Part shown: one piece after another, positions 1 to 39,252 of the stretch
Layout of the letters: the number at the start of each line of letters is the position of its first letter
Numbering within the stretch: position 1 is the first letter of the stretch
Source: Escherichia phage EcoDS1
Sequence record: NC_011042.1
Reading direction: 5' to 3' (one strand)
Length of the DNA stretch: 39,252 nt
Program-made: the position numbers and the translations under genes
The notes under the pieces: generated by a model
The model's input: only the letters and a program-made list of their open reading frames with translations
Told to the model about the DNA's origin: nothing
The model's database searches: none

Positions 1-178
1 TCTCACAGTTCAAGAACCTCAAGTCTCCCCATAGGCCCTCTTTCAGTCCAGACCAAAGGCCCTACCCCAGTCTATCATAAGGTTGGACCGATGGTCAAGA
101 CGTTAGGTCGACGATAGGTTGCGGCTATGGCTTAGGGAAGGACGATAGGTAGGGACTATGGGTCTTCTTTGAGTCTCT
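1..178. repeat. Left direct terminal repeat (DTR), 178 bp
   Basis: Bases 1..178 are identical to 39075..39252 by direct reading; T7-like genomes carry terminal redundancy of this size. Confidence 0.9.
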
Positions 179-184
179 ATCTGT

Positions 185-350
185 ATAACCATAAGTCACA
201 ACCTCCAATCTCACAACCATTAGCCTACAGCCTACAGTATCAATAACCATAAGTCAATAACCATAAGTCAATAACCATAAGTCAATAACCTACAGTCTCA
301 CTAACCTACAGTCACAACCATAAGACACCGACGCCTACAGTCATAGACCT
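185..350. repeat. Left-end short tandem/dispersed repeat region
   Basis: 14-bp unit TCAATAACCATAAG occurs three times perfectly in tandem from 240 with a fourth variant copy (to 295), flanked by CCTACAG/CCATAAG heptamers; position matches the T7 left-end short-repeat region next to the concatemer junction. Confidence 0.7.
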
Positions 351-468
351 ACGGTTAAATAGACACAGGGCTATAGACTTAAAGTCTAATACATGTTAGT
401 CAAAGACTATATTCCTCTTACACCATGGGGCCGACGATAGCTCAATCAATATTATTTCAAATTACCTA

Positions 469-498
469 TTGACTATGGGTCTAGACTATGGCTTAATA
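469..498 (+). promoter_or_regulatory. Candidate host sigma70 early promoter (A1-like)
   Basis: TTGACT -35 hexamer, about 18-nt spacer, TTAATA-like -10; the -10 is weak and the call is positional. Confidence 0.3.
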
Positions 499-608
499 GC
501 TTCCGTCAACACGACACGGCAACAGCCGGATAGTGAAGACGCCGGGTCATCCCGGTTGAGTAGACAGCCTGATAAGTCATACGAAAAACAGGCAGATGAC
601 AGAAGTAG

Positions 609-638
609 TTGACAAGAAGTACAGACTTAAAGTAGCAT
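609..638 (+). promoter_or_regulatory. Candidate host sigma70 early promoter (A2-like)
   Basis: TTGACA, 18-nt spacer, TAGCAT; same architecture as T7 A2 (TTGACA-18-TAAGAT), and the surrounding GTAGACAGCCTGATAAGTC..ACGAAAAACAGG context resembles the T7 early promoter region. Confidence 0.45.
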
Positions 639-763
639 GATTCACCAAGCAGGACAGCGAGCCGGAACTGATAAACTACATCGGCTATGCGGAGTGACTA
701 GAGCGAGTATCTGGTCTACTGAGTAAGACGTAGGTTACTACAGCAAGCGAGTTGAGAAAGTGA

Positions 764-792
764 TTGACAAGCTGGTTTGACTGTAGTAACTT
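764..792 (+). promoter_or_regulatory. Candidate host sigma70 early promoter (A3-like)
   Basis: TTGACA, 17-nt spacer, TAACTT; positional analogy to T7 A3. Confidence 0.35.
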
Positions 793-989
793 ATACGGCA
801 AGCAAGATTAGTGAGTCCCAACACTGAAACGGGATAGCACGGCGACGACAGCCAATGCGAATGCTCTTTAACAATCTGGATAAACTCTTAATGTGCGCCG
901 ATAGCGACTAACTACAGGGTCTTTGAGTCTACATCTGAAGGCCCTGACTGATAGTCACTAACACATACTTAACTTTGAGAGGAAACACT

Positions 990-1322
990 ATGGAACGTAA
1001 CGCTAACGCATACTATGACCTGCTGGCTGCAACTGTTGAAGCATTTAACGAGCGCATTCAGTACGACAAGATAGCTGAAGGTGATGACTACCACGATGCG
1101 CTGCATGAAGTTGTAGACGGTCAGGTTCCGCACTATTACCACGAGATCTTCACGGTGATGGCTGCTGATGGTATTGACCATGAGTTCGAAGACTCTGGGC
1201 TGATGCCTGATACCAAGGACGTAACGCGTATACTACAAGCTCGCATCTATGAGGCACTGTATAACGATGTGTCTAATAGCTCGGATGTGGTCTGGTTCGA
1301 ACCTGAGGAGGACTGCGAGTGA
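990..1322 (+). CDS. ocr: Ocr (gp0.3) DNA-mimic anti-restriction protein
   Basis: 110-aa acidic protein; VPHYYHEIFTVMAADGIDHEFEDSGLMPDTKDV..RILQARIYE aligns closely with T7 Ocr. ATG at 990 follows a GAGAGG RBS; the ORF-track start at 975 is an in-frame TTG. Confidence 0.9.
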   Translation: MERNANAYYDLLAATVEAFNERIQYDKIAEGDDYHDALHEVVDGQVPHYYHEIFTVMAADGIDHEFEDSGLMPDTKDVTRILQARIYEALYNDVSNSSDVVWFEPEEDCE

Positions 1323-1474
1323 TGGTAACTTACGGTCTCTGTCAGCATCATGTCACCAACGCCCGGATTATGGTCAAGACCGGGCAGTTAAACCACGATG
1401 CGACTATGCGTCACCTGAAGGCGGTCTATGAGGGACGCAAGCGTATCCACGACAGTTTGCACGCTGAGGTGTAA
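1322..1474 (+). CDS. Small early protein (50 aa), gene 0.4 position
   Basis: ATG overlaps the ocr stop (TGATG); GAGGAGG sits 10 nt upstream; open to TAA at 1472..1474. Below the 60-aa ORF-track cutoff. Confidence 0.4.
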   Translation: MVTYGLCQHHVTNARIMVKTGQLNHDATMRHLKAVYEGRKRIHDSLHAEV

Positions 1475-1562
1475 CTTACTGGCTGGTACTGAGTGATAGA
1501 CGAGAGGTCATCGACTGATAGGTGGCCTCAAAGATTACCACTTGCATTAATAGGAGTTAACT

Positions 1563-1652
1563 ATGAGTGTGGGATATTGGGTCTGCCTAGCGCCAGTTAT
1601 GTGGATGATAGGCTATGGGTTATACGACTGTATTAAACGGAAATCACTATGA
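1563..1652 (+). CDS. Small hydrophobic peptide (29 aa)
   Basis: AGGAG RBS upstream; MSVGYWVCLAPVMWMIGYGLY is hydrophobic; its stop overlaps the next ATG (ATGA). Confidence 0.3.
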   Translation: MSVGYWVCLAPVMWMIGYGLYDCIKRKSL

Positions 1653-1846
1653 GTCTTGCACTATTGATAGCCATAGGCTATGGACTTATCGCCTACGTGC
1701 TGGTGAGAGACCTCAACAAAGCGCGTAAAGTCTACAAATTCAACTATGTACGTCTGGGTCGCTGGACTGTACGTCAACCTAACGGAAGATTCATGCGCAA
1801 CTTAGCGAACGTCTGGGATATAGCAACACTTGGGAGCAAACTGTAA
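1649..1846 (+). CDS. Small early protein (65 aa) with N-terminal transmembrane helix
   Basis: ORF track; N-terminus LALLIAIGYGLIAYVLV is TM-like; coupled to flanking ORFs by overlapping start/stop codons. Confidence 0.5.
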   Translation: MSLALLIAIGYGLIAYVLVRDLNKARKVYKFNYVRLGRWTVRQPNGRFMRNLANVWDIATLGSKL

Positions 1847-2244
1847 TGAATATGTCAAATCTGGTACACGCAATGGACTCAATCATATCGCTTCGCACAT
1901 TCACTGATAAGAACGGCGTAGAGTGGAAGTACGTCGGCACGGACTCTCGCGGTCGCGACTACTGGGAGAAGACCGGGAACAAGACCGCTTATGTACATCG
2001 ACACTCGTCACACGCCGCACGTCAACAGCAGGAGCGTGACCGTGTACTACAGGCACGACTCCGGGCAGAGGGCCATAAGTCTGAGCTGCTGTGTCTGGCG
2101 TATGGTGGACGACCAATCACCGACGATGGTAAACTTCTGGTCTCAGGCTGGAAGGCGATAGACCAACGGTCAACCATCAAGCACACGACTCATGGTGACT
2201 TCAGTCATCTTCACGCTAACCCACTGATATGCAAGGTATTCTGA
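1846..2244 (+). CDS. Early protein of unknown function (132 aa)
   Basis: ORF track; TAATG coupling to the upstream ORF; occupies the position of T7 gene 0.7 but is far shorter and has no kinase motifs I recognise. Confidence 0.6.
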   Translation: MNMSNLVHAMDSIISLRTFTDKNGVEWKYVGTDSRGRDYWEKTGNKTAYVHRHSSHAARQQQERDRVLQARLRAEGHKSELLCLAYGGRPITDDGKLLVSGWKAIDQRSTIKHTTHGDFSHLHANPLICKVF

Positions 2245-2266
2245 CTTAACTATCACTATAGGACTC
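2244..2266 (+). promoter_or_regulatory. Phage-RNAP promoter upstream of gene 1
   Basis: ACTTAACTATCACTATAGGACTC matches the 11-copy consensus (-17..+6, +1 G at 2261). Confidence 0.7.
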
Positions 2267-2335
2267 AAGGTCTAAGACTCCAAGTGAAAGACCAAAGAGA
2301 CTTTAAGTGAAAGACTAATAACAAGGACTTTAAGT

Positions 2336-5017
2336 ATGAGCGTCATCTCTATTGACAAACACGACTTCTCTGATGTGTCGAACGCCATTGAGCCGTTTAA
2401 CCTGCTGGCTGACCACTACGGGCAAGATCTTGCAGTCAAACAGCTTCAGCTTGAGCATGAGGCATACACTGAAGGCGAGCGACGTTTCATCAAGAACCTT
2501 GAGCGCCAGACTGAGCGCGGGGAACTGGCAGACAATCAGGTCGCCAAGCCTCTTATGCAGACTCTGGTACCTAAGATTGCGCAAGCCGTCAGGGAGTGGC
2601 ATGAAGGTCCAGACGGGAAGCTGTCAACCTCTCGTCCTAGCGTAGCGTTCACCATGTTGAGCACTGAAGAGAAGGCCGTCAAGGATCGCTCTCTTCGTAT
2701 CTCTTGCGAGTCTGCTTCGGTCATCATACTGAAGGTCATACTCTCCAAGCTGGTCAAGCCTGAAGGGATACCGATTACACCGATGGCCTCCGCGATAGGT
2801 CGCACACTTGAGGATGAAATCCGCTTCGGGCGCATTCGTGACAAGGAGAAAGAGCACTTCAAGAAGGCGATAGCTGATAACCTGAACAAGCGAGCTGGGG
2901 CATCCTACAAGAAAGCCTACATGCAAGCGGTTGAGACATCCATGCTGGAGCAGGGTCAACTGGAAGATGCGTGGGGAACTTGGAGTCCTACAGAGGCTGT
3001 CCACGTTGGCATCAAGATGCTTGAGATTGTCATCCAGTCAACACAACTGGTCGAGCTTAAGCGGTACGGTGCTGGCAATGCAGCGGCTGACGTAGAGATG
3101 GTCCACCTGTCAGACTTCTGGGTCAAGAAGATGGCACAACGAGGATTCAGCCTAGCGGGTATCGCTCCAGTCTACCAGCCTTGCGTCGTTCCACCTAAGC
3201 CGTGGACTGGTGTAGTAGGCGGTGGGTACTGGGCCAAGGGTCGCAGACCACTACCACTGATTCGCTTAGGGTCTAAGTCTGCGGTGGCACGTTACGAAGA
3301 CGTGTACATGCCTGAAGTCTATGACGCTGTGAATATCATCCAGAATACACCTTGGAAAGTTAACAAGAAGGTGCTGGAAGTGGTGAACATGGTCGAGAAG
3401 CTGAACAACACGCCTATTGATGACATCCCTCAGATGGAACCGCTGAAGCCTGAAGACTATGCAGGTGAGACTGAAGAGGAACTCAAGGCATGGAAGAAGG
3501 CTGCTGCTGGTATCTACCGCCGAGAGAAGGCCCGGCAGTCACGTAGATTGTCACTAAGCTTTATCGTCAACCAAGCGAACAAGTTCTCTCAATTCAAGGC
3601 CATATGGTTTCCGTACAATATGGACTGGCGCGGCCGTGTCTACGCTGTTCCGATGTTCAACCCTCAAGGTAATGACATGCAGAAGGGCCTTCTGACTCTG
3701 GCAGTCGGTAAGCCTATTGGTGCCGATGGGTTTAAATGGCTGAAGGTCCACGGTGCAAACTGCGCGGGTATCGATAAAGTAACCTTCGAGGAGCGCATCA
3801 AGTGGGTGGAGGACAACCACGACAACATCATGGCTACTGCTAAGGCACCGATGGATAGCATTGAGTGGTGGGGCAAGTTAGACTCTCCGTTTTGCTTCCT
3901 TGCGTTCTGCTTCGAGTATGCTGGCGTGATGCATCACGGATTGTCTTACTCCTGCTCGCTGCCAATAGCTTTCGATGGGTCCTGCTCTGGGATTCAGCAC
4001 TTCAGCGCGATGCTTCGTGATCACATCGGTGGACATGCAGTAAACCTGACGCCTTCCGGTAAGGTCCAAGACATCTACCGCATCGTGTCTGACCGCATTG
4101 AGGAGGAGCTTAAAGTCCTGCTGGTTAACGGCACGGACAACGAGATGGTAACTCACGAGGACAAGAAAACTGGTGAGATTACCGAACGTCTCAAGCTGGG
4201 GACACGAGAGCTGGCCCGGCAGTGGCTTACTTACGGCATGTCACGTAAGGTCACTAAGCGTTCGGTCATGACTCTGGCCTACGGGTCGAAAGAGTATGGC
4301 TTCGCAGACCAAGTTTACGAGGACATCGTGATGCCAGCGATTGACTCAGGGTCTGGCGCTATGTTCACTGAACCAAGCCAAGCGTCTCGCTTCATGGCTA
4401 AGATGATTTGGGAAGCTGTGAGCGTGACCGTAGTTGCTGCGGTTGACGCGATGAAGTGGCTTCAAGGTGCTGCCAAGCTGCTGGCTGCTGAAGTGAAAGA
4501 CAAGAAGACTGGAGAAATCCTGAAGCCTTGCCTTCCGGTACACTGGGTCACACCTGATGGGTTCCCGGTCTGGCAGGAATACCGCAAGAAGGATACCACT
4601 CGTCTGAACCTGATGTTCTTAGGGTCATTCAACCTTCAACCTACGGTCAACAAAGGCACGAAGAAAGAGTTGGATAAGCACAAGCAGGAGTCGGGCATTA
4701 GCCCGAACTTCGTCCACTCACAAGATGGTAGCCACCTCCGCAAGACTGTAGTCCACACGCACCGCAAGTATGGCGTGATGTCATTCGCAGTGATTCACGA
4801 TAGCTTCGGGACCATCCCGGCTGACGCTGAGTATCTGTTCCGTGGTGTCCGTGAGACGATGGTCGAGACCTACCGCGACAACGATGTGCTGCTTGACTTC
4901 TACGAGCAGTTCGAATACCAGCTTCACGAGAGCCAGCGCGACAAGTTGCCTGAGCTTCCGAAGAAAGGTAAACTGAATATCGAAGACATCTTGTCTTCAG
5001 ACTTTGCATTCGCTTAA
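2336..5017 (+). CDS. T7-type single-subunit DNA-directed RNA polymerase (gp1)
   Basis: 893 aa; long stretches match T7 RNAP (CVVPPKPWTG, AIWFPYNMDWRGRVYAV, DSPFCFLAFCFEYAGV, LPIAFDGSCSGIQHFSAMLRD, HDSFGT, C-terminal FAFA). Confidence 0.98.
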   Translation: MSVISIDKHDFSDVSNAIEPFNLLADHYGQDLAVKQLQLEHEAYTEGERRFIKNLERQTERGELADNQVAKPLMQTLVPKIAQAVREWHEGPDGKLSTSRPSVAFTMLSTEEKAVKDRSLRISCESASVIILKVILSKLVKPEGIPITPMASAIGRTLEDEIRFGRIRDKEKEHFKKAIADNLNKRAGASYKKAYMQAVETSMLEQGQLEDAWGTWSPTEAVHVGIKMLEIVIQSTQLVELKRYGAGNAAADVEMVHLSDFWVKKMAQRGFSLAGIAPVYQPCVVPPKPWTGVVGGGYWAKGRRPLPLIRLGSKSAVARYEDVYMPEVYDAVNIIQNTPWKVNKKVLEVVNMVEKLNNTPIDDIPQMEPLKPEDYAGETEEELKAWKKAAAGIYRREKARQSRRLSLSFIVNQANKFSQFKAIWFPYNMDWRGRVYAVPMFNPQGNDMQKGLLTLAVGKPIGADGFKWLKVHGANCAGIDKVTFEERIKWVEDNHDNIMATAKAPMDSIEWWGKLDSPFCFLAFCFEYAGVMHHGLSYSCSLPIAFDGSCSGIQHFSAMLRDHIGGHAVNLTPSGKVQDIYRIVSDRIEEELKVLLVNGTDNEMVTHEDKKTGEITERLKLGTRELARQWLTYGMSRKVTKRSVMTLAYGSKEYGFADQVYEDIVMPAIDSGSGAMFTEPSQASRFMAKMIWEAVSVTVVAAVDAMKWLQGAAKLLAAEVKDKKTGEILKPCLPVHWVTPDGFPVWQEYRKKDTTRLNLMFLGSFNLQPTVNKGTKKELDKHKQESGISPNFVHSQDGSHLRKTVVHTHRKYGVMSFAVIHDSFGTIPADAEYLFRGVRETMVETYRDNDVLLDFYEQFEYQLHESQRDKLPELPKKGKLNIEDILSSDFAFA

Positions 5018-5032
5018 CAGCAGGAGAAGTAT

Positions 5033-5263
5033 ATGTCAATGAAACTTGTAGCACACAACAAGGCATTCAACGATGGGTCGGGACGTTGCCATGTAGAGCT
5101 GACTTATAAGGATTTAATCATTCTCCGAGACAGATTACAGTCGGGTGTGACTGGGTGGATTCAACCTAACGAGTACAACCTTATAGCTTCGATTGATGAA
5201 GTTCTTAACGCGTGGATGAAAGACGAGCGCACTCAGTATCCGTCATTCCCTACAATTAGATAA
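5033..5263 (+). CDS. Hypothetical early protein (76 aa)
   Basis: ORF track; GGAG RBS before ATG; no T7 counterpart at this position. Confidence 0.55.
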   Translation: MSMKLVAHNKAFNDGSGRCHVELTYKDLIILRDRLQSGVTGWIQPNEYNLIASIDEVLNAWMKDERTQYPSFPTIR

Positions 5264-5273
5264 GGAGAGAGTT

Positions 5274-5489
5274 ATGAAATTTGCACACAAGCAGACAGGC
5301 GTTAATGGTGGGACTCAAATCGTGACCGTAACAGAACACAACGGCAAGGGTCTGGTGAAGACCACGGTCATCCCAACCAAGATGTCCAAGCAGCTTAACA
5401 TCCAGTTCAAGACTCTTGTATATCTGGTCGAGTCCAGCCACGAGAAGTTCCTGAAGGACGCAGTGTCCAAACTGGAGCAGACCAAATGA
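5274..5489 (+). CDS. Hypothetical early protein (71 aa)
   Basis: ORF track; AGGAGAG RBS; no recognisable motif. Confidence 0.55.
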   Translation: MKFAHKQTGVNGGTQIVTVTEHNGKGLVKTTVIPTKMSKQLNIQFKTLVYLVESSHEKFLKDAVSKLEQTK

Positions 5490-5563
5490 CAGACCTGCAG
5501 TTACTGGCCCTGTGGCTGGGAGCACTTGCAGTATTCACTTTAATCCAACGCAGAAGAGGTTAA
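5486..5563 (+). CDS. Small hydrophobic peptide (25 aa)
   Basis: ATGA overlap with the upstream stop; MTDLQLLALWLGALAVFTLIQRRRG is a single TM-like helix with a basic tail. Confidence 0.35.
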   Translation: MTDLQLLALWLGALAVFTLIQRRRG

Positions 5564-5567
5564 CCCT

Positions 5568-6038
5568 ATGTTCGGTAAGTCAAAACTTAAAGCACAAATC
5601 AAAGAGTTGAGCATGAAGGTGGCATACTTGGCGCGAGAAGTAAAGGTCCTAGATAACAACAATGAGAGATTGAAGGGTAAACTTGCTGAATCAGAGCGTA
5701 AGCGCCTAACGCCACCAGCGTCCGTAACTGTCAAGCGTATGGTAGGCATCAAGTTCAAGGTACTGTTCAACGGGCTGTACCAACCGACTGAGTTCAAGAC
5801 TGGACCGGGTAACTGCGGTAAGAACGTTAAGCACTTCACTACATCGAAGACTGAACGCACCATTACCATCCACCAGCACCACATAGATGGGTCTCAGAAA
5901 GACTTCGAGTACCGACTGAGCGACATCGACGGTCGAATCCAGTATGACTATGAGCAAGTTAAAGTCTACGGAGAAGAGGCCGAACGTGAGCGAGAGCTTC
6001 AGGCATTCATGCGGGTAAGGCCGCGCATCATCTTCTAA
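5568..6038 (+). CDS. Hypothetical early protein (156 aa)
   Basis: ORF track; AGAGG RBS; N-terminal charged/coiled-coil-like region; its TAA stop lies inside the following phage promoter. Confidence 0.6.
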   Translation: MFGKSKLKAQIKELSMKVAYLAREVKVLDNNNERLKGKLAESERKRLTPPASVTVKRMVGIKFKVLFNGLYQPTEFKTGPGNCGKNVKHFTTSKTERTITIHQHHIDGSQKDFEYRLSDIDGRIQYDYEQVKVYGEEAERERELQAFMRVRPRIIF

Positions 6039-6056
6039 ACTATCACTATAGGATTA
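6034..6056 (+). promoter_or_regulatory. Phage-RNAP promoter (phi1.1-like)
   Basis: CTAAACTATCACTATAGGATTAG; +1 G at 6051. Confidence 0.8.
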
Positions 6057-6061
6057 GACTC

Positions 6062-6088
6062 AAGGTCATGACTCAGAGTCGTGGCCTT
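6062..6088 (+). other. RNase III-type processing hairpin (R1.1-like)
   Basis: AAGGUCAUGAC/GUCGUGGCCUU stem of 11 bp including G-U pairs, 5-nt loop; paralogous to the hairpins at 13055 and 35950. Confidence 0.5.
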
Positions 6089-6126
6089 CATGATTAACCC
6101 TAATAAACTACTGGAGATTTAACCGT

Positions 6127-6306
6127 ATGTATCAGAACACTATCAACTTCGAGCGCATCCGTGAACGTCAGCAGACTGAAGGTTACATTCCTAAGGGCCG
6201 CAAGCTGAACAAGACTAAGCGTGGCGGTGGTGTCAAAGGCGCTTTCCGAAACGCTGAAGGTAAAGACTCTATGGTCAACCAAGAGAAATACTTCGTAGGA
6301 GTGTAA
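6127..6306 (+). CDS. gp1.1-like small basic protein (59 aa)
   Basis: Contains GRKLNKTKR as in T7 gp1.1; GGAG RBS; sits between the RNase III-like hairpin and gene 1.2. Confidence 0.65.
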   Translation: MYQNTINFERIRERQQTEGYIPKGRKLNKTKRGGGVKGAFRNAEGKDSMVNQEKYFVGV

Positions 6307-6309
6307 GTA

Positions 6310-6561
6310 ATGAGTAAACGTTGGTTATTCGACGCATCACCTAGCCAGTGGTCAGCGTTAGGTAGGACCCACCGCGAGATGAGCGAGGCAGGACTTGAGG
6401 TCCGAATGGATGACCTGCCGTGCTTCGGAAAAACTCTGGTCAGAATAATTGAAGCAGATGGTGGGAGGCTTCTGGTCTCCAGAGAATTTACCGAAGATGA
6501 AATCTTTAGCTGTGAGCAATGGTGCTTACAACAATTGAACGCTTATAGGAGCTGGAAATAA
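6310..6561 (+). CDS. gp1.2-like protein (host dGTPase inhibitor family)
   Basis: 83 aa; position and C-terminal ..WK as in T7 gp1.2; AGGAGTG RBS. Confidence 0.7.
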   Translation: MSKRWLFDASPSQWSALGRTHREMSEAGLEVRMDDLPCFGKTLVRIIEADGGRLLVSREFTEDEIFSCEQWCLQQLNAYRSWK

Positions 6562-7658
6562 TGACAACTATCAAGACCAACCCGCACCGCGCTGTAGATT
6601 ACTCTGAGTCTGGCATTAAGAAGGCGCTGGAAGCAGCCGGGTCTCTGGAAGCTGAAGTGAAGTATGATGGTGTCCGGTTGAACCTCCCAGTCTTCCCGAC
6701 AGGCGAGACCCAGTGGTTGAGCCGAGAGTCCAAGCCTCTTCCAGCCCTTGAATGGCTATCGGTCCTGACCAGCCTCGATAATATCGTGGAAGACCAGCAG
6801 CGCGCTAGCGACTGGCGGTGGTTCCTGAAGCAAGCCGGCTATGAAGGGACTGGCCTGATGATTGATGGCGAGGTCATGGTGAAAGGGGTAGACTTCAACA
6901 CATCTTCGGGCCTCATTCGCACGAAGTATGTCAAGTCTAAAAACTACGACTTCCACGATGGCGATTGGGACCTCAAGTCCAAGACTACTCAGTTCCGGCT
7001 GGACCGAGACCATATCAAGGTGGTCGTCTATGGTATCATAGACCTTAACGTCATCCTCGACCCGAAAGCCGAAGGTCCTATCCATAGCGTCACACGCCTG
7101 AAGGCCGAAGCTATCGTCCCTCTCCTCCAGAAATACTTCCCGGAAATCGACTGGGTTCTGTCTGAGTCACACACGGTCTATGACCTTGAGTCGCTCAACT
7201 CCCTGTACGAAGAGAAGCGTCTGGAAGGACACGAGGGTCTGGTAGTCAAAGACCCGCTGGGTAAATACAAGCGTGGCAAGAAGTCAGGCATGTGGAAGAT
7301 GAAGCCTGAAGACACCATCGACGGGACCGTGTGTGGACTCGTGTGGGGGACTCCGGGTAAGGCTAACGAAGGCAGGATCATAGGCTTTGAGGTGCTGCTG
7401 GAGGACGGCATGGTGGTGAATGCATGCGGCCTGACTGAATCTCAGAAGGACGAGTTCACAGCTAAAGTCGCTGAATCTAGTGGTTATACCTTGGCTGGCG
7501 GCCCTGTGGTTATTCAGGATGGGACCGAGAAGACCAACCCGTACCACGGATGGCAGGTAGAAGTCCTATACATGGAGCGATTCCCTGACGGCTCACTGCG
7601 TCACCCTAGCTTCAAGTGCTGGCGCGGAACGGAAGATAACCCGACCATTAAGAGCTAA
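6561..7658 (+). CDS. ATP-dependent DNA ligase (gp1.3)
   Basis: 365 aa; EVKYDGVR adenylation motif, EGLVVKDP, GKKSGMWKMKPE, SLRHPSF all match T7 ligase. Confidence 0.95.
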   Translation: MTTIKTNPHRAVDYSESGIKKALEAAGSLEAEVKYDGVRLNLPVFPTGETQWLSRESKPLPALEWLSVLTSLDNIVEDQQRASDWRWFLKQAGYEGTGLMIDGEVMVKGVDFNTSSGLIRTKYVKSKNYDFHDGDWDLKSKTTQFRLDRDHIKVVVYGIIDLNVILDPKAEGPIHSVTRLKAEAIVPLLQKYFPEIDWVLSESHTVYDLESLNSLYEEKRLEGHEGLVVKDPLGKYKRGKKSGMWKMKPEDTIDGTVCGLVWGTPGKANEGRIIGFEVLLEDGMVVNACGLTESQKDEFTAKVAESSGYTLAGGPVVIQDGTEKTNPYHGWQVEVLYMERFPDGSLRHPSFKCWRGTEDNPTIKS

Positions 7659-7667
7659 CTAAATGTC

Positions 7668-7703
7668 AACCCAGTGGTCTTCACGGACTGCTGGGTTTCT
7701 TTG
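7668..7703 (+). terminator. Intrinsic terminator after the early region (TE-like)
   Basis: AACCCAG...CTGGGTT stem followed by TCTTTG U-tract immediately after ligase, the position of T7 TE. Confidence 0.6.
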
Positions 7704-7724
7704 CGTCTGGGCCACCAGCTAGAC

Positions 7725-7747
7725 CCTAAGCTATCACTATAGGACAA
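7725..7747 (+). promoter_or_regulatory. Phage-RNAP promoter
   Basis: CCTAAGCTATCACTATAGGACAA; +1 G at 7742. Confidence 0.75.
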
Positions 7748-7771
7748 CCATCAACAACCTAAGGAGACGCT

Positions 7772-8026
7772 ATGTCTAAGAACTTAATGTTCAACCGTTA
7801 TTCCAATACCTTCCACCTGTCCAACAACCCGTTAGCTTGCATTAAGCGCAACGAGAAGCTTGGCTACTTCGGGAAGGCCGTTAAGCTGTCACCTACAGTC
7901 TATGCTCTGATTACTCCGGGCAAAGCTGAAGAGGCTCGCCAGAAGAAAGAGACCAGCGTACCTGTGGTCTACACAAAGTGGCCTCGCGTTCGTCTGTTCA
8001 TTGAGTACATGAAGGAGGTGTTCTGA
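7772..8026 (+). CDS. Hypothetical protein (84 aa), gene 1.6 position
   Basis: ORF track; AGGAGA RBS; assignment is positional only. Confidence 0.6.
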   Translation: MSKNLMFNRYSNTFHLSNNPLACIKRNEKLGYFGKAVKLSPTVYALITPGKAEEARQKKETSVPVVYTKWPRVRLFIEYMKEVF

Positions 8027-8370
8027 TGAGTGATTATGACCACACCTGCGATGATTGTGGTAAATTATGGTGTAGGGGTGAGTGCCGTAAGGGGATAAAA
8101 GAGACCACACAAGAACCTGTTAACGAGATTGAAGGTGTTCGCACCCCAAGTCACTACATGCTGTTTGAGGACGTTGAGTCCATTCAGGTTATTGCTCGCA
8201 CTATGACAGTAGCTGAGTTCAAAGGCTTCTGCTTAGGGAACGTCCTGAAGTATCGACTCCGAGCTGGTAAGAAGTCTGAGCTTGCGACAATCGAGAAGGA
8301 CTTGGCTAAGGCTGACTTCTATAAGGAACTATTTGCTAAACATAAAGGAGAGTGTCGTGCAGCCGAGTAA
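8026..8370 (+). CDS. gp1.7-like protein (nucleotide kinase family), short form
   Basis: 114 aa; PSHYMLFEDVESIQVIARTMTVAEFKGFCLGNVLKYRLRAGKKSELA..DLAKADFYKELF matches the C-terminal half of T7 gp1.7; the N-terminus is a short Cys-rich segment. Confidence 0.8.
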   Translation: MSDYDHTCDDCGKLWCRGECRKGIKETTQEPVNEIEGVRTPSHYMLFEDVESIQVIARTMTVAEFKGFCLGNVLKYRLRAGKKSELATIEKDLAKADFYKELFAKHKGECRAAE

Positions 8371-8448
8371 GTGGTGTGAAATGATGTTCGAGAAGACGGG
8401 TAACACTGACTACCTTGAACTATATAACCAATGGAAAGGGAGAGGACT

Positions 8449-8568
8449 ATGAACCAAGACCAGATTAACTTTGTGTGTCAGCTTATTAAGGAGTTCGTTG
8501 ACTTCACTGATTTATCCGAAGATGAACTTGTTAAGCTGGAAGAGATTCTAGACAAGGAGATTTTATGA
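8449..8568 (+). CDS. Small acidic protein (39 aa), gene 1.8 position
   Basis: GGAGAGG RBS; stop overlaps the gene 2 start (ATGA). Confidence 0.4.
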
Positions 8569-8723
8569 GCGACGTCGAGAAGAAATACATCGTGGAGCTT
8601 GAGGGTCGAGTTAAGTCCTTCGAGGTTCCGGTGTACGCAAAGTCTCTTGAAGAGGCTACCCTGAAGTCCCAAGAGTATGAGGACGCTGGGTTTGTGGTCG
8701 GACGGATTCGTCCTGAGACCTAA
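8565..8723 (+). CDS. gp2-like inhibitor of host RNA polymerase
   Basis: 52 aa; SFEVPVYA and [10 protein letters not shown] resemble T7 Gp2; below the ORF-track cutoff. Confidence 0.7.
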
Positions 8724-8741
8724 ACTATCACTGTAGGACAG
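8719..8741 (+). promoter_or_regulatory. Phage-RNAP promoter (phi2.5-like), variant
   Basis: CCTAAACTATCACTGTAGGACAG: one substitution (A to G at -3) relative to the consensus. Confidence 0.6.
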
Positions 8742-8781
8742 ACGTCCAGTTCGTAACTTTTAAATTAGGAGATTTACACCG

Positions 8782-9480
8782 ATGGCTAAAGAGCAACTGA
8801 AGACTTTCACCACTCCGGTAGCTGGTATCGTTGAGCCCTACGCATGGCTGAACAAAGCAGACACCAAGTTTAACGAGCGTGGTGAGCATAAGGTTAACCT
8901 GACTTTCAGTCTGGATGACCCGAAAGTCCGTAAGATGATTGATGTCTTACAGAAGATTCACGACGATGCGTATGCGAAAGCACTCACAGACCACGAGAAG
9001 AACCCGCCTCAGGTTCAGCGTGGCAAGAAGCCTATTGAACCGCGTGAAGGCGACATGCCGTGGATTGAGAATGGTGATGGTACTGTTACCCTTAAGTTTA
9101 AATGCTTTGCGTCTTACCTTAAAGACGGCAAGTCCGAGCCTATCGTATTACGGTTCTACGACACCGATGCTAAACTCATCCGTGACGTACCGAATATTGG
9201 CGCTGGCTCCAAACTTAAGGTCAAGTTTAAAGTCCTGCCGTTTAAGTGGAACGCTGCGACTGGTGCAAGCGTTAAGCTACAGCTTGAGTCCTGCCTTCTG
9301 GTAGAACTGAAGGAGTGGAAAGGTGATGGTGCTGGTGGTGATGGTGGCTGGGGTGATGATGAAGACATCGGTACTGGCTACAAAGCGTCAACTGATGGTG
9401 ACTTCGGGTCTGACGACTTCGGTGACGATGGTTCCGAAGGTGGTGACGACTCCAGCTCTGGTGGCGATTACGATTTCTAA
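8782..9480 (+). CDS. Single-stranded DNA-binding protein (gp2.5)
   Basis: 232 aa; GASVKLQLES..LVEL and an acidic C-terminal tail ending in DF, as in T7 gp2.5. Confidence 0.95.
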   Translation: MAKEQLKTFTTPVAGIVEPYAWLNKADTKFNERGEHKVNLTFSLDDPKVRKMIDVLQKIHDDAYAKALTDHEKNPPQVQRGKKPIEPREGDMPWIENGDGTVTLKFKCFASYLKDGKSEPIVLRFYDTDAKLIRDVPNIGAGSKLKVKFKVLPFKWNAATGASVKLQLESCLLVELKEWKGDGAGGDGGWGDDEDIGTGYKASTDGDFGSDDFGDDGSEGGDDSSSGGDYDF

Positions 9481-9935
9481 TGGCCCAATGGTCTGCAAAA
9501 CGGGGGCACTCTGTGGGTGCCTACCGCTCTGGACTTGAAGCCAAGAACCAGCAGTGGCTGGAACAGAACGGCGTCAAAGCGGAGTACGAAAGCCATTATA
9601 TCAACTATGTGATTCCGGCTTCCGACCACAAGTATACACCAGACTTTATCCTTCCTAACGGTATCATCGTGGAGACAAAAGGTATCTTCGATAGTGATGA
9701 CCGTAAGAAGCACCTTCTGGTACGAGAACAGTACCCAGAGTTAGACATCCGGTTCGTGTTCTCAAGTTCCCGCTCCAAGCTATACAAAGGGTCTCCGACC
9801 ACGTATGGCGCATGGTGCGAAAAGAACGGCTATAAGTATGCCGATAAGTTCATCCCGGTTGAGTGGCTCCGAGAGGCGACTGTACGTCTGCCTTCAGGTA
9901 TACTCATTCCCAAGAAGAAAGGAGTTAAGAAATGA
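9480..9935 (+). CDS. Endonuclease I (gp3), Holliday-junction resolvase
   Basis: 151 aa; YVIPASDHKYTPDF, VETKG, DDRKKHLLVREQYPELDIRFVFSSSRSKLYKGSPTTYG match T7 gp3. Confidence 0.95.
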   Translation: MAQWSAKRGHSVGAYRSGLEAKNQQWLEQNGVKAEYESHYINYVIPASDHKYTPDFILPNGIIVETKGIFDSDDRKKHLLVREQYPELDIRFVFSSSRSKLYKGSPTTYGAWCEKNGYKYADKFIPVEWLREATVRLPSGILIPKKKGVKK

Positions 9936-10423
9936 GCAAGAAGTTTAAACTGTCAGTAGCTACGTGTGGCTGGCCTCGTGGGACTATCGTTACCAAGTGT
10001 GAGAAGGATCCTAGCCCCCGTCCGGGCATGACCCTAGTTGAGTGCCATACTCCAGGCATCTACAAACACGGGTCTAACGGCCACAATACTCAGCCTGATG
10101 GTATGTGGGGAGCATGGGTCTCTGCTTATGACCTTGAGGAAATCAAGCCGGAAGAGAAACTCACTGGTGTACAGACCACTCAAGTCCTACCAGCTTCGAG
10201 CGTACCTCCCGTGACAGTGAAACGCGAAGTCCTGACAATCGATAAGATTGGCGTTGGTCAGACGTTCATCGTCCACGGTAAGCCTGACGAAGTTTACGTT
10301 AAGATTAGCAACTCTCACGTCTTCAACCATAAGCGTCTCCAGATGCATACCACGGACGCACAACGCTTCACCCAGCACCTGAATCTGGTGGTCGTAGAAT
10401 TGGTGGTGTACAATGGTAAGTAA
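9932..10423 (+). CDS. Hypothetical protein (163 aa) between endonuclease I and lysozyme
   Basis: ORF track; start and stop both overlap neighbouring genes; no T7 counterpart at this position; several Cys in the N-terminal 40 aa. Confidence 0.65.
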   Translation: MSKKFKLSVATCGWPRGTIVTKCEKDPSPRPGMTLVECHTPGIYKHGSNGHNTQPDGMWGAWVSAYDLEEIKPEEKLTGVQTTQVLPASSVPPVTVKREVLTIDKIGVGQTFIVHGKPDEVYVKISNSHVFNHKRLQMHTTDAQRFTQHLNLVVVELVVYNGK

Positions 10424-10871
10424 GGTACAGTTCAACCCACGGTCCCGGACTGACGCTATCTTCGTTCACTGTTCGGCTACCAAGCCAGAGATGGACATCG
10501 GGGTAGAGACCATCCGTATGTGGCATAAGCAACAAGGCTGGCTGGACGTAGGCTACCACTTTATCATCAAGCGCGATGGTACTGTGGAAGAGGGGCGCCC
10601 GGTCAATGTCGTAGGGTCACACGTTAAGGACTGGAACTCCAAGTCCGTAGGCGTCTGCCTTGTAGGTGGAATTGACGCTAAGGGCAAGTTTGAAGCTAAC
10701 TTCACTCCGGCCCAGATGAACTCACTACGCAACAAGCTGGCTGACCTGAAGGCCATGTACCCTCAGGCAGAAATAAAAGCACACCATGACGTCGCACCAA
10801 AGGCGTGTCCAAGTTTCGACTTACAACGCTGGCTGGCTACCAATGAGCTGGTCACTTCCGACCACGGTTAA
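10413..10871 (+). CDS. Lysozyme / N-acetylmuramoyl-L-alanine amidase (gp3.5)
   Basis: 152 aa; DAIFVHCSATKP, GWLDVGYHFIIKRDGTVEEGR, VCLVGGID, HHDVAPKACPSFDL match T7 lysozyme. Confidence 0.95.
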   Translation: MVSKVQFNPRSRTDAIFVHCSATKPEMDIGVETIRMWHKQQGWLDVGYHFIIKRDGTVEEGRPVNVVGSHVKDWNSKSVGVCLVGGIDAKGKFEANFTPAQMNSLRNKLADLKAMYPQAEIKAHHDVAPKACPSFDLQRWLATNELVTSDHG

Positions 10872-10894
10872 TAAACTCCAAGGAGAGCAACTCA

Positions 10895-11111
10895 ATGATT
10901 AAATTTATCGAATTTCTTGGTCGTCTGGTGGTGCGTGGTTATCGTCGTGCTGCGACTATGGAACGAAAGGTAGCACGAGAAGACTGCTGACGGTGCAGCG
11001 GATGCTGCTGCTCTGGCTGACAAGCTGACCATCGCGTCACTGGAAGCTGGTATGAAGGCACGTCAGGCTGACACCAAAGCCGACCAGCTGTCTCAGTTCT
11101 TCAAAGCCTAA
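10895..11111 (+). pseudogene. Possible frameshifted remnant ORF
   Basis: ATG at 10895 with AGGAGAG RBS gives 31 aa to TGA at 10988; an overlapping open frame continues to TAA at 11109..11111 but contains no ATG until near its end. Confidence 0.25.
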
Positions 11112-11130
11112 ACTATCACCTTAGGGATGG
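11108..11130 (+). promoter_or_regulatory. Phage-promoter-like element upstream of gene 4, divergent
   Basis: CTAAACTATCACCTTAGGGATGG: two mismatches in the CACTATA core. Confidence 0.4.
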
Positions 11131-11176
11131 GACCGTGAGTCCTGTCCCTCTGTTCGCATTTGTGATTAAGGAGTGA

Positions 11177-12868
<1,692 letters not shown>

Positions 12869-12879
12869 GGAGGAGTACA

Positions 12880-13044
12880 TTGCTAAGAAAACTTAAAGCT
12901 CGATACCATCGGTTCATGTACAAATGGTGGAGCGATGAAGCAACCTGCCTGTCGAACATTCTGGGAGACCAGCGGTTCAACTCTAAGGCATGGAAGAAAG
13001 CTAACCGTAAGTTTATGTACCACTTCTTGCGTACAGACTTATAG
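12880..13044 (+). CDS. Small basic protein (gene 4.x position)
   Basis: Open frame from 12841 (GTG); AAGGAGG at 12867..12873 favours the in-frame TTG at 12880, with an ATG at 12916 as alternative; Lys/Arg-rich. Confidence 0.4.
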   Translation: MLRKLKARYHRFMYKWWSDEATCLSNILGDQRFNSKAWKKANRKFMYHFLRTDL

Positions 13045-13054
13045 GTCTAAACTC

Positions 13055-13079
13055 AAGGTCATTCACATAGAGTGGCCTT
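13055..13079 (+). other. RNase III-type processing hairpin (R4.7-like)
   Basis: AAGGUCAUUC/GAGUGGCCUU stem, 5-nt loop; paralogue of 6062 and 35950. Confidence 0.5.
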
Positions 13080-13107
13080 TATGATTAGACTAAACGGAGG
13101 ATTAACC

Positions 13108-15279
13108 ATGTTTGACCTTAAGAGTATCTGGGGTTCTGACATCGAGACCAACGGTCTCCTTGATACAGTCTCCCAGTTTCACTGTGGGGTCCTGATTAAC
13201 GCCGAGTCGAATGAGACCCTTAAGTATGGGGTAGCTCCGATGGTCGGTATCGTCGGTGGCTTCAAAGAGTATGTTCATAAAGTGGAAGAGATTGCCGCAT
13301 CGCCTGATGGTATGCTGGTATTCCACAACGGTATCAACTATGACGTCCCGGCTATAGACAAGCTGAAGCGTCTGTACTTTGGGAAACGTTTTAACTTCCC
13401 GAAACACAAGATGATTGATACCTTGGTGCTGGGACGCTTGATGTATCCAAACATTAAGTTCTCAGACATGGGCGCAGTGAAAGCTGGTCGTCTGCCACCT
13501 CAGATGATGGGACGACAGTCTCTTGAGGCTTGGGGCTATCGTCTCGGTGAGATGAAAGGTGAATACAAACACGATTACGTTGCCAAATGCAAGGCTGAAG
13601 GTATCGAATATAAGGCTGGGGACGAATGGTTGTTCCCGTCTCAGGAGATGCTGGACTATAACGTTCAGGACGTTGTGGTCACACTGGCGTTGTTCAAGAA
13701 GTTCCTGACTGACAAGTATTACTTCCAGTCTGAACAGTTCGCTTTCGAGCAGATTTATGCGTTGCGTCTGGAACATGATGCTGCGTGGACCTGTGCGAAG
13801 ATGGAGCGTAACGGCTATCCGATGAACACCGAGATGGTAGAAGGCTTATATCGTGAACTCACTGTCAAACGTGCGGAGTTGCTGGACAAGCTGCGCTCGA
13901 CTTTCGGTAGCTGGTACGCACCAAAGGGAGGCAAGGAGTTCTTCAGGCATCCACGGACAGGTAAGGACCTTCCGAAGTATCCGAGGGTCGTGTATCCTAA
14001 GGTTGGTGGCATCTTTAAGAAGCCTAAGAACAAAGCCCAACGCTTAGGTCTTGAACCTTGTGAACGCGATACGCGAGACACGATGGAAGGAGCACCATTC
14101 ACGCCAATCACTTACGTTGAGTTTAATCCGGGAAGCGGAGACCACTTAGCGAAAGTCCTGATGGAGCGTGGCTGGGAGCCTGTGGACTTCACTGACACTG
14201 GGAAACCTGTAGTCGATGACGAGACGTTAGAACACGTTAAGTTACCAGACGCAGAGGCTCAGGATTGCGTAGAGCTGGTCCGTGAGTATCTGGTAGTCCA
14301 GAAGCGCATCGGACAGGCTGCTGAAGGTAAGAACGCATGGTTGAAACTTGTAGGTCCAGACGGGCGTATGCACGGTTCAATCAACCCTTGTGGAGCAGTA
14401 ACCGGACGTGCGACCCATAGTTCACCAAACATGGCTCAGGTCCCGGCTAATGGTGCTCCGTATGGTGAGACTTGCCGTGGTGCTTTCGGTGCAGCATGGA
14501 ACAAGAAGGATGGTAAGCCAGACCCTTGGATTCAAGTAGGTGTGGATGCTTCAGGTCTTGAGCTTCGTTGTCTAGGGAACCGAGCGGCTCCGTTTGATGG
14601 TGGTGAATACGCCAAGACTGTGGTCGAAGGTGACATCCACTGGGCCAACGCTGTCAACGCTGGGTTAGCACCTAACGTCAAGCGCGATAAGTCGAACCAC
14701 GAGCATGAGGCTTTCCGTAACAACGCTAAGACGTTCATCTATGCGTTCCTGTATGGTGCAGGGGCAGCTAAGATTGGACTGATAGTCGGCGGTGGCAAGA
14801 AGGAAGGTGCGGCCTTGATGAAGAAATTCATTGAGGGTACACCAGCCATCAAGGACCTCAGGGAAGCTGTGAGTAATACGTTAATCTCAGACTCTAAGTG
14901 GGTGGACGGAGAGAACATCGTTAAATGGAAACGCCGTTGGTTGCGTGGACTCGATGGTCGACGTATACACATCCGGTCTCCACACTCAGCACTGAACGCG
15001 TTACTTCAGGGCGATGGTGCGGTAGTTTGTAAGCACTGGATTGTCGAGACAGAACGTATGCTAGAAGAGGCCGGGTATATCCACGGCTGGGAAGGAGACT
15101 TCGCGTACATGGCATGGGTTCACGACGAATTACAGATTGCGTGTCGTACTCAGGAGATTGCCGAAGAAGTCGTCAAGATTGCTCAACTTGCTATGCGTAA
15201 GGTGGGTGAGTTCTATAACTTTAAATGTGTCCTTGATACCGAAGGTAAGATTGGACCAACGTGGAAGGAGTGTCACTAA
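13108..15279 (+). CDS. DNA polymerase (gp5)
   Basis: About 723 aa from the ATG at 13108 (GGAGG RBS; the ORF-track start at 13072 is an in-frame GTG); DIE exonuclease motif, YNVQDVVVT, PKYPRVVYPKVGGIFKKPKNKAQR, AKTFIYAFLYGAG, VHDE match T7 gp5. Confidence 0.97.
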   Translation: MFDLKSIWGSDIETNGLLDTVSQFHCGVLINAESNETLKYGVAPMVGIVGGFKEYVHKVEEIAASPDGMLVFHNGINYDVPAIDKLKRLYFGKRFNFPKHKMIDTLVLGRLMYPNIKFSDMGAVKAGRLPPQMMGRQSLEAWGYRLGEMKGEYKHDYVAKCKAEGIEYKAGDEWLFPSQEMLDYNVQDVVVTLALFKKFLTDKYYFQSEQFAFEQIYALRLEHDAAWTCAKMERNGYPMNTEMVEGLYRELTVKRAELLDKLRSTFGSWYAPKGGKEFFRHPRTGKDLPKYPRVVYPKVGGIFKKPKNKAQRLGLEPCERDTRDTMEGAPFTPITYVEFNPGSGDHLAKVLMERGWEPVDFTDTGKPVVDDETLEHVKLPDAEAQDCVELVREYLVVQKRIGQAAEGKNAWLKLVGPDGRMHGSINPCGAVTGRATHSSPNMAQVPANGAPYGETCRGAFGAAWNKKDGKPDPWIQVGVDASGLELRCLGNRAAPFDGGEYAKTVVEGDIHWANAVNAGLAPNVKRDKSNHEHEAFRNNAKTFIYAFLYGAGAAKIGLIVGGGKKEGAALMKKFIEGTPAIKDLREAVSNTLISDSKWVDGENIVKWKRRWLRGLDGRRIHIRSPHSALNALLQGDGAVVCKHWIVETERMLEEAGYIHGWEGDFAYMAWVHDELQIACRTQEIAEEVVKIAQLAMRKVGEFYNFKCVLDTEGKIGPTWKECH

Positions 15280-15578
15280 TGGCTATGACCAAACGCGCTA
15301 TCGTAAGTTTCAACCTTAAGGCTGTACTTCCTACAGACCAAGAGGAAATCATCATTGAGGGCCTGCGAGAGTTGGCTAAGGGCGTCCACTCAGGTGAAAT
15401 CAAGCCTGACGGTAAGCAGCGCCATATGTTGACCCTGTGGCTGACAGAAGGTATGGACGCAGTGATTGAGTTTGTTCTTCGTGACAGCTTCCGTTCAATG
15501 GTTAAAGAGGCTGTACAGGAGTATTCAGACACAGAGTTCTTCAGTGTCTCACCAGCTACTGTGAGGTTCAAGCAATGA
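15279..15578 (+). CDS. gp5.5-like protein (H-NS-binding family in T7)
   Basis: 99 aa from the ATG overlapping the gene 5 stop; MAMTK..VSF N-terminus and SPATVR near the C-terminus as in T7 gp5.5. Confidence 0.75.
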   Translation: MAMTKRAIVSFNLKAVLPTDQEEIIIEGLRELAKGVHSGEIKPDGKQRHMLTLWLTEGMDAVIEFVLRDSFRSMVKEAVQEYSDTEFFSVSPATVRFKQ

Positions 15579-15784
15579 GTGAATACTTACGGGTCCTAGC
15601 GGCCCTTAAGTCCTGCCCGAAGACCTTTCAGTCAAACTATGTGCGCAACAACGCTGCACTTGTGGCTGAGGCTGCGAGTCGTGGACATCTAAGCTGCCTG
15701 TCTATGGATGGGCGTAACAACGGTGCGTGGGAGATTACCGCTGCTGGCACCAAGTTCCTGAACCAACACGGAGGCTGTCTATGA
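15575..15784 (+). CDS. gp5.7-like protein
   Basis: 69 aa; KSCPKTFQSNYVRNNAALVAEAASRGH matches T7 gp5.7 as I recall it; positional support. Confidence 0.75.
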   Translation: MSEYLRVLAALKSCPKTFQSNYVRNNAALVAEAASRGHLSCLSMDGRNNGAWEITAAGTKFLNQHGGCL

Positions 15785-15999
15785 GTCAAGACGTATCAGG
15801 TCGCGAACTTAAGGTAGGACAGAAGGTTGCTTTCTGTCTGGCTGGCAAATCATACGCAATGTGTATAGGCGAAGTCGTCCGGGTAATGCCTAAGACGGTA
15901 GCCATCAAGCATAAGACATTTATTCGCTGGAAGGGAGCTGCCGAGGAAGTCGAGACGGTACGTGCATTCTCTTCAGTGTGTATCGTTGAGGAGGCGTAA
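15781..15999 (+). CDS. Hypothetical protein (72 aa) at the gene 5.9 position
   Basis: ATGA coupling to gp5.7; no resemblance to the T7 gp5.9 RecBCD inhibitor; the ORF-track entry from 15727 is an upstream in-frame extension. Confidence 0.55.
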   Translation: MSQDVSGRELKVGQKVAFCLAGKSYAMCIGEVVRVMPKTVAIKHKTFIRWKGAAEEVETVRAFSSVCIVEEA

Positions 16000-16865
16000 T
16001 GTCTGACAAGAAGATAGCTCTGGTTCTGGATGGTGACTATCTGGTATTCTCTTCTATGGCTGCGGCTGAGGATGAGACCGATTGGGGCGATGATATTTAT
16101 ACTCTGATTTGTGACCACGCCAAGGCTCGTCGTATCCTTGAGAACACCATTGCTGAAATCGTTAAGAAGCGAAAGGCGTGGAAAGACGCTAAGATTGTTA
16201 TGTGCTTCACCGATGACGTGAACTGGCGCAAGTCAATACTACCGACCTATAAGGCCAACCGTAAAGGTTCTCGCAAGCCTGTAGGATACAAGAAGTTCGT
16301 AGCCGAAGTGATGGCTGACCCACGGTTCAACAGCTTCCTACGTCCTACGCTTGAGGGTGATGACTGTATGGGTATCATCGGGACCAGACCTCAGATTGTT
16401 GGCTGTGACCATGCGGTGCTGGTATCCTGCGATAAGGACTTCAAGACCATCCCGAACTGTGAGTTCTTCTGGTTAACCACTGGTGAAATCCTGAGCCATA
16501 CGACTGCTGAGGCAGACTACTGGCACATGGAGCAAACCATCAAGGGTGACAGTACAGATGGCTACGGTGGCATTCCGGGGATGGGTGAGGATACCACTCG
16601 TGCGTTCCTTGATGAGCCGTACTACTTCGTGCAGGAGAGCCGTGAGCTTAAGACTGGTAAGAACAAAGGCCAGATTAAGACTGAGTGGAAGAAGTATCCT
16701 AAGCGTGAAGACATGACGATTTGGGACTGTATGGTGACTCTGGCTGCTAAAGCTGGGATGACCGAGGAGGAACTTCTGGTCCAAGCTCAAGTCGCTCGTA
16801 TTTGTCGAGCCTCTGACTATGACCCTAAGTCCAAGGAGGTCATCCTGTGGACACCATCCATGTAA
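15999..16865 (+). CDS. 5'-3' exonuclease (gp6)
   Basis: 288 aa; CDHAKARRILE, FTDDVNWRK, YKANRK, KPVGY, SCDKDFKTIPNCEFFW, TIKGDSTDGYGGIPG, GKNKGQ, WDCMVTLAAKAGMTEEEL match T7 gp6. Confidence 0.95.
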   Translation: MSDKKIALVLDGDYLVFSSMAAAEDETDWGDDIYTLICDHAKARRILENTIAEIVKKRKAWKDAKIVMCFTDDVNWRKSILPTYKANRKGSRKPVGYKKFVAEVMADPRFNSFLRPTLEGDDCMGIIGTRPQIVGCDHAVLVSCDKDFKTIPNCEFFWLTTGEILSHTTAEADYWHMEQTIKGDSTDGYGGIPGMGEDTTRAFLDEPYYFVQESRELKTGKNKGQIKTEWKKYPKREDMTIWDCMVTLAAKAGMTEEELLVQAQVARICRASDYDPKSKEVILWTPSM

Positions 16866-16991
16866 TTTACTGGGCCGGACTTCTGGCCCTTTACTGCATG
16901 TACAAGTGGTTCGGGTCGAACAACCGCCCTAAACACTGAGTCTAACCGATAGTCATATCCTATCAATCCAACAGTCATCCATAGGTGAAAC

Positions 16992-17014
16992 ACTAAACTA
17001 TCACTATAGGGACT
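16992..17014 (+). promoter_or_regulatory. Phage-RNAP promoter (phi6.5-like)
   Basis: CACTAAACTATCACTATAGGGACT; +1 G at 17009. Confidence 0.8.
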
Positions 17015-17075
17015 TTAGGACCTAAGATATGACTATAAGATAGACTTTAGTCTTAACTTAAAGAGGAGATTCAAG

Positions 17076-17348
17076 ATGGCTATTAATGCTATTGAAAACG
17101 TTGTTAAGCAGTTACAGGAAGAAAGACTCGATGTCCCGAACATCTCACAGTCTGCCATCCAGTTCCTGCACGTACTGTTCAACGCCAGCTACGCTGAGAA
17201 GATGGGAGCTATCAGTCTCCTCAAGCAGCAAGGCTACAGCGATGCGTTCATTGCAGGGTTCATCAAGGGTCTCCAGTATTGTTCTGACACTCTCGACTCT
17301 GCGATTGCCATGCGTCGTGAGCTGAAAGATACCGTTCAGTTCGATTAA
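17076..17348 (+). CDS. Hypothetical protein (90 aa), gene 6.5 position
   Basis: ORF track; GAGGAG RBS; positional assignment only. Confidence 0.65.
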   Translation: MAINAIENVVKQLQEERLDVPNISQSAIQFLHVLFNASYAEKMGAISLLKQQGYSDAFIAGFIKGLQYCSDTLDSAIAMRRELKDTVQFD

Positions 17349-17362
17349 CTGTAGGAGGGACT

Positions 17363-17587
17363 ATGTGTTTCAGTCCAAAGATTAGCACTTCGAAGCCTTC
17401 GGTCCAAGCGCCTGAACCAGCACCTCTGAGTGAGGAAGTTGCGTCAGTTGACATCGGGGCTGAATCGGATGTGGACACAAACGAGACCAAAGGTATCAAA
17501 GACCTTAAGGTTAAGAAGGAGTCTGCACCTAAAGATAAATCGTCAGTGAGTCGCGCTATGCGAGCCTCTGGCGTAAACATGGGGTAA
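17363..17587 (+). CDS. gp6.7-like virion protein
   Basis: 74 aa; MCFSPKI N-terminus and EPAPL segment as in T7 gp6.7. Confidence 0.8.
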   Translation: MCFSPKISTSKPSVQAPEPAPLSEEVASVDIGAESDVDTNETKGIKDLKVKKESAPKDKSSVSRAMRASGVNMG

Positions 17588-17591
17588 GACA

Positions 17592-17996
17592 ATGCTACCA
17601 TATCTCAACTCACGCGAAGGTCGCCACATGTGCGCCTGCCGCCTCTGGGAAGACGGGCAGTCTAACTTCAAGTCATTCGAGGACTTCAAGGCTCATACTT
17701 ACCGTATGGCTGACGAGTTCGAGGGTGAAGAGTACACAATCTACGATGTCTCAGGTCAACCAGTAGCGTATCTCTACATGCTGGCTACCGCATCTTGGCA
17801 CCGACCGACTCCCGGTCTTGATCTTTCAATCGTCGCTATTCGTCGTGACTCGCAGTCCTCCCGCAAGGTTCTTGAGACTGTCAGGCACATCATAGACGAA
17901 GAGTGCAAGCGTTGGGGTCTTGGCTGGTATTCTCGTGTCAAGCATGTTTCCGGGTCGGTAGACATCGTAACAACTAAGGAGATTAACCGTGGGTAA
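17592..17996 (+). CDS. gp7-like protein (134 aa)
   Basis: ORF track; size and position match T7 gene 7. Confidence 0.7.
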   Translation: MLPYLNSREGRHMCACRLWEDGQSNFKSFEDFKAHTYRMADEFEGEEYTIYDVSGQPVAYLYMLATASWHRPTPGLDLSIVAIRRDSQSSRKVLETVRHIIDEECKRWGLGWYSRVKHVSGSVDIVTTKEINRG

Positions 17997-18237
17997 ATCA
18001 ATCAGTAAGGCTTTCAAGAAAGTGGTGAACAGTGCGTTAGGGACCGTTGGTCTTGGCTCTAACGACGCGCCTAAGGTTGTTGAGGCTCAGACCCCAGCAT
18101 CACCAGTGGAAGTACCGAACGACAAAGTGGAGGATGTGGATACTGAAGCAACCGCATCTGACGAGAAGAAAGTGAAGCGTTCCGGTAAGCGTAGCCTTCA
18201 GGTCTCTCGCACCTCTGGTGGCGGTATTTCTATTTAA
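17989..18237 (+). CDS. gp7.3-like tail-associated protein
   Basis: 82 aa; GTG start after an AAGGAG RBS; MGK N-terminus and SGKRSLQVSRTSGGGISI C-terminus resemble T7 gp7.3. Confidence 0.75.
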   Translation: MGKSISKAFKKVVNSALGTVGLGSNDAPKVVEAQTPASPVEVPNDKVEDVDTEATASDEKKVKRSGKRSLQVSRTSGGGISI

Positions 18238-18248
18238 GGAGGTGACTA

Positions 18249-19817
18249 ATGGCTGAACGTGAAGGGTTCGCTGCTGAAGGAGCCAAAGCGGTCTATGACC
18301 GACTGAAGAACGGTAGACAGCCATATGAGACACGCGCTCAGAATTGTGCTGCTGTCACTATCCCGTCACTGTTTCCTAAGGAGTCCGACAACTCGTCTAC
18401 TGAGTACACCACTCCGTGGCAGTCTGTAGGTGCTCGCTGCTTGAACAACTTGGCTGCAAAGCTGATGTTGGCGTTATTCCCTCAGTCACCGTGGATGCGA
18501 CTGACAGTCTCCGAATATGAGGCAAAGACCTTGAGTCAGGACTCAGAGGCTGCTGCTCGTGTTGACGAAGGGCTGGCTATGGTCGAGCGCGTGTTGATGG
18601 CCTACATGGAGACTAACAGTTTCCGTGTCCCATTGTTTGAGGCTCTTAAGCAGCTTATAGTCTCAGGTAACTGTCTGCTCTACATTCCAGAGCCTGAACA
18701 GGGAACCTACAGTCCCATGCGAATGTACCGCTTAGTGTCCTACGTTGTCCAACGTGATGCGTTCGGTAACATCTTGCAGATTGTGACTCTAGACAAGGTA
18801 GCGTTTAGTGCTCTACCGGAAGACGTGAAGTCTCAACTCAACACAGACGACTATGAGCCTGACACCGAGCTTGAAGTGTATACGCACATCTACCGTCAGG
18901 ACGACGAGTATCTGCGCTACGAGGAAGTGGAAGGCATTGAGGTGACAGGGACCGATGGTTCCTACCCGCTGACTGCATGTCCATACATCCCGGTACGAAT
19001 GGTTCGACTGGATGGTGAAGACTACGGTCGTTCTTACTGCGAGGAGTATCTGGGAGACCTCAACTCGCTGGAGACGATTACAGAAGCTATCACCAAAATG
19101 GCTAAGGTAGCCTCCAAGGTGGTTGGCCTCGTTAACCCGAACGGTATCACGCAACCTCGACGTCTGAACAAGGCGGCTACAGGCGAGTTCGTGGCTGGTC
19201 GCGTTGAGGACATCAACTTCCTGCAACTGACGAAAGGTCAGGACTTTACGATTGCTAAGTCGGTTGCTGACGCTATCGAGCAACGTTTAGGCTGGGCCTT
19301 CCTTCTTAATAGTGCTGTTCAGCGTAATGCCGAGCGTGTCACTGCTGAAGAGATTCGTTATGTTGCTGGCGAACTGGAGGCGACCTTAGGTGGCGTGTAC
19401 TCAGTTCAGTCACAAGAGCTTCAGTTACCTATAGTCCGTGTGCTGATGAACCAACTTCAGTCTGCGGGCATGATTCCTGACCTTCCGAAAGAAGCGGTAG
19501 AGCCTACTGTCTCCACAGGTCTGGAAGCTCTGGGCCGTGGTCAGGACTTAGAGAAGCTAACTCAGGCAGTAAACATGATGACCGGGCTACAGCCTCTGCA
19601 ACAGGACCCAGACATTAACTTGCCGACCCTGAAGCTGCGACTGCTGAATGCCTTAGGTATTGACACTGCTGGCTTGCTGCTGACCCAGGACGAGAAGTTG
19701 CAACGTATGGCTGAACAATCCGCTCAAGGAGCTGTGGTCAACGGTGCGTCTGCTGCTGGTGCTAACATGGGCGCTGCTGTAGGTCAGGGAGCTGGTGAGG
19801 ATATGGCTCAAGCCTAA
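18249..19817 (+). CDS. Head-tail connector / portal protein (gp8)
   Basis: 522 aa; size, position and long conserved blocks consistent with T7 gp8. Confidence 0.95.
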   Translation: MAEREGFAAEGAKAVYDRLKNGRQPYETRAQNCAAVTIPSLFPKESDNSSTEYTTPWQSVGARCLNNLAAKLMLALFPQSPWMRLTVSEYEAKTLSQDSEAAARVDEGLAMVERVLMAYMETNSFRVPLFEALKQLIVSGNCLLYIPEPEQGTYSPMRMYRLVSYVVQRDAFGNILQIVTLDKVAFSALPEDVKSQLNTDDYEPDTELEVYTHIYRQDDEYLRYEEVEGIEVTGTDGSYPLTACPYIPVRMVRLDGEDYGRSYCEEYLGDLNSLETITEAITKMAKVASKVVGLVNPNGITQPRRLNKAATGEFVAGRVEDINFLQLTKGQDFTIAKSVADAIEQRLGWAFLLNSAVQRNAERVTAEEIRYVAGELEATLGGVYSVQSQELQLPIVRVLMNQLQSAGMIPDLPKEAVEPTVSTGLEALGRGQDLEKLTQAVNMMTGLQPLQQDPDINLPTLKLRLLNALGIDTAGLLLTQDEKLQRMAEQSAQGAVVNGASAAGANMGAAVGQGAGEDMAQA

Positions 19818-19835
19818 ACTATCACTATAGGAACA
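19813..19835 (+). promoter_or_regulatory. Phage-RNAP promoter (phi9-like)
   Basis: CCTAAACTATCACTATAGGAACA; the gp8 TAA stop is embedded in the promoter. Confidence 0.8.
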
Positions 19836-19932
19836 CCGAAAGTAAGAGCGACTAAGCCGACCATAGGGTAGCCGTTAGTCCCACACTGCAAGTAGGTGTT
19901 TACCTATTAACGACTTAAAGGAGAACGACTCA

Positions 19933-20817
19933 ATGTCTCAATCAGTTTATGCCGAGTTTGGCGTTAGCTCTACTGCAATCACGGGTTCCGTTGAGGACCT
20001 GAACGAACACCAAAAGTCTATGCTTGAACAGGACGTAGCTGTTCGTGATGGCGACGACGCTATTACCTTCAAGCAACTGGAAGCCGAAAACGAAGAGGCG
20101 ACCGAAGAAGACGAGAACGTCGAAGAGACTGAAGGTGAAGAAGACCACGAGTCCGATGACGAAGAGTCTGAGACCGATGGTGAACAACCTGAGTTCGTCG
20201 AGCTGGGTGATGCACCTAAAGAGCTGACAGAAAGTGTAACCGCGCTGGATGAAAACGAAGCTGCATTCGACGACATGGTGTCTTCTGCTGTGGAAGCTGG
20301 CAAGGTCACTGCTGATGAAATTACCGCTATCAAGGCTGAATACGCCAAGGACGGTAAGCTGTCTGACGCATCCTACGCTAAGTTGCAGGAAGCAGGTTAC
20401 ACCAAGCGTTTCGTAGATTCGTTTGTCCGTGGTCAGGAAGCTCTGGCTGAACAGTATGCTGCTGGTGTGGTTCGCTACGCTGGTGGAGCTGAACAGTTTA
20501 ATCGCATCCTGTCCCACCTTGAGTCAACCGACCCGTCAACTCGTGAAGCACTGGAAGCTGCTATCGTTCGTAAGGACATTGCGACTACCAAAGCTCTGCT
20601 GAATCTTGCTGGAAAGACACTTGGTAAAGCTGTAGGCGTTAAACCGCAGCGTACCATCACCACTCAGGCTAAACCTGTGGTAGCACCTAAGGCTCCTAAG
20701 ACCGAAGCATTCAGCTCTAAGGCTGACATGATTAAGGCTATGAGTGACCCGCGATACCTGCGTGATGCTAAGTACACGATGGAAGTTCGCGCTAAGGTAG
20801 CTGCATCAAGCCTGTAG
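19933..20817 (+). CDS. Capsid assembly (scaffolding) protein (gp9)
   Basis: 294 aa, strongly acidic with Glu/Asp runs; position between portal and capsid genes. Confidence 0.9.
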   Translation: MSQSVYAEFGVSSTAITGSVEDLNEHQKSMLEQDVAVRDGDDAITFKQLEAENEEATEEDENVEETEGEEDHESDDEESETDGEQPEFVELGDAPKELTESVTALDENEAAFDDMVSSAVEAGKVTADEITAIKAEYAKDGKLSDASYAKLQEAGYTKRFVDSFVRGQEALAEQYAAGVVRYAGGAEQFNRILSHLESTDPSTREALEAAIVRKDIATTKALLNLAGKTLGKAVGVKPQRTITTQAKPVVAPKAPKTEAFSSKADMIKAMSDPRYLRDAKYTMEVRAKVAASSL

Positions 20818-20818
20818 G

Positions 20819-20841
20819 ACTAAACTATCACTATAGGGAGA
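20819..20841 (+). promoter_or_regulatory. Phage-RNAP promoter (phi10-like), best consensus match
   Basis: CTAAACTATCACTATAGGGAGAC; initiating GGGAGA and a leader with GGTTTCCCT as in the T7 phi10 leader; AGGAGA RBS before the capsid ATG. Confidence 0.85.
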
Positions 20842-20943
20842 CCAAGAGACAGACTCAAGGTTTCCCTATTACTTCAGTCCATACGTATTGGGCGTACAGT
20901 AAGTAATAAACTTTATCTTTCAATTGAATAGGAGAATTATCAT

Positions 20944-21987
20944 ATGGCAAACGTTCCGGGTCAGAAAATTGGTACAGACCAAGGTAAAGGCAAATCTAGT
21001 TCCGACGCTCTGGCGTTGTTCCTGAAGGTCTTTGCTGGTGAAGTACTGACCGCATTCACTCGCCGCTCTGTAACGGCTGACAAGCATATTGTCCGTACCA
21101 TTCAGAACGGTAAGTCTGCTCAGTTCCCGGTCATGGGTCGCACCTCTGGTGTGTATCTGGCTCCCGGTGAGCGACTGTCCGATAAGCGTAAAGGTATCAA
21201 ACATACCGAGAAAGTGATTACCATTGATGGTCTGCTGACTGCCGATGTGATGATTTTCGATATTGAAGACGCGATGAACCACTATGACGTGGCTGGTGAG
21301 TATTCCAACCAGCTAGGTGAAGCTCTGGCTATCGCTGCCGATGGTGCGGTTTTAGCTGAAATGGCTATCCTGTGTAACCTTCCGGTTGCATCCAACGAGA
21401 ACATTGCTGGTCTAGGCACCGCCTCCGTACTGGAAGTTGGTAAGAAAGCAGACCTCGACACTCCGGCTAAACTGGGTGAAGCAATCATCGGTCAATTGAC
21501 CATTGCTCGTGCGAAGCTTACCTCCAACTACGTTCCTGCTGGCGACCGCTATTTCTACACAACGCCTGATAACTACTCTGCAATCCTCGCTGCTCTGATG
21601 CCGAACGCTGCTAACTATGCTGCGCTGATTGACCCAGAGACTGGTAACATCCGTAACGTGATGGGCTTCGTTGTTGTTGAAGTTCCGCATCTGGTACAGG
21701 GTGGAGCTGGTGAGACTCGTGGTGAAGATGGTATCACTATCGCTTCCGGCCAGAAACACGCATTCCCGGCGACTGCTACTGGCGACGTTAAAGTTGCTAT
21801 GGACAACGTTGTGGGCCTGTTCTCTCACCGTTCTGCTGTTGGTACTGTGAAGCTGCGTGACTTGGCGCTGGAACGTGACCGTGACGTCGATGCTCAGGGC
21901 GACCTGATTGTTGGTAAGTACGCTATGGGTCATGGTGGTCTTCGTCCAGAAGCAGCAGGCGCACTGGTTTTCAGCCCAGCGGCGTAA
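20944..21987 (+). CDS. Major capsid protein (gp10A)
   Basis: 347 aa; KHTEKVITIDGLLTADV, EDAMNHYDV, LAALMPNAANYAALIDPE, GLFSHRSAVGTVKLRDLALER, KYAMGHGGLRPEAAGA match T7 gp10A. Confidence 0.97.
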   Translation: MANVPGQKIGTDQGKGKSSSDALALFLKVFAGEVLTAFTRRSVTADKHIVRTIQNGKSAQFPVMGRTSGVYLAPGERLSDKRKGIKHTEKVITIDGLLTADVMIFDIEDAMNHYDVAGEYSNQLGEALAIAADGAVLAEMAILCNLPVASNENIAGLGTASVLEVGKKADLDTPAKLGEAIIGQLTIARAKLTSNYVPAGDRYFYTTPDNYSAILAALMPNAANYAALIDPETGNIRNVMGFVVVEVPHLVQGGAGETRGEDGITIASGQKHAFPATATGDVKVAMDNVVGLFSHRSAVGTVKLRDLALERDRDVDAQGDLIVGKYAMGHGGLRPEAAGALVFSPAA

Positions 21988-22118
21988 GTACCTTTAGCCA
22001 ACCTAACGTCGCTACAGTAGCGGCTGCACCTGAAGAGGAGACTCTAACTCCTCAACAGAAAGCTGCGCGTACTCGTGCTGCGAACAGGGCCGCTAAACTG
22101 GCTGAGTCCAATAACTAA
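20944..22118 (+). CDS. Minor capsid protein gp10B by -1 ribosomal frameshift (predicted)
   Basis: G_GTT_TTC at 21966..21972, five codons before the 10A stop; the -1 frame stays open for about 49 codons to TAA at 22116..22118. T7 makes 10B the same way. Confidence 0.55.
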
Positions 22119-22123
22119 TTGAA

Positions 22124-22161
22124 ACCCCTTGGGTGCCTTCGGGTGCTTGAGGGGTTTTTTG
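22124..22161 (+). terminator. Intrinsic terminator after the capsid gene (Tphi-like)
   Basis: CCCCTTGGGTGCC-TTCG-GGTGCTTGAGGGG hairpin with a UUCG loop followed by TTTTTT; resembles T7 Tphi. Confidence 0.8.
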
Positions 22162-22181
22162 CTTAAAGTGAGAGGAGACTT

Positions 22182-22748
22182 ATGGCTCAATACATTCCAC
22201 TGAATGCTAACGATGACTTAGACGCCATCAACGATATGTTAGCAGCTATCGGTGAACCAGCAGTCCTACAGCTTGACGAGGGGAACGCTGACGTCTCGAA
22301 CGCTCAACGTATCCTACATCGTGTCAATCGTCAGGTCCAAGCTAAAGGCTGGAACTTTAACATCAACGAAGCTGCTGTCCTGACACCTGATATCCAAGAC
22401 AATAGGATTCGATTCTTGCCATCATACCTTCGTGTAATGACTGCTGGGGCCACCAGCTACTACAGCAACATGGGTGGATACCTGTACGACCTGTCCACTC
22501 AGTCAACCACTTTCACCGACCCTATCACGGTAGAGCTTGTGGAGATGAAGCCATTCTCCGAGATGCCTGTGGTCTTCAGGGACTACATCGTCACTAAAGC
22601 TAGCCGTGAGTTCAACGCTAAGTTCTTCGGTAGCCCAGAGTCTGAACTGTACCTTCGTGAGCAGGAAGCAGAACTCTATCAGCAGGTCATGGAATACGAG
22701 ATGGATACTGGTCGCTACAACATGATGTCCGACATCGGGAGGGACTAA
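22182..22748 (+). CDS. Tail tubular protein A (gp11)
   Basis: 188 aa; IGEP, GWNFNI, YIVTKASREFN, FFGSPE, MEYEMD match T7 gp11. Confidence 0.92.
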   Translation: MAQYIPLNANDDLDAINDMLAAIGEPAVLQLDEGNADVSNAQRILHRVNRQVQAKGWNFNINEAAVLTPDIQDNRIRFLPSYLRVMTAGATSYYSNMGGYLYDLSTQSTTFTDPITVELVEMKPFSEMPVVFRDYIVTKASREFNAKFFGSPESELYLREQEAELYQQVMEYEMDTGRYNMMSDIGRD

Positions 22749-22975
22749 TGGCTAGTCACAACCTGAAGATTCACCGCCAGCACTTTGGTCCTGTACAACT
22801 AGGTCTAAAGACAGCAGAGCTGAGACTTAACGACCGGGACTTTAAGGTTGGCGACTGGCTTATCCTGAACGAGTGGGACAACGGATATACTGGACAACAG
22901 GTAGCACGTAAGGTTGTCCACATTGCTGACGTTGGTGACATCGCTGAGGGATACGTCCTAATGAGTATGATTTAA
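22748..22975 (+). CDS. DUF3850 / ASCH-like small protein (75 aa)
   Basis: H.LKIH..HFGPV..GLKTAELRLNDRDFKVGDWLILNEWD..YTGQQV fits the DUF3850 pattern as I recall it (ASCH/PUA-like fold); TAATG coupling to gp11; T7 has no gene here. Confidence 0.65.
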   Translation: MASHNLKIHRQHFGPVQLGLKTAELRLNDRDFKVGDWLILNEWDNGYTGQQVARKVVHIADVGDIAEGYVLMSMI

Positions 22976-22984
22976 GGAGGTCCT

Positions 22985-25342
22985 ATGCCACTAATTACTC
23001 AATCAATCAAGAACCTTAAAGGCGGTATTAGCCAGCAGCCAGACATACTGAGGTTCTCAGACCAAGGCGAGGAGCAAGTTAACTGCTGGTCATCGGAGAG
23101 TGATGGCCTCCAGAAGCGTCCACCTACAGTCTTCAAGCGACGTCTTAACATCGACGTTGGGAGCAACCCTAAGTTCCACCTGATTAACCGTGATGAGCAG
23201 GAGCAGTATTACATCGTGTTCAACGGGTCAAACATTCAGGTAGTTGACTTGAGTGGTAATCAATACTCAGTTTCCGGTGAGGTAGACTACGTTAAGTCGT
23301 CCAACCCGCGAGATGACATCCGTGTTGTTACCGTTGCAGATTATACGTTCATCGTGAACCGTAAGGTTGTCGTTAAAGGGGGAAGCGAGAAGTCACACTC
23401 TGGTTACAATCGTAAAGCTCGTGCTTTAATTAACCTGCGTGGTGGACAGTATGGTCGCACCCTTAAGGTAGGAATCAATGGAGGCGTTAAGGTTTCGCAT
23501 AAGTTGCCAGCAGGTAATGATGCCGAGAATGACCCTCCTAAGGTTGATGCTCAGGCTATCGGTGCAGCTCTGAGAGACCTTCTTGTTGCTGCTTACCCTA
23601 CCTTCACGTTCGACCTTGGGTCTGGCTTCCTGTTAATCACTGCCCCTTCAGGGACTGACATTAACTCAGTGGAGACGGAGGATGGCTACGCTAACCAGCT
23701 AATCAGCCCAGTACTCGACACAGTGCAAACAATCTCTAAGTTGCCTCTTGCAGCTCCAAATGGGTACATCATTAAGATTCAAGGTGAGACCAACAGTAGC
23801 GCCGATGAATATTACGTGATGTATGACTCCAACACTAAGACGTGGAAGGAGACAGTAGAGCCGGGAGTGGTCACTGGGTTCGATAACACCACAATGCCAC
23901 ATGCTCTGGTGAGACAATCTGACGGCTCCTTTGAGTTCAAGACTCTGGACTGGTCTAAGCGTGGTTCTGGTAATGATGACACAAACCCTATGCCTAGCTT
24001 CGTGGATGCCACGATTAACGATGTGTTCTTCTACAGGAACAGGCTAGGGTTCTTGTCAGGCGAGAACGTAATCATGAGCCGTTCAGCAAGCTACTTTGCG
24101 TTCTTCCCTAAGAGTGCGGCTACATTGAGTGATGACGATCCTATTGACGTAGCCGTAAGTCACCCTAGAATCTCAATCCTTAAGTATGCCGTTCCGTTTA
24201 GCGAGCAGCTACTACTTTGGTCAGATGAGGTGCAGTTCGTTATGACAAGCTCTGGGGTCCTCACTGCGAAGTCTATCCAGCTTGATGTAGGCTCAGAGTT
24301 TTCCTTAGGCGATAATGCCAGACCGTTCGCTGTAGGACGCTCAGTCTTCTTCTCAGCGCCTCGTGGGTCATTCACCAGCATTAAGCGATACTTCGCTGTA
24401 GCAGATGTGTCTGACGTGAAGGATGCCGATGATACCACTGGCCACGTACTGTCCTATATCCCTAACGGGGTGTTTGACATTCAAGGTACAGGGACTGAGA
24501 ACTACATCTGCGTCAACTCTACAGGTGCATACAACCGAATCTACATCTACAAGTTCTTGTTTAAGGATGGCGTACAGCTTCAAGCCTCTTGGTCGCACTG
24601 GGAGTTCCCTAAAGCTGATAAGATTCTGGCGTCTGCGTCGATTGGCTCTACCATGTTCATTGTTCGTCAGCACCAAGGCGGCGTGGACCTTGAGCACCTT
24701 AAGTTCATCAAGGAGGCAACTGACTTTCCGTTAGAGCCATATAGACTCCACGTTGACTCCAAGGTGTCTATGGTAATACCAATTGGCTCATACAACGCTG
24801 ACACCTATAAGACTACGGTTGACATTGGTTCTGCTTATGGAGGAAACGCTCCGTCTCCCGGTCGGTACTATCTGATCGACAGTCAGGGTGCCTACGTGGA
24901 CCTTGGGGAATTTACCGACATCTCAACTGTGGCTATACTCAATGGCGATTGGTCAGGACGTACAGTGTTCATCGGACGGTCTTATCTGATGTCCTACAAG
25001 TTCTCACGGTTCCTGATTAAGATTGAAGACGAGAGTGGCACTCAGTCTGAAGACACTGGACGCCTACAACTTCGCCGGGCTTGGGTCAACTACAAGGACA
25101 CTGGCGCTCTTAGACTCATTGTCAGAAACGGTGAGCGGGAGTTCGTGAACACCTTTAATGGGTACACCCTTGGTCAGCAAACCATCGGGACTACCAACAT
25201 TGGGGATGGTCAGTATCGCTTCGCTATGAATGGTAACGCATTAACCACGAGCCTAACCTTAGAGTCAGACTATCCTACCCCAGTGTCCATCGTTGGGTGT
25301 GGCTGGGAGGCGTCATACGCTAAGAAAGCTCGTTCCGTCTAA
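22985..25342 (+). CDS. Tail tubular protein B (gp12)
   Basis: 785 aa; SQSIKNLKGGISQQPDILR, VADYTFIVNR, DPIDVAVSHPRISILKYAVPFSEQLLLWSDE, RLQLRRAWVNYKDTG, IVGCGWE match T7 gp12. Confidence 0.96.
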   Translation: MPLITQSIKNLKGGISQQPDILRFSDQGEEQVNCWSSESDGLQKRPPTVFKRRLNIDVGSNPKFHLINRDEQEQYYIVFNGSNIQVVDLSGNQYSVSGEVDYVKSSNPRDDIRVVTVADYTFIVNRKVVVKGGSEKSHSGYNRKARALINLRGGQYGRTLKVGINGGVKVSHKLPAGNDAENDPPKVDAQAIGAALRDLLVAAYPTFTFDLGSGFLLITAPSGTDINSVETEDGYANQLISPVLDTVQTISKLPLAAPNGYIIKIQGETNSSADEYYVMYDSNTKTWKETVEPGVVTGFDNTTMPHALVRQSDGSFEFKTLDWSKRGSGNDDTNPMPSFVDATINDVFFYRNRLGFLSGENVIMSRSASYFAFFPKSAATLSDDDPIDVAVSHPRISILKYAVPFSEQLLLWSDEVQFVMTSSGVLTAKSIQLDVGSEFSLGDNARPFAVGRSVFFSAPRGSFTSIKRYFAVADVSDVKDADDTTGHVLSYIPNGVFDIQGTGTENYICVNSTGAYNRIYIYKFLFKDGVQLQASWSHWEFPKADKILASASIGSTMFIVRQHQGGVDLEHLKFIKEATDFPLEPYRLHVDSKVSMVIPIGSYNADTYKTTVDIGSAYGGNAPSPGRYYLIDSQGAYVDLGEFTDISTVAILNGDWSGRTVFIGRSYLMSYKFSRFLIKIEDESGTQSEDTGRLQLRRAWVNYKDTGALRLIVRNGEREFVNTFNGYTLGQQTIGTTNIGDGQYRFAMNGNALTTSLTLESDYPTPVSIVGCGWEASYAKKARSV

Positions 25343-25349
25343 CTTATTG

Positions 25350-25399
25350 AAGGGCCTATAGATTTACCTTAACTATCACTATAGGGACTATAGGCCCTT
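25350..25399. repeat. 12-bp perfect inverted repeat enclosing the phi13-like promoter
   Basis: AAGGGCCTATAG (25350..25361) and CTATAGGCCCTT (25388..25399) are exact reverse complements. Confidence 0.6.
25367..25389 (+). promoter_or_regulatory. Phage-RNAP promoter (phi13-like)
   Basis: CCTTAACTATCACTATAGGGACT; +1 G at 25384. Confidence 0.8.
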
Positions 25400-25418
25400 A
25401 AGGTTATAAGGAGACTTT

Positions 25419-25874
25419 ATGTATATTCGCAAGGCTACAGATGTAGACGTTTGGTACGCTGCTGCACAACTTACAGATGACGACTTAGAGGAGTGTAAAG
25501 CCAACTACGGGACCACTGAAGGTCTCACTGAAAGGCTGCAAGCACACCTAACGTCTTCATCTGTGGTTTTGACTAACGCTACTGGGGATATTTACGCCTA
25601 TGGCGGCAACCAAGGTGACAACGTTTGGTTCCTGACAACCAGAATTACCGAGCGTCTCCCACCTAAAGGTAAGCGAGAGTTCCGTGAGAGAATCATGGAG
25701 TATCGTGACCAGATGCTGGAGGACTATCCGGTACTATGGAACTACGTCTGGGAAGGCAATGCGTCCCACATCCGGTTTCTCAAGTCAATAGGCGCTAAGT
25801 TCCACGACGATAAGTGGACCAGAAGTCCAGTGACTGGAGAAGTATTCATTCTATTCACAATCACCAAGGAGTAA
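25419..25874 (+). CDS. Internal virion protein A (gp13)
   Basis: 151 aa; positional; N-terminal MYI as in T7 gp13. Confidence 0.7.
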   Translation: MYIRKATDVDVWYAAAQLTDDDLEECKANYGTTEGLTERLQAHLTSSSVVLTNATGDIYAYGGNQGDNVWFLTTRITERLPPKGKREFRERIMEYRDQMLEDYPVLWNYVWEGNASHIRFLKSIGAKFHDDKWTRSPVTGEVFILFTITKE

Positions 25875-25876
25875 AG

Positions 25877-26278
25877 ATGACCAAGGTTTGTTTAACTTGT
25901 GGTCTGGAGAAACCAATCACTGAGTTTCACAAACAGGCCACCAAGAAAGACCCGAACAGGCGCAAGCCTCATTGCAGAAGCTGTTGGTCCAAGATACGGA
26001 AGGATAGAACCCCAGAGCACAACAGGAGGTATAACCTGAAGAAAGGATACGGAATAACACCTGAGGAGTATGATAAAATGCTTCGTGAGCAAGGTGGGAC
26101 ATGTGCTATTTGTCATGGTACAGAGTCTGTAGGAAGACTAGCGGTAGACCATTGCCATTCAACTGGAAAGGTTAGAGGGCTGCTATGTACCAACTGCAAT
26201 CAAGCTATAGGCAAGCTGAAGGATGACGTCCAGTTGCTTAGAAACGCTATCAACTATCTGGAGGTGAACCATGTGTGA
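25877..26278 (+). CDS. Endonuclease VII-type HNH nuclease (133 aa)
   Basis: CAICHG..(x)..AVDHCHSTGKVRGLLCTNCNQAIG is the endonuclease VII / HNH zinc-finger motif; a second CxxC pair lies at the N-terminus; absent from T7 at this position; the ORF-track start at 25814 is an upstream in-frame extension. Confidence 0.8.
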   Translation: MTKVCLTCGLEKPITEFHKQATKKDPNRRKPHCRSCWSKIRKDRTPEHNRRYNLKKGYGITPEEYDKMLREQGGTCAICHGTESVGRLAVDHCHSTGKVRGLLCTNCNQAIGKLKDDVQLLRNAINYLEVNHV

Positions 26279-26858
26279 ACCAGTATCCATCGGTTTAGGA
26301 ATCATGGCTGTAGCAGGGGCCACTATGTCAGCATCCCAACAGGCCAAAGCTGAGGGTGCTGCTATCGATGCTCAGAACCGGCAGGCTCAGGAGATGGTTA
26401 AGCAGATGAACTACTCTGACGCCAACCTGAAGATGCAGGAGCGAGACCTGAAGGAGCAGCAGATGGCCGAACTGACAGAGACCACGTTAAACGGTATCCG
26501 CAATCAGGGTATGGTCCGAGCTGCGGTAGCTGAGTCCGGTCTGGAAGGTAACTCTATGGACAGGATTGAACGTCAGGTCAAAGGAGATACAGTCAAGGAG
26601 AGAGCAGGGATTACCGAAAGTTACAACCGCGACTATGCGGCTATCTTCGGGAACCGTATCGCCAACATTGAGAACACCAAGTCTGCTATCCGTGGTCAAG
26701 GTAAAATCATCAAGACCAGCCCACTGGCTCATGCACTTAATGTTACTAACGCCGGGATGCAAGGGTACGCTGCTGGTAAGTCAATCTCTGGGGCATCAAG
26801 CTCTGATGGGGCTGCACCAATTAGTGCGGCTAAAGGCACACCTACAGGTCATAGCTAA
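26271..26858 (+). CDS. Internal virion protein B (gp14)
   Basis: 195 aa; MC N-terminus, ESGLEGNSMDRI, NRDYAAIF, AAKGT.TG match T7 gp14. Confidence 0.9.
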   Translation: MCEPVSIGLGIMAVAGATMSASQQAKAEGAAIDAQNRQAQEMVKQMNYSDANLKMQERDLKEQQMAELTETTLNGIRNQGMVRAAVAESGLEGNSMDRIERQVKGDTVKERAGITESYNRDYAAIFGNRIANIENTKSAIRGQGKIIKTSPLAHALNVTNAGMQGYAAGKSISGASSSDGAAPISAAKGTPTGHS

Positions 26859-26869
26859 GAGGAGGACTA

Positions 26870-29152
26870 ATGGCTAGTAATATTGAATCAGCTCTTGCTA
26901 ATCGGACTATGGGTCGGGGCAGAGCGCCGGGTAAAACTATCGCTGTCAACTATCAAGCAGCCAACGTACAAGCTCCTACTGGTGACTCCGGTCTGGCTCG
27001 TGCGTTAACCAACTTCGTTGAGTCTGGGACTGGATTGTACAAGCAGTTCAAAGACGAGGAGAAGACCAGAGCTGACGAGCGGTCTAACGAGATTATCCGT
27101 AAGCTGACACCTCAGCAGAGACGTGAGGCTATCCAGAACGGCACACTGCTGTATCAGGACGACCCTTACGCTATGGAAGCACTTCGAGTCAAGACGGGCC
27201 GTAACGCTGCCTTTGCGGTGGATGACGAGATTAACGTTAAGATTCAGAACGGTGAGTTCCGTACACGTCAGGACATGGAAGAGTATCGCCACCAGCGACT
27301 TCAGGACGCCGCTAAGTCCTATGCTGAAGAGGCGGGTATTAATCCTACAGACGAGTTCTTCCAGCGCGGGTTCAACGATAACATCACAGACCGCAACATC
27401 GCTATCTATGGGTCTTTCAATAAGTATTTCAGCAAGCAGTCTGAAGAGACAGCAATGTTGAACACTCGTATTGAGATGAACTCATTCCTGAACGATGGCG
27501 ACCTGATGCGTTCACCCGAGTCTGGCAAGACCTTCATGGCCTACCTTCGTGATGGACTGACTACTGCTGCTATCCCTTCGGACCAGCGAGCACGGGAGGT
27601 CATTACCCAGACGGTCCGTGACGCAATCCAGAAGTCCGGCGGCTCAAACTTCCTACAGCAAGTACGAGGCGAGCGAATCACCCTTAACGGTGTGGATGCT
27701 ACAGTCGAAGAGATTGTAGGACCTGATGTCTTCAACGCTGCTATTGTTGAGGCACAAGGAACTGAGTACAAGCTGGTGGCTAAGTATCAAGAGGAATTAG
27801 CGTTAGGCGTTCAGTCTGCTATTCTTCAGGACGACCCAACCATCGGTCTTGCCCAGATTCAGAAACTCAAGGAGCAGAACAACCTGCTTCAGCCGGGTGA
27901 AGAACTCACTCCTCAGCGTCAGATGCTTATTAATGCCGAAGCGAGCTTACTGGAAGCGGTCAAGCGTAAGTCTGCTGAACAGGCGAAGGAGAACACTAAG
28001 TTAATTCAGACTCAGAACAAGCAACTGGTCATTGACCAAGTGTATCAGCGACGTCTGGCTGGGGACAACGTGTCCACCAACTATGAGGACCTTCCAGTCT
28101 CAGATGCTACAGGCGAGTTCAAGCGTTCTGACATGAACAACTATGCATCTACCAAGCTACAGCAGATTGACCAGATGGACATCCCTGAGGCTGCTAAAGA
28201 CGCTCAGAAGGTGGCATTGTTAAGAGCTGACACTAACAACGGTCCGTTCCGTAATGCCTTCCAGACTCTAACTCAGGACGCTGCTGGCGAGTGGCAAGCT
28301 GCGGTCATCCGTGGACAGTACGACCCAGACAAGATGCAACGCTTCGAGTCTCTTCGTCGTGCCTACACTCAGGACCCTTCAAGTTTTGCTGCTCTGTATC
28401 CTGACCAAGCTCAGTTGTTCTCTACGTTCGACCAGATGGACAAGATGGGTCTGGACCCTCAGACGATGATTGAAGCTGATAAGCAAGCTGCAAGTCAAAG
28501 CCGTGAGATGCGCATGGAGTCAGACAAGGCGTGGCAGGAGTTGAAGAACGACTCCAAGAACACCCAGTTGTCTCGCCTCCCAACGTCTCTGGACTCAAGT
28601 GCTCGTAAGGTCTGGGACTCATGGTACTATCGTACAGGTAACGCTGACGCTGCAACGCAGCAGACTCAACGCTGGCTGAATGATAACACCGTAACGTTCC
28701 AGTCTGAAGGTTCTGACGGTAAGTCAATCGGCATGGTGTCGAAGCACCAGCTTATGGTCGGGGATAACCCAGAGTCGTGGCATGTGGGTCGAGACATTAT
28801 AGACACAGCTCGTCAGCAGCTCATTAAGGCCAACCCTTGGGTAGTGAACTCTCAGTTGTCCGTTGTTGAACAGAACGGCTCTATCTTCCTCCAAGACGCT
28901 ACGGGGACTATTCGTATTCGATACGATAAAGAACTTGTAGGTAAACTCTACCGCGAACAACAGCAGAAGGCACAAGATGCCGCATATGCTCAGGCAGAAC
29001 GTGACGCTAACAAGCGATCGCGTATCGTCGGGACTAAAGCTGCTGGTGACAAACGTCGAGCTGACCGAGAGGCCAACATCGAGAAGCGCGGTGGGATGTA
29101 CAATGACGTCTCACTGGAGGGTATCGCAAATGCACTAATCGGTAAGGAGTAA
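26870..29152 (+). CDS. Internal virion protein C (gp15)
   Basis: 760 aa; size and position match T7 gp15 (747 aa). Confidence 0.9.
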   Translation: MASNIESALANRTMGRGRAPGKTIAVNYQAANVQAPTGDSGLARALTNFVESGTGLYKQFKDEEKTRADERSNEIIRKLTPQQRREAIQNGTLLYQDDPYAMEALRVKTGRNAAFAVDDEINVKIQNGEFRTRQDMEEYRHQRLQDAAKSYAEEAGINPTDEFFQRGFNDNITDRNIAIYGSFNKYFSKQSEETAMLNTRIEMNSFLNDGDLMRSPESGKTFMAYLRDGLTTAAIPSDQRAREVITQTVRDAIQKSGGSNFLQQVRGERITLNGVDATVEEIVGPDVFNAAIVEAQGTEYKLVAKYQEELALGVQSAILQDDPTIGLAQIQKLKEQNNLLQPGEELTPQRQMLINAEASLLEAVKRKSAEQAKENTKLIQTQNKQLVIDQVYQRRLAGDNVSTNYEDLPVSDATGEFKRSDMNNYASTKLQQIDQMDIPEAAKDAQKVALLRADTNNGPFRNAFQTLTQDAAGEWQAAVIRGQYDPDKMQRFESLRRAYTQDPSSFAALYPDQAQLFSTFDQMDKMGLDPQTMIEADKQAASQSREMRMESDKAWQELKNDSKNTQLSRLPTSLDSSARKVWDSWYYRTGNADAATQQTQRWLNDNTVTFQSEGSDGKSIGMVSKHQLMVGDNPESWHVGRDIIDTARQQLIKANPWVVNSQLSVVEQNGSIFLQDATGTIRIRYDKELVGKLYREQQQKAQDAAYAQAERDANKRSRIVGTKAAGDKRRADREANIEKRGGMYNDVSLEGIANALIGKE

Positions 29153-29156
29153 CATA

Positions 29157-32100
29157 ATGGCGACTCGTGGTATTCGCAATAACAATCCGGGGAACATCCG
29201 GGTAAGTAAGGACCAATGGGAAGGAATGACTGGAGATGATGGAGCATTTGTCATTTTCGATAGTCCAGAGTCTGGCGTCCGAGCTTTAGGTAAAAACCTG
29301 CTGTCCTACGGTCGCCAAGGTTATGACTCCATCGAGAAGATCATCAACCGATGGGCGCCTCCTAATGAGAATGACACTCAGGCTTATATTGACTCAGTGG
29401 TGGCTGCGACTGGTATTCCAGCTACCCAGAGTCTAGACCTCTCGGACCCGGACACCCTGTCTTCTCTGGCACAAGCTATCAGCTTCCACGAGACAGGCTC
29501 CCGGTACAACCCTGAAGTCTATCAGCAGGGAGTCGCAAGAGCACTCAACGGTATCAGCCCAAAGACTCCACCAGTAAGCGCTAACGTATTTGACGCACTC
29601 ACGGAAGGACTCAAGGCTAAACCTAAAGTAGCTCTTGGTGAGAACCTTCCGACCGCTGCTGGTATGAACATTGAGGGTCAAGCACCTGAAGCTCCCAACG
29701 AATCGTTCGGTGAGATGTTCTATAAGGCTACTGGCGAGACCATGCAGGAACGAGAGGACCGCTCTACGTGGTTCGGTTTCGGTGCGGCTACAGAAGCTGA
29801 AGTGAAGAACTCTATGGTCGGCGTGGCTATCCGCGCTGGTCAGACTGAGGACTCACTGGATGTCATTGGCGATGTGTTCAACCCAACCAGATGGAACAAC
29901 CATAAGTGGTCTCGTGAGGAGCTGGACCAGATTCGTAACGCTGGGGTTCTGCCTCAGTATTACGGAGTCATTACTGGCGGCTCTCCTCAGAACCTGACCG
30001 AGCTTATTAACTTGGCGCTGGAGAACCAGAAGTTAGACGCTGAGAAGGCCAAGGCTGGTACTGGCGCTCAGTTAGCCGCTGGTTTTATTGGTGCTGGCGT
30101 GGACCCTCTGACATACGTTCCTATTGCTGGACAGGTAGGTAAAGGTGGTAAGCTGGTAAACAAGATGTTCACCGTGGCTGCGCAATCTGGAGCGTTGGCT
30201 GGTGTGTCTGAGATGTCCCGTACCTCAGTGGCTGGTGGCGATGCTCATGTGGCTGAAGCTATCCTTGGTGGTGCTCTCTTCGGTGGTGGTATGACTGCTA
30301 TTGCTGATGGTCTAGGCAGAGCCTTAGGCCGAAACACTAATGAGTTTGCTGGTCCAGCTACACGTCTGGAAGCTCGTGAGACTGCTCGTAACGTTGACGG
30401 TCAGGACCTGTCTCGTCTACCTATTCAGGAAGGTGAGCAAACCTTTAGTCACCAAGGAGTTAAGTTCGCTGACGTGCCGAATGAGCCGGGAAGTGTTCGA
30501 CTTGAGGATGGTTCAATCCTGATTGGTGAAAACCCTCTGAACCCTAAGACACGTCAAGTATTTGACGAAGTGATTGAGCCGGAACGTGCCGCTGCTGGTG
30601 TGACCCTTGGTGGACTTACCGAGATTGGTCTGAAGCTGCTTCGGTCTGAGAACCCTGAGATTCGTGGAGTAGCTGCTGACTTAGTACGTTCACCGACTGG
30701 TATGCAGTCTGGAGCCTCAGGTAAAATAGGGACAACTGCGTCAGACGTATTCGAGAGACTTCGTGCTGTGGACCATCGGTTCTACAACGACATCGACGAT
30801 GCGGTTACTGAGGCACTAAAGGACCCGTACTTCCAGACAGCATTCTGGCGAGACTCTGGCGCATTCCGTCAGGACATCTACCAGCGTGTGTCTATGGCTA
30901 TCGAAGACGGTAGCGGAAACCTGAAGGCTGAACTGACTCCGGGAGAACTGAAAGTCTATGACCTACTGAAGAACCAGTTTGACGCCAAGCGTGAGATGAT
31001 GGAGAACCCAGCTATGTTTGGTCGGCCAGACGCTCAGTCTATCTTTCCTGGTAGCCGCTTCAAGGGAACCTACGTCCCTCATGTGTATAGCAAACAGATG
31101 AAGGAGCTGTACATCAAGGAGCTTGGGAGTCCAGAGGCGTTGCAGGAGGCCATCAAGAAGTCATGGTTGACCAGCTATGCGTCTCGACCTGAAGTCAAGA
31201 AACGCGTGGACGAGGCACTCTTAGAGGCTGACCATACGTTGACTCCAGAGGGACTTGCTGCTGCGGTCGATAAGTACGCCAATGATAAGGCTTACGGTAT
31301 CTCTCACACAGAGCAGTTCGAACGCTCCTCCGTAATGGAAGAGAACATCAACGGTCTTGTGGGTCTGGAGAACAACAGCTTCCTTGAGGCTCGTAACCTT
31401 TTCGATAGCGATATGTCAATCGTTCTACCGAACGGTCAGACGTTCAGTGTTAACAATCTACGTGAGTGGGACATGGACAAGATTGTTCCGGCATACAACC
31501 GTCGAGTTAATGGGGACATCGCTATCATGGCTGGTACAGGAAAGACCACGAAGGACATGAAGGACTTGGTTGAGACCATGATGAACAAGGCTGGGGATGA
31601 CGGTAAGTTGAAAGGTGAGGTATCTACCTTACGTGACACCTTGAAGATTCTCACTGGTCGTGCTCGACGTGATGGTGCTGATGATGCAGCCTTCGCTACC
31701 GTGATGCGCACAATGACAGACCTATCGTTCTTCGCTAAGAATGCCTACATGGGTGTTCAGAACTTAACGGAGATTGGTGGTATGCTGGCTCGTGGCAACG
31801 TTCGTGCGCTGCTTCATGGAGTCCCGATGTTCCGTGACCTAGCCTTCCGTAACAAGAAGGTAGGGGCCTCAGAGATTAAGGACCTGCACAATGTTATCTT
31901 CGGTAAGGAACTGGATGACTCAATCCGTCCGTCTAAACAGGATGTCATTGACCGTCTGCGGTCTTACAGTGACCTCGGTCGTGGTATGGCTACAGCTCTG
32001 GGGACTGCCAAGTATTACACTGGTGAACTTGCAGTACGCTCCCCGTTCACTAAAGTCCTCAATGGTACGACCAACTACCTGTTAGATGCTGGTCGTCAAG

Positions 32101-33044
32101 GCTTCCTGTCTGACATCGTTGAGCATAGCCTGACTGGTAGCAAGCGTAAGTTCGATGACCGCTGGCTGAAGACAGCTGGTATCTCTGACGAGCAGTGGAA
32201 GGGCATTAAGTCACTAATCCGTGAGTCAGTGACTCGTGGTCCAGACGGGAAGTATACCATCAAGGATAAGAAGGCGTTCAGTCAGGACCCAAGGGCTATG
32301 GACCTGTGGCGTATGGGTGACACCATCGCTGACGAAACGTTACTCCGGCCCCACAAGCTGTCAAACATGGACGCCAAGGCTTATGGTCCTCTCGCTAAGA
32401 CTGTCCTTCAGTTTAAGAACTTCGTCATCAAGTCCATCAATGGACGTACCATGCGAACCTTCTATAACGCCACGAAGAACAACCGAGCGATGGACGCTGC
32501 TCTGTCCACTGTGATCTCTATGGGTCTTGCTGGTATCTACTACATGGCTCAGGCGCATGTCAAGGCTTACGCCATGCAGGATGGTCGAGACCGTGACTAC
32601 CTCAAGCAAGCTCTGGACCCGACGATGATTGGATATGCAGCTCTATCACGTAGTTCACATCTTGGTGGACCACTTGGGGTAGCTAACATTCTTGGGGGTA
32701 TCGCTGGGTATGAGGACACTAAGATGCTCCGTTCGTCTATCCTACCTCGTTCGCCTACAGAGAAGCCTGAACGTGCCATCGCGTATGGTGCAGCTACAAG
32801 TGACCCTGTGATGAATGTCGTTGGTAACTTCTTGGAGCAGGTTCCAGCTTTCGGATATGCTGCTAACGTTGGCGCTTCGGCTTACAACTTGGCTGGCTAC
32901 CTCAAGGCTGATACTCGTGTCAACGAGCGTGACTACATGACCGGGATGTATAATACGTTCCGTGAACTGGTTCCGAACGACCCAATTACCCAGAAGCTGT
33001 TGCTTGGAACGTTTGAGGAGCAAGGTATTCACATCAAGGACTAA
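29157..33044 (+). CDS. Internal virion protein D (gp16) with a divergent N-terminal module
   Basis: 1295 aa; from about residue 200 it matches T7 gp16 (SVAGGDA, MRLEARETARN, VRSPTGMQSGASGK, GTYVPHVY, ENNSFLEARNLFDSD, PAYNRRVNGDIAIM, ILTGRARR, LRPHK, NDPLTQ-type C-terminus); residues 1..130 do not match the T7 transglycosylase N-terminus. Confidence 0.93.
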   Translation: MATRGIRNNNPGNIRVSKDQWEGMTGDDGAFVIFDSPESGVRALGKNLLSYGRQGYDSIEKIINRWAPPNENDTQAYIDSVVAATGIPATQSLDLSDPDTLSSLAQAISFHETGSRYNPEVYQQGVARALNGISPKTPPVSANVFDALTEGLKAKPKVALGENLPTAAGMNIEGQAPEAPNESFGEMFYKATGETMQEREDRSTWFGFGAATEAEVKNSMVGVAIRAGQTEDSLDVIGDVFNPTRWNNHKWSREELDQIRNAGVLPQYYGVITGGSPQNLTELINLALENQKLDAEKAKAGTGAQLAAGFIGAGVDPLTYVPIAGQVGKGGKLVNKMFTVAAQSGALAGVSEMSRTSVAGGDAHVAEAILGGALFGGGMTAIADGLGRALGRNTNEFAGPATRLEARETARNVDGQDLSRLPIQEGEQTFSHQGVKFADVPNEPGSVRLEDGSILIGENPLNPKTRQVFDEVIEPERAAAGVTLGGLTEIGLKLLRSENPEIRGVAADLVRSPTGMQSGASGKIGTTASDVFERLRAVDHRFYNDIDDAVTEALKDPYFQTAFWRDSGAFRQDIYQRVSMAIEDGSGNLKAELTPGELKVYDLLKNQFDAKREMMENPAMFGRPDAQSIFPGSRFKGTYVPHVYSKQMKELYIKELGSPEALQEAIKKSWLTSYASRPEVKKRVDEALLEADHTLTPEGLAAAVDKYANDKAYGISHTEQFERSSVMEENINGLVGLENNSFLEARNLFDSDMSIVLPNGQTFSVNNLREWDMDKIVPAYNRRVNGDIAIMAGTGKTTKDMKDLVETMMNKAGDDGKLKGEVSTLRDTLKILTGRARRDGADDAAFATVMRTMTDLSFFAKNAYMGVQNLTEIGGMLARGNVRALLHGVPMFRDLAFRNKKVGASEIKDLHNVIFGKELDDSIRPSKQDVIDRLRSYSDLGRGMATALGTAKYYTGELAVRSPFTKVLNGTTNYLLDAGRQGFLSDIVEHSLTGSKRKFDDRWLKTAGISDEQWKGIKSLIRESVTRGPDGKYTIKDKKAFSQDPRAMDLWRMGDTIADETLLRPHKLSNMDAKAYGPLAKTVLQFKNFVIKSINGRTMRTFYNATKNNRAMDAALSTVISMGLAGIYYMAQAHVKAYAMQDGRDRDYLKQALDPTMIGYAALSRSSHLGGPLGVANILGGIAGYEDTKMLRSSILPRSPTEKPERAIAYGAATSDPVMNVVGNFLEQVPAFGYAANVGASAYNLAGYLKADTRVNERDYMTGMYNTFRELVPNDPITQKLLLGTFEEQGIHIKD

Positions 33045-33062
33045 ACTATCACTATAGGAAAC
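33040..33062 (+). promoter_or_regulatory. Phage-RNAP promoter (phi17-like)
   Basis: CTAAACTATCACTATAGGAAACT; +1 G at 33057; the gp16 stop is embedded. Confidence 0.8.
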
Positions 33063-33108
33063 TGGAGGCGCTACCATAGGTCTCCATTTAAATCACAAAG
33101 GAGGCATA

Positions 33109-35412
33109 ATGTCCACGATTACACAATTCCCTTCAGGAAACACTCAGTACAGGATTGAGTTCGACTACCTAGCCAGAACGTTTGTTGTTGTTACGCTGGT
33201 GAATAGCTCTAACCCTACCCTGAACCGTGTACTGGAAGTTGGTAGAGATTACCGATTCCTTAATCCAACGATGATTGAGATGTTGGTTGACCAATCAGGT
33301 TTCGACATCGTTCGTATTCACCGTCAGACTGGAACTGGCTTAGTGGTAGACTTCAGGAATGGCTCAGTGTTGACAGCTAGTGACCTGACCAATGCAGAGC
33401 TTCAGGCTATCCATATTGCAGAAGAAGGTCGAGACCAAACTGTTGACTTAGCGAAGGAATATGCCGATGCTGCTGGTAGCTCTGCTGGCAACGCTAAGGA
33501 TAGCGAGGACGAAGCACGACGACTAGCTGCGAGTATCAAGGCAGCTGGTCTAATTGGCTATATTACCCGTCGCTCCTTCGAGGAAGGCTTCAACGTTACA
33601 ACATGGAACGAGGTCCTGCTATGGGAAGAGGATGGTGGTTATTACCGCTGGGATGGTACGCTACCTAAAGAAGTTCCTGCTGGTTCAACCCCTTCGACAA
33701 CTGGTGGCGTTGGTCTTGGTGCATGGGTGAGTGTTGGTGACGCCTCTTTGCGTTCAAATCTTATTAGTGACAATTCAATTAATGGAGATGCACTGATAGC
33801 CGTCAAGCAGCCATTTGCTAATTCCACGACAAGAACGCAGCATGATAAAAACTCGGACATCATAAATATCCGTGATTTTGGTGCTGTTGGCGACTGGGAC
33901 CCAGTCACAGACACCGGAACTGACAGCACACAAGCGCTTATTAACGCGGTTAATGCCGCCGTTGCGTTAGGAGGGGCTGAAATTGTCGTCCCTGAAGGGG
34001 TGTTCTGTACTACAAAGCCGTGGTATATACCGAGCAACATCACTGTCAGGGGTAGCGGGTATAATTCTGTAATTTACAACTATCAGGTTTCTGGTTCAGT
34101 TTTCCCGCAAACTAACTGCATTCACGTTGGGTATAGCTCCGAGTGGGGAAACAACGGCGCGCCAATGCCAACAGCCCCTGATGCAAAAATGGCTGAAATT
34201 CTGGCAAATAATTTCAGTAACATTACAGCGAGGAATTCTCGTGTAACTAATATCCGCGTAATGAATAAGGGTTTCGGTCTTGGTATTTGGTTCATGAATG
34301 CTATGGATTGCTCTTGCGACAACATATGGGCGACTAACACTACCACACCAATTAACATAGCCAATGACAACCCCACGGCGGAAATGGCGTGCAAAAATAT
34401 ATCCGTTGATAATATATTTCAAGATGACGGCACGTTAGGCGAATGGTACGACTTGGCTTTCTTAGGCTCTGCGCTGGACTGTTCTTTATCTCGTCTATAC
34501 AACAACCCGAGCACTAAAAGTAAATTGGCAGAAATGATAGCTATCAACGGCGCACGACGTTGTAAACTATCAAAACTATCCCTCTGCGGCAATGAGGACG
34601 GGACTAGCCTACAAATCGCCACCGGGGTGCTTATTTCTGGTTCATCTACAGGGAACTCTGTAACTAACTCAACATTCTCTAAGATGTCCAATGGGGTGAG
34701 TATCACCGGCACTGGCGGCAACACAGTAAAAGATTGTCGAGGAGAAAACATTTACACAACTGTCTATATAAACTCGCCGAAAAACAAAATTTCCGGATTG
34801 TCTGGTGTTGATGTTATTAATGACATTCGCGGCAACTCCGATGCAACAAGAAACGATATCACCGACTGCTCCATAAATAGCGTCAACATCTTCGATGTTA
34901 ACCCCCCAGCTATGTATAATAGATTCAGAGGTAACTGCAAAAACGATTCTATTCTTTTTAATAACTACAATAGCTATGCTGGGCTTCGTGCGAGAAAGAT
35001 AGCAATGTTCCCCGCCGACGCTGCTATGCTCGCGGCTGATAGAGAAGTAACGACAAATAACCTTGCGCACATAACCAGAAATTCTAACGGAATATTTTCG
35101 TTATATTACAAAATACCTAATAACGTTAAGCAATTAACTAAAGTTACAGTTTACGGGTATGGCGCACAATCCGGTGAAGCTGTAGACACAAGCATTGTTG
35201 GCATTGACTCCGATAACAACACAAATGGATTCCCAACATTTCAGTCACTAGGCACAAAAACTACAACTTCCACCGCCGATTTTGCTTTTGTATTCGGCCC
35301 AACTAACCCTTTTTATGCTGCGGGTAGTTATTATGTGAAAGTAACGGTGACAATAGGTAATACTGCGACACAAATAAGGAGTGTTATGCTTGAATGCCTT
35401 TGTGATGACTAA
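33109..35412 (+). CDS. Tail fibre / tailspike (gp17) with beta-helix C-terminal domain
   Basis: 767 aa; N-terminal about 150 aa match the T7 gp17 anchor (EFDYLAR.FVVVTL, DFRNGSVL.A.DL, AEEGRD); from about residue 250 the protein shows DFGAVGDW..TD.T.A.......A...GGAEIVVPEGVF and many N/I/V-rich repeats typical of right-handed beta-helix glycanases; this portion is AT-rich with distinct codon usage. Confidence 0.9.
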   Translation: MSTITQFPSGNTQYRIEFDYLARTFVVVTLVNSSNPTLNRVLEVGRDYRFLNPTMIEMLVDQSGFDIVRIHRQTGTGLVVDFRNGSVLTASDLTNAELQAIHIAEEGRDQTVDLAKEYADAAGSSAGNAKDSEDEARRLAASIKAAGLIGYITRRSFEEGFNVTTWNEVLLWEEDGGYYRWDGTLPKEVPAGSTPSTTGGVGLGAWVSVGDASLRSNLISDNSINGDALIAVKQPFANSTTRTQHDKNSDIINIRDFGAVGDWDPVTDTGTDSTQALINAVNAAVALGGAEIVVPEGVFCTTKPWYIPSNITVRGSGYNSVIYNYQVSGSVFPQTNCIHVGYSSEWGNNGAPMPTAPDAKMAEILANNFSNITARNSRVTNIRVMNKGFGLGIWFMNAMDCSCDNIWATNTTTPINIANDNPTAEMACKNISVDNIFQDDGTLGEWYDLAFLGSALDCSLSRLYNNPSTKSKLAEMIAINGARRCKLSKLSLCGNEDGTSLQIATGVLISGSSTGNSVTNSTFSKMSNGVSITGTGGNTVKDCRGENIYTTVYINSPKNKISGLSGVDVINDIRGNSDATRNDITDCSINSVNIFDVNPPAMYNRFRGNCKNDSILFNNYNSYAGLRARKIAMFPADAAMLAADREVTTNNLAHITRNSNGIFSLYYKIPNNVKQLTKVTVYGYGAQSGEAVDTSIVGIDSDNNTNGFPTFQSLGTKTTTSTADFAFVFGPTNPFYAAGSYYVKVTVTIGNTATQIRSVMLECLCDD

Positions 35413-35474
35413 AGCAGACTAACGTATGGTAACAACTTTGGGTCACGGACGACCCGCTTTAAACTGGAGGTTTT

Positions 35475-35669
35475 ATGATTGAGTTAGACTTCAAGAATGA
35501 GGTCCTTAAAGCCTCTCCTATCGTCGGGACCGCTGCGGCTGATGGTGCCAGTCGGTTCTTCTTCGGACTTACACTGAACGAATGGTTCTACGTTGCAGCT
35601 ATCGCGTACACCGTTGTCCAGATTGGTGTGCTAGTCTACAAAACGATTAAAGGAGGTGGTAAAACATGA
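35475..35669 (+). CDS. Holin (gp17.5)
   Basis: 64 aa; APIVGT, FFGLTLNEWFYVAAIAYTVVQIG match T7 gp17.5; one TM helix. Confidence 0.9.
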   Translation: MIELDFKNEVLKASPIVGTAAADGASRFFFGLTLNEWFYVAAIAYTVVQIGVLVYKTIKGGGKT

Positions 35670-35929
35670 CGCAGATGGACTTAGAGAAGTTCCTCTTAAT
35701 GCTAGATACTGAACGTGCTCGACTCATGCTGCAAGACCTGCGGGATGACTCTAAGCGTTCACCTCAGCTTTACAACGCCATTGAGAAGCTACTGGCTCGT
35801 CACAACTTCGTGCTAAGCAAGGTGTCTGTTGACGAGAAGACGCTCGCTGATATGGAGGCCCTGAACGCAGAGTACGATAAGGTGCTCTCCGCTACGGAAG
35901 ATAATGACACTGGATATGGAGTGCAGTAA
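35666..35929 (+). CDS. Terminase small subunit (gp18)
   Basis: 87 aa; RSPQLYNAIEKLLARH matches T7 gp18; ATGA coupling to the holin gene. Confidence 0.9.
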   Translation: MTQMDLEKFLLMLDTERARLMLQDLRDDSKRSPQLYNAIEKLLARHNFVLSKVSVDEKTLADMEALNAEYDKVLSATEDNDTGYGVQ

Positions 35930-35949
35930 ATCTCTTAAGTGTTAGACTC

Positions 35950-35976
35950 AAGGTCATTACTGTATGTAGTGGCCTT
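35950..35976 (+). other. RNase III-type processing hairpin (R18.5-like)
   Basis: AAGGUCAUUAC/GUAGUGGCCUU 11-bp stem with G-U pairs, 5-nt loop; third paralogue. Confidence 0.5.
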
Positions 35977-36039
35977 TATGGTTAACACTAACTAGTGGAG
36001 GAGACTCTACGTGAAATCTGATAAACCGGGAGGGCACCC

Positions 36040-36486
36040 ATGCTCGAATTTTTAAAGAGAGCGGCTCCGTGGTTACTCGCAGCAGTGATGTTTGCTGGGG
36101 GCTACCACACCGCTAACAATAAGTGGGAGGCTAAGATCAATGCAGAATACACCTCGAATCTTAAGGCATCGGAGGATACAAGGCTTGCTGTCCAAGCTGA
36201 AGTCAACAAAGTGTCCAAACGGTTTCAGGACGAAATGTCATCGCTGGAAGGTAGCACTGATAGGATTATTGCTGACCTTCAGTCTGACAATAAGCGGCTG
36301 CGCATCCGAGTCAAAACTACGAGTGGAACCACGCAAAGTGACGGTCGATGCGTCATTGATGGTTACGCCGAACTTGACGAACGAGATGCTAAACGTCTTA
36401 TCGCCATCGGAGTGAAAGGAGACAAATGGATTAAGGCACTTCAGGACACTGTGAGAGCCTTACAGCAAGATAAGGAGACCCCATGA
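36040..36486 (+). CDS. i-spanin (Rz-like, gp18.5)
   Basis: 148 aa; N-terminal TM helix (WLLAAVMFAGGY) followed by charged coiled-coil-like periplasmic region; position as T7 gene 18.5. Confidence 0.85.
   Translation: MLEFLKRAAPWLLAAVMFAGGYHTANNKWEAKINAEYTSNLKASEDTRLAVQAEVNKVSKRFQDEMSSLEGSTDRIIADLQSDNKRLRIRVKTTSGTTQSDGRCVIDGYAELDERDAKRLIAIGVKGDKWIKALQDTVRALQQDKETP
36140..36415 (+). CDS. o-spanin (Rz1-like, gp18.7) embedded in the +1 frame of gp18.5
   Basis: Embedded ORF with hydrophobic stretch VALIGLLLTFSLTISGC and lipobox-like ISGC (Cys codon 36299..36301); start uncertain (ATG at 36140 after GGGAGG, but the pre-Cys region would be unusually long). Confidence 0.45.
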   Translation: MQNTPRILRHRRIQGLLSKLKSTKCPNGFRTKCHRWKVALIGLLLTFSLTISGCASESKLRVEPRKVTVDASLMVTPNLTNEMLNVLSPSE

Positions 36487-36644
36487 TGTGGAAGACTACC
36501 TACATGTTCTTAGATGGCTCTGAGATGCTTGGGTGGCGCTATACAAGCATTGAGTCTGCCTACATGGTGGCTACTGAGGCCCTGACTTCCGGTAAGAACC
36601 AGACGATGTTTGGGTTTAAGGTAACTAAGGAGGTGAAGCATTGA
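36483..36644 (+). CDS. Small ORF (53 aa) between spanin and terminase genes
   Basis: ATG overlaps the gp18.5 stop and its TGA overlaps the gene 19 start; below the ORF-track cutoff; no T7 equivalent known to me. Confidence 0.3.
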
Positions 36645-38404
36645 GTAAAGACTTAGTGGCGCGTCATGCGCTAATGACTGCACGTATGAAGGCAGACTTC
36701 GTGTTCTTCCTGTTCGTCCTGTGGAAAGCTCTGTCACTCCCGGTCCCGACTCGCTGTCAGATTGACATGGCGAAGAAACTATCGGCTGGGGACAACAGGC
36801 GCTTCATCCTACAGGCGTTCCGTGGTATAGGGAAGTCCTTCATTACGTGTGCCTTCGTTGTCTGGAAGTTATGGAACAACCCAGACTTGAAGTTCATGAT
36901 TGTGTCGGCCTCAAAGGAACGAGCCGATGCTAACTCCATCTTCATCAAGAGAATCATCGACCTCATGCCTCAGCTTCAGGAACTCAAACCTAAGCAGGGG
37001 CAGCGAGATGCGGTTATCAGCTTCGACGTTGGACCGGCCAAGCCAGACCACTCACCTTCGGTTAAGTCCGTTGGTATCACTGGTCAGTTGACTGGTAGTC
37101 GTGCTGACATCCTGATTGCCGATGACGTGGAGGTTCCTAACAACTCAGCGACTCAGGCTGCACGAGACCGTCTGTCAGAGCTTGTGAAAGAGTTCGACGC
37201 TATCCTGAAGCCGGGAGGTACAATCATCTATCTGGGTACTCCTCAGAACGAGATGACCTTGTATCGTGAGCTGGAAGGCCGTGGATACACCACTACTATC
37301 TGGCCTGCTCGTTATCCACGTGATAAGAAGGACTGGCAGTCTTACGGCGACCGTCTGGCACCGATGCTTCAGGCAGAGCTGGAAGAGGACCCTGAGTCCT
37401 TCTACTGGCGTCCGACTGATGAAGTACGCTTCGATGATACGGACCTGAAGGAACGCGAGTTGTCATATGGTAAAGCTGGCTTCGCTCTACAGTTCATGCT
37501 TAACCCGAACCTGAGTGATGCAGAGAAGTACCCTCTGAAGCTCCGTGACCTTATCGTAGCAGACTTGGACCCATCGTCCAGCCCAATGGTCTACCAATGG
37601 TTGCCTAACCCTCAGAACAAGCGTGAGGACGTTCCTAACGTTGGACTCATGGGTGACTCATACCACACATATCAGACTGTAGGTTCTGCCTTCAGTTCGT
37701 ACACCCAGAAGATTCTGGTCATTGACCCCAGTGGTCGTGGTAAGGATGAAACTGGCTATGCGGTACTATACCAGCTCAACGGCTACATCTTCGCTATGGA
37801 AGTTGGTGGTATGCGTGGTGGTTATGAAGACTCTACTCTTGAAGCTCTGGCTAAGATTGGTCGTAAGTGGAAGGTCAACGAATACGTCATTGAGGGTAAC
37901 TTCGGTGATGGTATGTACCTTGAGCTATTCAAGCCTGTAGCGGCCCGTATTCATCCTGCTGCTGTAACTGAAGTGAAGAGTAAGGGTCAGAAGGAACTCC
38001 GCATCTGTGACGTTCTGGAGCCTATCATGGGGTCTCACCGACTTATCGTTAACGCTGCTGCTATCGTCCAAGATTACCAGTCGGCCTCTGATAAGGATGG
38101 TGTTCGTAACCCTATCTACTCTCTCTTCTACCAGATGACACGTATCTCTCGTGAACGTGGAGCCTTGGCACACGATGACCGACTTGATGCTCTGGCTATC
38201 GGTGTACAGTTCTTCGTTGAGTCTATGGCTAAGGATGCCAACAAAGGAGAACGTGAAGTCACTGAGGAGTGGCTGGAGGAACAGATGGAGAACCCACGGA
38301 AAGGCTTCGAGTCCATCCACACTGAGTTCTGGGACAATGGGGTACGGGTAACTCACGATACGGACGACGAGCTAGGGCTAGGGTCCTACGTTACGTTCCA
38401 CTAG
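36641..38404 (+). CDS. Terminase large subunit (gp19)
   Basis: 587 aa; [158 protein letters not shown] match T7 gp19; apparent TTG start preceded by AAGGAGGT. Confidence 0.97.
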
Positions 38405-38499
38405 CTGAATGAATAACTATGGGTGAAAGCTGCATGAATACGCAGTTAGTAACCTATAGTTACTACCAGTCCTAACCTACTGTTTTACAAGGAGTTTGG

Positions 38500-38522
38500 A
38501 CTTAACTATCACTATAGGGAAG
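38500..38522 (+). promoter_or_regulatory. Phage-RNAP promoter near the right end (phiOR-like)
   Basis: GACTTAACTATCACTATAGGGAAG; +1 G at 38517. Confidence 0.8.
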
Positions 38523-38701
38523 ACCCCCGGTTACTTATAGTATTACTGTAGTGAATATACATATGCAGACTTTATGCAAGACCTTAGGAGGCAGACTCCG
38601 AGTTCTTACCTAAGGCTTGCACCGATGGAAGGAGGTGATATTAATCATAATACCTCCAATACAGATAGTCACCGACCATAGATACAGGAGGTATGTAGCA
38701 T

Positions 38702-38860
38702 ATGGCAAAGACCAAAGCTGTACTTAAAGCTCTGGCGACCAATCGAGCTACATACAGGTTTCTTGCTGCTGTTCTACTTGCTGCTGGCGTTACTGCTGGA
38801 AGTCAGTGGGTCGGGTGGGTCGAGACTCTCGTATGCTCTCTGGTCTCTCAGTGTAATTAA
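38702..38860 (+). CDS. Small hydrophobic protein (52 aa), gene 19.5 position
   Basis: CAGGAGG RBS then ATG; FLAAVLLAAGVTAG hydrophobic core; below the ORF-track cutoff. Confidence 0.45.
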   Translation: MAKTKAVLKALATNRATYRFLAAVLLAAGVTAGSQWVGWVETLVCSLVSQCN

Positions 38861-38893
38861 CGCAATCATGGTAACGATTCATGAGCGGAAGAC

Positions 38894-38936
38894 CTAAGGT
38901 CAGTACGTGAATAAAGACTCACTGTACTGACCTTAG
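38894..38936. other. 13-bp perfect inverted repeat (stem-loop) near the right end
   Basis: CTAAGGTCAGTAC (38894..38906) and GTACTGACCTTAG (38924..38936) are exact reverse complements with a 17-nt spacer. Confidence 0.6.
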
Positions 38937-39074
38937 CTACTGTAGTCAAGGACCTAAAGTAACACTATAGCAGTCCATGGTCTATCCCAAGGTCTCTGAC
39001 ATACGGTATTACCTACAGTAGCAGGGACTCCTAAGGAGGGACGATGAGTTTTGGACCAAAAGTTTGAGACCACA

Positions 39075-39252
39075 TCTCACAGTTCAAGAACCTCAAGTCT
39101 CCCCATAGGCCCTCTTTCAGTCCAGACCAAAGGCCCTACCCCAGTCTATCATAAGGTTGGACCGATGGTCAAGACGTTAGGTCGACGATAGGTTGCGGCT
39201 ATGGCTTAGGGAAGGACGATAGGTAGGGACTATGGGTCTTCTTTGAGTCTCT
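39075..39252. repeat. Right direct terminal repeat (DTR), 178 bp
   Basis: Identical to 1..178. Confidence 0.9.

Follow-up and report, generated by a model that had tools for sequence, protein, structure and literature searches.

The small-ORF block of Escherichia phage EcoDS1 sits between ocr (990-1322) and the gene 1 RNA polymerase (2336-5017). The window, meaning the whole analysed stretch of 39,252 nucleotides (NC_011042.1), carries a 178-bp exact terminal repeat and is a complete Kayfunavirus genome. Over the early region, the closest genomes are also Kayfunavirus and are 88-95% identical. The features of the block and its borders are listed here.

990-1322, plus strand: ocr (gene 0.3), DNA-mimic anti-restriction protein of 110 aa (PF08684, phrog_2568).
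1322-1474, plus strand: ORF1, 50 aa, gene 0.35 of K1F/EcoDS1; its start overlaps the ocr stop.
1491-1543, plus strand: conserved hairpin, by alignment a homolog of the T7 RNase III site R0.5, inside the 88-nt ORF1-ORF2 gap.
1563-1652, plus strand: ORF2, hydrophobic micro-protein of 29 aa with a basic C-terminus (IKRKSL); AGGAG Shine-Dalgarno sequence at 1552-1556.
1649-1846, plus strand: ORF3, 65 aa, gene 0.37; N-terminal TM helix and basic C-terminal domain (GRWTVRQPNGRFMRNLANVWDIATLGSKL); overlaps ORF2.
1846-2244, plus strand: ORF4, 132 aa, gene 0.38; overlaps ORF3.
1846-1983, plus strand: N-module of ORF4, optional; β-hairpin, DSRGRxYW.
1984-2244, plus strand: core of ORF4, conserved; three helices and the invariant tail HTTxGDFSHL.
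2245-2263, plus strand: promoter of K1F type for the phage RNA polymerase (CTTAACTATCACTATAGG), in the space separating ORF4 from gene 1; the small-ORF block has its 3' boundary here.
2336-5017, plus strand: gene 1, single-subunit RNA polymerase of 893 aa, taken from the ORF list; all relatives annotate RNA polymerase.

The ocr product matches Pfam PF08684 (E 2e-32, 112 bits against a gathering cutoff of 25) and phrog_2568 (E 9e-54), and it is 53% identical to T7 gp0.3. Downstream of it, an earlier note on this DNA had described four small ORFs of 50, 29, 65 and 132 aa as one chain, coupled by overlapping start and stop codons. All four ORFs are found, and three of the junctions do overlap: ocr/ORF1 by 1 nt (TGATG), ORF2/ORF3 by 4 nt (ATGA) and ORF3/ORF4 by 1 nt (TAATG). 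ORF1 and ORF2, however, are parted by 88 nt (1475-1562) and are not coupled. Because of this gap, the block contains two coupled groups and not a single chain of four. Judged from substitution patterns, all four are genuine coding genes under purifying selection and not chance ORFs. The in-frame dN/dS is 0.25 for ORF1, 0.15 for ORF2, 0.32 for ORF3, 0.23 for the ORF4 core and 0.32 for the ORF4 N-module, while the other two frames give 0.84-1.94. The case in which the small ORFs would be untranslated, raised in the earlier note against its own proposal, came out negative by the same ratios. Matching genes are annotated as 0.35, 0.37 and 0.38 in SEA1f, Bas105, SH3 and K1F, and the four small genes between ocr and the polymerase gene are the standard, already annotated early set of K1F-like phages (Kayfunavirus). 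The oddity of the region relative to T7 had been overstated, as this layout is the normal one and about four fifths of the relatives are kinase-free. Early regions that carry these small genes and lack the kinase are the norm in the annotation of more than 200 sequenced K1F-like phages, and the observation as such matters little. A literature search on gp0.35, gp0.37, gp0.38 and EcoDS1 returned no functional study.

ORF1 shows a specific relationship to T7 gp0.4, whose gene the earlier note had treated as a T7-only feature. It matches phrog_5058 (E 9e-29), and the ORF1 and T7 gp0.4 (phrog_7202) families cross-match reciprocally in PHROG at 2.4e-5 and 9e-5. Comparison of the two families with hhalign gives 93% probability and E 3.4e-7 over 40 columns, a homology carried by about 40 aligned residues in low-diversity profiles (Neff ~1.4). 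The two proteins are 39% identical over 41 residues, and their Smith-Waterman score of 51 is matched by 0 of 5000 shuffles. An intermediate Przondovirus sequence is also significant (score 74, 0 of 3000 shuffles). PF26807 (Phage_T7_GP04) is precomputed on the ORF1-type relatives P0257, L063 and L064; this support is indirect for ORF1, because the local Pfam copy does not contain PF26807. The genomic slot is the same as well. TGATG lies at 1320-1324 here, gene 0.3 of T7 ends and gene 0.4 starts at 1278, and R0.5 or its homolog follows downstream. ORF1 thus has both the similarity to T7 gp0.4 and the position of a ~50-aa gene that overlaps the 0.3 stop and precedes R0.5, and on this evidence it is a diverged remote homolog of T7 gp0.4.

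T7 gp0.4 is described as an FtsZ inhibitor (Kiro et al. 2013, as cited in PMC9372555). FtsZ mislocalisation and filamentation occur in K1F infection (PMC9372555), and K1F was reported to be without gene 0.4, BLAST finding none, and its FtsZ-inhibiting peptide was declared unknown (Dhanoa et al. 2022, PMC9372555). In K1F-type infections, ORF1 may be the peptide that prevents the FtsZ ring from assembling. The two proteins are alike in size, slot and profile, but they are strongly diverged and fall in separate PHROG families; FtsZ binding in the ORF1 branch is putative, and at 39% identity the function may not be conserved. Through its link to gp0.4, gp0.35 becomes a concrete testable candidate for the peptide sought by Dhanoa et al. 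2022.

The gap between ORF1 and ORF2, overlooked in the earlier note, holds the conserved hairpin. It aligns with T7 nt 1426-1486 (GAGTGATAGAC...GATTATCACTT). Over 16 aligned sequences, 19 columns are invariant; AGTGATA and TGATT, which form the cores of the GAGTGATAG...GATTATCACTT arms, are part of them. The RNAalifold consensus contains 15 pairs, 4 of them with compensatory changes on both sides. Folded alone, the EcoDS1 hairpin reaches -24.2 kcal/mol (z -1.6), modestly better than shuffles, and an Rfam search of the intergenic RNAs matched no family. The alignment, the location after the gene 0.4 homolog and the pairing kept by compensatory changes identify the hairpin, at the level of sequence comparison, as a homolog of T7 R0.5. 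We expect RNase III to cleave at this hairpin, which would give the region the same division into two early mRNAs that T7 has.

Two of the ORFs had been predicted to contain TM helices. This holds well for ORF3, whose residues 3-19 reach a Kyte-Doolittle value of 2.52, a strong hydrophobicity (pI 11). ORF2 is borderline at 1.45, under the classical TM threshold, and is probably a membrane micro-protein. Homologs are annotated as transmembrane by others in CR8 (TMHMM) and EPr2. ORF3 belongs to the gp0.37 family of Kayfunavirus (phrog_2385, E 3e-32), with homologs in 220 phage records and 119 protein clusters; one K1F record names it 0.6, and CR8 has it as 0.71. Its dN/dS falls to 0.26 in the C-domain, and the protein stays about 80% identical even in phages with an ORF4 homolog that is only about 35% identical. 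ORF3 appears to combine an N-terminal membrane anchor with an extremely conserved basic domain, which would be cytoplasmic by the positive-inside rule. ORF4 is 100% identical to EcoDS1 Gp0.38 and belongs to the Kayfunavirus gp0.38 family (phrog_7066, E 8e-45). As had been said of the 132-aa protein, it matches no known motif; it matches no known fold either. Searched exhaustively with HMMER, 1.8 billion representatives yield only 15 clusters of homologs, all small phage proteins and none of about 360 aa. ORF4 is predicted to be a soluble basic helical protein, most conserved in a C-terminal peptide that is probably disordered. ORF3 and the ORF4 core are present directly upstream of gene 1 in 28 of 28 surveyed related loci, and distant phages with SAMase in place of ocr still have the pair and its 1-nt overlap. 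In some phages, a homing endonuclease can separate the two. They are conserved orphan protein families under strong constraint. Duplication of the ORF3 TM segment as the origin of ORF2 is unproven: the two have IGYGL in common, hhalign gives 9%, and a natural ORF2::ORF3 fusion exists.

A gp0.7 kinase gene is absent, as the earlier note had stated. The tblastn searches with T7 gp0.7 and the 244-aa kinase of MC06, over all six frames of the whole window, give best E values of 1.1 and 2.0, and ORF1-4 show no kinase match in PHROG (phrog_2828 / phrog_15752) or Pfam. A split or degenerate kinase across the small ORFs, the finding that would have overturned that statement, is absent from the same tblastn searches. 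Among related genomes, the kinase is carried by 10 of 28 surveyed loci, and about 47 phage records have it against about 213 with ORF3, which is about a fifth. In the Kayfunavirus clade it is 244 aa long, a kinase domain only, without the C-terminal domain. Where present (for example, in Enterobacter phage vB_VIPECLMC06), this short gp0.7-type cassette (phrog_15752) fills the exact slot of the EcoDS1 hairpin, with orthologous flanking genes and two flanking copies of the hairpin. Two copies bracket the kinase in relatives L004 and L020, and EcoDS1 has a single copy. The kinase is an optional cassette absent here, not a degraded gene. EcoDS1 carries the single-hairpin, kinase-free state, and recombination between hairpin copies may be how the cassette is gained or lost. 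A kinase cassette between duplicated RNase III hairpins would be a simple recombination route for mosaic T7-like early regions. Other cassettes that come and go in this mosaic region near ocr are a 41-aa gene, a 115-aa HTH gene and a 55-aa TM gene; the 41-aa gene follows ORF1 in the closest relatives and is gone from the EcoDS1 stretch. A complementary distribution of ORF3/ORF4 and the full-length kinase was considered and is rejected, because Przondovirus combines an ORF3-like gene with a full kinase.

The early regions of K1F and EcoDS1 (0.3, 0.35, (0.36), 0.37, 0.38, 1) are alike in gene order, show 77-100% protein identity and are both kinase-free. They differ in gene 0.36, a 55-aa two-TM gene found in K1F in place of the 29-aa ORF2, and in gp0.38, which in K1F is the 86-aa core-only form against the 132-aa ORF4 here. 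In T7 the order is 0.3 - 0.4 - R0.5 - 0.5 - 0.6A/B - 0.7 - R1 - gene 1. EcoDS1 resembles it in having ocr, then a gp0.4 homolog whose start overlaps the stop of ocr, the homologous R0.5 hairpin, further small proteins as a second group headed by a hydrophobic peptide, and gene 1. In contrast to T7, gp0.5, gp0.6 and gp0.7 have no detectable homologs among its small ORFs, and ORF3 and ORF4 have no T7 counterpart. Przondovirus (KP32-like) has a gp0.4-like 46-aa gene and then an ORF3-like 65-aa TM protein upstream of gene 1, the latter clearly similar to ORF3 (Smith-Waterman 111, 0 of 3000 shuffles). It differs in having the full-length kinase, and ORF4 shows no significant similarity to the 71-aa gene that follows the ORF3-like one there (p = 0.14).

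We consider it likely, with a probability of roughly 0.75, that the region is a K1F-like early block with a gp0.4-type ORF1, an R0.5 homolog, a kinase-free state and ORF3/ORF4 acting at the inner membrane. The whole region would be the class I host-takeover block, transcribed early by the host RNA polymerase. Its organisation would be T7-like, with two translationally coupled groups, ocr with ORF1 and ORF2-ORF3-ORF4, split by the RNase III processing hairpin.

Several other readings of the small ORFs were weighed against this one. That some of them, especially the 29-aa ORF2, are untranslated chance ORFs in a transcribed spacer is very improbable. Most database annotations do omit ORF2 (Bas105 annotates it, SEA1f and SH3 do not); of 28 related loci, 17 have it intact at exactly 29 aa, 2 have it slightly altered and 9 lack it, and SEA1f has a 27-aa variant. 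Against this, the ORF2 dN/dS of 0.15 compares with 1.3-1.45 off-frame (17 sequences), the length is constant at 29 codons despite 55-93% identity, the AGGAG-type Shine-Dalgarno sequence 6 nt upstream is kept in most loci together with the stop/start overlap with ORF3, and relative L029 has a natural in-frame ORF2::ORF3 fusion. Still less credible is the reading of the small ORFs as a split or degenerate gp0.7 kinase, or of ORF4 as a free-standing C-terminal host-shutoff domain of gp0.7. The place just upstream of gene 1 is held by ORF4 here and by gp0.7 in T7, the 244-aa Kayfunavirus kinase is without that C-terminal domain, and the basic helix of ORF4 superficially resembles gp0.7 residues 243-265, with a GDF tripeptide in both. 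Nothing in tblastn falls below E = 1, however, and ORF4 compares with the gp0.7 C-terminal domain (PF27024) at a BLAST E of about 1.4 and, in the profile comparison of the two families, at an hhalign probability of 2.5%. The exhaustive HMM search with the ORF4 family returns no proteins of gp0.7 length, and kinase-bearing relatives keep ORF4 unchanged, so that this reading is refuted at the sequence level. It is also improbable, although less so, that ORF3 and ORF2 are the counterparts of T7 gp0.6 (the MreB inhibitor) and gp0.5. The name 0.6 in the first K1F record, the location after R0.5 as for 0.5 and 0.6 in T7, the basic C-terminus of both small hydrophobic peptides ORF2 and gp0.5, and the short stretch TVxxPxGxxM in which ORF3 resembles gp0.6A speak for it. 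The hhalign probabilities speak against it, at 0.35% for ORF3 with gp0.6A and 0.16% for ORF2 with gp0.5, and ORF3 as gp0.5 is likewise below 1%. The pairwise Smith-Waterman score does not exceed that of shuffled sequences (p = 0.16), and the TM anchor of ORF3 has no equivalent in gp0.6A.

The adjacency and coupling of ORF3 and ORF4 suggest a physical partnership, and a conserved host factor may be their joint target at the inner membrane. In its full form, the proposal is that they make up an unrecognised membrane-tethered two-protein effector across Kayfunavirus and related Studiervirinae, with the near-invariant cytoplasmic domain of ORF3 and the GDFSHL tail of ORF4 capturing a conserved host protein at the inner membrane, and that, separately, ORF1 is the K1F FtsZ inhibitor; we hold this as tentative. 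Somewhat doubtful is the view that ORF2-ORF4 are counter-defence (anti-immunity) genes against strain-specific defence systems and not inhibitors of core physiology. Counter-defence genes are enriched in accessory regions around ocr (bioRxiv 10.1101/2023.04.06.535777), the ORFs adjoin ocr in the mosaic region of come-and-go cassettes, and the N-module of ORF4 is variable. ORF3 and the ORF4 core are, however, not accessory, and ORF3 is nearly invariant across genera; because of this universality and near-invariance, a conserved housekeeping target fits better than a variable defence system. The ORF1-4 peptides have no match in the accessory-gene screen supplements examined from the same preprint, PADLOC gives no matches, and searches by homolog, fold and defence database give no target hints for ORF2-ORF4. 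If the two-protein effector is real, it would be a host-takeover mechanism without a T7 counterpart. Both gp0.37 and gp0.38 are early-expressed in therapeutic-candidate phages (K1F, LM33_P1, CLB_P1 relatives), and their targets are worth identifying.

The early block ends at the phage promoter directly upstream of gene 1, a place where T7 has none. The CACTATAGG sites number 9 against 0.2 expected, this promoter among them; they all lie on the plus strand and have an extended consensus in common. A promoter-like site is found at the matching position in 27 of the 28 related loci.

The window is a complete linear T7-like genome, as shown by an exact 178-bp direct terminal repeat (1-178 and 39075-39252). 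After the left terminal repeat come ATAACCATAAGTCA-type tandem repeats, at ~240-300. Upstream of ocr, the plus strand has a strong sigma-70-like promoter (TTGACA-18-TAGCAT, 609-638) and a second one (TTGACA) at ~764-800, which are probably counterparts of T7 A1-A3 and probably drive the early block. The region comprises:

990-1322, ocr (Pfam ocr, E 2e-32)
1322-1474, ORF1, 50 aa, same strand as ORF2-ORF4
1563-1652, ORF2, 29 aa, same strand as ORF1, ORF3 and ORF4
1649-1846, ORF3, 65 aa, same strand as ORF1, ORF2 and ORF4
1846-2244, ORF4, 132 aa, same strand as ORF1-ORF3
2336-5017, RNA polymerase gene (gene 1), downstream of ORF4

The four small ORFs that the earlier note placed downstream of ocr are all present. 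Their description as a single chain is only partly retained: three junctions overlap (ocr/ORF1 TGATG, ORF2/ORF3 ATGA and ORF3/ORF4 TAATG), but 88 nt separate ORF1 from ORF2, so that there are two coupled groups and not one chain of four.

Nei-Gojobori counts on between 6 and 27 orthologs of each ORF, taken from related loci, give in-frame dN/dS values of 0.25 for ORF1, 0.15 for ORF2, 0.32 for ORF3, 0.23 for the ORF4 core and 0.32 for the ORF4 N-module; the two alternative frames give 0.84-1.94. Judged from these substitution patterns, ORF1-ORF4 are genes. ORF2, absent from most annotations, is intact at 29 codons in 17 of 28 related loci (slightly altered in 2 more), abuts ORF3 in every case, and has an AGGAG-type Shine-Dalgarno sequence 6 nt upstream, conserved in most copies.

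Megablast assigns the region to the genus Kayfunavirus (K1F-like); 245 phage records match, the best being Klebsiella phage SEA1f (94.8%), Bas105 and Citrobacter SH3. The orthologous genes are named 0.35, 0.36, 0.37 and 0.38 in the second of two K1F records and are hypothetical proteins in other relatives; in the BFVD library, ORF4 matches Gp0.38 of Escherichia phage EcoDS1 with 100% identity over 132 aa, so that the window is almost certainly EcoDS1. An early region with four small ORFs and no kinase is ordinary and already annotated in K1F-like phages. The two K1F records differ at gene 0.38: NC_007456 has an in-frame stop near its start (~2214-2246) and leaves it unannotated, while NC_007636 has an intact gp0.38 of 86 aa (2208-2468), a difference due either to sequencing or to strain polymorphism.

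The reported absence of a gp0.7-type kinase gene is borne out. tblastn queries with T7 gp0.7 and with a close relative's 244-aa kinase match nothing in the six frames of the window (best E 1.1 and 2.0, respectively). Nor do these searches show a split or degenerate kinase, and a profile-profile comparison gives only 2.5% probability for ORF4 as a detached gp0.7 C-terminal shutoff domain; the outcome that would have refuted the note is thus negative in both forms. When 1.8 billion representative proteins were searched exhaustively with the ORF4 profile, only 15 clusters came back, all small phage proteins. ORF3 as a kinase substitute is ruled out, since a recognizable ORF3 relative in Przondovirus adjoins a full-length kinase. 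Across the 28 related loci the order is ocr, ORF1, (41-aa gene), (115-aa HTH protein), (244-aa kinase), (55-aa two-TM protein), (29-aa ORF2), ORF3, ORF4 core and gene 1, with genes in parentheses being optional inserts within a fixed frame. The kinase, present in 10 of the 28, matches only the N-terminal kinase domain of gp0.7 (phrog_15752). Genomes without a kinase predominate: the short kinase is in ~47 records of the phage database, against ~213 for ORF3. Whether the kinase is carried is a common polymorphism, and its absence does not reflect gene decay. Among the haplotypes, that of the window is the most compact. It lacks ~113 nt of SEA1f (window 1475-1495 versus L001:1414-1545) encoding the 41-aa gene (phrog_33188). 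Most close relatives have this gene, of which just the final ~8 nt, GGTACTGA, can still be recognized in the window.

The ORF1-ORF2 gap contains GAGTGATAGACGAGAGGTCATC...GGTGGCCTCAAAGATTACCACTT (1491-1543), alignable to T7 nt 1426-1486, where the R0.5 processing site lies between genes 0.4 and 0.5. In T7, R0.5 is assigned to about nt 1468 (Dunn and Studier, 1983). By this alignment the gap is a predicted R0.5 RNase III site. In the consensus fold of 16 sequences, 4 of the 15 pairs show compensatory changes. Two kinase-bearing relatives have hairpin copies both before and after the 244-aa kinase gene (L004, 1531-1590 and 2335-2395; L020, 1518-1575 and 2311-2370), and the window has a single copy. 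This suggests that the kinase cassette is gained or lost by recombination between hairpin copies, which would interconvert kinase-bearing and kinase-free states. As R0.5 does in T7, the hairpin would split the early transcript into two units, one of ocr-0.4 and a second ending before gene 1. The hairpin-bracketed cassette, the conserved R0.5 site and the following link between gp0.35 and gp0.4 are the most useful new points.

ORF1 (phrog_5058) and T7 gp0.4 (phrog_7202) show reciprocal family cross-hits (2.4e-5 and 9e-5), and hhalign aligns the two families over 40 columns with 93% probability (E 3.4e-7). None of 5000 shuffles reached their pairwise score, a Przondovirus protein falls between them, and PF26807 (Phage_T7_GP04), a new Pfam family, has precomputed matches to ORF1-type proteins. 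ORF1 also agrees with T7 gp0.4 in length, in location and in the way it overlaps the ocr stop. These comparisons identify ORF1 as a gp0.4 homolog. Dhanoa et al. (PMC9372555) reported that K1F mislocalizes FtsZ as T7 does and, finding no gene 0.4 in K1F by BLAST, regarded the responsible peptide as unknown. The obvious candidate for it is the ORF1/gp0.35 family.

Neither ORF2 nor ORF3 has a detectable relationship to T7 gp0.5 or gp0.6. The 29-aa ORF2 product is hydrophobic, ends in a basic tail and has borderline hydropathy (1.45). At the N-terminus of ORF3, a strong TM segment (Kyte-Doolittle 2.52) precedes a basic domain (pI 11), which should be cytoplasmic by the positive-inside rule. This C-domain (GRWTVRQPNGRFMRNLANVWDIATLGSKL) keeps ~80% identity where the ORF4 homolog keeps ~35%, in phages with SAMase instead of ocr. 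Natural in-frame fusions join ORF2 (residues 1-27) to ORF3 (37-65) in 47 aa (L029:2447-2590) and ORF1 (1-38) to ORF3 (39-66) in 66 aa (protein P0257). They show that deletions have remodeled the block, and both keep the ORF3 C-domain. In most loci ORF3 and ORF4 overlap by 1 nt, except where a 140-aa endonuclease VII/HNH-like gene, probably a homing endonuclease, lies exactly between them (L010:2695-3120, L021:2686-3108, also L024 and L028).

ORF4, in which the earlier note recognized no motif, indeed has no fold, PDB, Pfam or PADLOC match. Its family has a conserved core of 84-86 aa (motifs ERDxVLxxRxxAEG, YGGxP, DDGKLL and HTTxGDFSHL) and an optional N-module that carries a DSRGRxYW β-hairpin. 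The AlphaFold model (130 sequences) has pLDDT 76, with residues 60-110 helical and above 90; the extreme C-terminus (125-132) is below 50, and the block that contains the invariant GDFSHL motif averages ~54. Such a low-pLDDT C-terminus with an invariant motif fits a docking peptide. In a distant metagenomic relative (L062:457-987), the gene preceding the ORF4 homolog has VGDSRGRWYDRP at its end, resembling the DSRGRxYW motif of the N-module, which may be a mobile mini-domain.

Directly upstream of the RNA polymerase gene, at 2245-2263 (+), is a full-consensus K1F-type phage RNAP promoter, CTTAACTATCACTATAGG; the genome has 9 sites of this kind in all. Unlike T7, the window thereby has a predicted self-transcribing (autogene) layout, and a promoter-like site occupies this position in 27 of the 28 related loci.

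Follow-up and report, generated by a model that had tools for sequence, protein, structure and literature searches.

The genome of Escherichia phage EcoDS1 (NC_011042.1) carries, directly upstream of the gene encoding the phage RNA polymerase (gene 1), an exact match to the promoter consensus of that polymerase. This element, hereafter named phi1, is almost certainly a working promoter for the phage's own RNA polymerase, judging from its conservation and from its co-variation with the specificity loop of the polymerase. Its role is most likely a class II-type self-transcription of gene 1, which would be ordinary within the clade. A promoter before gene 1 is already known: K1F-like and gh-1-like phages carry one as a rule, and it has been annotated or reported in relatives. 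The analysis covered the whole stretch of 39,252 nucleotides (hereafter the window), which is the complete K1F-like (Kayfunavirus) genome of a T7-like phage.

Promoter phi1 and the leader of gene 1

The features of the window that bear on the transcription of gene 1 are given below.

609-638, + strand: best sigma-70-like early promoter, TTGACA-18-TAGCAT (consensus scan)
1846-2244, + strand: upstream early ORF, gp0.38 family in K1F nomenclature (phrog_7066), whose end meets the start of phi1
2244-2266, + strand: phi1, phage RNA polymerase promoter ACTTAACTATCACTATAGGACTC, 23 bp, -17 to +6, exact consensus match
2261, + strand: predicted transcription start (+1 G), from the alignment with the T7 promoter consensus
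2261-2335, + strand: phi1 leader, A-rich, 75 nt (composition, repeats)
2323-2338, + strand: Shine-Dalgarno AAGGA, 8-nt spacer and gene 1 ATG (sequence)
2336-5017, + strand: gene 1, single-subunit RNA polymerase, 893 aa (ORF and comparison with K1F gp1)
5033-5263, 5274-5489 and 5568-6038, + strand: three small ORFs without a phage promoter of their own
6034-6056, + strand: next phage promoter (weight matrix), followed by an RNase III-like hairpin, region to 6100
7668-7703, + strand: early terminator-like hairpin and T-run, TE analogue (sequence; position analogous to T7 TE)
8565-8723, + strand: gp2-like host RNA polymerase inhibitor (phrog_1307, 3.4e-23)
10413-10871, + strand: gp3.5-like amidase, T7 lysozyme homologue (phrog_822, 3.5e-81)

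A preliminary description of this DNA had placed a consensus phage promoter about 75 bp before the ATG of gene 1, and this was borne out: ACTTAACTATCACTATAGGACTC is found at 2244-2266, on the + strand and pointing into gene 1, its first base being the final base of the TGA stop codon of the upstream ORF. The +1 register was set by aligning phi1 with the T7 promoter consensus, which is established knowledge, and the predicted start at G2261 lies 75 nt from the ATG at 2336. With a leave-one-out weight matrix built on the other nine strong promoters, phi1 scored 30.1 bits and those nine promoters 27-34 bits; the highest minus-strand match genome-wide reached 10.6 bits, which equals the background maximum. 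Two matches were obtained when up to 3 mismatches to the phi1 23-mer were allowed, versus 0 expected from 100 shuffles. The genome contains 11 phage promoters of the phi1 type, all of them on the + strand (11/11). The initial sequence of phi1, GGACTC, is of the “GGA” type, common to the promoters at 6034, 7725, 8719, 19813 and 33040.

The placement of phi1 is intergenic, at the end of a gene and 5' of an ORF with a ribosome-binding site. It lies upstream of the polymerase gene, and no terminator-like site was detected in 1-2336, including 2261-2336. The polymerase shares 99% identity with K1F gp1, and the specificity loops of the two enzymes (RLNLMFLGSFNLQPT) are the same. From +7 to +76, A and T make up 66% of the leader and A alone 46%. 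The leader contains the repeats RAGACY and ACTTTAAGT; exact matches to GACTTTAAGT on the + strand occur at 2299 and 2326 only. Positions 2324-2338 correspond to the initiation region of T7 gene 1.1 at 15/15 bases (reciprocal best blastn-short match, T7 5995-6009). Homology of the whole leader to the T7 phi1.1B leader was rejected, the common part being this 15-nt initiation region only.

On the upstream side, the first transcripts of gene 1 probably come from the sigma-70-like promoter at 609-638, and the scan detected no terminator-like site from there to gene 1. On the downstream side, the weight-matrix scan found no further phage promoter from 2244 to 6034, so that phi1 is the sole phage promoter serving the three small ORFs. 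The canonical RNase III-like hairpin that follows the 6034-6056 promoter contains ACTCAAGGTCAT...GTGGCCTTCATGATTA, and the terminator-like hairpin at 7668-7703 sits after the ligase gene, ahead of the promoter at 7725.

Conservation of phi1 and co-variation with polymerase specificity

A promoter-type repeat is present 88-122 nt before gene 1 in EcoDS1 and in 20/20 loci of the K1F/CR8 clade, defined by a polymerase at least 79% identical and analysed by a direct 16-mer repeat test and a core search. An automatic 15-mer consensus mis-registers the K1F-type promoter by taking in flanking bases, and it called phi1 in just 9 of 17 loci. Among 19 K1F-type loci, 2 of the 23 columns of the phi1 core are variable, versus 15 of 60 in the flanks. 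A promoter was also found at the phi1 position in 31/35 further loci, 28 being gh-1-like or more distant; the distance to gene 1 in these lineages is 78-207 nt. The arrangement, initially regarded as unusual, thus proved to be routine among the relatives.

In each lineage, phi1 matches the promoter type of its own genome, and it co-varies with the polymerase in the specificity region (-12 to -8). K1F-type loops go with AACTAT, T3-like loops with AACCCT and the CR8 loop with AGGTAC. The L023 and EcpYZU01 loci encode a T3-like loop (RLDL...FRLQPT, D/R), and AAACCCTCACT is the sequence of each of their promoters, phi1 among them, while CR8 has the specificity loop RIKLMFMGVQYRPT and every promoter of this phage, including phi1, reads AAGGAAGGTACACTATAGG. 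In the Ro45lw-like subclade, phi1 has an A at -2, where the other promoters of that genome differ. According to the phiIBB-PF7A paper, a T at -2 goes with the highest promoter use, and phi1 may therefore be deliberately weak.

The loci of the T7, T3, K11 and similar types are organised differently. A promoter lies within 400 nt before gene 1 in 0/60 of them, and T7-, T3- and K11-type loci carry one within 150 nt 3' of gene 1 in 53/54 cases (median 12 nt). In the K1F/CR8 clade, such a 3' promoter is present in 0/17 scored loci, and the first promoter after gene 1 is located at 234-1024 nt (20/20 loci). SP6 has no promoter immediately 5' of its polymerase gene. The preliminary description of T7 was thus partly right: T7 lacks a phage promoter immediately before gene 1, and K11 and phiYeO3-12 likewise have none at the phi1 position. 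Its statement that only host promoters serve T7 gene 1 overlooked phiOL, at nt 405 and before all early genes. T7 keeps phiOL at its left end, as do the T3-type, K11-type and similar phages, so a phage promoter does precede gene 1 in T7, as in EcoDS1, but about 2.8 kb away and on the far side of the host promoters. As phi1.1A/B, the earliest class II promoters of T7, come after gene 1, the T7 gene is not part of the first class II unit. The phi1.1B leader has AGGACTTTAAGTATG at its end, as does the EcoDS1 leader. Equivalents of neither phiOL nor phi1.1A/B are found in the K1F clade.

Other readings of the promoter and its leader

Could the 23-mer serve the host polymerase, or be a chance or relic match? 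The GenBank feature note of PE3-1 labels the identical 23-mer “host RNAP promoter”, and a minor E. coli promoter (C) occupies the equivalent position in T7. However, the PE3-1 feature spans 23 bp and is of exactly the same type as the phi6.5 and phi9 features of PE3-1, and the consensus scan found no sigma-70 hexamer pair (-35/-10, 16-18 nt spacing) around 2200-2336. A chance match is excluded by the 30-bit score together with the co-variation with polymerase specificity across lineages, and we consider this whole group of explanations extremely improbable. Another reading takes the leader as the counterpart of the T7 R1 RNase III site, which is present at the equivalent position in T7 and phiYeO3-12; its motif would then serve mRNA processing, not promoter function. 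The motif already noted in the leader is indeed there (ACTCAAGG at 2263-2270). It is enriched genome-wide (12 copies versus 1.4 expected) and supplies the 5' arm in three clear RNase III-like hairpins (6058, 13051 and 35946). Its link to these hairpins is nevertheless weak, only the 5' half being shared: the leader has the 5' arm GACTCAAGGTC, but the 3' arm GTGGCCTTTATGATTA is missing, and the two-turn irregular hairpin of T7-type RNase III sites, with arms ACUCAAGGUCAU ... GUGGCCUUUAUGAUU, is not formed. In single-sequence folding the leader behaves like shuffled sequences (z = 0.28 for 2261-2345 and 0.48 for 2200-2345), RNAalifold on nine leaders yielded a 5-bp GGUCU/AGACC stem of -2.66 kcal/mol essentially without covariation, and an Rfam search of the leader returned no match. 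This reading was dropped on the basis of the lack of fold signal, covariation and Rfam match, and we regard it as very unlikely.

The two remaining alternatives leave phi1 a genuine phage promoter and concern what it is for. A replication origin is a possible but doubtful function of phi1 and its A/T-rich leader, either as their main role or as a further one, with phi1 transcripts priming DNA synthesis. The model for this is the T7 primary replication origin, formed by phi1.1A/1.1B and the adjacent AT-rich segment just 3' of gene 1, a location at which the K1F clade has no promoter; in the phiYeO3-12 record, an origin likewise follows closely on phi1.05, directly behind gene 1. With 66% AT, the leader ranks 249 of 39183 70-nt windows (top 0.6%), yet this is well under the roughly 79% of the T7 origin, and the phi6.5 leader is richer still (69%). 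One primase-type TGGTC is present on the minus strand of the leader, where an estimated 0.6 or so such pentamers are expected by chance. The initiation region shared with T7 gene 1.1, which is located after the T7 origin promoters, also fits an origin, but these 15 nt could reflect convergence on a strong ribosome-binding site. An origin would be compatible with self-transcription, and we offer tentatively, at low probability, the idea that the K1F/CR8 clade has its first class II module (promoter, A/T-rich leader and AGGACTTTAAGTATG initiation region) before gene 1, phi1 being both a self-amplifying promoter and an origin. As the layout is common to gh-1-like phages, it could be the ancestral Studiervirinae arrangement, the T7 textbook layout then being derived. 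Alternatively, phi1 could be conserved but minor for gene 1 expression, playing a phiOL-like role from a position shifted about 2 kb inward, which appears unlikely. In T7, phiOL is thought to act as a secondary origin or in transcription linked to concatemer processing. Phages of the T7, K11 and YeO3-12 types all carry phiOL, while the weight matrix revealed no phiOL-like site in 1-2243 of EcoDS1, and where clade loci include a long stretch before phi1, the promoter preceding it is the phiOR of the previous genome unit; phi1 is therefore the sole left-end phage promoter of the K1F/CR8 clade. Against a displaced phiOL stand the constant spacing of phi1 to gene 1 (88-122 nt, and 78-207 nt in distant lineages), followed by a ribosome-binding site, and the phage PCS5, which carries a phiOL-like site and phi1 together.

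Probable self-transcription of gene 1 and comparison with known systems

The preferred reading is self-transcription: phi1 very probably drives a positive autoregulation in which gene 1 is primed by the host and then self-transcribed. Host RNA polymerase, starting from the left-end sigma-70 promoters, would read through to produce the first gene 1 mRNA, and once some phage polymerase has been made, initiation would occur at G2261. The resulting transcript would cover gene 1 and the small-ORF trio behind it, as far as the 6034 promoter. With both host read-through and phi1 initiation, gene 1 would be at once an early gene transcribed by the host and a member of the first class II-like unit, transcribed by the phage polymerase. 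Via phi1, the phage polymerase can probably amplify its own synthesis. This autoregulation would outlast the shut-off of the host polymerase by the gp2-like protein, after which gene 1 transcription would be sustainable by phi1 only. T7 lysozyme limits class II promoters. By analogy, its gp3.5 homologue would probably limit self-transcription and is a candidate brake on the phage RNA polymerase at GGA-type promoters. The analysis establishes the sequence match of phi1, its position, its conservation and its co-variation with polymerase specificity; use of phi1 in vivo and a feedback loop with a brake are what we infer. A match to the consensus does not by itself prove that a promoter is used during infection: phiOL of T7 has a good sequence yet contributes little RNA. 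Our literature search found no transcript data for Kayfunavirus, and the text of a candidate paper on K1B4 contains no RNA polymerase, promoters or Kayfunavirus.

Close counterparts exist among sequenced phages. K1F has the identical 23-mer at 2474-2496, at an equal distance from gene 1, and 11 promoters in the same order as in EcoDS1. The identical 23-mer of PE3-1 (2874-2896) also lies at an equal distance and is annotated in GenBank, and the Sparklingdew paper describes a CTWAACTATCACTATAGG repeat at the 3' end of the gene ahead of the polymerase gene. With 92-94% identity to the nearest records, EcoDS1 represents a separate species-level genome, and its phi1 arrangement shows no essential difference from theirs. 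The meaning of the promoter before gene 1 in K1F, PE3-1 and Sparklingdew is not discussed in the literature searched, which did not include the original K1F paper. Further away, CR8 (Caroctavirus), phiIBB-PF7A and PCS5 (Pifdecavirus), M3.1 and other gh-1-like phages have a promoter about 80-210 nt before gene 1; it is annotated in GenBank for CR8, and the phiIBB-PF7A paper, which names promoters for the downstream gene, lists a phi1. The leaders that follow these promoters are rich in TTAAG/TAAAG motifs, as in EcoDS1. The promoter sequences differ from those of EcoDS1, each being fitted to its own polymerase. Some of these phages, such as PCS5, unlike EcoDS1 keep a phiOL-like site and also have a promoter right behind gene 1.

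Two systems show the logic of such a circuit. In LUZ100, a phage-specific start directly before the polymerase gene was mapped by ONT-cappable-seq, and a positive feedback loop primed by host read-through was proposed (Putzeys et al. 2023, PMC10134795). A MarR-like repressor was proposed as the gate of the LUZ100 loop, and this phage has temperate features, whereas EcoDS1 is organised on a lytic T7-like plan and no lysogeny-related gene was seen among its scanned early ORFs. The engineered “T7 autogene” has an equal circuit logic, the polymerase transcribing its own gene after a trigger amount has been supplied (PMC6395690, PMC1500874), but it is artificial, whereas the EcoDS1 circuit would be natural, set in a timed infection programme and with host read-through as the trigger. 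The K1F polymerase and the PK1F promoter form a working orthogonal pair (PMC12218169), which bears on EcoDS1 through the 99% identity of its polymerase to that of K1F.

The value of these results lies in a confirmation and a clearer comparative picture; the element itself is not a discovery. T7 is the textbook case of a phage polymerase gene that is strictly early and host-transcribed. The wiring of K1F-like and gh-1-like phages differs from that of T7 in that the polymerase can transcribe its own gene. This gives context to users of the K1F polymerase and promoter for orthogonal expression and to models of infection timing in T7-like phages, and it would offer a simple natural case of positive feedback that a protein probably restrains.

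The promoter upstream of gene 1

The window, 39,252 bp long, holds the complete genome of a T7-like phage of the genus Kayfunavirus (K1F-like), with a direct terminal repeat of 178 bp. The gene 1 region shares 94-96.5% identity with SEA1f, Bas105 and PE3-1, and the first 20 kb share 92-94% with the nearest records. A gp2-like host polymerase inhibitor and a gp3.5-like amidase are both encoded, and no 0.7 kinase was found among the encoded genes. Just inside the left terminal repeat lies a short direct-repeat array (187-324), made of 3.6 copies of TCAATAACCATAAG (100% match) that sit within longer periods of 28 and 58 nt, in which CCTACAGTC occurs; a comparable (acctacagtcaac)3 array is annotated in CR8.

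Promoters and polymerase gene in the window
2244-2266, + strand: phi1, putative phage RNA polymerase promoter, ACTTAACTATCACTATAGGACTC
2336-5017: gene 1, RNA polymerase, 893 aa, 99% identical to K1F gp1, with identical specificity loop
11107-11129, + strand: eleventh and weaker promoter, upstream of gene 4, CCTAAACTATCACCTTAGGGATG, 25 bits

The preliminary description had placed a consensus phage promoter upstream of gene 1, and this was confirmed: with a weight matrix built without phi1, the 23-mer at 2244-2266 scores 30.1 bits, the other nine strong promoters 27-34 bits, and the best minus-strand site of the whole genome 10.6 bits. The match is far beyond chance. All ten strong promoters have the form CTA(A/T)ACTATCACTATAGG and lie on the + strand. 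In the T7 register, the +1 of phi1 is G2261, 75 nt from the gene 1 ATG at 2336, and the promoter begins on the final stop-codon base of the upstream ORF (1846-2244). With GGACTC as its initial sequence, phi1 belongs to the "GGA" type common to middle-region promoters, while the promoters at 16992, 20819, 25367 and 38500 are of the GGG type. Since no weight-matrix match was found between 2244 and 6034, phi1 is the only phage promoter available to gene 1 and to the three small ORFs within 5033-6038. Elsewhere, a degenerate promoter-like site (38953-38975, CCTAAAGTAACACTATAGCAGTC, 16 bits) lies downstream of the right-end promoter phiOR (38500), some 120 nt short of the right terminal repeat, and a partial tandem copy of the promoter core (TATCACTATAGGGACTATAGGCCC) follows the gene 13 promoter (25367-25398).

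Conservation and polymerase specificity

Loci around polymerase relatives were taken from IMG/VR and submitted to a consensus-free test, which asked whether any 16-mer of the 400 nt before gene 1 comes back beyond the gene with no more than 2 mismatches. A recurring element was present in all 19 testable loci whose polymerase shares 79% or more identity with the window's, located 90-121 nt upstream of gene 1 and with at least 3 copies downstream; none was detected in 60 loci at 58-64% polymerase identity (T7-, T3-, K11-type and similar). A core search in the K1F/CR8 clade found the promoter in the window and in 20/20 loci, with the core starting at -88 to -114. Among 19 K1F-type loci, 2 of the 23 promoter columns are variable (-17 and -13), against 15 in the 60 nt upstream. 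phi1 is real and conserved.

The strongest comparative evidence that phi1 is functional, as judged from sequence, is that the site follows polymerase specificity. In locus L023 and in EcpYZU01, the specificity loop is T3-like (RLDLMFLGTFRLQPT versus RLNLMFLGSFNLQPT in K1F) and every promoter reads AAACCCTCACT(A/G)TAGG, the site before gene 1 included. In CR8, the loop is RIKLMFMGVQYRPT and AAGGAAGGTACACTATAGG is found at all promoters, again including the position before gene 1. A site rewritten in this way at each change of polymerase specificity is selected for recognition by that polymerase. The T3-like switch occurs within or next to Kayfunavirus, at 88% polymerase identity, and the loop residues change from N to D and from N to R, at positions that we take to correspond to T7 N748 and R756. 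The T3-like promoters (AAACCCTCACT...) lie at L023:7909-7931 and EcpYZU01 (L090):9029-9051, with the loops in the same loci.

Genomes of the Ro45lw-like subclade carry CACTAAAGG as the promoter ahead of gene 1, with an A at -2 that is confined to phi1; their other listed strong promoters are CACTATAGG or CACTGTAGG.

Copies of phi1 in Ro45lw-like genomes
L016:2400-2422
L017:7903-7925
L018:3052-3074
L024:7903-7925
L025:3399-3421

This site is missing from the annotation of the Ro45lw paper. According to the phiIBB-PF7A paper, position -2 sets promoter strength. The A at -2 suggests that phi1 strength is tuned, and in this subclade phi1 may be deliberately weakened.

Arrangement in other phages

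As annotated in their records, T7, K11 and phiYeO3-12 carry the phage promoter phiOL near the left end, as well as host promoters; a phage promoter stands immediately after gene 1, and none directly before it. For T7 the preliminary description was half right: the immediate upstream flank of gene 1 has no phage promoter, but phiOL (nt 405) does lie upstream of the gene. A promoter within 150 nt after gene 1 is present in 53/54 T7/T3/K11-type genomes (median 12 nt) and in 0/17 of the K1F/CR8 clade, where the first one is found 234-1024 nt downstream, with one to three small ORFs in between. In the window, the weight-matrix scan found no phiOL-like site in 1-2243. In those clade loci whose upstream flanks are long, the promoter that precedes phi1 is phiOR, belonging to the genome unit before. 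Consensus phage promoters also occur inside the early region of some T3-, K11- and T7-like genomes, 0.6-2 kb before gene 1, making polymerase-driven gene 1 transcription possible in several lineages without a gene-1-proximal promoter.

Early-region promoters
L049:6416-6438 and 7368-7390 (-1585 and -633)
L083:6653-6675
L038:4748-4770

The arrangement had been regarded as unusual; it turned out to be normal in Kayfunavirus and in several other genera. Perfect copies of their own promoters precede gene 1 by 123 nt in M3.1 (Pseudomonas, Ghunavirus) and by 110 nt in PCS5 (Pseudomonas, Pifdecavirus). Among 35 further loci retrieved with a gh-1-type polymerase profile, 31 carry a promoter 78-207 nt upstream, 28 of them non-Kayfunavirus. 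Such a promoter is absent in Vibrio N4/VP4-type phages and SP6.

Nor is it new, being already annotated or reported in relatives. K1F has the identical 23-mer and the same 11 promoters as the window, and the CR8 record annotates a "predicted promoter" at this position. A phi1 is among the promoters of the phiIBB-PF7A paper, which names them by downstream gene, and the paper on phage Sparklingdew (2026) lists the promoter repeat where the gene ahead of the polymerase gene ends. In LUZ100, a phage-specific start directly before the polymerase gene was mapped by ONT-cappable-seq; its authors put forward a loop in which the polymerase boosts transcription of its own gene (PMC10134795). The engineered "T7 autogene" (PMC6395690, PMC1500874) has the same circuit as that proposed here for phi1 and gene 1, and the K1F polymerase/PK1F pair is in use as an orthogonal expression system (PMC12218169).

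The phi1 leader and the proposed role

Of the eleven promoter leaders, that of phi1 (+7 to +76; 66% AT, 46% A) is the richest in A; its AT content is in the top 0.6% of 70-nt windows, and it holds the only two exact + strand copies of GACTTTAAGT. It ends in the 15-nt initiation region of gene 1, AGGACTTTAAGTATG (2324-2338), which matches the T7 gene 1.1 initiation region (5995-6009 in L005) exactly and is a reciprocal best short-blast match between the window and T7 regions; this reflects either convergence on a strong ribosome-binding site or a moved promoter-leader module. The motif ACTCAAGG, previously linked to RNase III-like hairpins, is real and enriched (12 copies versus 1.4 expected). 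The hairpins at 6058, 13051 and 35946 carry both arms (ACTCAAGGTCAT ... GTGGCCTTTATGATTA), but the phi1 leader only the 5' arm.

Canonical T7-type RNase III-like hairpins, ACTCAAGGTCAT...GTGGCCTT(T/C)ATG(A/G)TTA
6058-6100
13049-13100 (over the 38 nt of 13049-13086, it shares 95% identity with the T7 RNase III site R1.1)
35946-35990

The leader folds no better than shuffled sequences (z = 0.28; 0.48 with upstream sequence), all that an alignment fold of nine leaders retained was a 5-bp GGUCU/AGACC stem, with no meaningful covariation, and Rfam returned no match for it. With the 3' arm absent, a canonical RNase III site was rejected, and a role of the leader as an RNase III site is highly improbable. 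The AT-rich leader, the missing promoter after gene 1 and the gene 1.1-like initiation region would all suit a replication origin, a reading compatible with a promoter role; the evidence is thin, and we consider it unlikely. It is improbable that phi1 is mostly silent, with a phiOL-like role. The PE3-1 GenBank record annotates the 23-mer (KJ748011.1, 2874-2896) as a "host RNAP promoter", which looks like an annotation error: the 23-mer is the consensus phage promoter and lacks sigma-70 hexamers; a host promoter or a chance match is barely conceivable.

By sequence criteria, phi1 is almost certainly functional, and we infer, beyond the sequence and comparative facts, that it is very probably used by the phage polymerase in vivo. 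The top sigma-70 promoter of the left end lies at 609-638, and no terminator-like site was found between it and gene 1. Host polymerase would initiate at the left-end sigma-70 promoters and read through into gene 1; the phage polymerase, once made, would use G2261 as a start and transcribe the gene that encodes it. On the T7 analogy, gene 1 transcription would be sustained by phi1 after host shut-off and later damped by the lysozyme homologue (the gp3.5-like amidase).

phi1 departs from the textbook layout of T7, yet would not surprise a specialist. L023 and EcpYZU01 provide a natural case of polymerase and promoter specificity shifting jointly among close relatives.

Follow-up and report, generated by a model that had tools for sequence, protein, structure and literature searches.

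T7-like phages are described with early accessory genes that are the usual site of host-range and counter-defence determinants. In the T7 annotation there is no coding sequence between gene 1 and the phi1.1A promoter, as a sequence-only reading of the locus described here had pointed out, while in T3 gene 1.05 lies between gene 1 and gene 1.1. We analyzed the corresponding interval of the Kayfunavirus phage EcoDS1 (NC_011042.1), taking the whole 39,252-nt stretch of its DNA as the window. According to the ORF list of the window, positions 5033-6038 on the plus strand hold four closely spaced ORFs (Table 1), three of which are already present in the EcoDS1 record (ORF1 as "unknown product", ORF2 as "gp1.1", and ORF4 as "gp1.05"). 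Since ORF4 belongs to the gp1.05 family and occupies the position of T3 gene 1.05, a comparison with T7 only is misleading and the locus is unusual only when set against T7.

Table 1. Features in and around the interval between gene 1 and gene 1.1 of phage EcoDS1 (positions in the window).
Feature	Position	Strand	Remarks
Phage-RNAP promoter core	2249..2262	+	Exact match to ACTATCACTATAGG; upstream of gene 1
Gene 1, T7-type RNA polymerase, 893 aa	2336..5017	+	ORF; RNA polymerase in annotation of all relatives; upstream slot boundary
ORF1, 76 aa, pI 6.7	5033..5263	+	Optional cassette, near-orphan family phrog_28104; YP_002003742
ORF2, 71 aa, basic, pI 9.85	5274..5489	+	Genus-wide backbone gene, phrog_8082
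ORF3, 25 aa, MTDLQLLALWLGALAVFTLIQRRRG	5486..5563	+	Hydrophobic single-span micropeptide; genus-wide; unannotated
ORF4 (gp1.05), 156 aa, pI 9.8, net charge +11	5568..6038	+	Pfam PF25755; optional cassette
Phage promoter core ACTATCACTATAGG, phi1.1 equivalent	6039..6052	+	Directly 3' of ORF4 stop
Hairpin, 12-bp stem, -16.1 kcal/mol, z -3.05	6062..6088	+	Where the T3/T7 R1.1 RNase III site sits
True gene 1.1 homologue	6127..6306	+	Pfam PF08200 Phage_1_1, E 5.6e-11; downstream slot boundary
TE-like intrinsic terminator	7668..7704	+	13-bp GC-rich stem, then TTTCTTTG; 3' of ligase gene

Each ORF is preceded by a Shine-Dalgarno-like motif (AGGAG 6 nt 5' of the ORF1 ATG, AGGAG 6 nt 5' of ORF2, GGAG 8 nt 5' of ORF3, and GAGG 8 nt 5' of ORF4). 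The spacing in the slot consists of gaps of 15, 10, and 4 nt and one overlap, the ATGA at 5486-5489 being common to the ORF2 stop and the ORF3 start codon. The four ORFs, their ribosome-binding sites, and the ATGA junction are thus as the sequence-only reading had described them. Across related genomes every ORF keeps its reading frame, with dN/dS values of 0.32 (ORF1), 0.19 (ORF2), 0.20 (ORF3), and 0.37 (ORF4) and a value of 0.06 for the C-terminus of the RNA polymerase. Because the frames are kept under purifying selection, the ORFs go beyond chance, and all four are genuine genes. ORFs on the minus strand across the block (114, 89, and 83 aa) were set aside as mechanical, since T7-like phages carry all genes on one strand and selection tracks the plus-strand frames. 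An Rfam scan of the whole window returned zero RNA families.

The interval between gene 1 and ORF1 is without promoter, terminator or hairpin, and between 5017 and 6039 there are zero matches to the phage promoter core when up to 3 mismatches are allowed. A candidate host-type promoter near 609-638 and the TE-like terminator, which has the same position as TE in T3 and T7, bracket the unit as in these two phages, in agreement with the early location proposed for the block. Judged by these signals, the block is part of an early host-polymerase transcription unit ending at the TE-like terminator. The upstream region of the promoter that follows ORF4 includes the ORF4 stop codon TAA, the same arrangement as T3 gene 1.05 and phi1.1, and the hairpin behind it is positioned like the annotated R1.1 stem-loop of T3. 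This promoter had been called the first class II promoter; it is not the first phage promoter of the window, as an identical core, common to 8 other promoters in the window, is found upstream of gene 1, so that the block could be transcribed by the phage polymerase too.

When 24 loci were sampled, ORF2 and ORF3 were present in all 24, ORF4 in 15, and ORF1 in 3. The block had been proposed to be accessory as a whole. This stands for ORF1 and ORF4, which vary among relatives, and fails for the other half by the standard that the sequence-only reading had itself set, universal presence in close relatives, since ORF2 (218 of about 220 Kayfunavirus GenBank records and 24 of 24 sampled loci) and ORF3 occur in essentially every Kayfunavirus; with about 218 genomes having both, the two are backbone rather than accessory genes. 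ORF1 and ORF4 are true optional cassettes, as their presence varies among close relatives with conserved flanks. Full-length ORF4 is carried by approximately 88 of about 220 GenBank records, and ORF1 by only 38 GenBank phages, almost restricted to phages of E. coli. The cassette boundaries fall in ribosome-binding-site or promoter microhomology: ORF1 is flanked by a TAA-(C)AGGAGA repeat, a ribosome-binding-site motif with one copy on each side, and relative to genomes without it ORF4 is an exact insertion, CCCTA[TG...TTCTA]AACTATCAC. Among the 24 loci ORF4 was seen with both ORF2 allele types, and ORF1 with or without ORF4. Synonymous divergence (dS) is 1.15-1.17 for ORF1 and ORF4 vs 0.38-0.49 for gene 1.1 and the RNA polymerase, which makes the cassette alleles older than the backbone. 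Frequent absence, independent assortment, and an approximately twofold higher synonymous divergence than that of the flanking backbone indicate that the two cassettes are exchanged by recombination. EcoDS1 has both cassettes; a search of GenBank phages with the ORF1+ORF4 concatenate gave no true carrier of both, and phage MBBL139, considered as such a carrier, was rejected because its one-piece alignment is a read-through with no real ORF1.

Searches of the ORFs against Pfam, PHROGs, NCBIfam, and PDB sequence profiles, together with fold searches, found no homology to characterised inhibitors (Ocr, gp0.7, gp2, gp1.2, gp5.9, and others), and Pfam, NCBIfam, and PADLOC yielded no enzyme family for the slot ORFs, with nothing meaningful from NCBIfam and PADLOC. 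Homology to housekeeping enzymes, which had been named as evidence against the accessory reading, was found for none of the four in the profile searches. The expectation that no product would be recognisable did not hold for ORF4 (see below); it was upheld in that no ORF convincingly matches a characterised family or a solved fold, and for this reason host-takeover or anti-defence roles are something we infer. We give about even weight to the following explanation of the slot as a whole: a modular early slot between gene 1 and phi1.1, in which a backbone pair and two exchanged cassettes encode host-directed binding proteins. Gene 1 and the four small genes would be co-transcribed early by the host RNA polymerase, and probably also by the phage polymerase from 2249. 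The backbone pair, ORF2 with the translationally coupled 25-aa membrane micropeptide of ORF3, is maintained throughout the genus with a cassette on either side, ORF1 between the TAA-AGGAGA copies and ORF4 precisely at the 5' edge of the phi1.1-type promoter. Since the products are binding-type proteins of 3-18 kDa with no catalytic signature, their likeliest mode of action is stoichiometric, on host components and early in infection, and the outcome could be exclusion, host takeover or counter-defence. The two cassette genes may be dispensable, host-specific modulators; ORF4 is probably a coiled-coil dimer displaying two basic beta domains, and ORF3 probably resides in the inner membrane, its C-terminal RRRG tail facing the cytoplasm.

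ORF4 is 100% identical to "gp1.05 [Escherichia phage EcoDS1]", and its residues 58-128 match Pfam PF25755 (Phage_T3_1_05) with an E value of 4.6e-24 and 84.6 bits (profile positions 2-73 of 73; the curated gathering threshold is 27 bits). By this match and its location between gene 1 and gene 1.1, with its 3' end abutting the phi1.1-type promoter, it is a positional orthologue of T3 gene 1.05. The name gp1.05 is also found in phiSG-JL2 and Erwinia L1, and the 1.05 domain in several Autographiviridae genera, always in early regions, including upstream of the RNA polymerase gene in a Pseudomonas phage, and in a Melnykvirinae phage. T3 gp1.05 and ORF4 share the core motif F-x2-G-x-G-x-C-G-K ... 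Q ... K-x-F-x-Y ... G-R, but T3 gp1.05 (90 aa) is the beta domain alone, whereas ORF4 adds an N-terminal coiled-coil and C-terminal helices. In the ORF4 model (pLDDT 85.5) an N-terminal heptad-repeat helix (residues 2-47, with hydrophobics spaced 3-4 from L7 to L39) is followed by a six-stranded beta domain, at residues 50-134, and a C-terminal helix. The PDB sequence-profile search with ORF4 gave no significant match, and the literature yielded no functional data on gene 1.05/gp1.05, on EcoDS1 or on early genes of Kayfunavirus. The string G-P-G-x-C-G-K-[T] fits GxxxxGK[ST] by eye but was rejected as a Walker A motif, since the domain is all-beta and the string falls in the loop of a beta-hairpin; nor are its K and T maintained, with E in UNO-SLW3 and N or V occurring as the last residue. 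The label "microtubule-binding protein" on some ORF4 homologue records is without support and was put down to coiled-coil composition. In T3 a dedicated phi1.05 promoter and an origin precede gene 1.05, and EcoDS1 has no such promoter upstream of ORF4. The missing phi1.05 promoter/origin is a feature of the T3 locus and not of the PF25755 protein family.

With its strongly basic charge and likely dimerising helix, ORF4 could also be read as a nucleic-acid-binding accessory factor, acting on the adjacent promoter/replication-origin region or its transcripts and not on host proteins. In T3, gene 1.05 shares sequence with the annotated primary origin and, at its end, with phi1.1, the stop codon of ORF4 is inside the promoter, and there are sub-threshold matches to the Sso7d DNA-binding fold (Foldseek probability 0.77, E 0.18) and to the YabA replication-control coiled coil (E 0.022). 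We consider this unlikely, however, as none of these similarities reaches significance, T7 and over half of the Kayfunavirus genomes with the same promoter and hairpin lack the gene, the domain is also found far from the origin in other phages, and the T3-type promoter 5' of the gene is lacking. Widespread in Autographiviridae, and with a beta domain that is modelled with confidence and lacks neighbours among solved structures, the gp1.05 family is a reasonable target for structural and interaction work.

The newest element of the slot is ORF3, a conserved hydrophobic micropeptide never called as a CDS; in some records a wrong-frame 38-aa ORF is annotated over it, and its exact sequence was not found in a 15-billion-protein collection. 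By blastn its DNA is present in 220 GenBank records. The hydrophobic span is long enough for membrane crossing (residues 5-20, mean Kyte-Doolittle 2.14; GRAVY 0.73), substitutions in it remain hydrophobic, and the QRRRG tail is invariant. The peptide is 100% identical in places where ORF2 is only 45% identical, and ORF3 outlasts one natural ORF2 deletion. Tentatively, we propose that ORF3 is a functional and universal 25-residue inner-membrane micropeptide of Kayfunavirus, overlooked by gene callers, which would be the most conserved element of the slot and possibly a new early membrane effector. If this is true, it could act in superinfection exclusion or inhibit a membrane-bound host system, for example, together with or downstream of ORF2. 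A quite unlikely explanation is that ORF3 is no gene and its 78 nt serve as a cis element, either as a recombination anchor between the variable cassettes, as the ORF4 ribosome-binding site or as an RNA structure. Besides the missing CDS call, such an element would fit the very high nucleotide conservation, with 139 of the 220 records at 95-99% identity even at 45% ORF2 identity, and the GAGG that the 3' end of ORF3 provides to ORF4. It does not fit the coding signals: pN/pS is 0.26 in frame and approximately 1.2 in both other frames, the start, stop, and frame are retained throughout the 24 loci that were compared with the window, the ATGA/GTGA coupling is intact in every genome compared, and a divergent lineage with much altered DNA still has the hydrophobic core and the QRRRG tail. 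Moreover, conservation persists where ORF4 is absent, and synonymous divergence in ORF3 equals that of the backbone, so the DNA is not unusually frozen. T3 gene 1.5, just downstream of the early region, also encodes a hydrophobic protein of 25 aa, and similar micro-ORFs occur in the T7 group; however, its genomic position differs from that of ORF3, and its product has an acidic C-terminus in place of the basic RRRG, so that the charge layouts are opposite. There is zero sequence similarity between the two, and ORF3 is translationally coupled to ORF2.

The label "gp1.1" given to ORF2 in EcoDS1 and K1F is a misnomer, since ORF2 has no Pfam match at E values up to 1, including none to PF08200 Phage_1_1, and it is the ORF between hairpin and terminator in Table 1 that matches this family. 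ORF2 is described as a basic beta-beta-beta-alpha-alpha protein, and the PDB sequence-profile search with it was empty. Its structural neighbour, the lipoprotein LptE/RlpB, shows generic fold similarity only: there is no sequence similarity, ORF2 is about half the size of LptE, and type III secretion chaperones, SecB, IclR, and hibernation factors match almost equally well, so the fold is considered generic. LptE mimicry was rejected on account of these many equally good unrelated matches and of the N-terminus MKFAHKQTGVNGG, which is without hydrophobic leader, signal peptide or lipobox Cys. A -1 frameshift joining ORF2 to ORF3 was also rejected, as a slippery heptamer is absent before the ATGA; termination-reinitiation would be the simpler reading of the overlap.

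The position of ORF1 is constant, directly 3' of gene 1, even for homologues of 38-49% identity. The PDB sequence-profile search with ORF1 gave no significant match. Because the N-termini look alike by eye, ORF1 was considered as a diverged tandem duplicate of ORF2; BLASTP found no match and the hhalign probability was 0.3%, and the idea was dropped. That the two cassettes ride along as selfish or neutral passengers, moron-like hitch-hikers of no benefit to the phage, would agree with how often ORF1 and ORF4 are lost, with their patchy distribution, and with their clean excision boundaries, but is highly improbable given purifying selection on both (dN/dS as above), frames intact across alleles down to 38-51% identity in 39-kb genomes with tight packaging limits, the fixed position of ORF1, and the persistence of the 1.05 domain in several Autographiviridae genera.

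Kayfunavirus phages (K1F, LM33_P1, the BASEL Bas105 group, and others) are in development as therapy against encapsulated and multidrug-resistant Enterobacteria; K1F and LM33_P1 lack one or both of the cassettes. A kilobase that looked unannotated is now mapped into two swap-in cassettes, whose exact boundaries would allow them to be cleanly deleted or transplanted, and one genus-wide gene pair including an overlooked micropeptide gene. Two annotations can be corrected, the gp1.1 name of ORF2 and the wrong-frame ORF over ORF3.

Silas et al. (bioRxiv 10.1101/2023.04.06.535777) have defined phage accessory regions and accessory genes. The text of their supplements contains none of the four ORF sequences and neither EcoDS1 nor K1F. 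The EcoDS1 slot resembles their accessory regions in being a hotspot, flanked by conserved core genes, of small and variable genes that evolve fast and are exchanged horizontally, and in its proximity to known host-directed genes (the gene 1.2 dGTPase inhibitor); only ORF1 and ORF4 fit this accessory behaviour, whereas ORF2 and ORF3 are fixed. The EcoDS1 slot is an ordinary but well-defined accessory slot that reveals no new mechanism, and the family of its gp1.05 was already named from T3 gene 1.05.

Comparison of the window with 24 related loci (L001-L024) shows that the slot between gene 1 and the phi1.1-type promoter is a modular early unit, in which the ORF2-ORF3 pair is fixed and the cassettes ORF1 and ORF4 can be exchanged. 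The sequence-only reading had placed here four ORFs, each with a ribosome binding site and two coupled by an ATGA overlap, and an ORF scan with motif inspection confirmed them: a Shine-Dalgarno-like motif lies 6-8 nt ahead of each ORF, the intergenic gaps are 15, 10, and 4 nt, and ORF2 and ORF3 share ATGA. Its view of the four as an accessory block holds for ORF1 and ORF4, which vary among relatives, but not for ORF2 and ORF3, which are genus-core. All four frames are kept and under purifying selection in the related loci. The closest records are other Kayfunavirus (K1F-like Studiervirinae) genomes; EcoDS1 itself was absent from the local phage collection compared. ORF2 does not resemble T7 gp1.1, although the EcoDS1 and K1F records call it 'gp1.1'; the name is a misnomer because the Pfam Phage_1_1 match falls on the gene downstream of the promoter.

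Features in and around the slot, with dN/dS (window versus the related loci fetched by that stage) and distribution
Feature	Position	Strand	EcoDS1 record or remark	dN/dS	Related loci	GenBank phage records
Gene 1, T7-type RNA polymerase	2336-5017	+	upstream boundary of slot	0.06 (RNAP C-terminus)		
ORF1, 76 aa	5033-5263	+	'unknown product', YP_002003742	0.32	3/24 (one at 45% identity)	38, nearly all E. coli phages
ORF2, 71 aa	5274-5489	+	'gp1.1', YP_002003743	0.19	24/24	218
ORF3, 25 aa	5486-5563	+	no entry under exact look-up	0.20	24/24 (DNA)	220 (DNA), 218 at coverage of at least 80%
ORF4, 156 aa	5568-6038	+	'gp1.05', YP_002003744; 100% identical	0.37	15/24	167, 88 full length
Gene 1.1 homologue	6127-6306		Pfam Phage_1_1 match	0.09		

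ORF2 is the sole annotated gene in the K1F slot, while the slot holds ORF2, ORF3, and ORF4 in SEA1f and ORF1, ORF2, and ORF3 in LM33_P1. A concatenated ORF1+ORF4 query found no GenBank phage with both cassettes; one apparent double carrier was a read-through artefact. The four-gene layout recurs in two metagenomic genomes (L008 and L026), whose ORF1 alleles reach only 42-45% identity. The ORF1 family forms 9 clusters at 90% identity in 5.8 billion proteins (5 representatives in 1.84 billion) and lies directly after gene 1 in all members examined; a relationship to ORF2 was rejected on comparison. Near-identical Kayfunavirus genomes are also filed under Gram-positive or Acinetobacter host names (for example OR786095 'Staphylococcus phage MBBL139', MT350292 'Enterococcus phage EFA-1', PV615262 'Acinetobacter phage vB_Aba_01KA'), and contamination or a mislabelled host is the probable explanation.

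The cassette boundaries can be read from the junctions. In ORF1-less genomes GCTTAACAGGAGAGAGTTATG links the stop of gene 1 with the start of ORF2, and in ORF1 carriers a TAA-(C)AGGAGA motif flanks the insert on either side. The ORF4-less junction is ...GGTTAACCCTAAACTATCACTATAGG and that of EcoDS1 is ...CCCTA[TG-ORF4-TTCTA]AACTATCACTATAGG; ORF4 thus forms a precise insertion, running from ATG to stop, at the promoter's upstream edge. Its stop codon TAA becomes a promoter component, and T3 gene 1.05 overlaps phi1.1 likewise. The dS of ORF1 and ORF4 is ~1.15, over double the 0.38-0.49 of the RNAP and gene 1.1 flanks, and ORF4 is found alongside both ORF2 allele types. On these two grounds the cassettes are swapped by recombination, not merely fast-evolving. 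Further downstream, gene 1.2 (dGTPase inhibitor, 6310-6561) is dimorphic across L001-L024: by tblastn the window allele has 81-87% identity in 7 of the 24 loci and 28% in one more, and the other 16 gave no match to it at that position. In those of the 16 with fetched annotation (SEA1f, LM33_P1, Peacock, and yong1), the gene is still annotated as dGTPase inhibitor.

The window has 9 copies of the phage promoter core ACTATCACTATAGG, exact or with one mismatch. The copy at 6039 is not the first phage promoter: a perfect core is already present at 2249-2262, ~75 nt upstream of gene 1, so that positive feedback is possible, with the phage RNAP transcribing the accessory block as well as its own gene. 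We know of no T7 promoter at the matching position in this region. Between gene 1 and ORF1 we looked for a promoter, a terminator, and a stable hairpin and found none. Downstream of the 6039 promoter is a strong hairpin, in the position of the T3/T7 RNase III site R1.1, and a 13-bp stem with a T-tract (7668-7704) follows the ligase gene, at the place of the T3/T7 early terminator TE. Under the established T7/T3 programme, the block would lie inside the early host-polymerase unit and be co-transcribed with gene 1. The 9-mer TTAACCCTA, similar to the 5' half of the T3 promoter, is found twice exactly in the genome (expected 0.22), at 5560-5568 and 6094-6102, flanking ORF4, promoter, and hairpin. 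Both copies are usually kept in ORF4-less genomes; the first site is TTAACCTAA in L005 and L010.

Not all of the proteins are unrecognisable: Pfam, NCBIfam, and PDB gave no match for ORF1, but residues 58-128 of ORF4 match Pfam PF25755 (T3 gene 1.05 protein; gp1.05 family) with an E value of 4.6e-24. ORF4 also matches phrog_8103, a function-unknown family. Its AlphaFold2 model (63-sequence alignment, pLDDT 85.5) has a long helix (2-47) with hydrophobic residues spaced 3-4 apart from L7 to L39, six long beta strands (53-133), and a helix (135-150). The 1.05 domains of T3, Erwinia L1, Pseudomonas UNO-SLW3, and Yersinia phiR8-01 share the invariant core F-x2-G-x-G-x-C-G ... Q ... K-x-F-x-Y ... 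G-R. ORF4 is very basic (pI 9.8, +11), and this charge, the likely dimerisation, the origin overlap in T3, and sub-threshold resemblances to Sso7d and YabA would fit a factor that binds nucleic acid and serves the promoter or origin next to it. We consider this role unlikely, however, given the frequent loss of ORF4 and the presence of the 1.05 domain at non-origin locations: in the Pseudomonas and Yersinia phages it is located elsewhere within the early region, and thus the domain is early-gene and not origin-linked.

The ORF3 peptide is hydrophobic, 2.9 kDa in mass, and has a basic C-terminus, which would face the cytoplasm under the positive-inside rule. The ORF3 start, stop, and overlap with the ORF2 stop are preserved in 24 out of 24 loci, where variable positions remain hydrophobic and the QRRRG tail is invariant. 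In Salmonella phage ST15 the peptide is 100% identical though ORF2 is only 45% identical, and in a metagenomic phage at greater distance ORF3 has diverged (VTDNQLWLTLWSAFLITFIVFQRRRG) and the overlap is GTGA. The very high nucleotide conservation might point to a cis element instead of a gene, but selection is frame-specific (pN/pS 0.26 in frame versus ~1.2 in each other frame), making this quite improbable. The exact ORF3 sequence was absent from a ~15 billion-protein collection by look-up; it has thus never been called with this sequence. Several GenBank Kayfunavirus records call a 38-aa ORF in another frame over the ORF3 region and promoter (L050:631-747 and L051:633-749, window 5512-5610; phanotate score -0.23, very poor). 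The selection pattern indicates that the 38-aa frame is wrong and that the 25-aa ORF3 is the real gene. In a Logan contig (SRR31227532_31833, L052:1501-1779) a natural in-frame deletion joins ORF1 residues 1-64 to the final ORF2 codons, removing nearly all of ORF2 while ORF3 stays whole. A correct assembly here would mean that at least one lineage can do without ORF2. T3 gene 1.5 (L042:4715-4792) encodes another 25-aa hydrophobic peptide, MWLILFAIVATLGLMVADDNIWPDC, unrelated to ORF3 in sequence and opposite in charge polarity. The early regions of T7-group phages may repeatedly harbour hydrophobic micro-ORFs, a so far unstudied trait.

Gene 1.2, a neighbour of the block, encodes a known inhibitor of a host enzyme. 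We give an even chance to the reading that the ORF1-ORF4 products are small, non-enzymatic proteins made at the onset of infection, which most likely would bind host components stoichiometrically, with ORF1 (nearly all E. coli phages) and ORF4 as dispensable, host-dependent factors. That ORF1 and ORF4 are neutral passenger cassettes is very unlikely in the face of purifying selection across deep alleles. Already known are the phage itself and its deposited hypothetical proteins, one of them (ORF4) in a named family. What is new is the precise anatomy of the cassettes, ORF3 as a conserved micropeptide missing from the annotation, and the combination of ORF1 with ORF4, unique to EcoDS1 against the GenBank phages searched, its four-gene layout being shared by L008 and L026.

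A literature search found no functional report on gene 1.05, EcoDS1, or Kayfunavirus early genes. The slot resembles the 'accessory regions' of Silas et al. (10.1101/2023.04.06.535777), in the text of whose supplements the four ORF sequences were not found. The closest known counterpart of ORF4 is T3 gp1.05: ORF4 scores above the HMM threshold of this family and its position is identical. T3 gp1.05 consists of the beta domain only (90 aa), whereas ORF4 adds helical extensions, and T3 gene 1.05 has its own promoter, which ORF4 lacks.

Follow-up and report, generated by a model that had tools for sequence, protein, structure and literature searches.

In promoters of the T7 group, positions -17 to -13 are contacted in the minor groove by the AT-rich recognition loop of the phage RNA polymerase, and A or T is tolerated and favoured at these positions. 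Most transcripts of these phages read through the promoters located downstream. The overlap of a promoter with the stop codon of the preceding gene was reportedly noted when the T7 sequence was first published, and the “T7.1” refactoring is said to have required the two elements to be separated. No usable explicit statement of this T7 promoter/stop overlap emerged from keyword searches of the literature. The same layout is visible in the curated RefSeq-type records of T7, T3, K11 and gh-1, and also in SP6. The arrangement analyzed here in Escherichia phage EcoDS1 is already known: it is the standard, documented space-saving layout of T7-like phages and not a peculiarity of EcoDS1.

For T7 (RefSeq NC_001604), the position of +1 minus the end of the coding sequence is 15 for genes 1.2, 1.4, 1.5, 2, 4.2, 8 and 16, and the TAA at -17..-15 of phi1.3, phi1.5, phi1.6, phi2.5, phi4.3, phi9 and phi17 is the stop codon of these seven genes. 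T3 shows the overlap at seven promoters, where genes 1.2, 2 and 8 end at -17..-15, genes 3.7, 4.2 and 9 at -18..-16 and gene 1.05 at -14..-12. The T3 promoters with TAAT and not the consensus AATT at -17..-14 are exactly the three in which -17..-15 is the stop. The stop of T3 gene 16 is the TAA within a T7-type promoter sequence (32757..32779) which is annotated as not used by the T3 polymerase; this sequence has kept its role as a stop while, according to the record, having none as a promoter. In K11 (five cases), genes 1.05, 1.2, 8 and 16 end at -18..-16, and gene 2 ends at the TAG of AATTAGG (-14..-12) in phi2.5. In gh-1 (five to six cases), the leading TAA of TAAAAACCC (-17..-15) ends the gene before 2.5 and the lysozyme, exonuclease, gp8 and gp16 genes. 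The stop codon of the gh-1 DNA polymerase gene occupies positions 14-16 of a putative promoter phi9 (14452..14475). SP6, a member of the Molineuxvirinae, has three promoter-embedded stops at different junctions. Position and identity of the shared bases vary between these phages: the stop uses -17/-16 of AATTA (tAA) in T3 and K11, and TAA at -17..-15 in gh-1. Genes 8 and 16 are always among the promoter-ended genes in the Studiervirinae compared (T3, K11 and gh-1).

The window, i.e. the whole stretch of 39,252 bp that was analyzed (NC_011042.1), carries an exact direct terminal repeat of 178 bp (1..178 and 39075..39252) and therefore represents the complete linear T7-type genome of a K1F-like podophage (Kayfunavirus). 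The terminal repeat of K1F was reported to be 179 bp long. Kayfunavirus records show 92-96% identity across 90-95% of a 20-kb query, and EcoDS1 shares with this genus a linear genome of ~39-40 kb, direct terminal repeats of ~180 bp, collinearity with K1F and high sequence similarity. All long ORFs of the genome are located on the + strand.

A 19-nt motif, CTAAACTATCACTATAGGA, was found 12 times with at most three mismatches, always on the + strand, and not once in 100 shuffled sequences. Eleven of these are strong promoter copies with the consensus CTAAACTATCACTATAGG(A/G) on the + strand and at most two mismatches in the 14-nt core. The first G of CTAAACTATCACTATAGG was assigned as +1 by analogy with T7, which places the TAA of the motif at -15..-13. 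The core CACTATAGG is identical to positions -7..+2 of the T7 promoter, the first conserved base is the C at -16, and position -17 is not conserved. An alignment of promoter lists that included K1F and T3 shows this core to be common to T7, K11 and SP6, and the region -12..-8 to be phage-specific. Set against the T7 and K1F annotation by means of the ORF list and PHROG matches, the promoters lie at positions syntenic with the T7 phi promoters, namely before genes 1.x, 2.5, 4, 6.5, 9, 10, 13 and 17 as well as at the right genome end. Judged from their sequence, they are genuine T7-group (Autographiviridae) promoters that belong to the single-subunit RNA polymerase encoded by the phage, because 11-12 copies on the + strand stand against none expected, the CACTATAGG core is the same as in T7 and a cognate polymerase gene is present. 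The product of this gene, of 893 aa, is the enzyme predicted to read them. For K1F, an engineered pair of a polymerase with the K1F specificity loop and the matching promoter P_K1F has been used experimentally (PMC4299498). The identical promoter consensus CTWAACTATCACTATAGG was described in 2026 for the Kayfunavirus phage Sparklingdew, and the same paper placed Kayfunavirus promoter repeats at the 3' ends of coding sequences (PMC13298934).

The promoters and the genes next to them are given below. Promoter coordinates follow the preliminary description of this DNA, which counted from -17 of 23-nt T7-style promoters; 6034..6056 corresponds to -17..+6 with +1 at 6051. The first conserved base C is given for each.

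2244..2266, + strand: promoter, CTTAAC variant (C at 2245), ahead of the RNA polymerase gene and preceded by ORF 1846..2244
2336..5017, + strand: gene of the single-subunit phage RNA polymerase, 893 aa, 95-97% nucleotide identity to Kayfunavirus/K1F-like polymerase genes
5568..6038, + strand: accessory ORF, 156 aa, PHROG match to phrog_8103 (family of unknown function) over residues 1-152 of 156
6034..6056, + strand: promoter (C at 6035), TAA 6036..6038 is the stop of ORF 5568..6038
7725..7747, + strand: promoter, CTAAGC variant (C at 7726), 67 nt past the ligase stop, no shared stop
8565..8723, + strand: gp2, host RNA polymerase inhibitor, 52 aa (phrog_1307, E=3e-23)
8719..8741, + strand: promoter, phi2.5 equivalent, CACTGTAGG variant (C at 8720), TAA 8721..8723 is the gp2 stop
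11107..11129, + strand: promoter, CACCTTAGG variant (C at 11108), TAA 11109..11111 is the stop of a frameshifted homologue of K1F gp17
16992..17014, + strand: promoter, phi6.5 equivalent (C at 16993), no shared stop
18249..19817, + strand: gp8, portal / head-tail connector, 522 aa (phrog_449, E=9e-210, residues 7-518 of 522)
19813..19835, + strand: promoter, phi9 equivalent (C at 19814), TAA 19815..19817 is the gp8 stop
20819..20841, + strand: promoter, phi10 equivalent (C at 20820), own TAA at 20821..20823, gp9 TAG one codon upstream
25367..25389, + strand: promoter, phi13 equivalent, CTTAAC variant (C at 25368), 25 nt past the gp12 stop
29157..33044, + strand: gp16, internal virion protein, 1295 aa (phrog_342, residues 6-1293 of 1295)
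33040..33062, + strand: promoter, phi17 equivalent (C at 33041), TAA 33042..33044 is the gp16 stop
38500..38522, + strand: promoter, phiOR equivalent, CTTAAC variant (C at 38501), 96 nt past the terminase stop

Each stop codon near a promoter was traced back mechanically to the previous in-frame stop. At four promoters, a real gene located upstream proved to terminate with the TAA at -15..-13: the 156-aa ORF, gp2, gp8 and gp16. By analogy with T7, the predicted +1 G of these promoters is located at 6051, 8736, 19830 and 33057. The preliminary description had listed these four sites (6034, 8719, 19813 and 33040) among the promoters whose TAA is, or abuts, the stop of the preceding gene, and ORF tracing and PHROG matches agree with it. 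For the 20819 region, which it listed as well, “abuts” is a fair term. The gp9 gene (19933..20817) ends with TAG 20815..20817 (-21..-19), and the sequence continues as TAG-GAC-TAA with the promoter TAA as a second stop in the same frame. At 2244, the promoter was said to start on the last base of the upstream stop. This is literally correct, as ORF 1846..2244 (phrog_7066) ends with a TGA at -19..-17 that directly adjoins the first conserved base C 2245; however, the overlap is nominal, involving only the non-conserved position -17, and is an abutment rather than a shared stop. The TAG that the promoter carries at -2..+1 is not used as a gene stop at any EcoDS1 promoter, so the effect is specific to the promoter 5' edge. 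GGA together with CTAAAC occurs in 4/4 stop-sharing promoters; among the others, GGA is found in 2/7 and CTAAAC in 4/7. A link of stop-sharing with the +3 base or with the CTAAAC/CTTAAC variant was considered and dropped, as the numbers are too small and CTTAAC also supplies the stop in relatives.

TAA is the commonest stop codon, and a wrong call is in principle conceivable for a short ORF like gp2 (52 aa), which would leave the pattern as a chance overlap within an AT-rich motif or as a product of gene calling, with TAAs that are not true gene ends. To us this is hardly credible. As a null model, each of the ten promoters with genes on both sides was placed freely within its own intergenic gap, the limits being maximal overlap with the upstream gene on one side and a distance of 12 nt from the following start codon on the other. 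Under free placement 0.15 promoters are expected at maximal overlap and 4 were observed; the exact Poisson-binomial probability of at least 4 of 10 is 8.3e-6. For at least six promoters within 6 nt of maximal overlap, P is 1.3e-4. The gene ends are no artefacts either, because the PHROG matches of the six upstream ORFs all extend practically to the C-terminus (the phrog_1052 match covers gp9 through its last residue). Identical junctions occur in K1F, in ~25 related contigs and in the curated annotation of T7, T3, K11 and gh-1. Chance is thus ruled out by the exact placement null and by conservation across relatives, and mis-called gene ends by the PHROG coverage and the identical ends in relatives.

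K1F has the same promoter consensus as EcoDS1, CTWAACTATCACTATAGG, and four of its genes use the promoter TAA as their stop: gp2, gp8 and gp16, as in EcoDS1, and gp17 (10655..10870). K1F lacks the 156-aa ORF before the first promoter after the polymerase gene, which is present in EcoDS1. The gp17 gene is intact in K1F, whereas the EcoDS1 copy is frameshifted. The homologue of this 71-aa protein occupies 10896..11111 in EcoDS1 and is disrupted by a 1-nt insertion near 10975, and the promoter TAA 11109..11111 continues to close its C-terminal part. The split may reflect a pseudogene, an error in the sequence or a site of frameshifting.

For a wider view, an exact-pattern scan of IMG/VR yielded 77 loci from ~25 contigs, nearly all of ~39-40 kb. 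With a slightly degenerate promoter pattern, and after identical 100-nt contexts had been collapsed, 188 distinct promoter contexts were obtained from contigs of the Kayfunavirus type. In 84 of them an ORF of 40 aa or more has the promoter TAA as its stop, a count that is descriptive and does not stand for independent events, because the relatives are phylogenetically non-independent. The stop lies at -15..-13 in 77 of the 84 contexts (a single sharp peak) and at -14..-12, in the CTTAAC variant, in the remaining 7; other offsets come nowhere near. The TAG at -2..+1 serves as the stop in 1/188 contexts, at the end of a Kayfunavirus-type ORF that reads through most of the promoter and terminates with ...PKLSL. 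A promoter follows every distinct gp2, gp8, gp9 and gp16 3' end in the IMG/VR loci. The gp9 stops are located at -21 or -24, mostly in frame with the promoter TAA. The gp16 junction has its stop at -15 in all 21 distinct contexts of the relatives, and the gp8 junction is conserved in 20 distinct contexts. Two states of the latter occur, GCC-TAA-ACTATCAC with the stop at -15..-13 and GCT-TAA-CTATCAC with the stop at -14..-12. The register of the gp8 frame relative to +1 shifts by 1 nt together with the CTTAAC variant and the stop stays inside the promoter, so its position is constrained but not frozen. The earlier statement that tight packing fixes the promoter positions relative to the reading frames holds as a description, but the register is not rigid.

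Tabulating the promoter-to-stop distances in EcoDS1 and related genomes, as had been suggested, bears the arrangement out, with a value of 15 at seven promoters in T7. As in EcoDS1, the upstream stop in T7 is embedded in the A/T-rich 5' edge of the promoter; the junctions 2/phi2.5, 8/phi9 and 16/phi17 are common to both phages, and in both some promoters (phi6.5, phi13 and phiOR) share no stop. The two differ in the promoter sequence upstream of -8 (CTAAACTAT in EcoDS1 versus TAATACGAC in T7), in the location of the TAA, which in EcoDS1 (-15..-13) is 2 nt closer to the transcription start, and in the number of shared stops (4 versus 7). Stops within promoters at the orthologous 2/phi2.5, 8/phi9 and 16/phi17 junctions occur in EcoDS1, K1F, T7, T3, K11 and gh-1, and in every genus compared the embedded stop falls within -18..-12, as -18..-16, -17..-15, -15..-13 or -14..-12. 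Family-wide, what is conserved is that a gene terminates within the A/T-rich edge at -18..-12 of the promoter that follows, above all at 2/phi2.5, 8/phi9 and 16/phi17, and the particular bases vary.

The promoter behaves as a hard boundary at the 156-aa ORF, which lacks a stop of its own and ends on the promoter TAA 6036..6038. Among related contigs, 10 distinct versions of it were found, 53-83% identical, and all end on the promoter TAA with C-terminal tails that differ in sequence and length (RPRFA, RPRFIA, RPRVVI, RPRLVP, IPRIA and others). A segment of 469 nt (5566..6034) is absent from K1F, its right edge lying exactly at the promoter base C(-16), and in other relatives the ORF is likewise cleanly absent with the breakpoint exactly at the first base of the promoter. 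The gene-less state retains an orphan Shine-Dalgarno sequence, AAGAGG, and the 3-nt microhomology CTA is present at both edges of the missing segment. A presence/absence polymorphism that ends precisely on a promoter might suggest that the identical ~20-bp promoters are preferred crossover or deletion end points bounding gene modules, and that crossover between co-infecting relatives or within a genome would leave genes ending exactly at promoters. The accessory ORFs of several unrelated families in the relatives (C-termini LRTDY, TPPKA, ECLDD and KGFFS) that end on the promoter TAA would agree with such cassette junctions, as would T3 gene 16 on its T7-type promoter, which per the record is unused by the T3 polymerase. 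Nevertheless, we consider this explanation quite unlikely. The left breakpoint of the 469-nt indel is the CTA microhomology beside the start codon and not a promoter, the replaced module in the TPPKA case includes the promoter itself, and the core junctions of gp8 and gp16 lie between conserved genes with no sign of exchange. The indel fits an ordinary microhomology deletion, filtered by the need for an intact promoter. The homologue of K1F gp17, frameshifted in EcoDS1 but with the TAA 11109..11111 as its stop, is a second case of a promoter acting as a boundary.

The arrangement is very probably explained by compaction of the genome against the promoter, which sets a fixed limit and whose TAA is used twice. 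The 5' edge of the promoter is an A/T-rich element that the polymerase is expected to contact, and in this family the element happens to spell TAA. Upstream genes would be transcribed from earlier promoters on polycistronic read-through mRNAs, and because transcription reads through, the promoter sequence would also be present in the mRNA, where the TAA would end translation like any other stop codon. Under selection for compactness, the spacer between a gene and the next promoter would be lost, and the promoter, since it cannot be altered, would behave as a fixed boundary. At the end point of this process the last sense codon would run into base -16 and the promoter TAA would become the stop. 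The data show the coincidence, its non-randomness, its conservation and its flexibility in register; we infer from them this route and a dual constraint on the TAA. Three bases with two functions, promoter recognition and translation termination, might render the arrangement stable over long evolutionary distances. The edge of the promoter also yields to the needs of the coding sequence, as seen in the three TAAT promoters of T3 and in the 1-nt shift of register at the gp8 junction. Loss of the TAA would add 10, 10, 17 and 37 residues to the 156-aa protein, gp2, gp8 and gp16, respectively, and translation of gp16 would then run into gene 17. Compaction is not complete, because five of the 11 promoters (7726, 11108, 16993, 25368 and 38501) are separated by 25-240 nt from the last intact gene before them. 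At 2/phi2.5, 8/phi9 and 16/phi17, common descent rather than ongoing selection could account for most of the conservation. A comparison can be drawn with the ATGA and TAATG stop-start overlaps of other phages, in which two signals likewise share nucleotides on a tightly packed, unidirectionally transcribed genome. Both signals are translational there, whereas in EcoDS1 polymerase binding takes place on the DNA and termination on the RNA.

The K1F-type promoter has an additional TAG at -2..+1 and closes two of the three reading frames, whereas the T7 promoter closes one. This property, together with the tandem in-frame TAG-GAC-TAA of gp9 and the mostly in-frame gp9 stops of the relatives (-21 or -24), would suit selection of the promoter stop triplets (TAA at -15..-13, TAG at -2..+1) as translational insulators, with compaction only secondary. 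Ribosomes on read-through mRNAs would then stop before the 5' leader of the next gene, its processing hairpin and its ribosome-binding site. The read-through of 10-37 residues after loss of the TAA, for gp16 into gene 17, points in the same direction, as does a stable hairpin after the start at 6051. This leader of promoter 6035 (6051..6126) has a long predicted hairpin of -20.1 kcal/mol (z = -2.4 versus shuffled sequences). Insulation as the driving force is unlikely all the same. The T7 promoter closes only one frame and yet shows the same layout, and the triplets are also present in promoters far from any gene (16993, 25368 and 38501), for which recognition by the polymerase is a sufficient explanation. 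Moreover, the other leaders fold no better than shuffled sequence: among the leaders of seven promoters that were folded, only that at 6051 exceeds its shuffles, and general leader RNA structure was not found. A regulatory RNA structure tied to the stop-sharing promoters was rejected on the unremarkable folding of all seven leaders except that at 6051. The hairpin at 6051..6126 is reminiscent of the RNase III sites after phi1.1 and phi1.3 in T7 and T3.

Beyond compaction with dual use of the TAA, one might propose that the overlap is actively maintained, that upstream coding partly dictates the variation of the promoter 5' edge and that the promoter acts as a universal “borrowed stop” and hard boundary. 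We regard this extension as possible but rather doubtful. The observations in its favour are the TAAT versus AATT variants of T3, and CTAAAC versus CTTAAC in Kayfunavirus with the compensating 1-nt shift of gp8. If it is true, accessory ORFs without a stop of their own would be kept or cleanly deleted immediately upstream of a promoter.

What the present analysis adds to the known layout is that the stop always lies within -18..-12, that its exact position differs between genera and can shift by 1 nt within the genus, that 84/188 related contexts use the promoter TAA as a stop and that the 156-aa ORF depends on the promoter for its stop. The biology is not new, being that of T7 organisation; the practical value concerns annotation and engineering of therapeutic-candidate phages. 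For annotation, wherever a gene of a K1F-like phage extends to a CTAAAC promoter, its stop is to be expected at the TAA of that promoter, and overlapping promoter and CDS features should be accepted. For engineering, deletion or exchange of gp2, gp8, gp16 or the 156-aa ORF including the stop would impair the promoter on which the following essential gene relies, and mutation of promoter positions -15..-13 would lengthen the upstream protein by 10-37 residues.

Further differences in promoter content were observed. Between the primase/helicase and DNA polymerase genes, the corresponding region of EcoDS1 (12817..13047) has a different sequence with no recognisable promoter; some IMG/VR relatives (L005 and L019) have an extra promoter there, preceded by accessory ORFs of 54 aa (ending LRTDY) and 177 aa (ending TPPKA), both of which end on the promoter TAA. 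In two other relatives (L014 and L029), the variant CACTAAAGG, with a T3-like A at -2, replaces CACTATAGG at the promoter preceding the polymerase gene. Finally, a weak promoter-like copy, CTAAAGTAACACTATAGC, with three mismatches is located at 38954..38972 in EcoDS1, 450 nt downstream of the phiOR-like promoter and ~100 nt ahead of the right terminal repeat.

Follow-up and report, generated by a model that had tools for sequence, protein, structure and literature searches.

The window analysed here, the whole 39,252-nucleotide stretch of Escherichia phage EcoDS1 (NC_011042.1), is a complete-looking genome of a T7-group podophage of the K1F type (Kayfunavirus). Over the first 25 kb, P762, Bas105 and other Kayfunavirus records match it at ~93-95% identity across ~93-95% of the sequence, and none of the records listed matches the genome end to end. 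Three conserved hairpins are encoded in intergenic positions on its + strand, where the flanking genes (as well as gene 0.3, see below) were identified by PHROG searches. Site 1 has a phage promoter upstream and a 59-aa open reading frame followed by a dGTPase inhibitor gene downstream, corresponding to the position of genes 1.1 and 1.2. Site 2 lies between the genes for primase/helicase (gene 4) and DNA polymerase (gene 5), the likely start codon of the latter (ATG 13108, with the Shine-Dalgarno sequence GGAGG at 13096) being 17 nt downstream of the hairpin, and site 3 lies between the genes for the small terminase (gene 18) and an Rz-like spanin (gene 18.5). The original prediction had put such hairpins before genes 1.1, 5 and 18.5, at the positions of the T7 RNase III sites R1.1, R4.7 and R18.5; the flanking genes are as claimed, and the correspondence to the T7 sites is borne out both by synteny with T7 and T3 and by the top matches of a covariance model built from T7 alone.

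6034..6056, + strand: phage RNA polymerase promoter, consensus CTAAACTATCACTATAGG, with near-identical copies elsewhere; abuts and overlaps the base of hairpin 1
6049..6102, + strand: site 1, R1.1-type hairpin; centroid fold, T7-only model match at 6044-6109, aligns with T7 and T3 R1.1
13044..13091, + strand: site 2, R4.7-type hairpin; fold, model match at 13037-13100, position as that of the T3 R4.7 stem_loop
35938..35989, + strand: site 3, R18.5-type hairpin; fold, model match at 35932-35997, in the interval between small terminase and Rz-like spanin
2254, 6044, 7735, 8729, 17002, 19823, 20829, 25377, 33050 and 38510, + strand: ten near-identical copies of the phage promoter consensus CTAAACTATCACTATAGG in the EcoDS1 genome

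The ten CTAAACTATCACTATAGG copies, among which the one at 8729 carries CACTGTAGG, define the class II and class III transcription units. For the promoter that overlaps the base of site 1, placement by T7 promoter convention would put the +1 position at G6051. At 2254, a full phage promoter (CACTATAGG; region 2245-2340, + strand) stands directly 5' of the phage RNA polymerase gene (2336-5017), suggesting self-reinforcing transcription, and is followed by the half-motif ACTCAAGGTCT and then by two copies of AAGTGAAAGAC. The 5' leader of the capsid gene contains, just past its promoter, a hairpin (20833-20869, + strand; GGGAGACC...GGUUUCCC) of the type found in the T7 phi10 leader and the R3.8 stem. 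Next to site 3, the stretch 36000-36055 (+ strand) includes a strong Shine-Dalgarno sequence, GGAGGAG, and a GTG at 36011 that opens a 14-codon open reading frame, in another frame than the spanin gene and overlapping its ATG (36040), which may be a coupling or leader open reading frame.

Architecture of the three main hairpins

In the whole genome, ACTCAAGGTCA-N(3-12)-GTGGCCTT, taken as a gapped motif, is found at exactly three places, all on the + strand (6058-6088, 13051-13079 and 35946-35976), and 0 copies in 100 dinucleotide-preserving shuffles. Each site consists of a lower stem of 7-8 bp, a 4/5-nt asymmetric internal loop and an upper stem of 10-12 bp, spanning ~50 nt overall. At site 1, the lower stem pairs 6049-6052 and 6054-6057 with 6094-6097 and 6099-6102, the internal loop is formed by ACUC (6058-6061) and CAUGA (6089-6093), and the upper stem joins 6062-6073 to 6077-6088 as 12 bp with a 3-nt loop or, alternatively, 11 bp with a 5-nt loop. 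At site 2, the lower stem (GGUCUAA, 13044-13050, with UUAGACU, 13085-13091) is followed by an ACUC (13051-13054)/UAUGA (13080-13084) internal loop and an upper stem of 10 bp (13055-13064 with 13070-13079) closed by the 5-nt loop ACAUA. At site 3, the lower stem (AGUGUUAG, 35938-35945, with UUAACACU, 35982-35989) leads to an ACUC (35946-35949)/UAUGG (35977-35981) internal loop and an upper stem of 11 bp (35950-35960 with 35966-35976) closed by the 5-nt loop UGUAU. The 5' side of the internal loop is therefore ACUC throughout, the 3' side being CAUGA, UAUGA or UAUGG at sites 1, 2 and 3, respectively, and every upper stem contains two U.G pairs. If the non-canonical C.U or C.C at proximal-box position 4 (see below) is included, the upper stems are 11-13 bp long.

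The original prediction had given the hairpins as 6062..6088, 13055..13079 and 35950..35976, which are the upper stem-loops: these ranges begin 4 nt past the start of the motif, at the first A of AAGG, and leave out the remainder of the ~50-nt element. Its description of 10-11-bp stems with G-U pairs and 5-nt loops fits sites 2 and 3, with the 12-bp stem and 3-nt loop as the alternative at site 1. The term 'near-identical' holds for the base of the upper stem and the internal loop, which are 80-90% identical between the three copies, and not for the lower stems, which are only 44-78% identical.

RNA folding of each segment, proposed earlier as a check, yielded significant + strand structures at sites 1, 2 and 3 (-20.2, -20.0 and -23.4 kcal/mol; z -3.4, -4.7 and -4.0), with none of 200 shuffles folding as well, compared with -17.6, -11.9 and -12.5 kcal/mol (z -1.5 to -2.2) on the - strand. 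A scan of the whole EcoDS1 genome against Rfam gave 0 families at the gathering threshold, which is no argument against an RNase III assignment, and a sigma-70 promoter scan around the three sites gave one weak match (13062-13091), at chance rate.

A T7-only covariance model and further sites

To avoid circularity, the covariance model was built from seven T7 sites only, with no EcoDS1 sequence, and was searched against the EcoDS1 genome with filters off. It returned the following matches:

35932-35997, + strand: R18.5 match, 53.6 bits, E 8e-11
13037-13100, + strand: R4.7 match, 52.2 bits, E 1.8e-10
6044-6109, + strand: R1.1 match, 46.2 bits, E 6.4e-9
1486-1550, + strand: R0.5-like match, 34.9 bits, E 5e-6
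897-967, + strand: R0.3-like match, 29.7 bits, E 1e-4

The three main sites are thus the top matches in the genome, and the - strand of the matched regions yields just 14-16 bits. When applied to T3 (NC_003298), the model recovered, at their annotated coordinates, 8 of the 10 stem_loops annotated as 'RNase III recognition site', which validates it as a detector. Elements of this type are widespread, the 66-nt sequence of site 3 alone having BLAST matches in 766 phage records.

Beyond the main sites, the early region holds two diverged copies, and a non-canonical stem encloses the promoter before gene 13:

1491..1543, + strand: R0.5-like diverged site in the early region, fold -18.9 kcal/mol, z -2.4, upper stem GAGGUCAUC with GGUGGCCUC
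902..960, + strand: R0.3-like diverged site, ending 15 nt 5' of the ocr-like gene 0.3 (975-1322), fold -22.9 kcal/mol, z -3.6
25350..25399, + strand: non-canonical R13-like candidate enclosing the promoter before gene 13, perfect 12-bp stem of AAGGGCCUAUAG with CUAUAGGCCCUU, fold z -2.8

Both early sites have orthologues in Bas105 and K1F, and the R0.5-like site also aligns with R0.5 of T7 and T3. The claim of three hairpins therefore stands for the exact motif and falls short for the element: EcoDS1 has at least five T7-type RNase III sites, the covariance model adding the diverged copies at 1486-1550 and 897-967. The stem at 25350..25399 has no covariance-model match; the T3 R13 stem_loop is likewise annotated as overlapping a promoter, phi13, and by this analogy the EcoDS1 stem is tentatively regarded as an R13-like site. 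Two further candidates were rejected. The R1-type candidate, downstream of the 2254 promoter at a recurrence of ACTCAAGGTCT, folds no better than shuffles (z -0.8) and has no model match at E up to 10, and the R6.5-type candidate downstream of the 17002 promoter has no significant fold (z -0.6). At the model threshold, EcoDS1 contains no counterparts of R1, R1.3, R3.8 or R6.5.

Covariation and conserved recognition determinants

Pairing was evaluated across 26 sites from EcoDS1, Bas105, K1F, T3 and T7, an alignment that includes the T7 sequences on which the structure is based and in which 94.3% of the cells are standard pairs, versus 74% after shuffling and 27-47% when the register is slid. 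Compensatory double changes affect 14 of the 19 pairs (26 sites, five phages), a level that none of 500 shuffles reaches, and all nine lower-stem pairs covary among T7, T3, K1F, Bas105 and EcoDS1. A motif scan of IMG/VR provided at least 120 stretches, mostly from contigs of 38-41 kb, in which the covariance model identified 99 sites in 80 loci. Among the 87 distinct sites, 93% of the cells are paired and 17 of the 19 pairs show compensatory changes, in an alignment whose sites were picked up by way of the motif and then fitted to the model. Across the 26 sites, almost no variation is seen at the base of the upper stem (A-U in 26/26, G-C in 26/26, the next G-C in 25/26 and C-G in 23/26), and the internal loop is conserved as well.

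The determinants recognized by E. coli RNase III were mapped by Pertzev and Nicholson on a minimal R1.1 substrate (PMC1540722). A 4-bp proximal box adjoins the scissile bond, and G-C or C-G pairs block binding when placed at its position 2 and catalysis when placed at its position 4; a 2-bp distal box stringently requires U.G at position 2, has its optimum at U-A/U.G and tolerated no substitution without a loss of reactivity; and a helix of at least 11 bp is needed for the minimal substrate to react (PMC1540722). In all three EcoDS1 sites, the proximal box has G-C at position 1 and A-U at positions 2 and 3, with no antideterminant at position 2, while position 4 is a non-canonical C.U at the edge of the internal loop (C.C in site 1). 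The distal-box U.G is likewise present in all three (U6069.G6081, U13062.G13072 and U35957.G35969), and this wobble pair is an RNase III recognition determinant. At distal-box position 1, site 1 has G-C where the other two have U-A, and because every distal-box substitution reduced the reactivity of the minimal substrate, site 1 may be cut less efficiently. Since the proximal-box and distal-box determinants of E. coli RNase III fall on the conserved pairs (PMC1540722), the sequence of the stem is conserved beyond structural need, as the original prediction had maintained. The freely covarying lower stem beside near-invariant boxes amounts to a confirmation, by natural variation, of the biochemical rules established for E. 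coli RNase III.

Predicted processing by host RNase III

Each of the three main sites combines an irregular hairpin of about two turns, a match to the T7 profile, proximal and distal boxes, compensatory pairing and a syntenic intergenic position on the + strand. On these sequence features, the three hairpins are very probably T7-type processing signals at which host RNase III would cleave polycistronic phage transcripts, a reading that presupposes an RNase III with E. coli-like specificity. The cutting itself, the cut positions and the consequences for the stability and translation of the mRNAs, as set out below, are predictions.

The expected bonds follow from T7, for which cleavage coordinates were reportedly given by Dunn and Studier in 1983. 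R0.5, R1.1, R4.7 and R18.5 were located in the T7 genome by what we take to be these coordinates, and at the positions so placed they read ...ACUCAAGGUC...GUGGCCUUYAU/GAUU, the slash marking the cut. An R1.1 derivative releases a 28-nt upper stem-loop product (PMC1540722); this product and the T3 annotation corroborate the T7 register used here, only indirectly.

Under this reading, the + strand transcript of each element would form two coaxial helices, ~20 bp in total, interrupted by the asymmetric loop (5' ACUC, 3' YAUGR). E. coli RNase III would bind the upper helix through the proximal box (C.U/C, A-U, A-U, G-C) and the distal box (U.G then U-A), and would make a single cut on the 3' strand after ...CCUUYAU, as the internal loop would distort the target site. 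By homology to T7 ...CCUUUAU/GAUU, the predicted bonds are U6091/G6092, U13082/G13083 and U35979/G35980; in the early sites, the cut would fall at ~A1532/G1533 in the R0.5-like site and at the corresponding bond in the R0.3-like site. The hairpins would be carried by read-through transcripts and, for site 1, also by transcripts from the adjacent promoter. Internal loops are known to confine RNase III cleavage to one strand, leaving a 3' hairpin that protects against 3'-5' exonucleases (PMC1540722, PMC3867540), and the upstream RNA would accordingly keep a stable 3' hairpin and resist 3' exonucleases, while the downstream messages (genes 1.1/1.2, gene 5 and gene 18.5) would gain a short, defined 5' leader, with processed 5' ends 25-35 nt before the start codons (~60 nt at site 3). 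In T7, early and late precursors are processed by RNase III, and this processing is non-essential yet improves the translation of some messages (PMC4858673). By analogy, we assume processing in EcoDS1 to be likewise nonessential while improving the translation of some messages.

Stem-loops that stabilize mRNA or modulate translation without being cleaved by RNase III, for example as 3'-exonuclease barriers at ends made by other nucleases or as elements that are bound and left uncut, would share several of these features: the stable + strand hairpins sit just 5' of ribosome-binding sites, bulge-helix-bulge variants bind RNase III without being cleaved (PMC1540722), and site 1 deviates from the canonical distal box. 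We regard such a role as very improbable, because conservation falls on the positions that RNase III needs in order to recognize and cut its substrate, the loop with the scissile bond among them, and these are identical in cleaved T7 sites, whereas a mere stabilizer needs neither the invariant AAGG/CCUU nor a conserved YAUGR loop beside a freely covarying lower stem.

Descent of the copies and module boundaries

Judged by their sequences, the sites are clearly orthologous within Kayfunavirus. Between genera, pairwise identities are as high with sites at other positions as with the positional counterpart: EcoDS1 R1.1, for instance, is closer to EcoDS1 R18.5 (0.78) than to T7 or T3 R1.1 (0.65-0.67). 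Shared descent of the copies by duplication is plausible, and the pattern is equally compatible with convergence on an RNase III optimum. In the Kayfunavirus genomes, every canonical copy except one in K1F has GGUCAU, whereas T7 is mixed. In many relatives, homology to EcoDS1 starts at ~6035, at the promoter/R1.1 cassette, the upstream gene (5568-6038) being variable, and the spread of BLAST matches reveals ~430 bp of extra sequence adjoining R4.7 in Bas105 and some other relatives (an endonuclease open reading frame in Bas105). The homology edge at the R1.1 cassette and the insertion beside R4.7 imply that the cassettes coincide with module boundaries. The uniformity of GGUCAU, the resemblance between genera and the loss of homology at the R1.1 cassette hint that promoter/RNase III cassettes also act as homology joints for the exchange or deletion of modules, with occasional conversion helping to maintain the similarity of the copies, a contribution that we consider unlikely.

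Some of these patterns could be read as conservation at the level of DNA, with the hairpins as protein-binding palindromes, cruciforms, part of an origin, or homology patches for recombination or gene conversion, and RNA folding as incidental. The T7 primary origin lies in the phi1.1A/phi1.1B region, which also holds R1.1, and the T3 origin is annotated near phi1.05; in addition, the homology of relatives starts at ~6035, some carry ~430 bp extra next to R4.7, and between genera the sites are closer to a common consensus than to their positional counterparts. The origin argument covers site 1 only, however, and all copies are co-oriented with transcription. On the other strand, the U.G pairs become C.A mismatches and the folds are much weaker, and the pairing-preserving changes in all nine lower-stem pairs are of a kind that neither DNA homology nor protein binding would select, which makes a DNA-level explanation extremely improbable. 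Two hairpins elsewhere in the genome bear on a third reading, that of transcription terminators:

7668-7697, + strand: strong terminator-like hairpin, TE-like, after the ligase gene, with UUUCUUUG directly 3'
22123-22156, + strand: strong terminator-like hairpin, Tphi-like, after the capsid gene, 15-bp stem

That host or phage RNA polymerase would terminate or pause at the three main sites is scarcely credible: they are G+C-containing intergenic hairpins followed by UUU or UUC, but the U-run is just 2-3 nt, a terminator scan around them (G+C-rich stem plus a U tract of at least 5 in 8 nt) made no terminator-like call at any, the real terminator-like hairpins of the genome look different and lie elsewhere, and essential genes such as that for DNA polymerase are located directly downstream.

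RNase III processing sites thus remain the preferred reading of the three main hairpins. This class of element is textbook knowledge, and its occurrence in EcoDS1, where it is unannotated, leaves the current understanding unchallenged. The value lies in annotation, as the records of kayfunaviruses, K1F and Bas105 for example, contain no features other than protein genes. Together with the promoters and terminators, the five sites make up a transcript map of EcoDS1 that gives the expected mRNA ends and the messages with processed 5' leaders (genes 1.1/1.2, DNA polymerase and spanin). Our literature search found no paper treating RNase III together with Kayfunavirus, and the AP5 genome paper is silent on RNase III.

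Comparison with known systems

The closest orthologues are those of the other kayfunaviruses. K1F (NC_007456) and Bas105 (PQ850601) carry hairpins, unannotated, at the same five positions as EcoDS1, and orthologous sites within Kayfunavirus are 81-100% identical, or 94-100% apart from R4.7 in Bas105. K1F differs in having two R0.3-type matches upstream of gene 0.3 (703-773 and 1026-1090), compared with one each in EcoDS1 and Bas105, and Bas105 in having its endonuclease open reading frame (16835-17236) inserted between R4.7 and gene 5.

In T7 and T3, R1.1, R4.7 and R18.5 are syntenic with the three main EcoDS1 sites. The T7 consensus (ACUCAAGGUC...GUGGCCUUYAU/GAUU) and the architecture of two helices with a 4/5-nt internal loop are common to the EcoDS1 sites, and the order of promoter then hairpin at EcoDS1 site 1 recurs as phi1.1A-R1.1 in T7 and phi1.1-R1.1 in T3. 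The upper stem and internal loop of T7 R1.1 are 100% identical to those of the EcoDS1 R4.7-type site, and the internal loop of T7 R18.5 is identical to that of the EcoDS1 R18.5-type site, whereas lower stems and apical loops differ between the two phages. As EcoDS1, unlike T7, lacks gene 4.7, its R4.7-type site stands directly before gene 5; in T3, too, R4.7 immediately precedes gene 5. T7 has ten sites, compared with the five canonical ones found in EcoDS1, and T3, which belongs to the genus Teetrevirus and has another promoter specificity, is annotated with ten, R1, R1.3 and R6.5 among them. The early region of EcoDS1 (975-2244) holds small open reading frames only, for example the ocr-like gene 0.3 (975-1322) and that of a 132-aa protein of unknown function, leaving no space for a gp0.7-type protein kinase, whereas T7 has the gp0.7 kinase, which stimulates RNase III.

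Cellular and lambda substrates of RNase III include the stems of rRNA operons, the rnc leader, the lambda N leader and sib. Like the T7-group sites, they present about two turns of double-stranded RNA to the same enzyme under the same proximal-box and distal-box rules, as is generally known and described (PMC3867540). In most of them the helix is regular, both strands are cut and no sequence consensus is shared (PMC3867540 and general knowledge). T7-group sites, by contrast, have in common a strong consensus and an internal loop by which cleavage is limited to one cut.

What the first reader, a model, noticed from the sequence alone, without database searches (positions are those of the whole stretch)
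9932..10423. Unassigned 163-aa ORF between endonuclease I and lysozyme
In T7 the lysozyme gene follows endonuclease I closely. Here a 163-aa ORF overlaps both neighbours at start and stop, which argues for real translation, and shows no motif I recognise apart from four Cys in the first 40 residues. It sits in the class II replication/recombination cluster.
Basis: inference. Interest (0 to 1): 0.45.

Follow-up and report, generated by a model that had tools for sequence, protein, structure and literature searches.

The report
Gene 3.2 of K1F-like phages
The ORF is a real, already catalogued but functionally uncharacterised gene (gp3.2 of phage EcoDS1 and the K1F group) that encodes two small SH3-like barrels: a nearly invariant C-terminal one and a fast-evolving, swappable N-terminal one.

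Summary
The 163-aa ORF at 9932-10423 (+) is real. It has a Shine-Dalgarno site, an ATGA overlap with endonuclease I and an 11-nt overlap with the amidase. Its sequence is under purifying selection. The window is Escherichia phage EcoDS1, and the protein is 100% identical to the deposited 'gp3.2' (83% to K1F gp3.2; PHROG 16385 and 15211, both unknown function). So it does have a gene number in the K1F group (Kayfunavirus), but no function. T7 has no counterpart.

There are three Cys (12, 23, 38), only C23 is invariant, and there is no zinc motif.

New here:
- The protein is modular. A C-terminal ~70-aa domain (invariant Y..SNSHxFN....QxHxT...R, dN/dS about 0.1) is present in about 218 phage genomes.
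- That domain is preceded by N-terminal domains of at least 6 unrelated sequence types, or by none.
- The EcoDS1-type N-domain has a conserved scaffold with hypervariable loops. It forms a sharply bounded low-identity cassette between 90-100% identical flanks.
- Pfam, NCBIfam, PADLOC, PDB sequence searches and the literature give nothing.

Best guess, low confidence: a non-enzymatic binding or adaptor protein of the class II period, with a constant docking module and a variable targeting module. Interest is modest.

The parts
9932..10423 (+). gene 3.2 CDS (163 aa plus stop), identical to EcoDS1 gp3.2
   Evidence: P0001 100% identity, contig 39252 bp; 82.8% to K1F gp3.2
9916..9923 (+). Shine-Dalgarno site (AAAGGAG) for gene 3.2, inside the last codons of gene 3; the start is ATGA-coupled to the gene 3 stop
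   Evidence: sequence read
9932..10147 (+). N-terminal domain, residues 1-72 ('type A', GWPxGTIVTKC...GMWGAWV): a five-strand SH3-like barrel with a conserved scaffold and hypervariable loops at 8-12, 16, 24-34, 39-43, 48-52 and 64-67
10148..10210 (+). Linker, residues 73-93. Its second half (QVLPASSVPPV) is conserved, predicted disordered, and is the junction at which the different N-domains are joined
   Evidence: pLDDT below 50; alignments; dN/dS 0.20
10211..10420 (+). C-terminal constant domain, residues 94-163 (matches PHROG 15211; occurs alone as a 74-aa protein in SH4/Dev2-type phages): a small SH3-like barrel
10295..10369 (+). Family-wide invariant core, Y122-x3-S126 N127 S128 H129-x-F131 N132-x4-Q137-x-H139-x-T141-x3-R145 (F146 nearly invariant). 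It is conserved even in the roughly 35%-identical Providencia-phage branch
   Evidence: (50 sequences)
10400..10423 (+). Overlap zone. The amidase (gene 3.5) RBS GGTGGTG and its ATG at 10413 lie inside the last codons of gene 3.2, so these codons are under dual constraint
   Evidence: sequence; ORFs
9480..9935 (+). gene 3, endonuclease I: the upstream neighbour, translationally coupled in every branch of the family
10413..10871 (+). gene 3.5, N-acetylmuramoyl-L-alanine amidase: the downstream neighbour
8715..8739 (+). Phage-RNAP promoter (CTAAACTATCACTGTAGGAC) that heads the 2.5-3-3.2-3.5 transcription unit
   Evidence: repeat family D2/D4
11103..11127 (+). Next phage promoter, before gene 4. 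No promoter or terminator lies inside gene 3.2

Best explanation
Shown: this is gene 3.2 of the K1F group of T7-like phages (Kayfunavirus and close relatives). It is a genuine class II protein, co-transcribed and translationally coupled with endonuclease I and the amidase. It consists of two small SH3-like beta-barrels joined by a flexible Pro/Ser-rich linker. The C-terminal barrel is the constant, defining module. It is present in essentially every phage of the clade, sometimes alone, and is under very strong purifying selection, with an invariant polar cluster (SNSH / QxHxT / R). The N-terminal barrel is an optional, exchangeable and fast-evolving module. At least six unrelated sequence types occupy the same slot. 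Within the EcoDS1/K1F type, about 28 loop positions vary almost freely on a fixed scaffold.

Inferred mechanism: gp3.2 is a non-enzymatic binding or adaptor protein. Its constant C-domain docks on a partner conserved across all hosts of the clade, either a phage replication/recombination protein or a highly conserved host protein. Its variable N-domain engages a strain-variable target. That would make it a host-takeover or counter-defence accessory factor acting during the DNA-metabolism period. The identity and architecture are well supported (about 0.9). The adaptor or counter-defence mechanism is a guess (about 0.3).
For: Identity:
- 100% identical to EcoDS1 gp3.2 and 83% to K1F gp3.2 at the same position.
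- PHROG 16385 matches full length; PHROG 15211 matches the C-domain only.

Real gene:
- RBS and overlaps with both neighbours.
- dN/dS of 0.01-0.2 on the C-domain, with dS up to 1.5.

Modularity:
- Alignments of EcoDS1, IME278, SH4, CR8 and STP-SP8 forms.
- Cluster representatives and the distant branch.
- Tandem A+B N-domains in 226-aa variants.
- N-domain types are unrelated by hhalign, with probabilities of 15% or less.
- Types B and C occur only at this locus.

Fold:
- In BFVD only the protein's own family is significant, followed by many 70-85-aa uncharacterised phage proteins.

Hypervariable cassette:
- Nucleotide identity is 90-100% in gene 3, 30-70% from 9930 to about 10190, and 84-100% afterwards.
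- dN/dS is about 1.06 at 28 variable positions versus 0.13 at the other 44 N-domain positions.
- Up to 18 residue types occur per position in 101 proteins.
- Two independent recently diverged pairs show 40.5 nonsynonymous versus 4.5 synonymous changes in the N-domain, against 3 versus 22 in the C-domain (Fisher p = 1.6e-10; test of omega above 1, p = 0.057).

Distribution:
- About 218-220 phage records carry it, versus 219 with endonuclease I at 80% identity or more.
- The roughly 1230 other endonuclease-I phages lack it, apart from a few Providencia phages.
- Only 15 clusters were found among 1.84 billion representative proteins.
Against: - No experiment, no characterised homologue and no informative fold match supports any particular function.
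- Omega above 1 is not significant at the domain level (p = 0.057). Omega near 1 at the variable sites is equally what relaxed constraint on surface loops would give.
- About half of the phages make do with the C-domain alone, so the N-domain may be a dispensable appendage rather than a targeting module.
- N-domain type does not track host genus cleanly. Type A is found in Escherichia, Hafnia, Providencia, Kosakonia and Salmonella phages.
- An invariant cluster of Ser/Asn/His/Gln/Thr/Arg could be a ligand-binding or catalytic site rather than a protein interface.
- No PADLOC or anti-defence family hit was found.
Confidence: 0.45

Rival explanations
1. The only functional unit is the constant C-domain. 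The N-terminal segment is a tolerated, largely neutral appendage that drifts, is replaced by illegitimate recombination and is often lost. Its variability would then say nothing about targets.
For: - Standalone 74-aa forms are the commonest architecture.
- Truncated N-domains occur, for example P0122, P0164 and P0172.
- Omega is about 1 at the variable sites.
- The test of omega above 1 is not significant.
Against: - Forty-four scaffold positions of the type-A N-domain are under strong purifying selection (dN/dS 0.13).
- The domain folds with pLDDT about 92.
- Every N-domain type is kept in frame as a domain-sized unit of about 55-75 aa, and two types can be stacked.
- A neutral spacer would not keep a folded scaffold.
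Confidence: 0.25
2. gp3.2 is an accessory factor or regulator of endonuclease I, or of recombination and host-DNA breakdown. The C-domain would bind gp3 or branched DNA and modulate junction cleavage.
For: - In every branch, including the roughly 35%-identical Providencia branch, the gene starts on the stop codon of gene 3. Extra ORFs can be inserted between it and the amidase, but never between it and gene 3.
- The count of records carrying gp3.2 equals the count with Kayfunavirus-type endonuclease I.
- SH3-like barrels can bind nucleic acid, for example the KOW, L2 and Hpy99I N-domain hits.
Against: - Gene order is rigid in all T7-like phages, so adjacency is weak evidence.
- T7 and about 1230 other endonuclease-I phages work without it.
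- The Providencia-branch endonuclease I is no closer to EcoDS1's (67%) than T7's is (64%).
- C-domain net charge ranges from -3 to +4 across the family, so there is no consistent basic surface.
Confidence: 0.15
3. The invariant polar cluster (S126 N127 S128 H129, Q137, H139, T141, R145) is a small-molecule, nucleotide or metal pocket. The C-domain would then be a sponge for an immune signalling molecule or a tiny enzyme, as in Tad/Acb-type sponges.
For: - The invariant residues are polar or charged rather than hydrophobic.
- Extreme conservation of a 70-aa domain, omega 0.01-0.1.
Against: - There is no sequence similarity to any sponge or anti-defence family.
- Oligomeric state is unknown.
- Model coordinates could not be inspected, so it is not shown that the invariant residues form one pocket.
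Confidence: 0.1
4. A Cys-rich, zinc-binding small protein, as hinted by the first reader.
For: Three Cys lie within the first 38 residues of the EcoDS1 protein.
Against: - Only C23 is conserved. Position 12 is Tyr in 45 of 101 sequences and position 38 is Ser in 65 of 101.
- There is no CxxC or HxxH pair.
- The predicted fold is an SH3-like barrel, not a zinc ribbon.
Confidence: 0.02
5. A chance ORF or annotation artefact that is not translated.
For: No published proteomic or functional evidence was found.
Against: - RBS and coupling with both neighbours.
- Conserved in about 218 genomes at the same locus.
- dN/dS is far below 1 with substantial dS.
- Both domains give confident fold predictions.
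Confidence: 0.01

Closest known systems
gp3.2 of Escherichia phage K1F / EcoDS1 (PHROG 16385; C-domain alone is PHROG 15211, e.g. Cronobacter phage Dev2 gp3.2, Citrobacter phage SH4 gp18, CR8 gene 3.01)
   Same: The same protein: 100% identical to EcoDS1 gp3.2 and 83% to K1F gp3.2. It has the same position between genes 3 and 3.5 and the same overlaps.
   Different: Nothing differs. The family name is only a gene number, and no function, structure or phenotype is recorded for any member.
SH3-like small beta-barrels (eukaryotic SH3; EF-P domain I/KOW; FeoA; DtxR C-terminal SH3-like domain; ribosomal L2 C-domain; Hpy99I N-terminal barrels)
   Same: Both predicted domains have five-strand barrel topology. 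Such domains typically act as binding modules, not enzymes. In the N-domain the variable positions fall mostly in inter-strand loops.
Fast-evolving phage accessory genes in 'accessory regions' (Silas et al., bioRxiv 10.1101/2023.04.06.535777), many of which are counter-defence factors
   Same: A sharply bounded, highly variable segment lies between highly conserved core genes in closely related phages, and unrelated sequences occupy the same slot.
   Different: Here the variability is confined to one domain of a protein whose other domain is among the most conserved sequences in the genome. The protein is not in that paper's text or supplements. No counter-defence activity has been shown.
T7 class II small proteins between genes 2.5 and 4 (gp2.8, gp3.8 HNH endonucleases; gp3.5 lysozyme)
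   Same: Same transcription class and neighbourhood.
   Different: T7 has no ORF between genes 3 and 3.5. Profile searches of all T7 six-frame ORFs with the N-domain and C-domain profiles gave nothing better than E = 0.68.

Membership tests
K1F-group gp3.2 (PHROG 16385 / 15211) | Full-length sequence match to the family profile | tested here: met
   phrog_16385 E = 1.3e-96 over residues 1-163; phrog_15211 E = 2.2e-40 over residues 94-163; 100% identical to EcoDS1 gp3.2
K1F-group gp3.2 (PHROG 16385 / 15211) | Position immediately downstream of endonuclease I (gene 3), upstream of the amidase (gene 3.5), same strand | tested here: met
K1F-group gp3.2 (PHROG 16385 / 15211) | Invariant C-domain core Y-x3-SNSH-x-FN-x4-Q-x-H-x-T-x3-R | tested here: met
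   Y122, S126-H129, F131, N132, Q137, H139, T141 and R145 are present
SH3-like beta-barrel fold (structural class, not a homologous family) | Five-strand partly open barrel recovered by structure comparison | tested here: inconclusive
Eukaryotic-type SH3 (Pfam SH3_1 and relatives) or KOW | Sequence match to the family HMM, with its conserved ligand-binding residues | tested here: not met
   No Pfam hit at E up to 10
Zinc-finger / Cys-cluster protein | Conserved set of four Cys/His ligands | tested here: not met
   Three Cys, only C23 invariant
A T7 gene product under another number | Detectable homologue encoded anywhere in the T7 genome | tested here: not met
   hmmsearch --max of both domain profiles against all T7 six-frame ORFs gave a best E of 0.68-0.77. 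tblastn at E up to 10 finds no Teseptimavirus record.
Known anti-defence or defence-associated families (PADLOC-DB), NCBIfam, PDB chains | Sequence match | tested here: not met
Nucleotide-sponge anti-defence proteins (Tad2-like) | Fold match well above background, plus a conserved ligand pocket and oligomer | tested here: inconclusive

The most novel reading that the evidence does not exclude
gp3.2 founds an undescribed class of modular phage host-interaction proteins. It would have an ultra-conserved 70-aa effector or docking barrel, carrying the SNSH/QxHxT/R site, fused to interchangeable, diversifying SH3-like 'reader' domains. These would retarget it to different strain-specific host factors such as defence proteins. 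That makes it a protein-level analogue of cassette-swapping receptor-binding proteins, but acting intracellularly during the class II period.
Probability: 0.2. Interest if true: 0.6.

Novelty: already known. Interest (0 to 1): 0.3.

Why it matters
As found, it matters little: the ORF is an already deposited hypothetical gene (gp3.2). It gains some value because K1F-type phages are used for therapy and engineering against E. coli K1 and other pathogens. This gene is a clade-wide core gene of unknown function. It also contains the sharpest variability hot spot in an otherwise 90-100% conserved replication block. If the variable N-domain turns out to determine success on particular host strains, it would be a compact, engineerable host-compatibility determinant. 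The invariant C-domain would point to a conserved, still unknown step in the T7-like class II programme.

Tried and rejected
- **Family libraries.** Pfam at E up to 10, NCBIfam, PADLOC and PDB sequence searches, with single sequences and with profiles A2 and A4, gave no hits.
- **Other N-domain types.** Pfam and PHROG scans of nine other N-domain types matched only through the C-domain.
- **Exhaustive phmmer.** A search of 1.84 billion representatives found 15 clusters, all in this family.
- **Profile iterations.** The first (A3) found one distant branch in Providencia-like phages. The second (A5) found nothing new.
- **T7 homologue.** Profile searches against T7 six-frame ORFs found none.
- **Internal duplication or a common origin of the N-domain types and the C-domain.** hhalign probabilities were 15% or less, so this was rejected at sequence level.
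- **First AF2 run.** With 101 close homologues, the C-domain came out at pLDDT below 50. It was rescued by an alignment that includes the distant branch.
- **Nucleic-acid binding inferred from charge.** Net charge is inconsistent, from -3 to +4.
- **Embedded promoter or terminator as the cause of C-domain conservation.** None was found, and dS is high, so the constraint is on the protein.
- **Literature.** Searches for gp3.2, EcoDS1, K1F, Kayfunavirus plus anti-defence, and the peptide SNSHVFN gave no functional information. The K1F genome paper is not held.
- **Positive selection.** It is suggestive only: p = 0.057 at domain level, and p = 0.03 post hoc for residues 64-67.

Full report
**1. 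The observation.**
The window contains an ATG-initiated ORF at 9932..10423 (+), 163 aa.
- Its ATG forms ATGA with the stop of the endonuclease I gene (9480..9935).
- The amidase ATG (10413) lies 11 nt before its stop.
- An AAAGGAG Shine-Dalgarno sequence sits 8 nt upstream.
- T7 indeed has nothing between genes 3 and 3.5; both meet at base 10706.
- Phage-polymerase promoters of consensus CTAAACTATCACTATAGGGA lie at 8715-8739 and 11103-11127. Genes 2.5, 3, this ORF and 3.5 therefore form one class II transcription unit, with no promoter-like or terminator-like site of note inside the ORF.
There are three Cys (12, 23, 38), not four. In 101 homologues only C23 is invariant, while position 12 is mostly Tyr and position 38 mostly Ser. 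There is no zinc motif.

**2. Identity.**
The protein is 100% identical to 'gp3.2 [Escherichia phage EcoDS1]' on a 39,252-bp contig, so the window is the EcoDS1 genome.
- It is 82.8% identical to K1F gp3.2 at the same position.
- It matches PHROG 16385 over its full length and PHROG 15211 over residues 94-163. Both are of unknown function.
- All records annotate it as hypothetical. One paper lists 'gp3.2' only as a BLAST label.
However, the number carries no function.

**3. It is a real gene.**
- The last 70 codons have dN/dS of 0.01-0.2, with dS of 0.1-1.5, across nine phages.
- A parsimony (SLAC-like) count on 18 type-A genes gives dN/dS of 0.56 for residues 1-72, 0.20 for residues 73-93 and 0.10 for residues 94-163.

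**4. Distribution.**
- tblastn finds the protein in 218-220 of 50,697 phage records. Most of those named are Kayfunavirus, plus Caroctavirus CR8 and two or three Providencia phages.
- Endonuclease I at 80% identity or more to EcoDS1's occurs in 219 records. About 1230 further records have a more distant endonuclease I, and apart from a few Providencia phages they lack gp3.2.
- The counts agree, which suggests near-universal presence in the clade. Set identity was not checked.
- An exhaustive phmmer search of 1.84 billion representative proteins returned only 15 clusters.
- A profile search found a second branch, about 35% identical, in Providencia-like T7-group phages. There too the gene starts on the stop codon of endonuclease I, but one to three extra ORFs separate it from the amidase.
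- A further profile iteration found nothing new.
- T7 encodes no detectable homologue.

**5. Architecture.**
Alignments show a constant C-terminal module.
- Residues 94-163 carry a core that is invariant across both branches: Y122, S126-N127-S128-H129, F131, N132, Q137, H139, T141 and R145 (F146 nearly invariant).
- In the main branch this module is preceded by a conserved linker (PQVLPASSVPPVTVKR).
- Upstream of it, different phages carry different N-terminal domains of about 55-75 aa:
  - type A, as in EcoDS1 and K1F (GWPxGTIVTKC...GMWGAWV);
  - type B (L-x-DL-x-x-G-x-Y-x-F..., for example IME278);
  - types C to F;
  - several singletons.
- Other arrangements also occur: A and B in tandem (226-227 aa), truncated stubs, or nothing at all (the 74-aa SH4/Dev2 form).
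- The N-domain types are not detectably related to each other or to the C-domain; hhalign probability is 15% or less.
- Types B and C occur only at this locus, in 27 and 11 phage records respectively. Eight of the type C records are Enterobacter phages.

**6. A hypervariable cassette.**
- Against relatives, nucleotide identity is 90-100% through endonuclease I. It collapses to 30-70% exactly from the gp3.2 start (about 9930) to about 10190. It then returns to 84-100% through the linker, the C-domain and the amidase. This holds even for phages with the same N-domain type.
- Within type A the scaffold is fixed: G13-W14-P15, G17-C23, L35-E37, Y44-G47 and T53-W62, with dN/dS of 0.13 over 44 positions.
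- Twenty-eight positions vary almost freely, with dN/dS about 1.06. They lie at 8-12, 16, 24, 28-34, 39-43, 48-52 and 64-67, mostly in predicted loops. Up to 15-18 residue types occur per position among 101 proteins.
- Two phylogenetically independent, recently diverged pairs (EcoDS1/Baskent_phicoli_1 and LM33_P1/Bas105) show 40.5 nonsynonymous versus 4.5 synonymous changes in the N-domain. The same pairs show 3 versus 22 in the C-domain (Fisher p = 1.6e-10).
- The test for omega above 1 over the whole N-domain gives p = 0.057. Residues 64-67 reach omega of about 3 (p = 0.03, post hoc).
- Diversifying selection is therefore suggested but not demonstrated. Relaxed constraint on the loops is the alternative.

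**7. Structure.**
- AlphaFold2 on 101 close homologues gives the N-domain at pLDDT about 92: five strands at 4-7, 19-22, 33-38, 59-64 and 68-71.
- The C-domain failed in that run. With an alignment that includes the distant branch it reaches pLDDT about 92 for residues 100-149.
- In BFVD only the protein's own family is significant. It is followed by a long tail of uncharacterised 70-85-aa phage proteins.
- The linker is predicted to be disordered.
- The fold class implies binding modules rather than an enzyme, but it does not transfer a function.

**8. Mechanism.**
- Shown: a two-barrel, beads-on-a-string class II protein with a constant C-module and an exchangeable, fast-evolving N-module.
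- Inferred, at low confidence: the C-module docks on something conserved across all hosts of the clade. This could be a phage replication or recombination protein, or a conserved host protein. The N-module would recognise something strain-variable. Together this gives an adaptor for host takeover or counter-defence.
- Rivals considered:
  - the N-module is a dispensable appendage;
  - gp3.2 partners endonuclease I or junction DNA. Strict coupling to gene 3 in both branches favours this. Rigid T7-type gene order, the absence from most endonuclease-I phages and the inconsistent C-domain charge (-3 to +4) weigh against it;
  - the invariant polar cluster is a ligand or metal pocket (sponge-like). 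Only weak, generic fold hits support this.
- The Cys-cluster and spurious-ORF readings are rejected.

**9. Comparison and novelty.**
- The object itself is already known, as a deposited hypothetical gene named gp3.2. It belongs to no characterised family.
- I found no description in the searchable literature of its domain modularity, of the extreme contrast in constraint between its halves, or of the cassette-like hot spot.
- These are descriptive additions, not a function.

**10. Verdict.**
This is an ordinary, real, previously annotated orphan gene with an interesting evolutionary signature. Interest is 0.3. The most novel reading not excluded is a new class of modular intracellular host-interaction proteins, with probability of about 0.2.

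Noticed in passing
window 10895-11110: Gene 3.7 (71 aa in K1F) is split in EcoDS1. The N-terminal 26 residues are in one frame (ORF 10895..10990, 31 aa) and the C-terminal part (…SLEAGMKARQADTKADQLSQFFK) is in another. This is either a frameshift near 10975-10990 or a sequencing error.
   Followed up: partly
window 1-178 and 39075-39252: Perfect 178-bp direct terminal repeats, as expected for a complete T7-like genome.
   Followed up: no
window 2245, 6035, 7726, 8720, 11108, 16993, 19814, 20820, 25368, 33041, 38501 (starts of the conserved core): Eleven copies of a phage-RNAP promoter-like 20-mer, CTAAACTATCACTATAGGGA. The one before gene 4 (11103-11127) deviates: CACCTTAGGGA.
   Followed up: no
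L004 (Salmonella phage STP-SP8) 1787-2236: A 149-aa ORF with HNH-type homing-endonuclease motifs (…HHGPIP…RHKCDNKLCLNPDHLE…) is inserted between gp3.2 and the amidase in this phage group. The gp3.2-3.5 junction is therefore an insertion site.
   Followed up: no
window 9480-9935 vs L005-L008: The endonuclease I gene has much lower synonymous divergence (dS 0.06-0.10) than the adjacent gp3.2 C-domain (0.1-0.7) and the amidase (about 0.2) in the same phage pairs. This suggests mosaic recombination or a recent sweep of gene 3. In two close pairs the N-domain also has about 5-fold fewer synonymous differences than the C-domain (p = 0.0007).
   Followed up: partly
window 6042-6103 and 35930-35991: A 62-nt direct repeat (77% identity), in the first copy beginning inside a promoter copy (…TAGACTCAAGGTCAT…GTGGCCTT.ATG.TTAAC.CTAA). 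It may be an RNA-processing or regulatory element.
   Followed up: no
window 9323-9538: A 71-aa GTG-initiated ORF in an alternative frame spans the gene 2.5/gene 3 junction. It corresponds in position to the 'gp2.55' annotated in K1F. No evidence was examined for or against its expression.
   Followed up: no
L002 (Citrobacter phage SH4) 1037-1492: In SH4, endonuclease I is annotated as only a 72-aa C-terminal fragment, with an unannotated gap upstream. It may be a frameshifted or split gene 3 in phages that carry the 74-aa C-domain-only gp3.2.
   Followed up: no

Follow-up and report, generated by a model that had tools for sequence, protein, structure and literature searches.

Gene order and transcription around ORF72

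The DNA analyzed in this study, called the window, is the 39,252-nucleotide sequence of Escherichia phage EcoDS1 (NC_011042.1), a complete Kayfunavirus (K1F-like, T7-like) genome; its completeness is indicated by the direct terminal repeats of 178 bp found by repeat analysis (1-178 and 39075-39252), together with the presence of at least 11 phage promoters. Within the window, the gene order in the region of interest is DNA polymerase, gp5.5, gp5.7, a 72-codon open reading frame (ORF72), and the gene 6 exonuclease. The gene 5.5 homologue (15279..15578, plus strand) encodes a 99-aa member of the H-NS-binding family (phrog_1452, E = 2e-32; Pfam Phage_T7_55, E = 7e-23), and the gene 5.7 homologue (15575..15784, plus strand) encodes a 69-aa protein (phrog_1334, E = 7e-39). 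The target of gp5.5 is H-NS, while that of gp5.7 is sigma-S RNA polymerase. Gene 6 (15999..16865, plus strand) encodes a 288-aa 5'-3' exonuclease (phrog_107, E = 4e-79; 5_3_exonuc_N). A megablast search with positions 15200-16400 retrieved 225 phage records, mostly named as Escherichia or Salmonella phages and some named as Kayfunavirus; the close relatives that carry annotation are classified in Kayfunavirus.

ORF72 occupies 15781..15999 on the plus strand (219 nt, 72 aa plus the TAA stop codon at 15997-15999) and encodes a protein of the PHROG 2251 family with the translation MSQDVSGRELKVGQKVAFCLAGKSYAMCIGEVVRVMPKTVAIKHKTFIRWKGAAEEVETVRAFSSVCIVEEA. Its ATG (15781-15783) overlaps the TGA stop codon of gene 5.7 (15782-15784) in the sequence ATGA (15781..15784, plus strand), and the final codons of gene 5.7 also contain a Shine-Dalgarno sequence, GGAGG (15770..15774, plus strand), at a distance of 6 nt from the ATG. 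The downstream junction is equally compact: the last codons of ORF72 (VEEA) contain GAGGAGG (15988..15994, plus strand), the ribosome-binding site of gene 6, and the TAA stop codon has one base in common with the gene 6 ATG (15999-16001), giving TAATG. Judged from these overlaps, translational coupling links ORF72 with gene 5.7 on its upstream side and with the gene 6 exonuclease on its downstream side. The preliminary description had placed a 72-aa ORF longer than gp5.9 at the gene 5.9 position, coupled to gp5.7 by an ATGA overlap, and both the position between genes 5.7 and 6 and the overlap are confirmed in the sequence. An alternative GTG start at 15727 (90 aa) was rejected because the homologues begin at the ATG and because GGAGG stands 6 nt upstream of that ATG.

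The phage promoter, CTAAACTATCACTATAGG(G/A)A, is present in at least 11 copies in the genome by repeat analysis: at 6035, 7726, 8720, 11108, 16993, 19814, 20820, 25368, 33041, and 38501 (repeat families D2/D3), with one further copy at about 2243 (repeat family D4). The same analysis found no copy between 11108 and 16993; ORF72 thus lacks its own promoter and shares the class II message of genes 4 to 6. The next copy downstream of gene 6 is CTAAACTATCACTATAGGGA (16993..17012, plus strand, families D2/D3). Around ORF72 there is no Rfam family and no excess of promoter-like or terminator-like signals, and no paralogue of ORF72 was found elsewhere in the EcoDS1 genome.

ORF72 is a true protein-coding gene on which purifying selection acts. 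Differences among seven kayfunavirus copies are mostly synonymous, and pairs of diverged copies (dS 0.35-0.74) have dN/dS ratios of 0.06-0.18 by the Nei-Gojobori method. In phage Peacock, a 98.6%-identical ORF with the same coupling is annotated as a CDS (hypothetical protein QEG09694.1). These low ratios and this annotation, along with Pseudomonas myovirus homologues that are about 40% identical and a confident AlphaFold2 model, argue that ORF72 is real rather than a chance reading frame. The amino acid variation within the genus clusters at residues 45-54, which correspond to the region from strand 3 to strand 4 of the model, with residues 49-52 forming a loop.

A single-gene slot between genes 5.7 and 6

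To place ORF72 among the occupants of this junction, 78 loci with relatives of gene 6 were fetched from IMG/VR, of which 74 have both gp5.7 and gp6. The loci were grouped by gp6 identity to EcoDS1 as close (at least 85%), mid (45-70%), or far (less than 45%), and an interval of less than 60 bp was counted as empty. Proteins of the PHROG 2251 family occupy 11 of the 74 loci (8 close, 3 mid, and 0 far), while proteins of the gp5.9 family occupy nine (1 close, 8 mid, and 0 far). Other proteins are the most frequent occupants, with 34 loci (7 close, 16 mid, and 11 far), and the slot is empty in 20 (8 close, 10 mid, and 2 far). None of the 74 loci has both the PHROG 2251 family and the gp5.9 family.

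The close group, 24 loci whose gp6 is at least 86% identical to that of EcoDS1, illustrates the diversity of the cargo. Its eight PHROG 2251 occupants consist of three of the ORF72 type and five of a 91/92-aa type (PHROG 2251 match, E = 1.5e-18). The seven other occupants are a 149-aa protein (five loci, phrog_4382) and a 110-aa protein (two loci, phrog_18166), and the single gp5.9-family occupant is a 66-aa acidic protein from a sister kayfunavirus, L022 (PF25708, E = 4e-15). In GenBank, ORF72 is present in about 26 of the 225 related records (about 12%). On its left side the slot has a conserved flank in the same genomes, gp5.7 being 93-100% identical in 23 of the 24 close relatives and 87% identical in the remaining one (L026). 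Conversely, the gp5.5 alleles found beside ORF72 differ greatly, with 92% identity in L005 and only 34-37% in L023 and L027, which indicates that ORF72 moves independently of its neighbors.

The junction itself is precise. In phages with an empty slot it reads GGAGGCTGTCT-ATGAGTGAGAAGAAG, where the second part is the start of gene 6 (MSEKK), and in EcoDS1 it reads GGAGGCTGTCT-ATGAGTCAAGAC, where the second part is the start of ORF72 (MSQD). The same GGAGGCTGTCTATGAGT that precedes ORF72 directly serves gene 6 in the empty-slot relatives; a slot occupant thus takes over the ribosome-binding site that gene 6 uses in its absence. All slot occupants begin with Met-Ser at a common GGAGGCTGTCT-ATGAGT junction; cassettes are therefore exchanged at the microhomology of the ribosome-binding site and start codon, each inheriting the coupling to gp5.7.

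ORF72 is therefore one of many interchangeable cargo genes in a hypervariable and dispensable accessory slot. Phage accessory regions have been described as hotspots where the genes lying between conserved core genes vary, and they have been linked to anti-defense genes (bioRxiv 10.1101/2023.04.06.535777). The 5.7|6 interval resembles such regions in having conserved flanks (gp5.7 as above and gp6 with 93-98% identity) around cargo that is unrelated or absent in otherwise nearly identical genomes, but differs in being a single-gene slot with a precise start-codon and ribosome-binding-site junction rather than a multi-gene island.

These observations bear on the proposal in the preliminary description that ORF72 may be a replacement for gp5.9. 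Since gp5.9-family proteins are found at the same junction in L022 and in other Studiervirinae, the idea holds in the sense that ORF72 and the gp5.9 family are alternative cargo of one slot. As worded, however, a lineage-specific replacement is not supported; the term implies that gp5.9 was ancestral and that there was a job needing to be filled, while within the close group only one of the 24 loci has the gp5.9 family and eight are empty. The distribution in this group (8 empty, 8 PHROG 2251, 7 other, and 1 gp5.9) instead indicates that the slot is dispensable and hypervariable, and that gp5.9 is neither its usual nor its ancestral occupant in this genus. The expectation derived from T7 needs to be corrected accordingly: the gene preceding the exonuclease need not be a RecBCD inhibitor, and the K1F-like junction is a site at which single genes are swapped. 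Sister phages that differ only in the cassette (empty, ORF72, the 91-aa PHROG 2251 protein, the gp5.9-like protein, or the 110-aa or 149-aa protein) offer near-isogenic material for studying the contribution of the slot to host range.

Comparison with gp5.9

The protein encoded at this position in T7, gp5.9, is an inhibitor of RecBCD and MukBEF. The T7 sequence (NC_001604) bears out its earlier description as a 52-aa acidic protein, with a pI of 4.1 and a net charge of -8.5. ORF72, by comparison, has a pI of 8.9 and a net charge of +2.6, with eight Asp and Glu residues versus 11 Lys and Arg residues. The structure of gp5.9 is an acidic, parallel coiled-coil dimer, alpha-helical, that mimics DNA through a surface of Asp and Glu (eLife 2022, PMC9836394). 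The likeness of the two proteins lies in their location between genes 5.7 and 6, their small size, their coupling to gene 6, and the dispensability of the slot. They differ in that ORF72 has no sequence or profile similarity to T7 gp5.9 (PF25708; phrog_9014/4790/6234), is basic instead of acidic, and is predicted to be a barrel and not a coiled-coil dimer.

The statement in the preliminary description that the ORF has no resemblance to gp5.9 stands after three kinds of comparison. BLASTP of ORF72 against T7 gp5.9 gave no alignment at E ≤ 100, the Pfam model PF25708 (Phage_T7_Gp5_9) gave no match to ORF72 or its homologues at E ≤ 10, and an hhalign profile comparison between the ORF72 family and the gp5.9 family gave a probability of 0.2%. 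The PF25708 model was validated on real members, namely T7 gp5.9 (2e-6), L035 (3e-19), and L022 (4e-15), and it recognizes the acidic "GVDNW" proteins at the 5.7|6 junction of other phages. A gp5.9-family protein is also absent from the six frames of EcoDS1, as searched with six queries by tblastn and phmmer and with a profile (best E of 0.13 by tblastn and 0.17 with the profile). ORF72 is thus neither a gp5.9 homologue nor an acidic DNA mimic, and since it is basic and predicted to form a barrel, it cannot act by DNA mimicry.

Protein family and distribution

ORF72 matches phrog_2251 over its full length (E = 9.9e-22; residues 2-71 on profile positions 2-71 of 74). The precomputed label PF23835.2 (DUF7205) is attached to all close homologues and to those from Pakpunavirus; the local PF23835.1 model gave no match to ORF72 at E ≤ 10 and matched a distant member with E = 0.19. 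The only Pfam match of ORF72 at E ≤ 10 is to CusF_Ec, below threshold, so that Pfam yields nothing above threshold, and no match was found in NCBIfam or PADLOC. A profile search of PDB sequences returned one match at chance level (E = 0.75). Homology to a characterized non-defense protein was likewise not found in Pfam, NCBIfam, PADLOC, PDB, or BFVD.

By tblastn, the ORF72 protein is encoded in 157 phage records, 26 of which are of the Kayfunavirus type (at least 80% identical). The other 131 are Pseudomonas phages with less than 60% identity, mostly Pakpunavirus myoviruses; among the matches listed, the Pseudomonas homologues are 32-49% identical and mostly about 40%. These 131 records compare with about 121 that have a ligase at the Pakpunavirus level (at least 90%), which indicates that the gene is essentially universal in Pakpunavirus. 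The PHROG 2251 profile also matches occupants of 91, 69, and 74 aa in the same slot of other Studiervirinae. The family is thus both widespread and conserved, being present in about 12% of the related GenBank records, in essentially all Pakpunavirus, and in other Autographiviridae.

When 1.84 billion representative proteins were searched exhaustively with a profile, 90 clusters were found at E ≤ 1e-3, almost all of them stand-alone proteins of 60-90 aa, and a pattern-limited search of 185,579 bacterial and archaeal genomes, which could miss distant relatives, confirmed none. PHROG 2251 is therefore a phage-restricted family of stand-alone 60-90-aa proteins. The exhaustive search also returned large multi-repeat matches, including Tudor/Agenet arrays (P0021) and bacterial repeated barrel units (P0051, P0090, and P0099). 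These were taken as matches at the level of the superfold and were rejected as functional leads.

D4 and V16 are present in all of 78 aligned members, and G13 (96%), K38 (90%), G30 (88%), R61 (86%), and G7 (within 86-96%) are nearly invariant. ORF72 carries the N-terminal D-x-x-G...VG(D/Q)xVAF motif and the G-x-V...PKTV motif of the family, including D4, G13, V16, G30, K38, and R61. The median pI of the family is 8.9, with 60 of the 78 members above 7.5 and six acidic (pI less than 6). Cys19 and Cys67 are conserved in close relatives of ORF72, but a metal site or disulfide bond formed by them was rejected because Cys is found in only 31% of the family at each position.

ORF72 shows no material difference from the other members of PHROG 2251; those from Pakpunavirus (including PAK_P1 ADD64993.1) and from phage EM are 40-49% identical to it and have the same length and pattern of conserved residues. 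It is an ordinary member of an already catalogued family, and the membership names ORF72 without explaining its function. No experimental characterization of any PHROG 2251/DUF7205 member was found in the literature searched. Two phage accessory-gene screens contain no peptide strings of the family in their supplements, and the terms SH3, Tudor, KOW, and beta-barrel are absent from the EVADES anti-defense preprint. Taken alone, ORF72 is an unremarkable hypothetical protein from a region already known to be variable.

Among the homologues in other phages, that of PAK_P1 sits in a series of small early/middle genes, and the genes for dCMP deaminase and DNA ligase follow it two genes downstream. 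In phage Bitten, the homologue is two genes downstream of dCMP deaminase, with a 174-aa hypothetical protein between them, and its stop codon overlaps the start of the ligase gene. In Warsawvirus phTUNSv, a T7-like Pseudomonas phage, the homologue is located between the genes for ligase and dNMP kinase. The neighbors of the family are therefore recurrently enzymes acting on DNA ends or nucleotides: an exonuclease in EcoDS1, and DNA ligase, dCMP deaminase, and dNMP kinase in the Pseudomonas phages.

Predicted fold

Structure prediction had been suggested in the preliminary description as one of the checks. The AlphaFold2 model of ORF72, built from a 13-sequence alignment, has a mean pLDDT of 88.6 and a pTM of 0.74, and contains five beta-strands and no helix of four or more residues, giving an all-beta barrel unlike the gp5.9 coiled coil. 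The protein is predicted to be a small Tudor/KOW/SH3-like beta-barrel, that is, a five-stranded, highly bent, antiparallel barrel of about 55-70 residues. Small barrels of this fold are typical of nucleic acid and protein adaptors. Foldseek comparison to the PDB gave a best E of only 0.015 and no match that points to a specific ligand, while the matches in BFVD, a collection of predicted viral structures, are all uncharacterized phage proteins, many of them from Autographiviridae. Being small and predicted to fold well, ORF72 would be a cheap experimental target.

The resemblance to known barrels does not extend to sequence. Identity to the Tudor domains of Sgf29 and PHF19, the KOW domains of Spt5/NusG, eL21, NdhS, and KapB is 8-21%; the Pfam models for Tudor, KOW (PF00467), and SH3 are not matched by ORF72, which stands alone without a partner domain. 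The likeness suggested by the model is therefore one of fold and transfers no ligand. Another case is Phage_ProQ_C_like (PF24203), a domain of phage proteins similar to the C-terminal, Tudor-like part of the RNA chaperone ProQ. Weak matches to this model cover the first 40 residues or so in five of 13 close homologues and two distant members (E from 0.03 to 2e-4), but all family scores are below the 27-bit gathering cutoff and ORF72 itself has no match. PF24203 and ORF72 are at most distant relatives within the same barrel superfold.

Possible functions of ORF72

ORF72 is probably best described as slot cargo maintained by purifying selection, whose product, a PHROG 2251 predicted barrel, would be a small binding module acting in the phase of DNA metabolism. 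The combination of a basic family, a fold of the adaptor type, and neighbors that act on DNA ends or nucleotides makes a binding module in that phase the most likely functional reading, although confidence in it is low, and the role is taken to be conditionally beneficial. The protein is made from the class II (DNA-metabolism) message under coupling to genes 5.7 and 6. Under this reading, its ligand would be phage DNA or RNA, or a host protein that handles nucleic acids; the advantage it provides would be conditional and dependent on the host, and its function would not be essential. Core-like conservation in Pakpunavirus was also counted toward a module serving phage DNA transactions. Nucleic acid binding cannot be universal in the family, since six of the 78 members are acidic.

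Several observations weigh on the other side. The fold is generic, and D4, G7, G13, V16, G30, K38, and R61 could be conserved for purely structural reasons. The linkage to DNA metabolism may reflect residence in an early/middle gene cluster, and the cases from Pseudomonas myoviruses are not independent of each other. The patchiness in Kayfunavirus (about 12%), together with the exchange with the gp5.9 family, fits counter-defense at least as well.

Counter-defense or host takeover is the main alternative, and it is possible though doubtful that ORF72 neutralizes a host protein, such as RecBCD (by means other than mimicry), another nuclease, a defense sensor, or a factor of transcription or the chromosome. 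By analogy, its neighbors gp5.5 and gp5.7, as well as gp5.9, may suggest a function of this kind. The junction is that of the gp5.9-family RecBCD inhibitors in T7 and other Studiervirinae, no locus has both families, and EcoDS1 is without a gp5.9-family gene. ORF72 is patchy among nearly identical genomes (26 of 225 in GenBank and 3 of the 24 close IMG/VR loci), its variation at residues 45-54 is what would be expected of an evolving contact surface, and its independent movement relative to the gp5.5 allele is a signature of accessory regions (bioRxiv 10.1101/2023.04.06.535777). However, the gene is near-universal in Pakpunavirus, which is core-like rather than the patchy distribution of an arms race, and the low dN/dS (0.06-0.18) gives no sign of diversifying selection. 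The empty slot in one third of close relatives indicates that no obligatory function has been substituted, a basic beta-barrel cannot mimic DNA as gp5.9 and Gam do, and neither PADLOC nor the anti-defense literature searched contained anything on the family. The binding-module and counter-defense readings are not mutually exclusive.

A more specific proposal, which is unlikely, is that the PHROG 2251 barrels form a second and structurally unrelated class of antagonists directed against RecBCD or another nuclease or defense hub that senses DNA ends. Such barrels would swap with the gp5.9-family mimics, and would bind DNA ends or nicks or the surface of the enzyme instead of acting by mimicry. 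If true, this proposal would also account for the presence of exonuclease and ligase genes beside the family in phages that are unrelated.

It is more improbable still that ORF72 is a neutral passenger, with recombination at the ATGAGT/ribosome-binding-site junction shuffling small ORFs that have no function of their own and with only the coupling to gene 6 being of consequence. The slot is indeed empty in 20 of the 74 loci, at least five unrelated occupants are tolerated in close relatives, and all occupants have the same junction and Met-Ser start. Strong purifying selection (dN/dS 0.06-0.18) argues against such neutrality, as do the identity of about 40% kept between podoviruses of Enterobacteria and myoviruses of Pseudomonas and the compact fold that is confidently predicted. 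Invariant D4 and V16, along with G7, G13, G30, K38, and R61 at 86% or more, would also be unexpected in a functionless peptide.

Finally, the suggestion that ORF72 is orthologous to gp5.9 and is still a DNA mimic that inhibits RecBCD, its sequence having drifted past recognition, has as its sole support the T7-like position between genes 5.7 and 6 with coupling to gene 6, and is ruled out as far as computation allows by the negative BLASTP and hhalign comparisons, by a PF25708 model that misses ORF72 yet finds the 66-aa protein of the sister kayfunavirus at 4e-15, by a pI of 8.9 versus 4.1, and by an all-beta prediction versus a solved coiled-coil helical dimer.

Mosaicism around the 5.7|6 junction

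Among the loci L005-L027 (IMG/VR loci encoding relatives of gene 6), gp5.5, the H-NS-binding family protein encoded at window 15279-15578, occurs as highly divergent alleles. In phages with gp5.7 and gp6 at least 93% identical, gp5.5 identity to the window falls into two classes, 29-42% versus 89-93%, and the C-terminal part of DNA polymerase is likewise variable in the same comparison (59-86%). The entire 5 to 6 interval is a mosaic.

The slot between genes 5.7 and 6 has different occupants in related phages, and in four sister kayfunaviruses (L010, L020, L021, and L023) unrelated slot proteins share one C-terminal tail, ...KLLAATVPAMSKAKAVS(D/N)E, located at approximately 2940-3005 in each locus. 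The slot proteins of L007 and L009 have a weaker version of this tail. A tail common to unrelated proteins implies that some 55 bp of DNA directly 5' of gene 6 are conserved and form a segment read in frame by any cassette in front of it. The window does not have this segment, and ORF72, the 72-aa gene in its slot, directly abuts gene 6. In L023 (2666-3001) the ORF72 stop codon is replaced by a sense codon, and the 111-aa product continues from ORF72 into the common slot tail and then a CxxC...HxC motif. Among the protein clusters from the profile search with the ORF72 family, P0020, a distant family member of 136 aa, also has a zinc-ribbon-like C-terminal tail (CPxC...CPxC). P0051, P0090, and P0099 are proteins of about 290 aa with two to four tandem units of a related barrel, VGD.V.F...G.V.RVN.KT.S...WRV.P.

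Other slots are occupied by acidic proteins matching the Pfam gp5.9 model, at L022 2808-3008 and in the slot ORFs of L035, L046, L050, and L053. These have in common the motif GVDNW(E/D/S)(G/W)Y, which T7 gp5.9 itself does not have, and the gp5.9 family is wider and more diverse than its T7 prototype.

ORF72 is also found, at 94% identity, in PV615262.1, a Kayfunavirus-type genome deposited with Acinetobacter baumannii as host. PV615263.1, from the same submitters, is a near-identical E. coli phage; the Acinetobacter assignment may merit checking.

Genome organization

A sequence resembling a phage RNA polymerase promoter, CTAAACTATCACTATAGG(G/A)A, occurs at least 11 times in the window, at about 2243 and at 6035, 7726, 8720, 11108, 16993, 19814, 20820, 25368, 33041, and 38501. 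The interval from 11108 to 16993 has no further copy, so a single transcription unit covers genes 4 to 6 and ORF72 with them. TATAGG..TAAACTCAAGGTCAT...AGTGGCCTTTATGATTA is a conserved element, about 50 nt long, that is found three times (6047-6096, 13040-13087, and 35935-35984), once immediately 5' of the DNA polymerase gene; by analogy with T7, its copies may be RNase III processing sites. Perfect 178-bp direct repeats at both termini (1-178 and 39075-39252) show that the window represents a linear T7-like genome in full. The left terminal repeat is followed by two tandem 58-nt copies at 185-300.

Follow-up and report, generated by a model that had tools for sequence, protein, structure and literature searches.

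A T7-type -1 frameshift site in the major capsid gene of the K1F-like phage EcoDS1 and the predicted minor capsid protein 10B

Gene 10 and its overlapping -1 frame

The DNA analysed here, called the window in the following, is the whole 39,252-nt stretch of Escherichia phage EcoDS1 (NC_011042.1), and all positions are counted from its first letter. The capsid gene and the features at its 3' end are these:

20944..21987, + strand: gene 10A, major capsid protein of 347 aa and 36.3 kDa (ORF list; zero frame)
21918..22118, + strand: open -1 stretch of 66 codons plus TAA, overlapping the final 22 codons of 10A (frame scan)
21966..21972, + strand: slippery heptamer G_GTT_TTC at Val342-Phe343, identical to the shift site of T7 gene 10
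21972..22118, + strand: 10B-specific tail of 48 codons (QPSGV...LAESNN) plus TAA, translated after a -1 shift only
join(20944..21969,21969..22118), + strand: predicted 10B, a minor capsid protein of 391 aa and 41.0 kDa (computed)
21978..22013, + strand: candidate 3' stimulatory hairpin of 8 bp plus 2 bp, 21978-21985 with 22006-22013 (folding, relatives)
22121..22160, + strand: Tphi-like intrinsic terminator, a 17-pair hairpin with a UUCG loop followed by a U-run (folding; alignment with T7 Tphi)

In the gene 10 region the window has 95-96% identity to the Kayfunavirus members Hafnia phage yong1, Citrobacter phage SH3, ST31 and K1F, and the right 24 kb of the window show about 94-95% identity to TM1 and IMEP24. 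The 10A gene itself has 96% DNA identity to Kayfunavirus capsid genes, and its product matches the PDB chain 9vvq_I and the T7 10A chains. Judged by these identities the stretch belongs to Kayfunavirus, i. e. to the K1F-like phages of the T7 family. This refines the original prediction, which had compared the locus with T7: by sequence, EcoDS1 is K1F-like and not T7 itself.

The 3' end of 10A reads CTG GTT TTC AGC CCA GCG GCG TAA, with the stop codon at 21985-21987. The codon five before the stop is the TTC of G_GTT_TTC, and the heptamer lies at 21966-21972 in the X_XXY_YYZ register, GTT encoding Val342 and TTC Phe343. The original prediction had placed the slippery site five codons ahead of the 10A stop, and this is exactly where it was found, in register. 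On the + strand of the window GGTTTTC occurs only once; with both strands counted there are two copies where 3.7 are expected. The copy number is unremarkable, and the position alone is informative.

In the -1 frame a TAA precedes 21918, and from there no stop is met until the TAA at 22116-22118. Within these 66 codons there is no ATG, GTG or TTG, the sole near-cognate start being a CTG six codons before the end, and the list of ORFs of at least 30 aa has no entry in this frame. Read after a slip on the heptamer, the first codon would be CAG at 21972, and a total of 48 sense codons follows (QPSGVSTFSQPNVATVAAAPEEETLTPQQKAARTRAANRAAKLAESNN) before the TAA, 44 of them beyond the 10A stop. The previous estimate of about 49 further codons thus corresponds to 48 sense codons plus the stop. 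The predicted 10B consists of 343 residues in common with 10A and the 48-aa tail.

Among the 32 long ORFs of EcoDS1, -1 runs of at least 48 codons follow 2.0% of the codons. In our judgement the decisive evidence against a chance open frame is comparative.

Comparison with known 10A/10B systems

In the closest relatives the arrangement is already on record. A two-piece 10B CDS with a span of 1175 nt and a product of 391 aa is annotated in CR44b (NC_023576) and Penshu1 (MK903281), and the records of T7 and T3 also contain two-piece 10B CDSs. In the CR44b record a mass-spectrometry note is attached to 10A, not to 10B. K1F, CR44b and Penshu1 form a genus-level group with EcoDS1; they share about 95% gene 10 DNA identity, the heptamer, the terminator and an extension of 44 codons past the 10A stop. 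For K1F gene 10 a -1 frameshift that adds 44 triplets has been published, and g10b::gfp fusions gave stable fluorescent virions (PMC6277420); a 2026 paper describes the use of the K1F 10b locus for capsid display (PMC13370021). The 48-aa tail of EcoDS1 is 100% identical to the -1 tail of K1F. The tail DNAs of the two phages differ by synonymous changes in the -1 frame only, whereas the last residue of 10A is Glu in K1F and Ala in EcoDS1. In CR44b the end of the tail is slightly longer (-AAESQ). The 10A/10B frameshift site of EcoDS1 is thus real but not new, being known for the K1F-like group, and the original prediction was right to class it as expected biology.

The frameshift of T7 on G_GUU_UUC goes back to Condron, Atkins and Gesteland (1991, as cited in PMC5009743 and PMC1635266). 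In T7, 10B accounts for about 10% of translations (PMC1635266), and G_GU is accepted as X_XX (PMC5009743). T7 and EcoDS1 have the identical heptamer at the homologous Val-Phe, a homologous tail with an (E)TLTPxQxAARTRAAN core, a -1 stop just ahead of the homologous Tphi hairpin, whose 5' arm contains CCCC, and the same logic of the 10B join. Junction and tail of EcoDS1 align to T7 10B with 64% identity (BLASTP, E 6e-17), the common core being TLTPxQxAARTRAAN. With the T7-identical heptamer, a -1 ORF that has no start codon and a tail homologous to T7 10B, EcoDS1 reproduces the T7 arrangement, as had been proposed. The two phages differ in the length of the tail (56 aa in T7, 48 in EcoDS1) and in the linkers.

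T3 resembles EcoDS1 in that the same gene shifts at a position near the 10A stop and yields a minor capsid species decorated at its C-terminus. Yet T3 shifts on C_CCA_AAG, and Pfam recognises its tail, about 90 aa long, as a Big_2 Ig-like domain (4.4e-10). In the overlap zone of EcoDS1 there is no NNNAAAG in register. A T3-type Ig-like fold was also considered for the EcoDS1 tail and rejected, as Pfam assigns it to none of its families while it finds Big_2 in the tails of T3 and of the loci L028 and L043.

No PDB chain covers the tail. In a single-sequence AlphaFold2 prediction, which is weak evidence, residues 1-26 have no secondary structure and residues 27-47 form a helix with a pLDDT of about 85-92. 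This model would fit a basic helix attached through a flexible linker. The helix, LTPxQKAARTRAAN, is kept across several T7-like clades, and its conservation suggests a specific function of the tail.

Coding selection on the tail and distribution of the slippery site

Relatives of the tail were sought by blastn of 21988-22118 and by scanning viral contigs with a back-translated AARTRAAN pattern; in the blastn search about 79 phage records matched over 80% or more of the tail region. Over the 144 nt of the tail, EcoDS1 and K1F differ at four positions; each of these changes is silent in the -1 frame and nonsynonymous in both of the others. In the comparison with T7, over the conserved block of 22 codons, 14 of the 23 variable sites are third positions of the -1 frame. 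Counted as codon changes, 11 are synonymous and five nonsynonymous in the -1 frame (11/16), as against two and 15 in each of the other frames. The comparisons with the loci L010 and L032 gave the same picture. Since the synonymous bias is specific to the -1 frame, this frame has been maintained as a coding sequence.

The pattern scan returned about 43 T7-like loci. In all but L095 the motif is read in the -1 frame relative to the capsid gene, and every one of them has GGTTTTC, CGTTTTC, AGTTTTC or GGTAAAG in register upstream. In 11 of 11 aligned Kayfunavirus sequences the heptamer is invariant. Across 100 distinct capsid 3' ends, a sample partly selected on the tail, the slippery site and a long -1 ORF occur together. 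With the site present, the -1 ORF extends at least 40 codons past the stop in 71 cases and is shorter in three; with the site absent, it is that long in six cases and shorter in 20 (Fisher 6e-13, for loci that are not phylogenetically independent). Relatives that lack the tail write the same Val-Phe as GTC TTC or GTA TTC. Thus the protein sequence does not force the slippery codons.

The exceptions are few. All three ends with the site and a short -1 ORF (L009, L044 and L122) have evident lesions. L009, which is the same contig as L095 (IMGVR_UViG_2974615076_000001, about L009:2535-2545), has lost 1 nt at the 10A stop, a deletion that turns GCGTAAGC into GCGTAGC. GGTTTTC is still there, but a -1 shift no longer leads into the T7-type tail, which is itself intact. 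L122 has an early stop within the tail. The lesions of L009 and L122 could each stem from a sequencing error or represent a loss of 10B that occurred in nature. As relatives with a broken 10B exist, phages can probably do without the tail, and shifting may be inefficient.

None of the six long -1 ORFs without a site stops before the terminator hairpin; all of them continue through it, three as far as into gene 11. In these three (L041, L042 and L054) the capsid -1 frame is free of stops through the terminator into gene 11 for 217-225 codons. The slippery heptamer is absent from them (GTC or ATC precedes TTC), and the run-on looks coincidental rather than like a capsid-gp11 fusion.

Other phages carry a different cargo at this place. 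In further Kayfunavirus-like sequences (L013-L023, L074 and L075) a tail of about 90 aa follows the same shift position; searches of Pfam and PDB gave no significant match for this class. T3-like phages (T3 itself, i. e. L005, L028, L033 and others) have the Big_2 Ig-like cargo behind NNNAAAG or GGTTTTC. In two metagenomic contigs, L043 and L055, G_GTT_TTT is followed by a -1 ORF of 471 codons, which encodes Big_2 and about 390 aa with the GDSL-like motifs FEGDSLT and DGTHSN. The L043 extension beyond Big_2, including the putative GDSL-like region, has no significant match in Pfam or PDB. Across the relatives the position of the shift is constant and the cargo varies.

Signals downstream of the shift site

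The -1 frame had been predicted to end just before a Tphi-like terminator, and indeed the terminator hairpin begins 2 nt past the -1 stop. The hairpin (22121-22158) has a folding energy of -25.2 kcal/mol and a z-score of -4.55. Its CCCC at 22125-22128 is 153 nt away from the shift site, whereas in T7 the distance is more than 200 nt (PMC5009743). A search of 21800-22250 against Rfam gave no credible match.

With its native 3' context removed, the T7 heptamer alone gave less than 1% shifting (PMC1635266), and therefore more than the heptamer is needed for efficiency. The CCCC of the T7 terminator has been reported to affect frameshifting by a mechanism that was left unexplained (PMC5009743). 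As for EcoDS1, the presence of the CCCC arm proves nothing, because relatives without the frameshift site have the same arm. A long-range pairing of the terminator CCCC with a G-run near the site, an idea taken from the GGGGG of T7, was rejected. There is no such G-run in EcoDS1, it is not kept in close relatives of T7 (GGGAG, GGAAG, AAGGG), and the CCCC arm is also found where the frameshift site is missing.

A local candidate is the hairpin at 21978-22013. It starts 5 nt past the heptamer, contains the 10A stop codon within its 5' arm and folds with -11.1 kcal/mol (z -2.3). In an alignment of 10 distinct relatives 98.8% of the cells are paired. The changes seen in this hairpin are one-sided (G-U to A-U and C-G to U-G), none being compensatory. 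RNAalifold on 11 Kayfunavirus sequences likewise gave 62 pairs and no compensatory change, at a mean identity of 95%, which is too little variation for such a test. In stability, the 70 nt downstream of the site (-17.9 kcal/mol) rank at the 33rd percentile of the windows of the EcoDS1 capsid gene, whereas the hairpin 3' of the T7 site has -25.8 kcal/mol and lies at the 1.4th percentile. Hence the local hairpin of EcoDS1 is modest and conserved, but statistically not exceptional. Putative elements that raise the efficiency of the shift are this hairpin and the context of the terminator.

Highly stable hairpins occur at the same place in T7, L131, the Kvp1-like group, L107, L126, L130 and L026, all at or below the 4th percentile relative to windows of the same capsid gene. 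In T7 (L004, 1194-1265), in L010 (2530-2595) with the Kvp1-like group, and in L107, L126, L130 and L026 these hairpins are bipartite; they begin 4-8 nt past the heptamer, and the 10A stop lies within them. All pairs of the Kvp1-like hairpin are kept in the diverged L032 by four double (compensatory) changes, while the hairpin of the T7 group shows one-sided changes only. A tentative suggestion, which we consider rather doubtful, is that a hairpin 4-8 nt past the heptamer, with the 10A stop in its 5' arm, is the missing local stimulator of gene 10 in T7-type phages with 10B. If this were true, the EcoDS1 clade would carry a minimal version of it (21978-22013), which would mean a lower output of 10B or reliance on the terminator context. 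The stable hairpins of T7, the Kvp1-like phages and the others may in any case be relevant to the 3' stimulators in T7 gene 10, which are so far unexplained.

Proposed mechanism and alternative explanations

Our interpretation is that a T7-type -1 programmed ribosomal frameshift in the Kayfunavirus major capsid gene makes the minor protein 10B, to which we assign a probability of roughly 0.92. It builds on the slippery site and its register, the anatomy of the frames, the homology of the tail, the coding selection in the -1 frame and the co-occurrence of site and tail, all of which were read directly from the sequences. Shifting itself, its level (of the order of 10% or less) and the entry of 10B into virions are inferred from the experiments on T7 and K1F.

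According to this scheme most ribosomes would read GUU-UUC and four further codons and then terminate, giving the 347-aa 10A. In a minority, the tRNA-Val on GUU in the P site and the tRNA-Phe on UUC in the A site would slip back by one base to GGU-UUU; this slip is proposed because the heptamer is identical to that of T7. Decoding would then resume with CAG at 21972 and run for 48 codons to the UAA at 22116-22118, giving the 391-aa 10B. The longer protein would join capsid assembly as a minor species with its tail exposed on the surface. The tail would be built as a flexible linker rich in Ala, Pro and Ser, followed by the conserved basic helix (LTPQQKAARTRAAN-). Among the peptides expected to be specific for 10B are QPSGVSTF and SQPNVATVAAAPEEETL.

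Alternatively, the -1 ORF could be a relic. The heptamer would then be kept for Val-Phe only, shifting would be at background level, and 21988-22118 would effectively be a 3' UTR. The shifting of less than 1% on the isolated T7 heptamer (PMC1635266) would fit this, as would the unexceptional downstream structure in the EcoDS1 clade, the broken tail frame of some relatives and the lack of a mass-spectrometry note on 10B of CR44b. However, a relic does not account for the strong synonymous bias that is specific to the -1 frame over divergence up to T7. Nor does it agree with the codon usage, as the relatives with a tail all keep a slippery codon pair whereas those without it freely use GTC or GTA. 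Moreover, K1F fusions made in the -1 frame were displayed on virions (PMC6277420, PMC13370021). We therefore regard a relic as very improbable.

Another way to reach the same tail would be slippage of RNA polymerase at the T-run, or a ribosomal shift at a nearby site such as C_AGC_CCA. A run of T residues does exist, and the 22-codon overlap of the frames leaves room for alternatives. Yet the T-run within GGTTTTC comprises only four residues, far fewer than in the homopolymers that are prone to transcriptional slippage (reviewed in PMC5009743), and CAGCCCA is not conserved together with the same tail (CAGCTCA in SP7, ACAGCAG in CR44b, i. e. L030), whereas GGTTTTC is invariant there. This explanation appears even less probable than a relic. 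Independent initiation of a separate small protein inside the -1 ORF is effectively refuted on sequence grounds, as neither a start codon, apart from the late CTG, nor a listed ORF is available in the frame.

Annotation and use of the 10B locus

With programmed frameshifting as the preferred reading, the main value of the locus is one of annotation. The original prediction had asked for the extension to be annotated, and we suggest join(20944..21969,21969..22118) with a ribosomal_slippage qualifier. Most GenBank records of Kayfunavirus have no feature across the 131 nt after 10A, i. e. across the 10B tail. In the PRF-SP, STP-SP and CRW-SP series and in PDB 9vvq the 347-aa 10A product is labelled 'minor capsid protein'. 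The label seems to have been transferred by mistake between annotations, since it is the frameshift product, left without annotation, that is the true minor species. The C-terminus of 10B is a proven display site in T7 and K1F, and EcoDS1 could be engineered in the same way.

Neighbouring features

Between the tail tubular genes 11 (22182..22748) and 12 (22985..25342) lies an ORF of 75 aa at 22748-22975 on the + strand, which matches Pfam DUF3850 (1.9e-19) and ASCH (1.4e-5). Its homolog in CR44b is gene 11.05, annotated as 'RNA-binding protein', and further homologs are found in the records of PRF-SP2, SP7 and Penshu1. It is absent from the K1F annotation AM084414, in which gene 12 directly follows gene 11, and T3, in which 15 nt separate the two genes, likewise lacks it. 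A putative T7-like phage promoter (ACTAAACTATCACTATAGGGAGA) was recognised by eye at about 20819-20841 on the + strand, some 100 nt ahead of gene 10; its location presumably corresponds to that of phi10 in T7 and T3.
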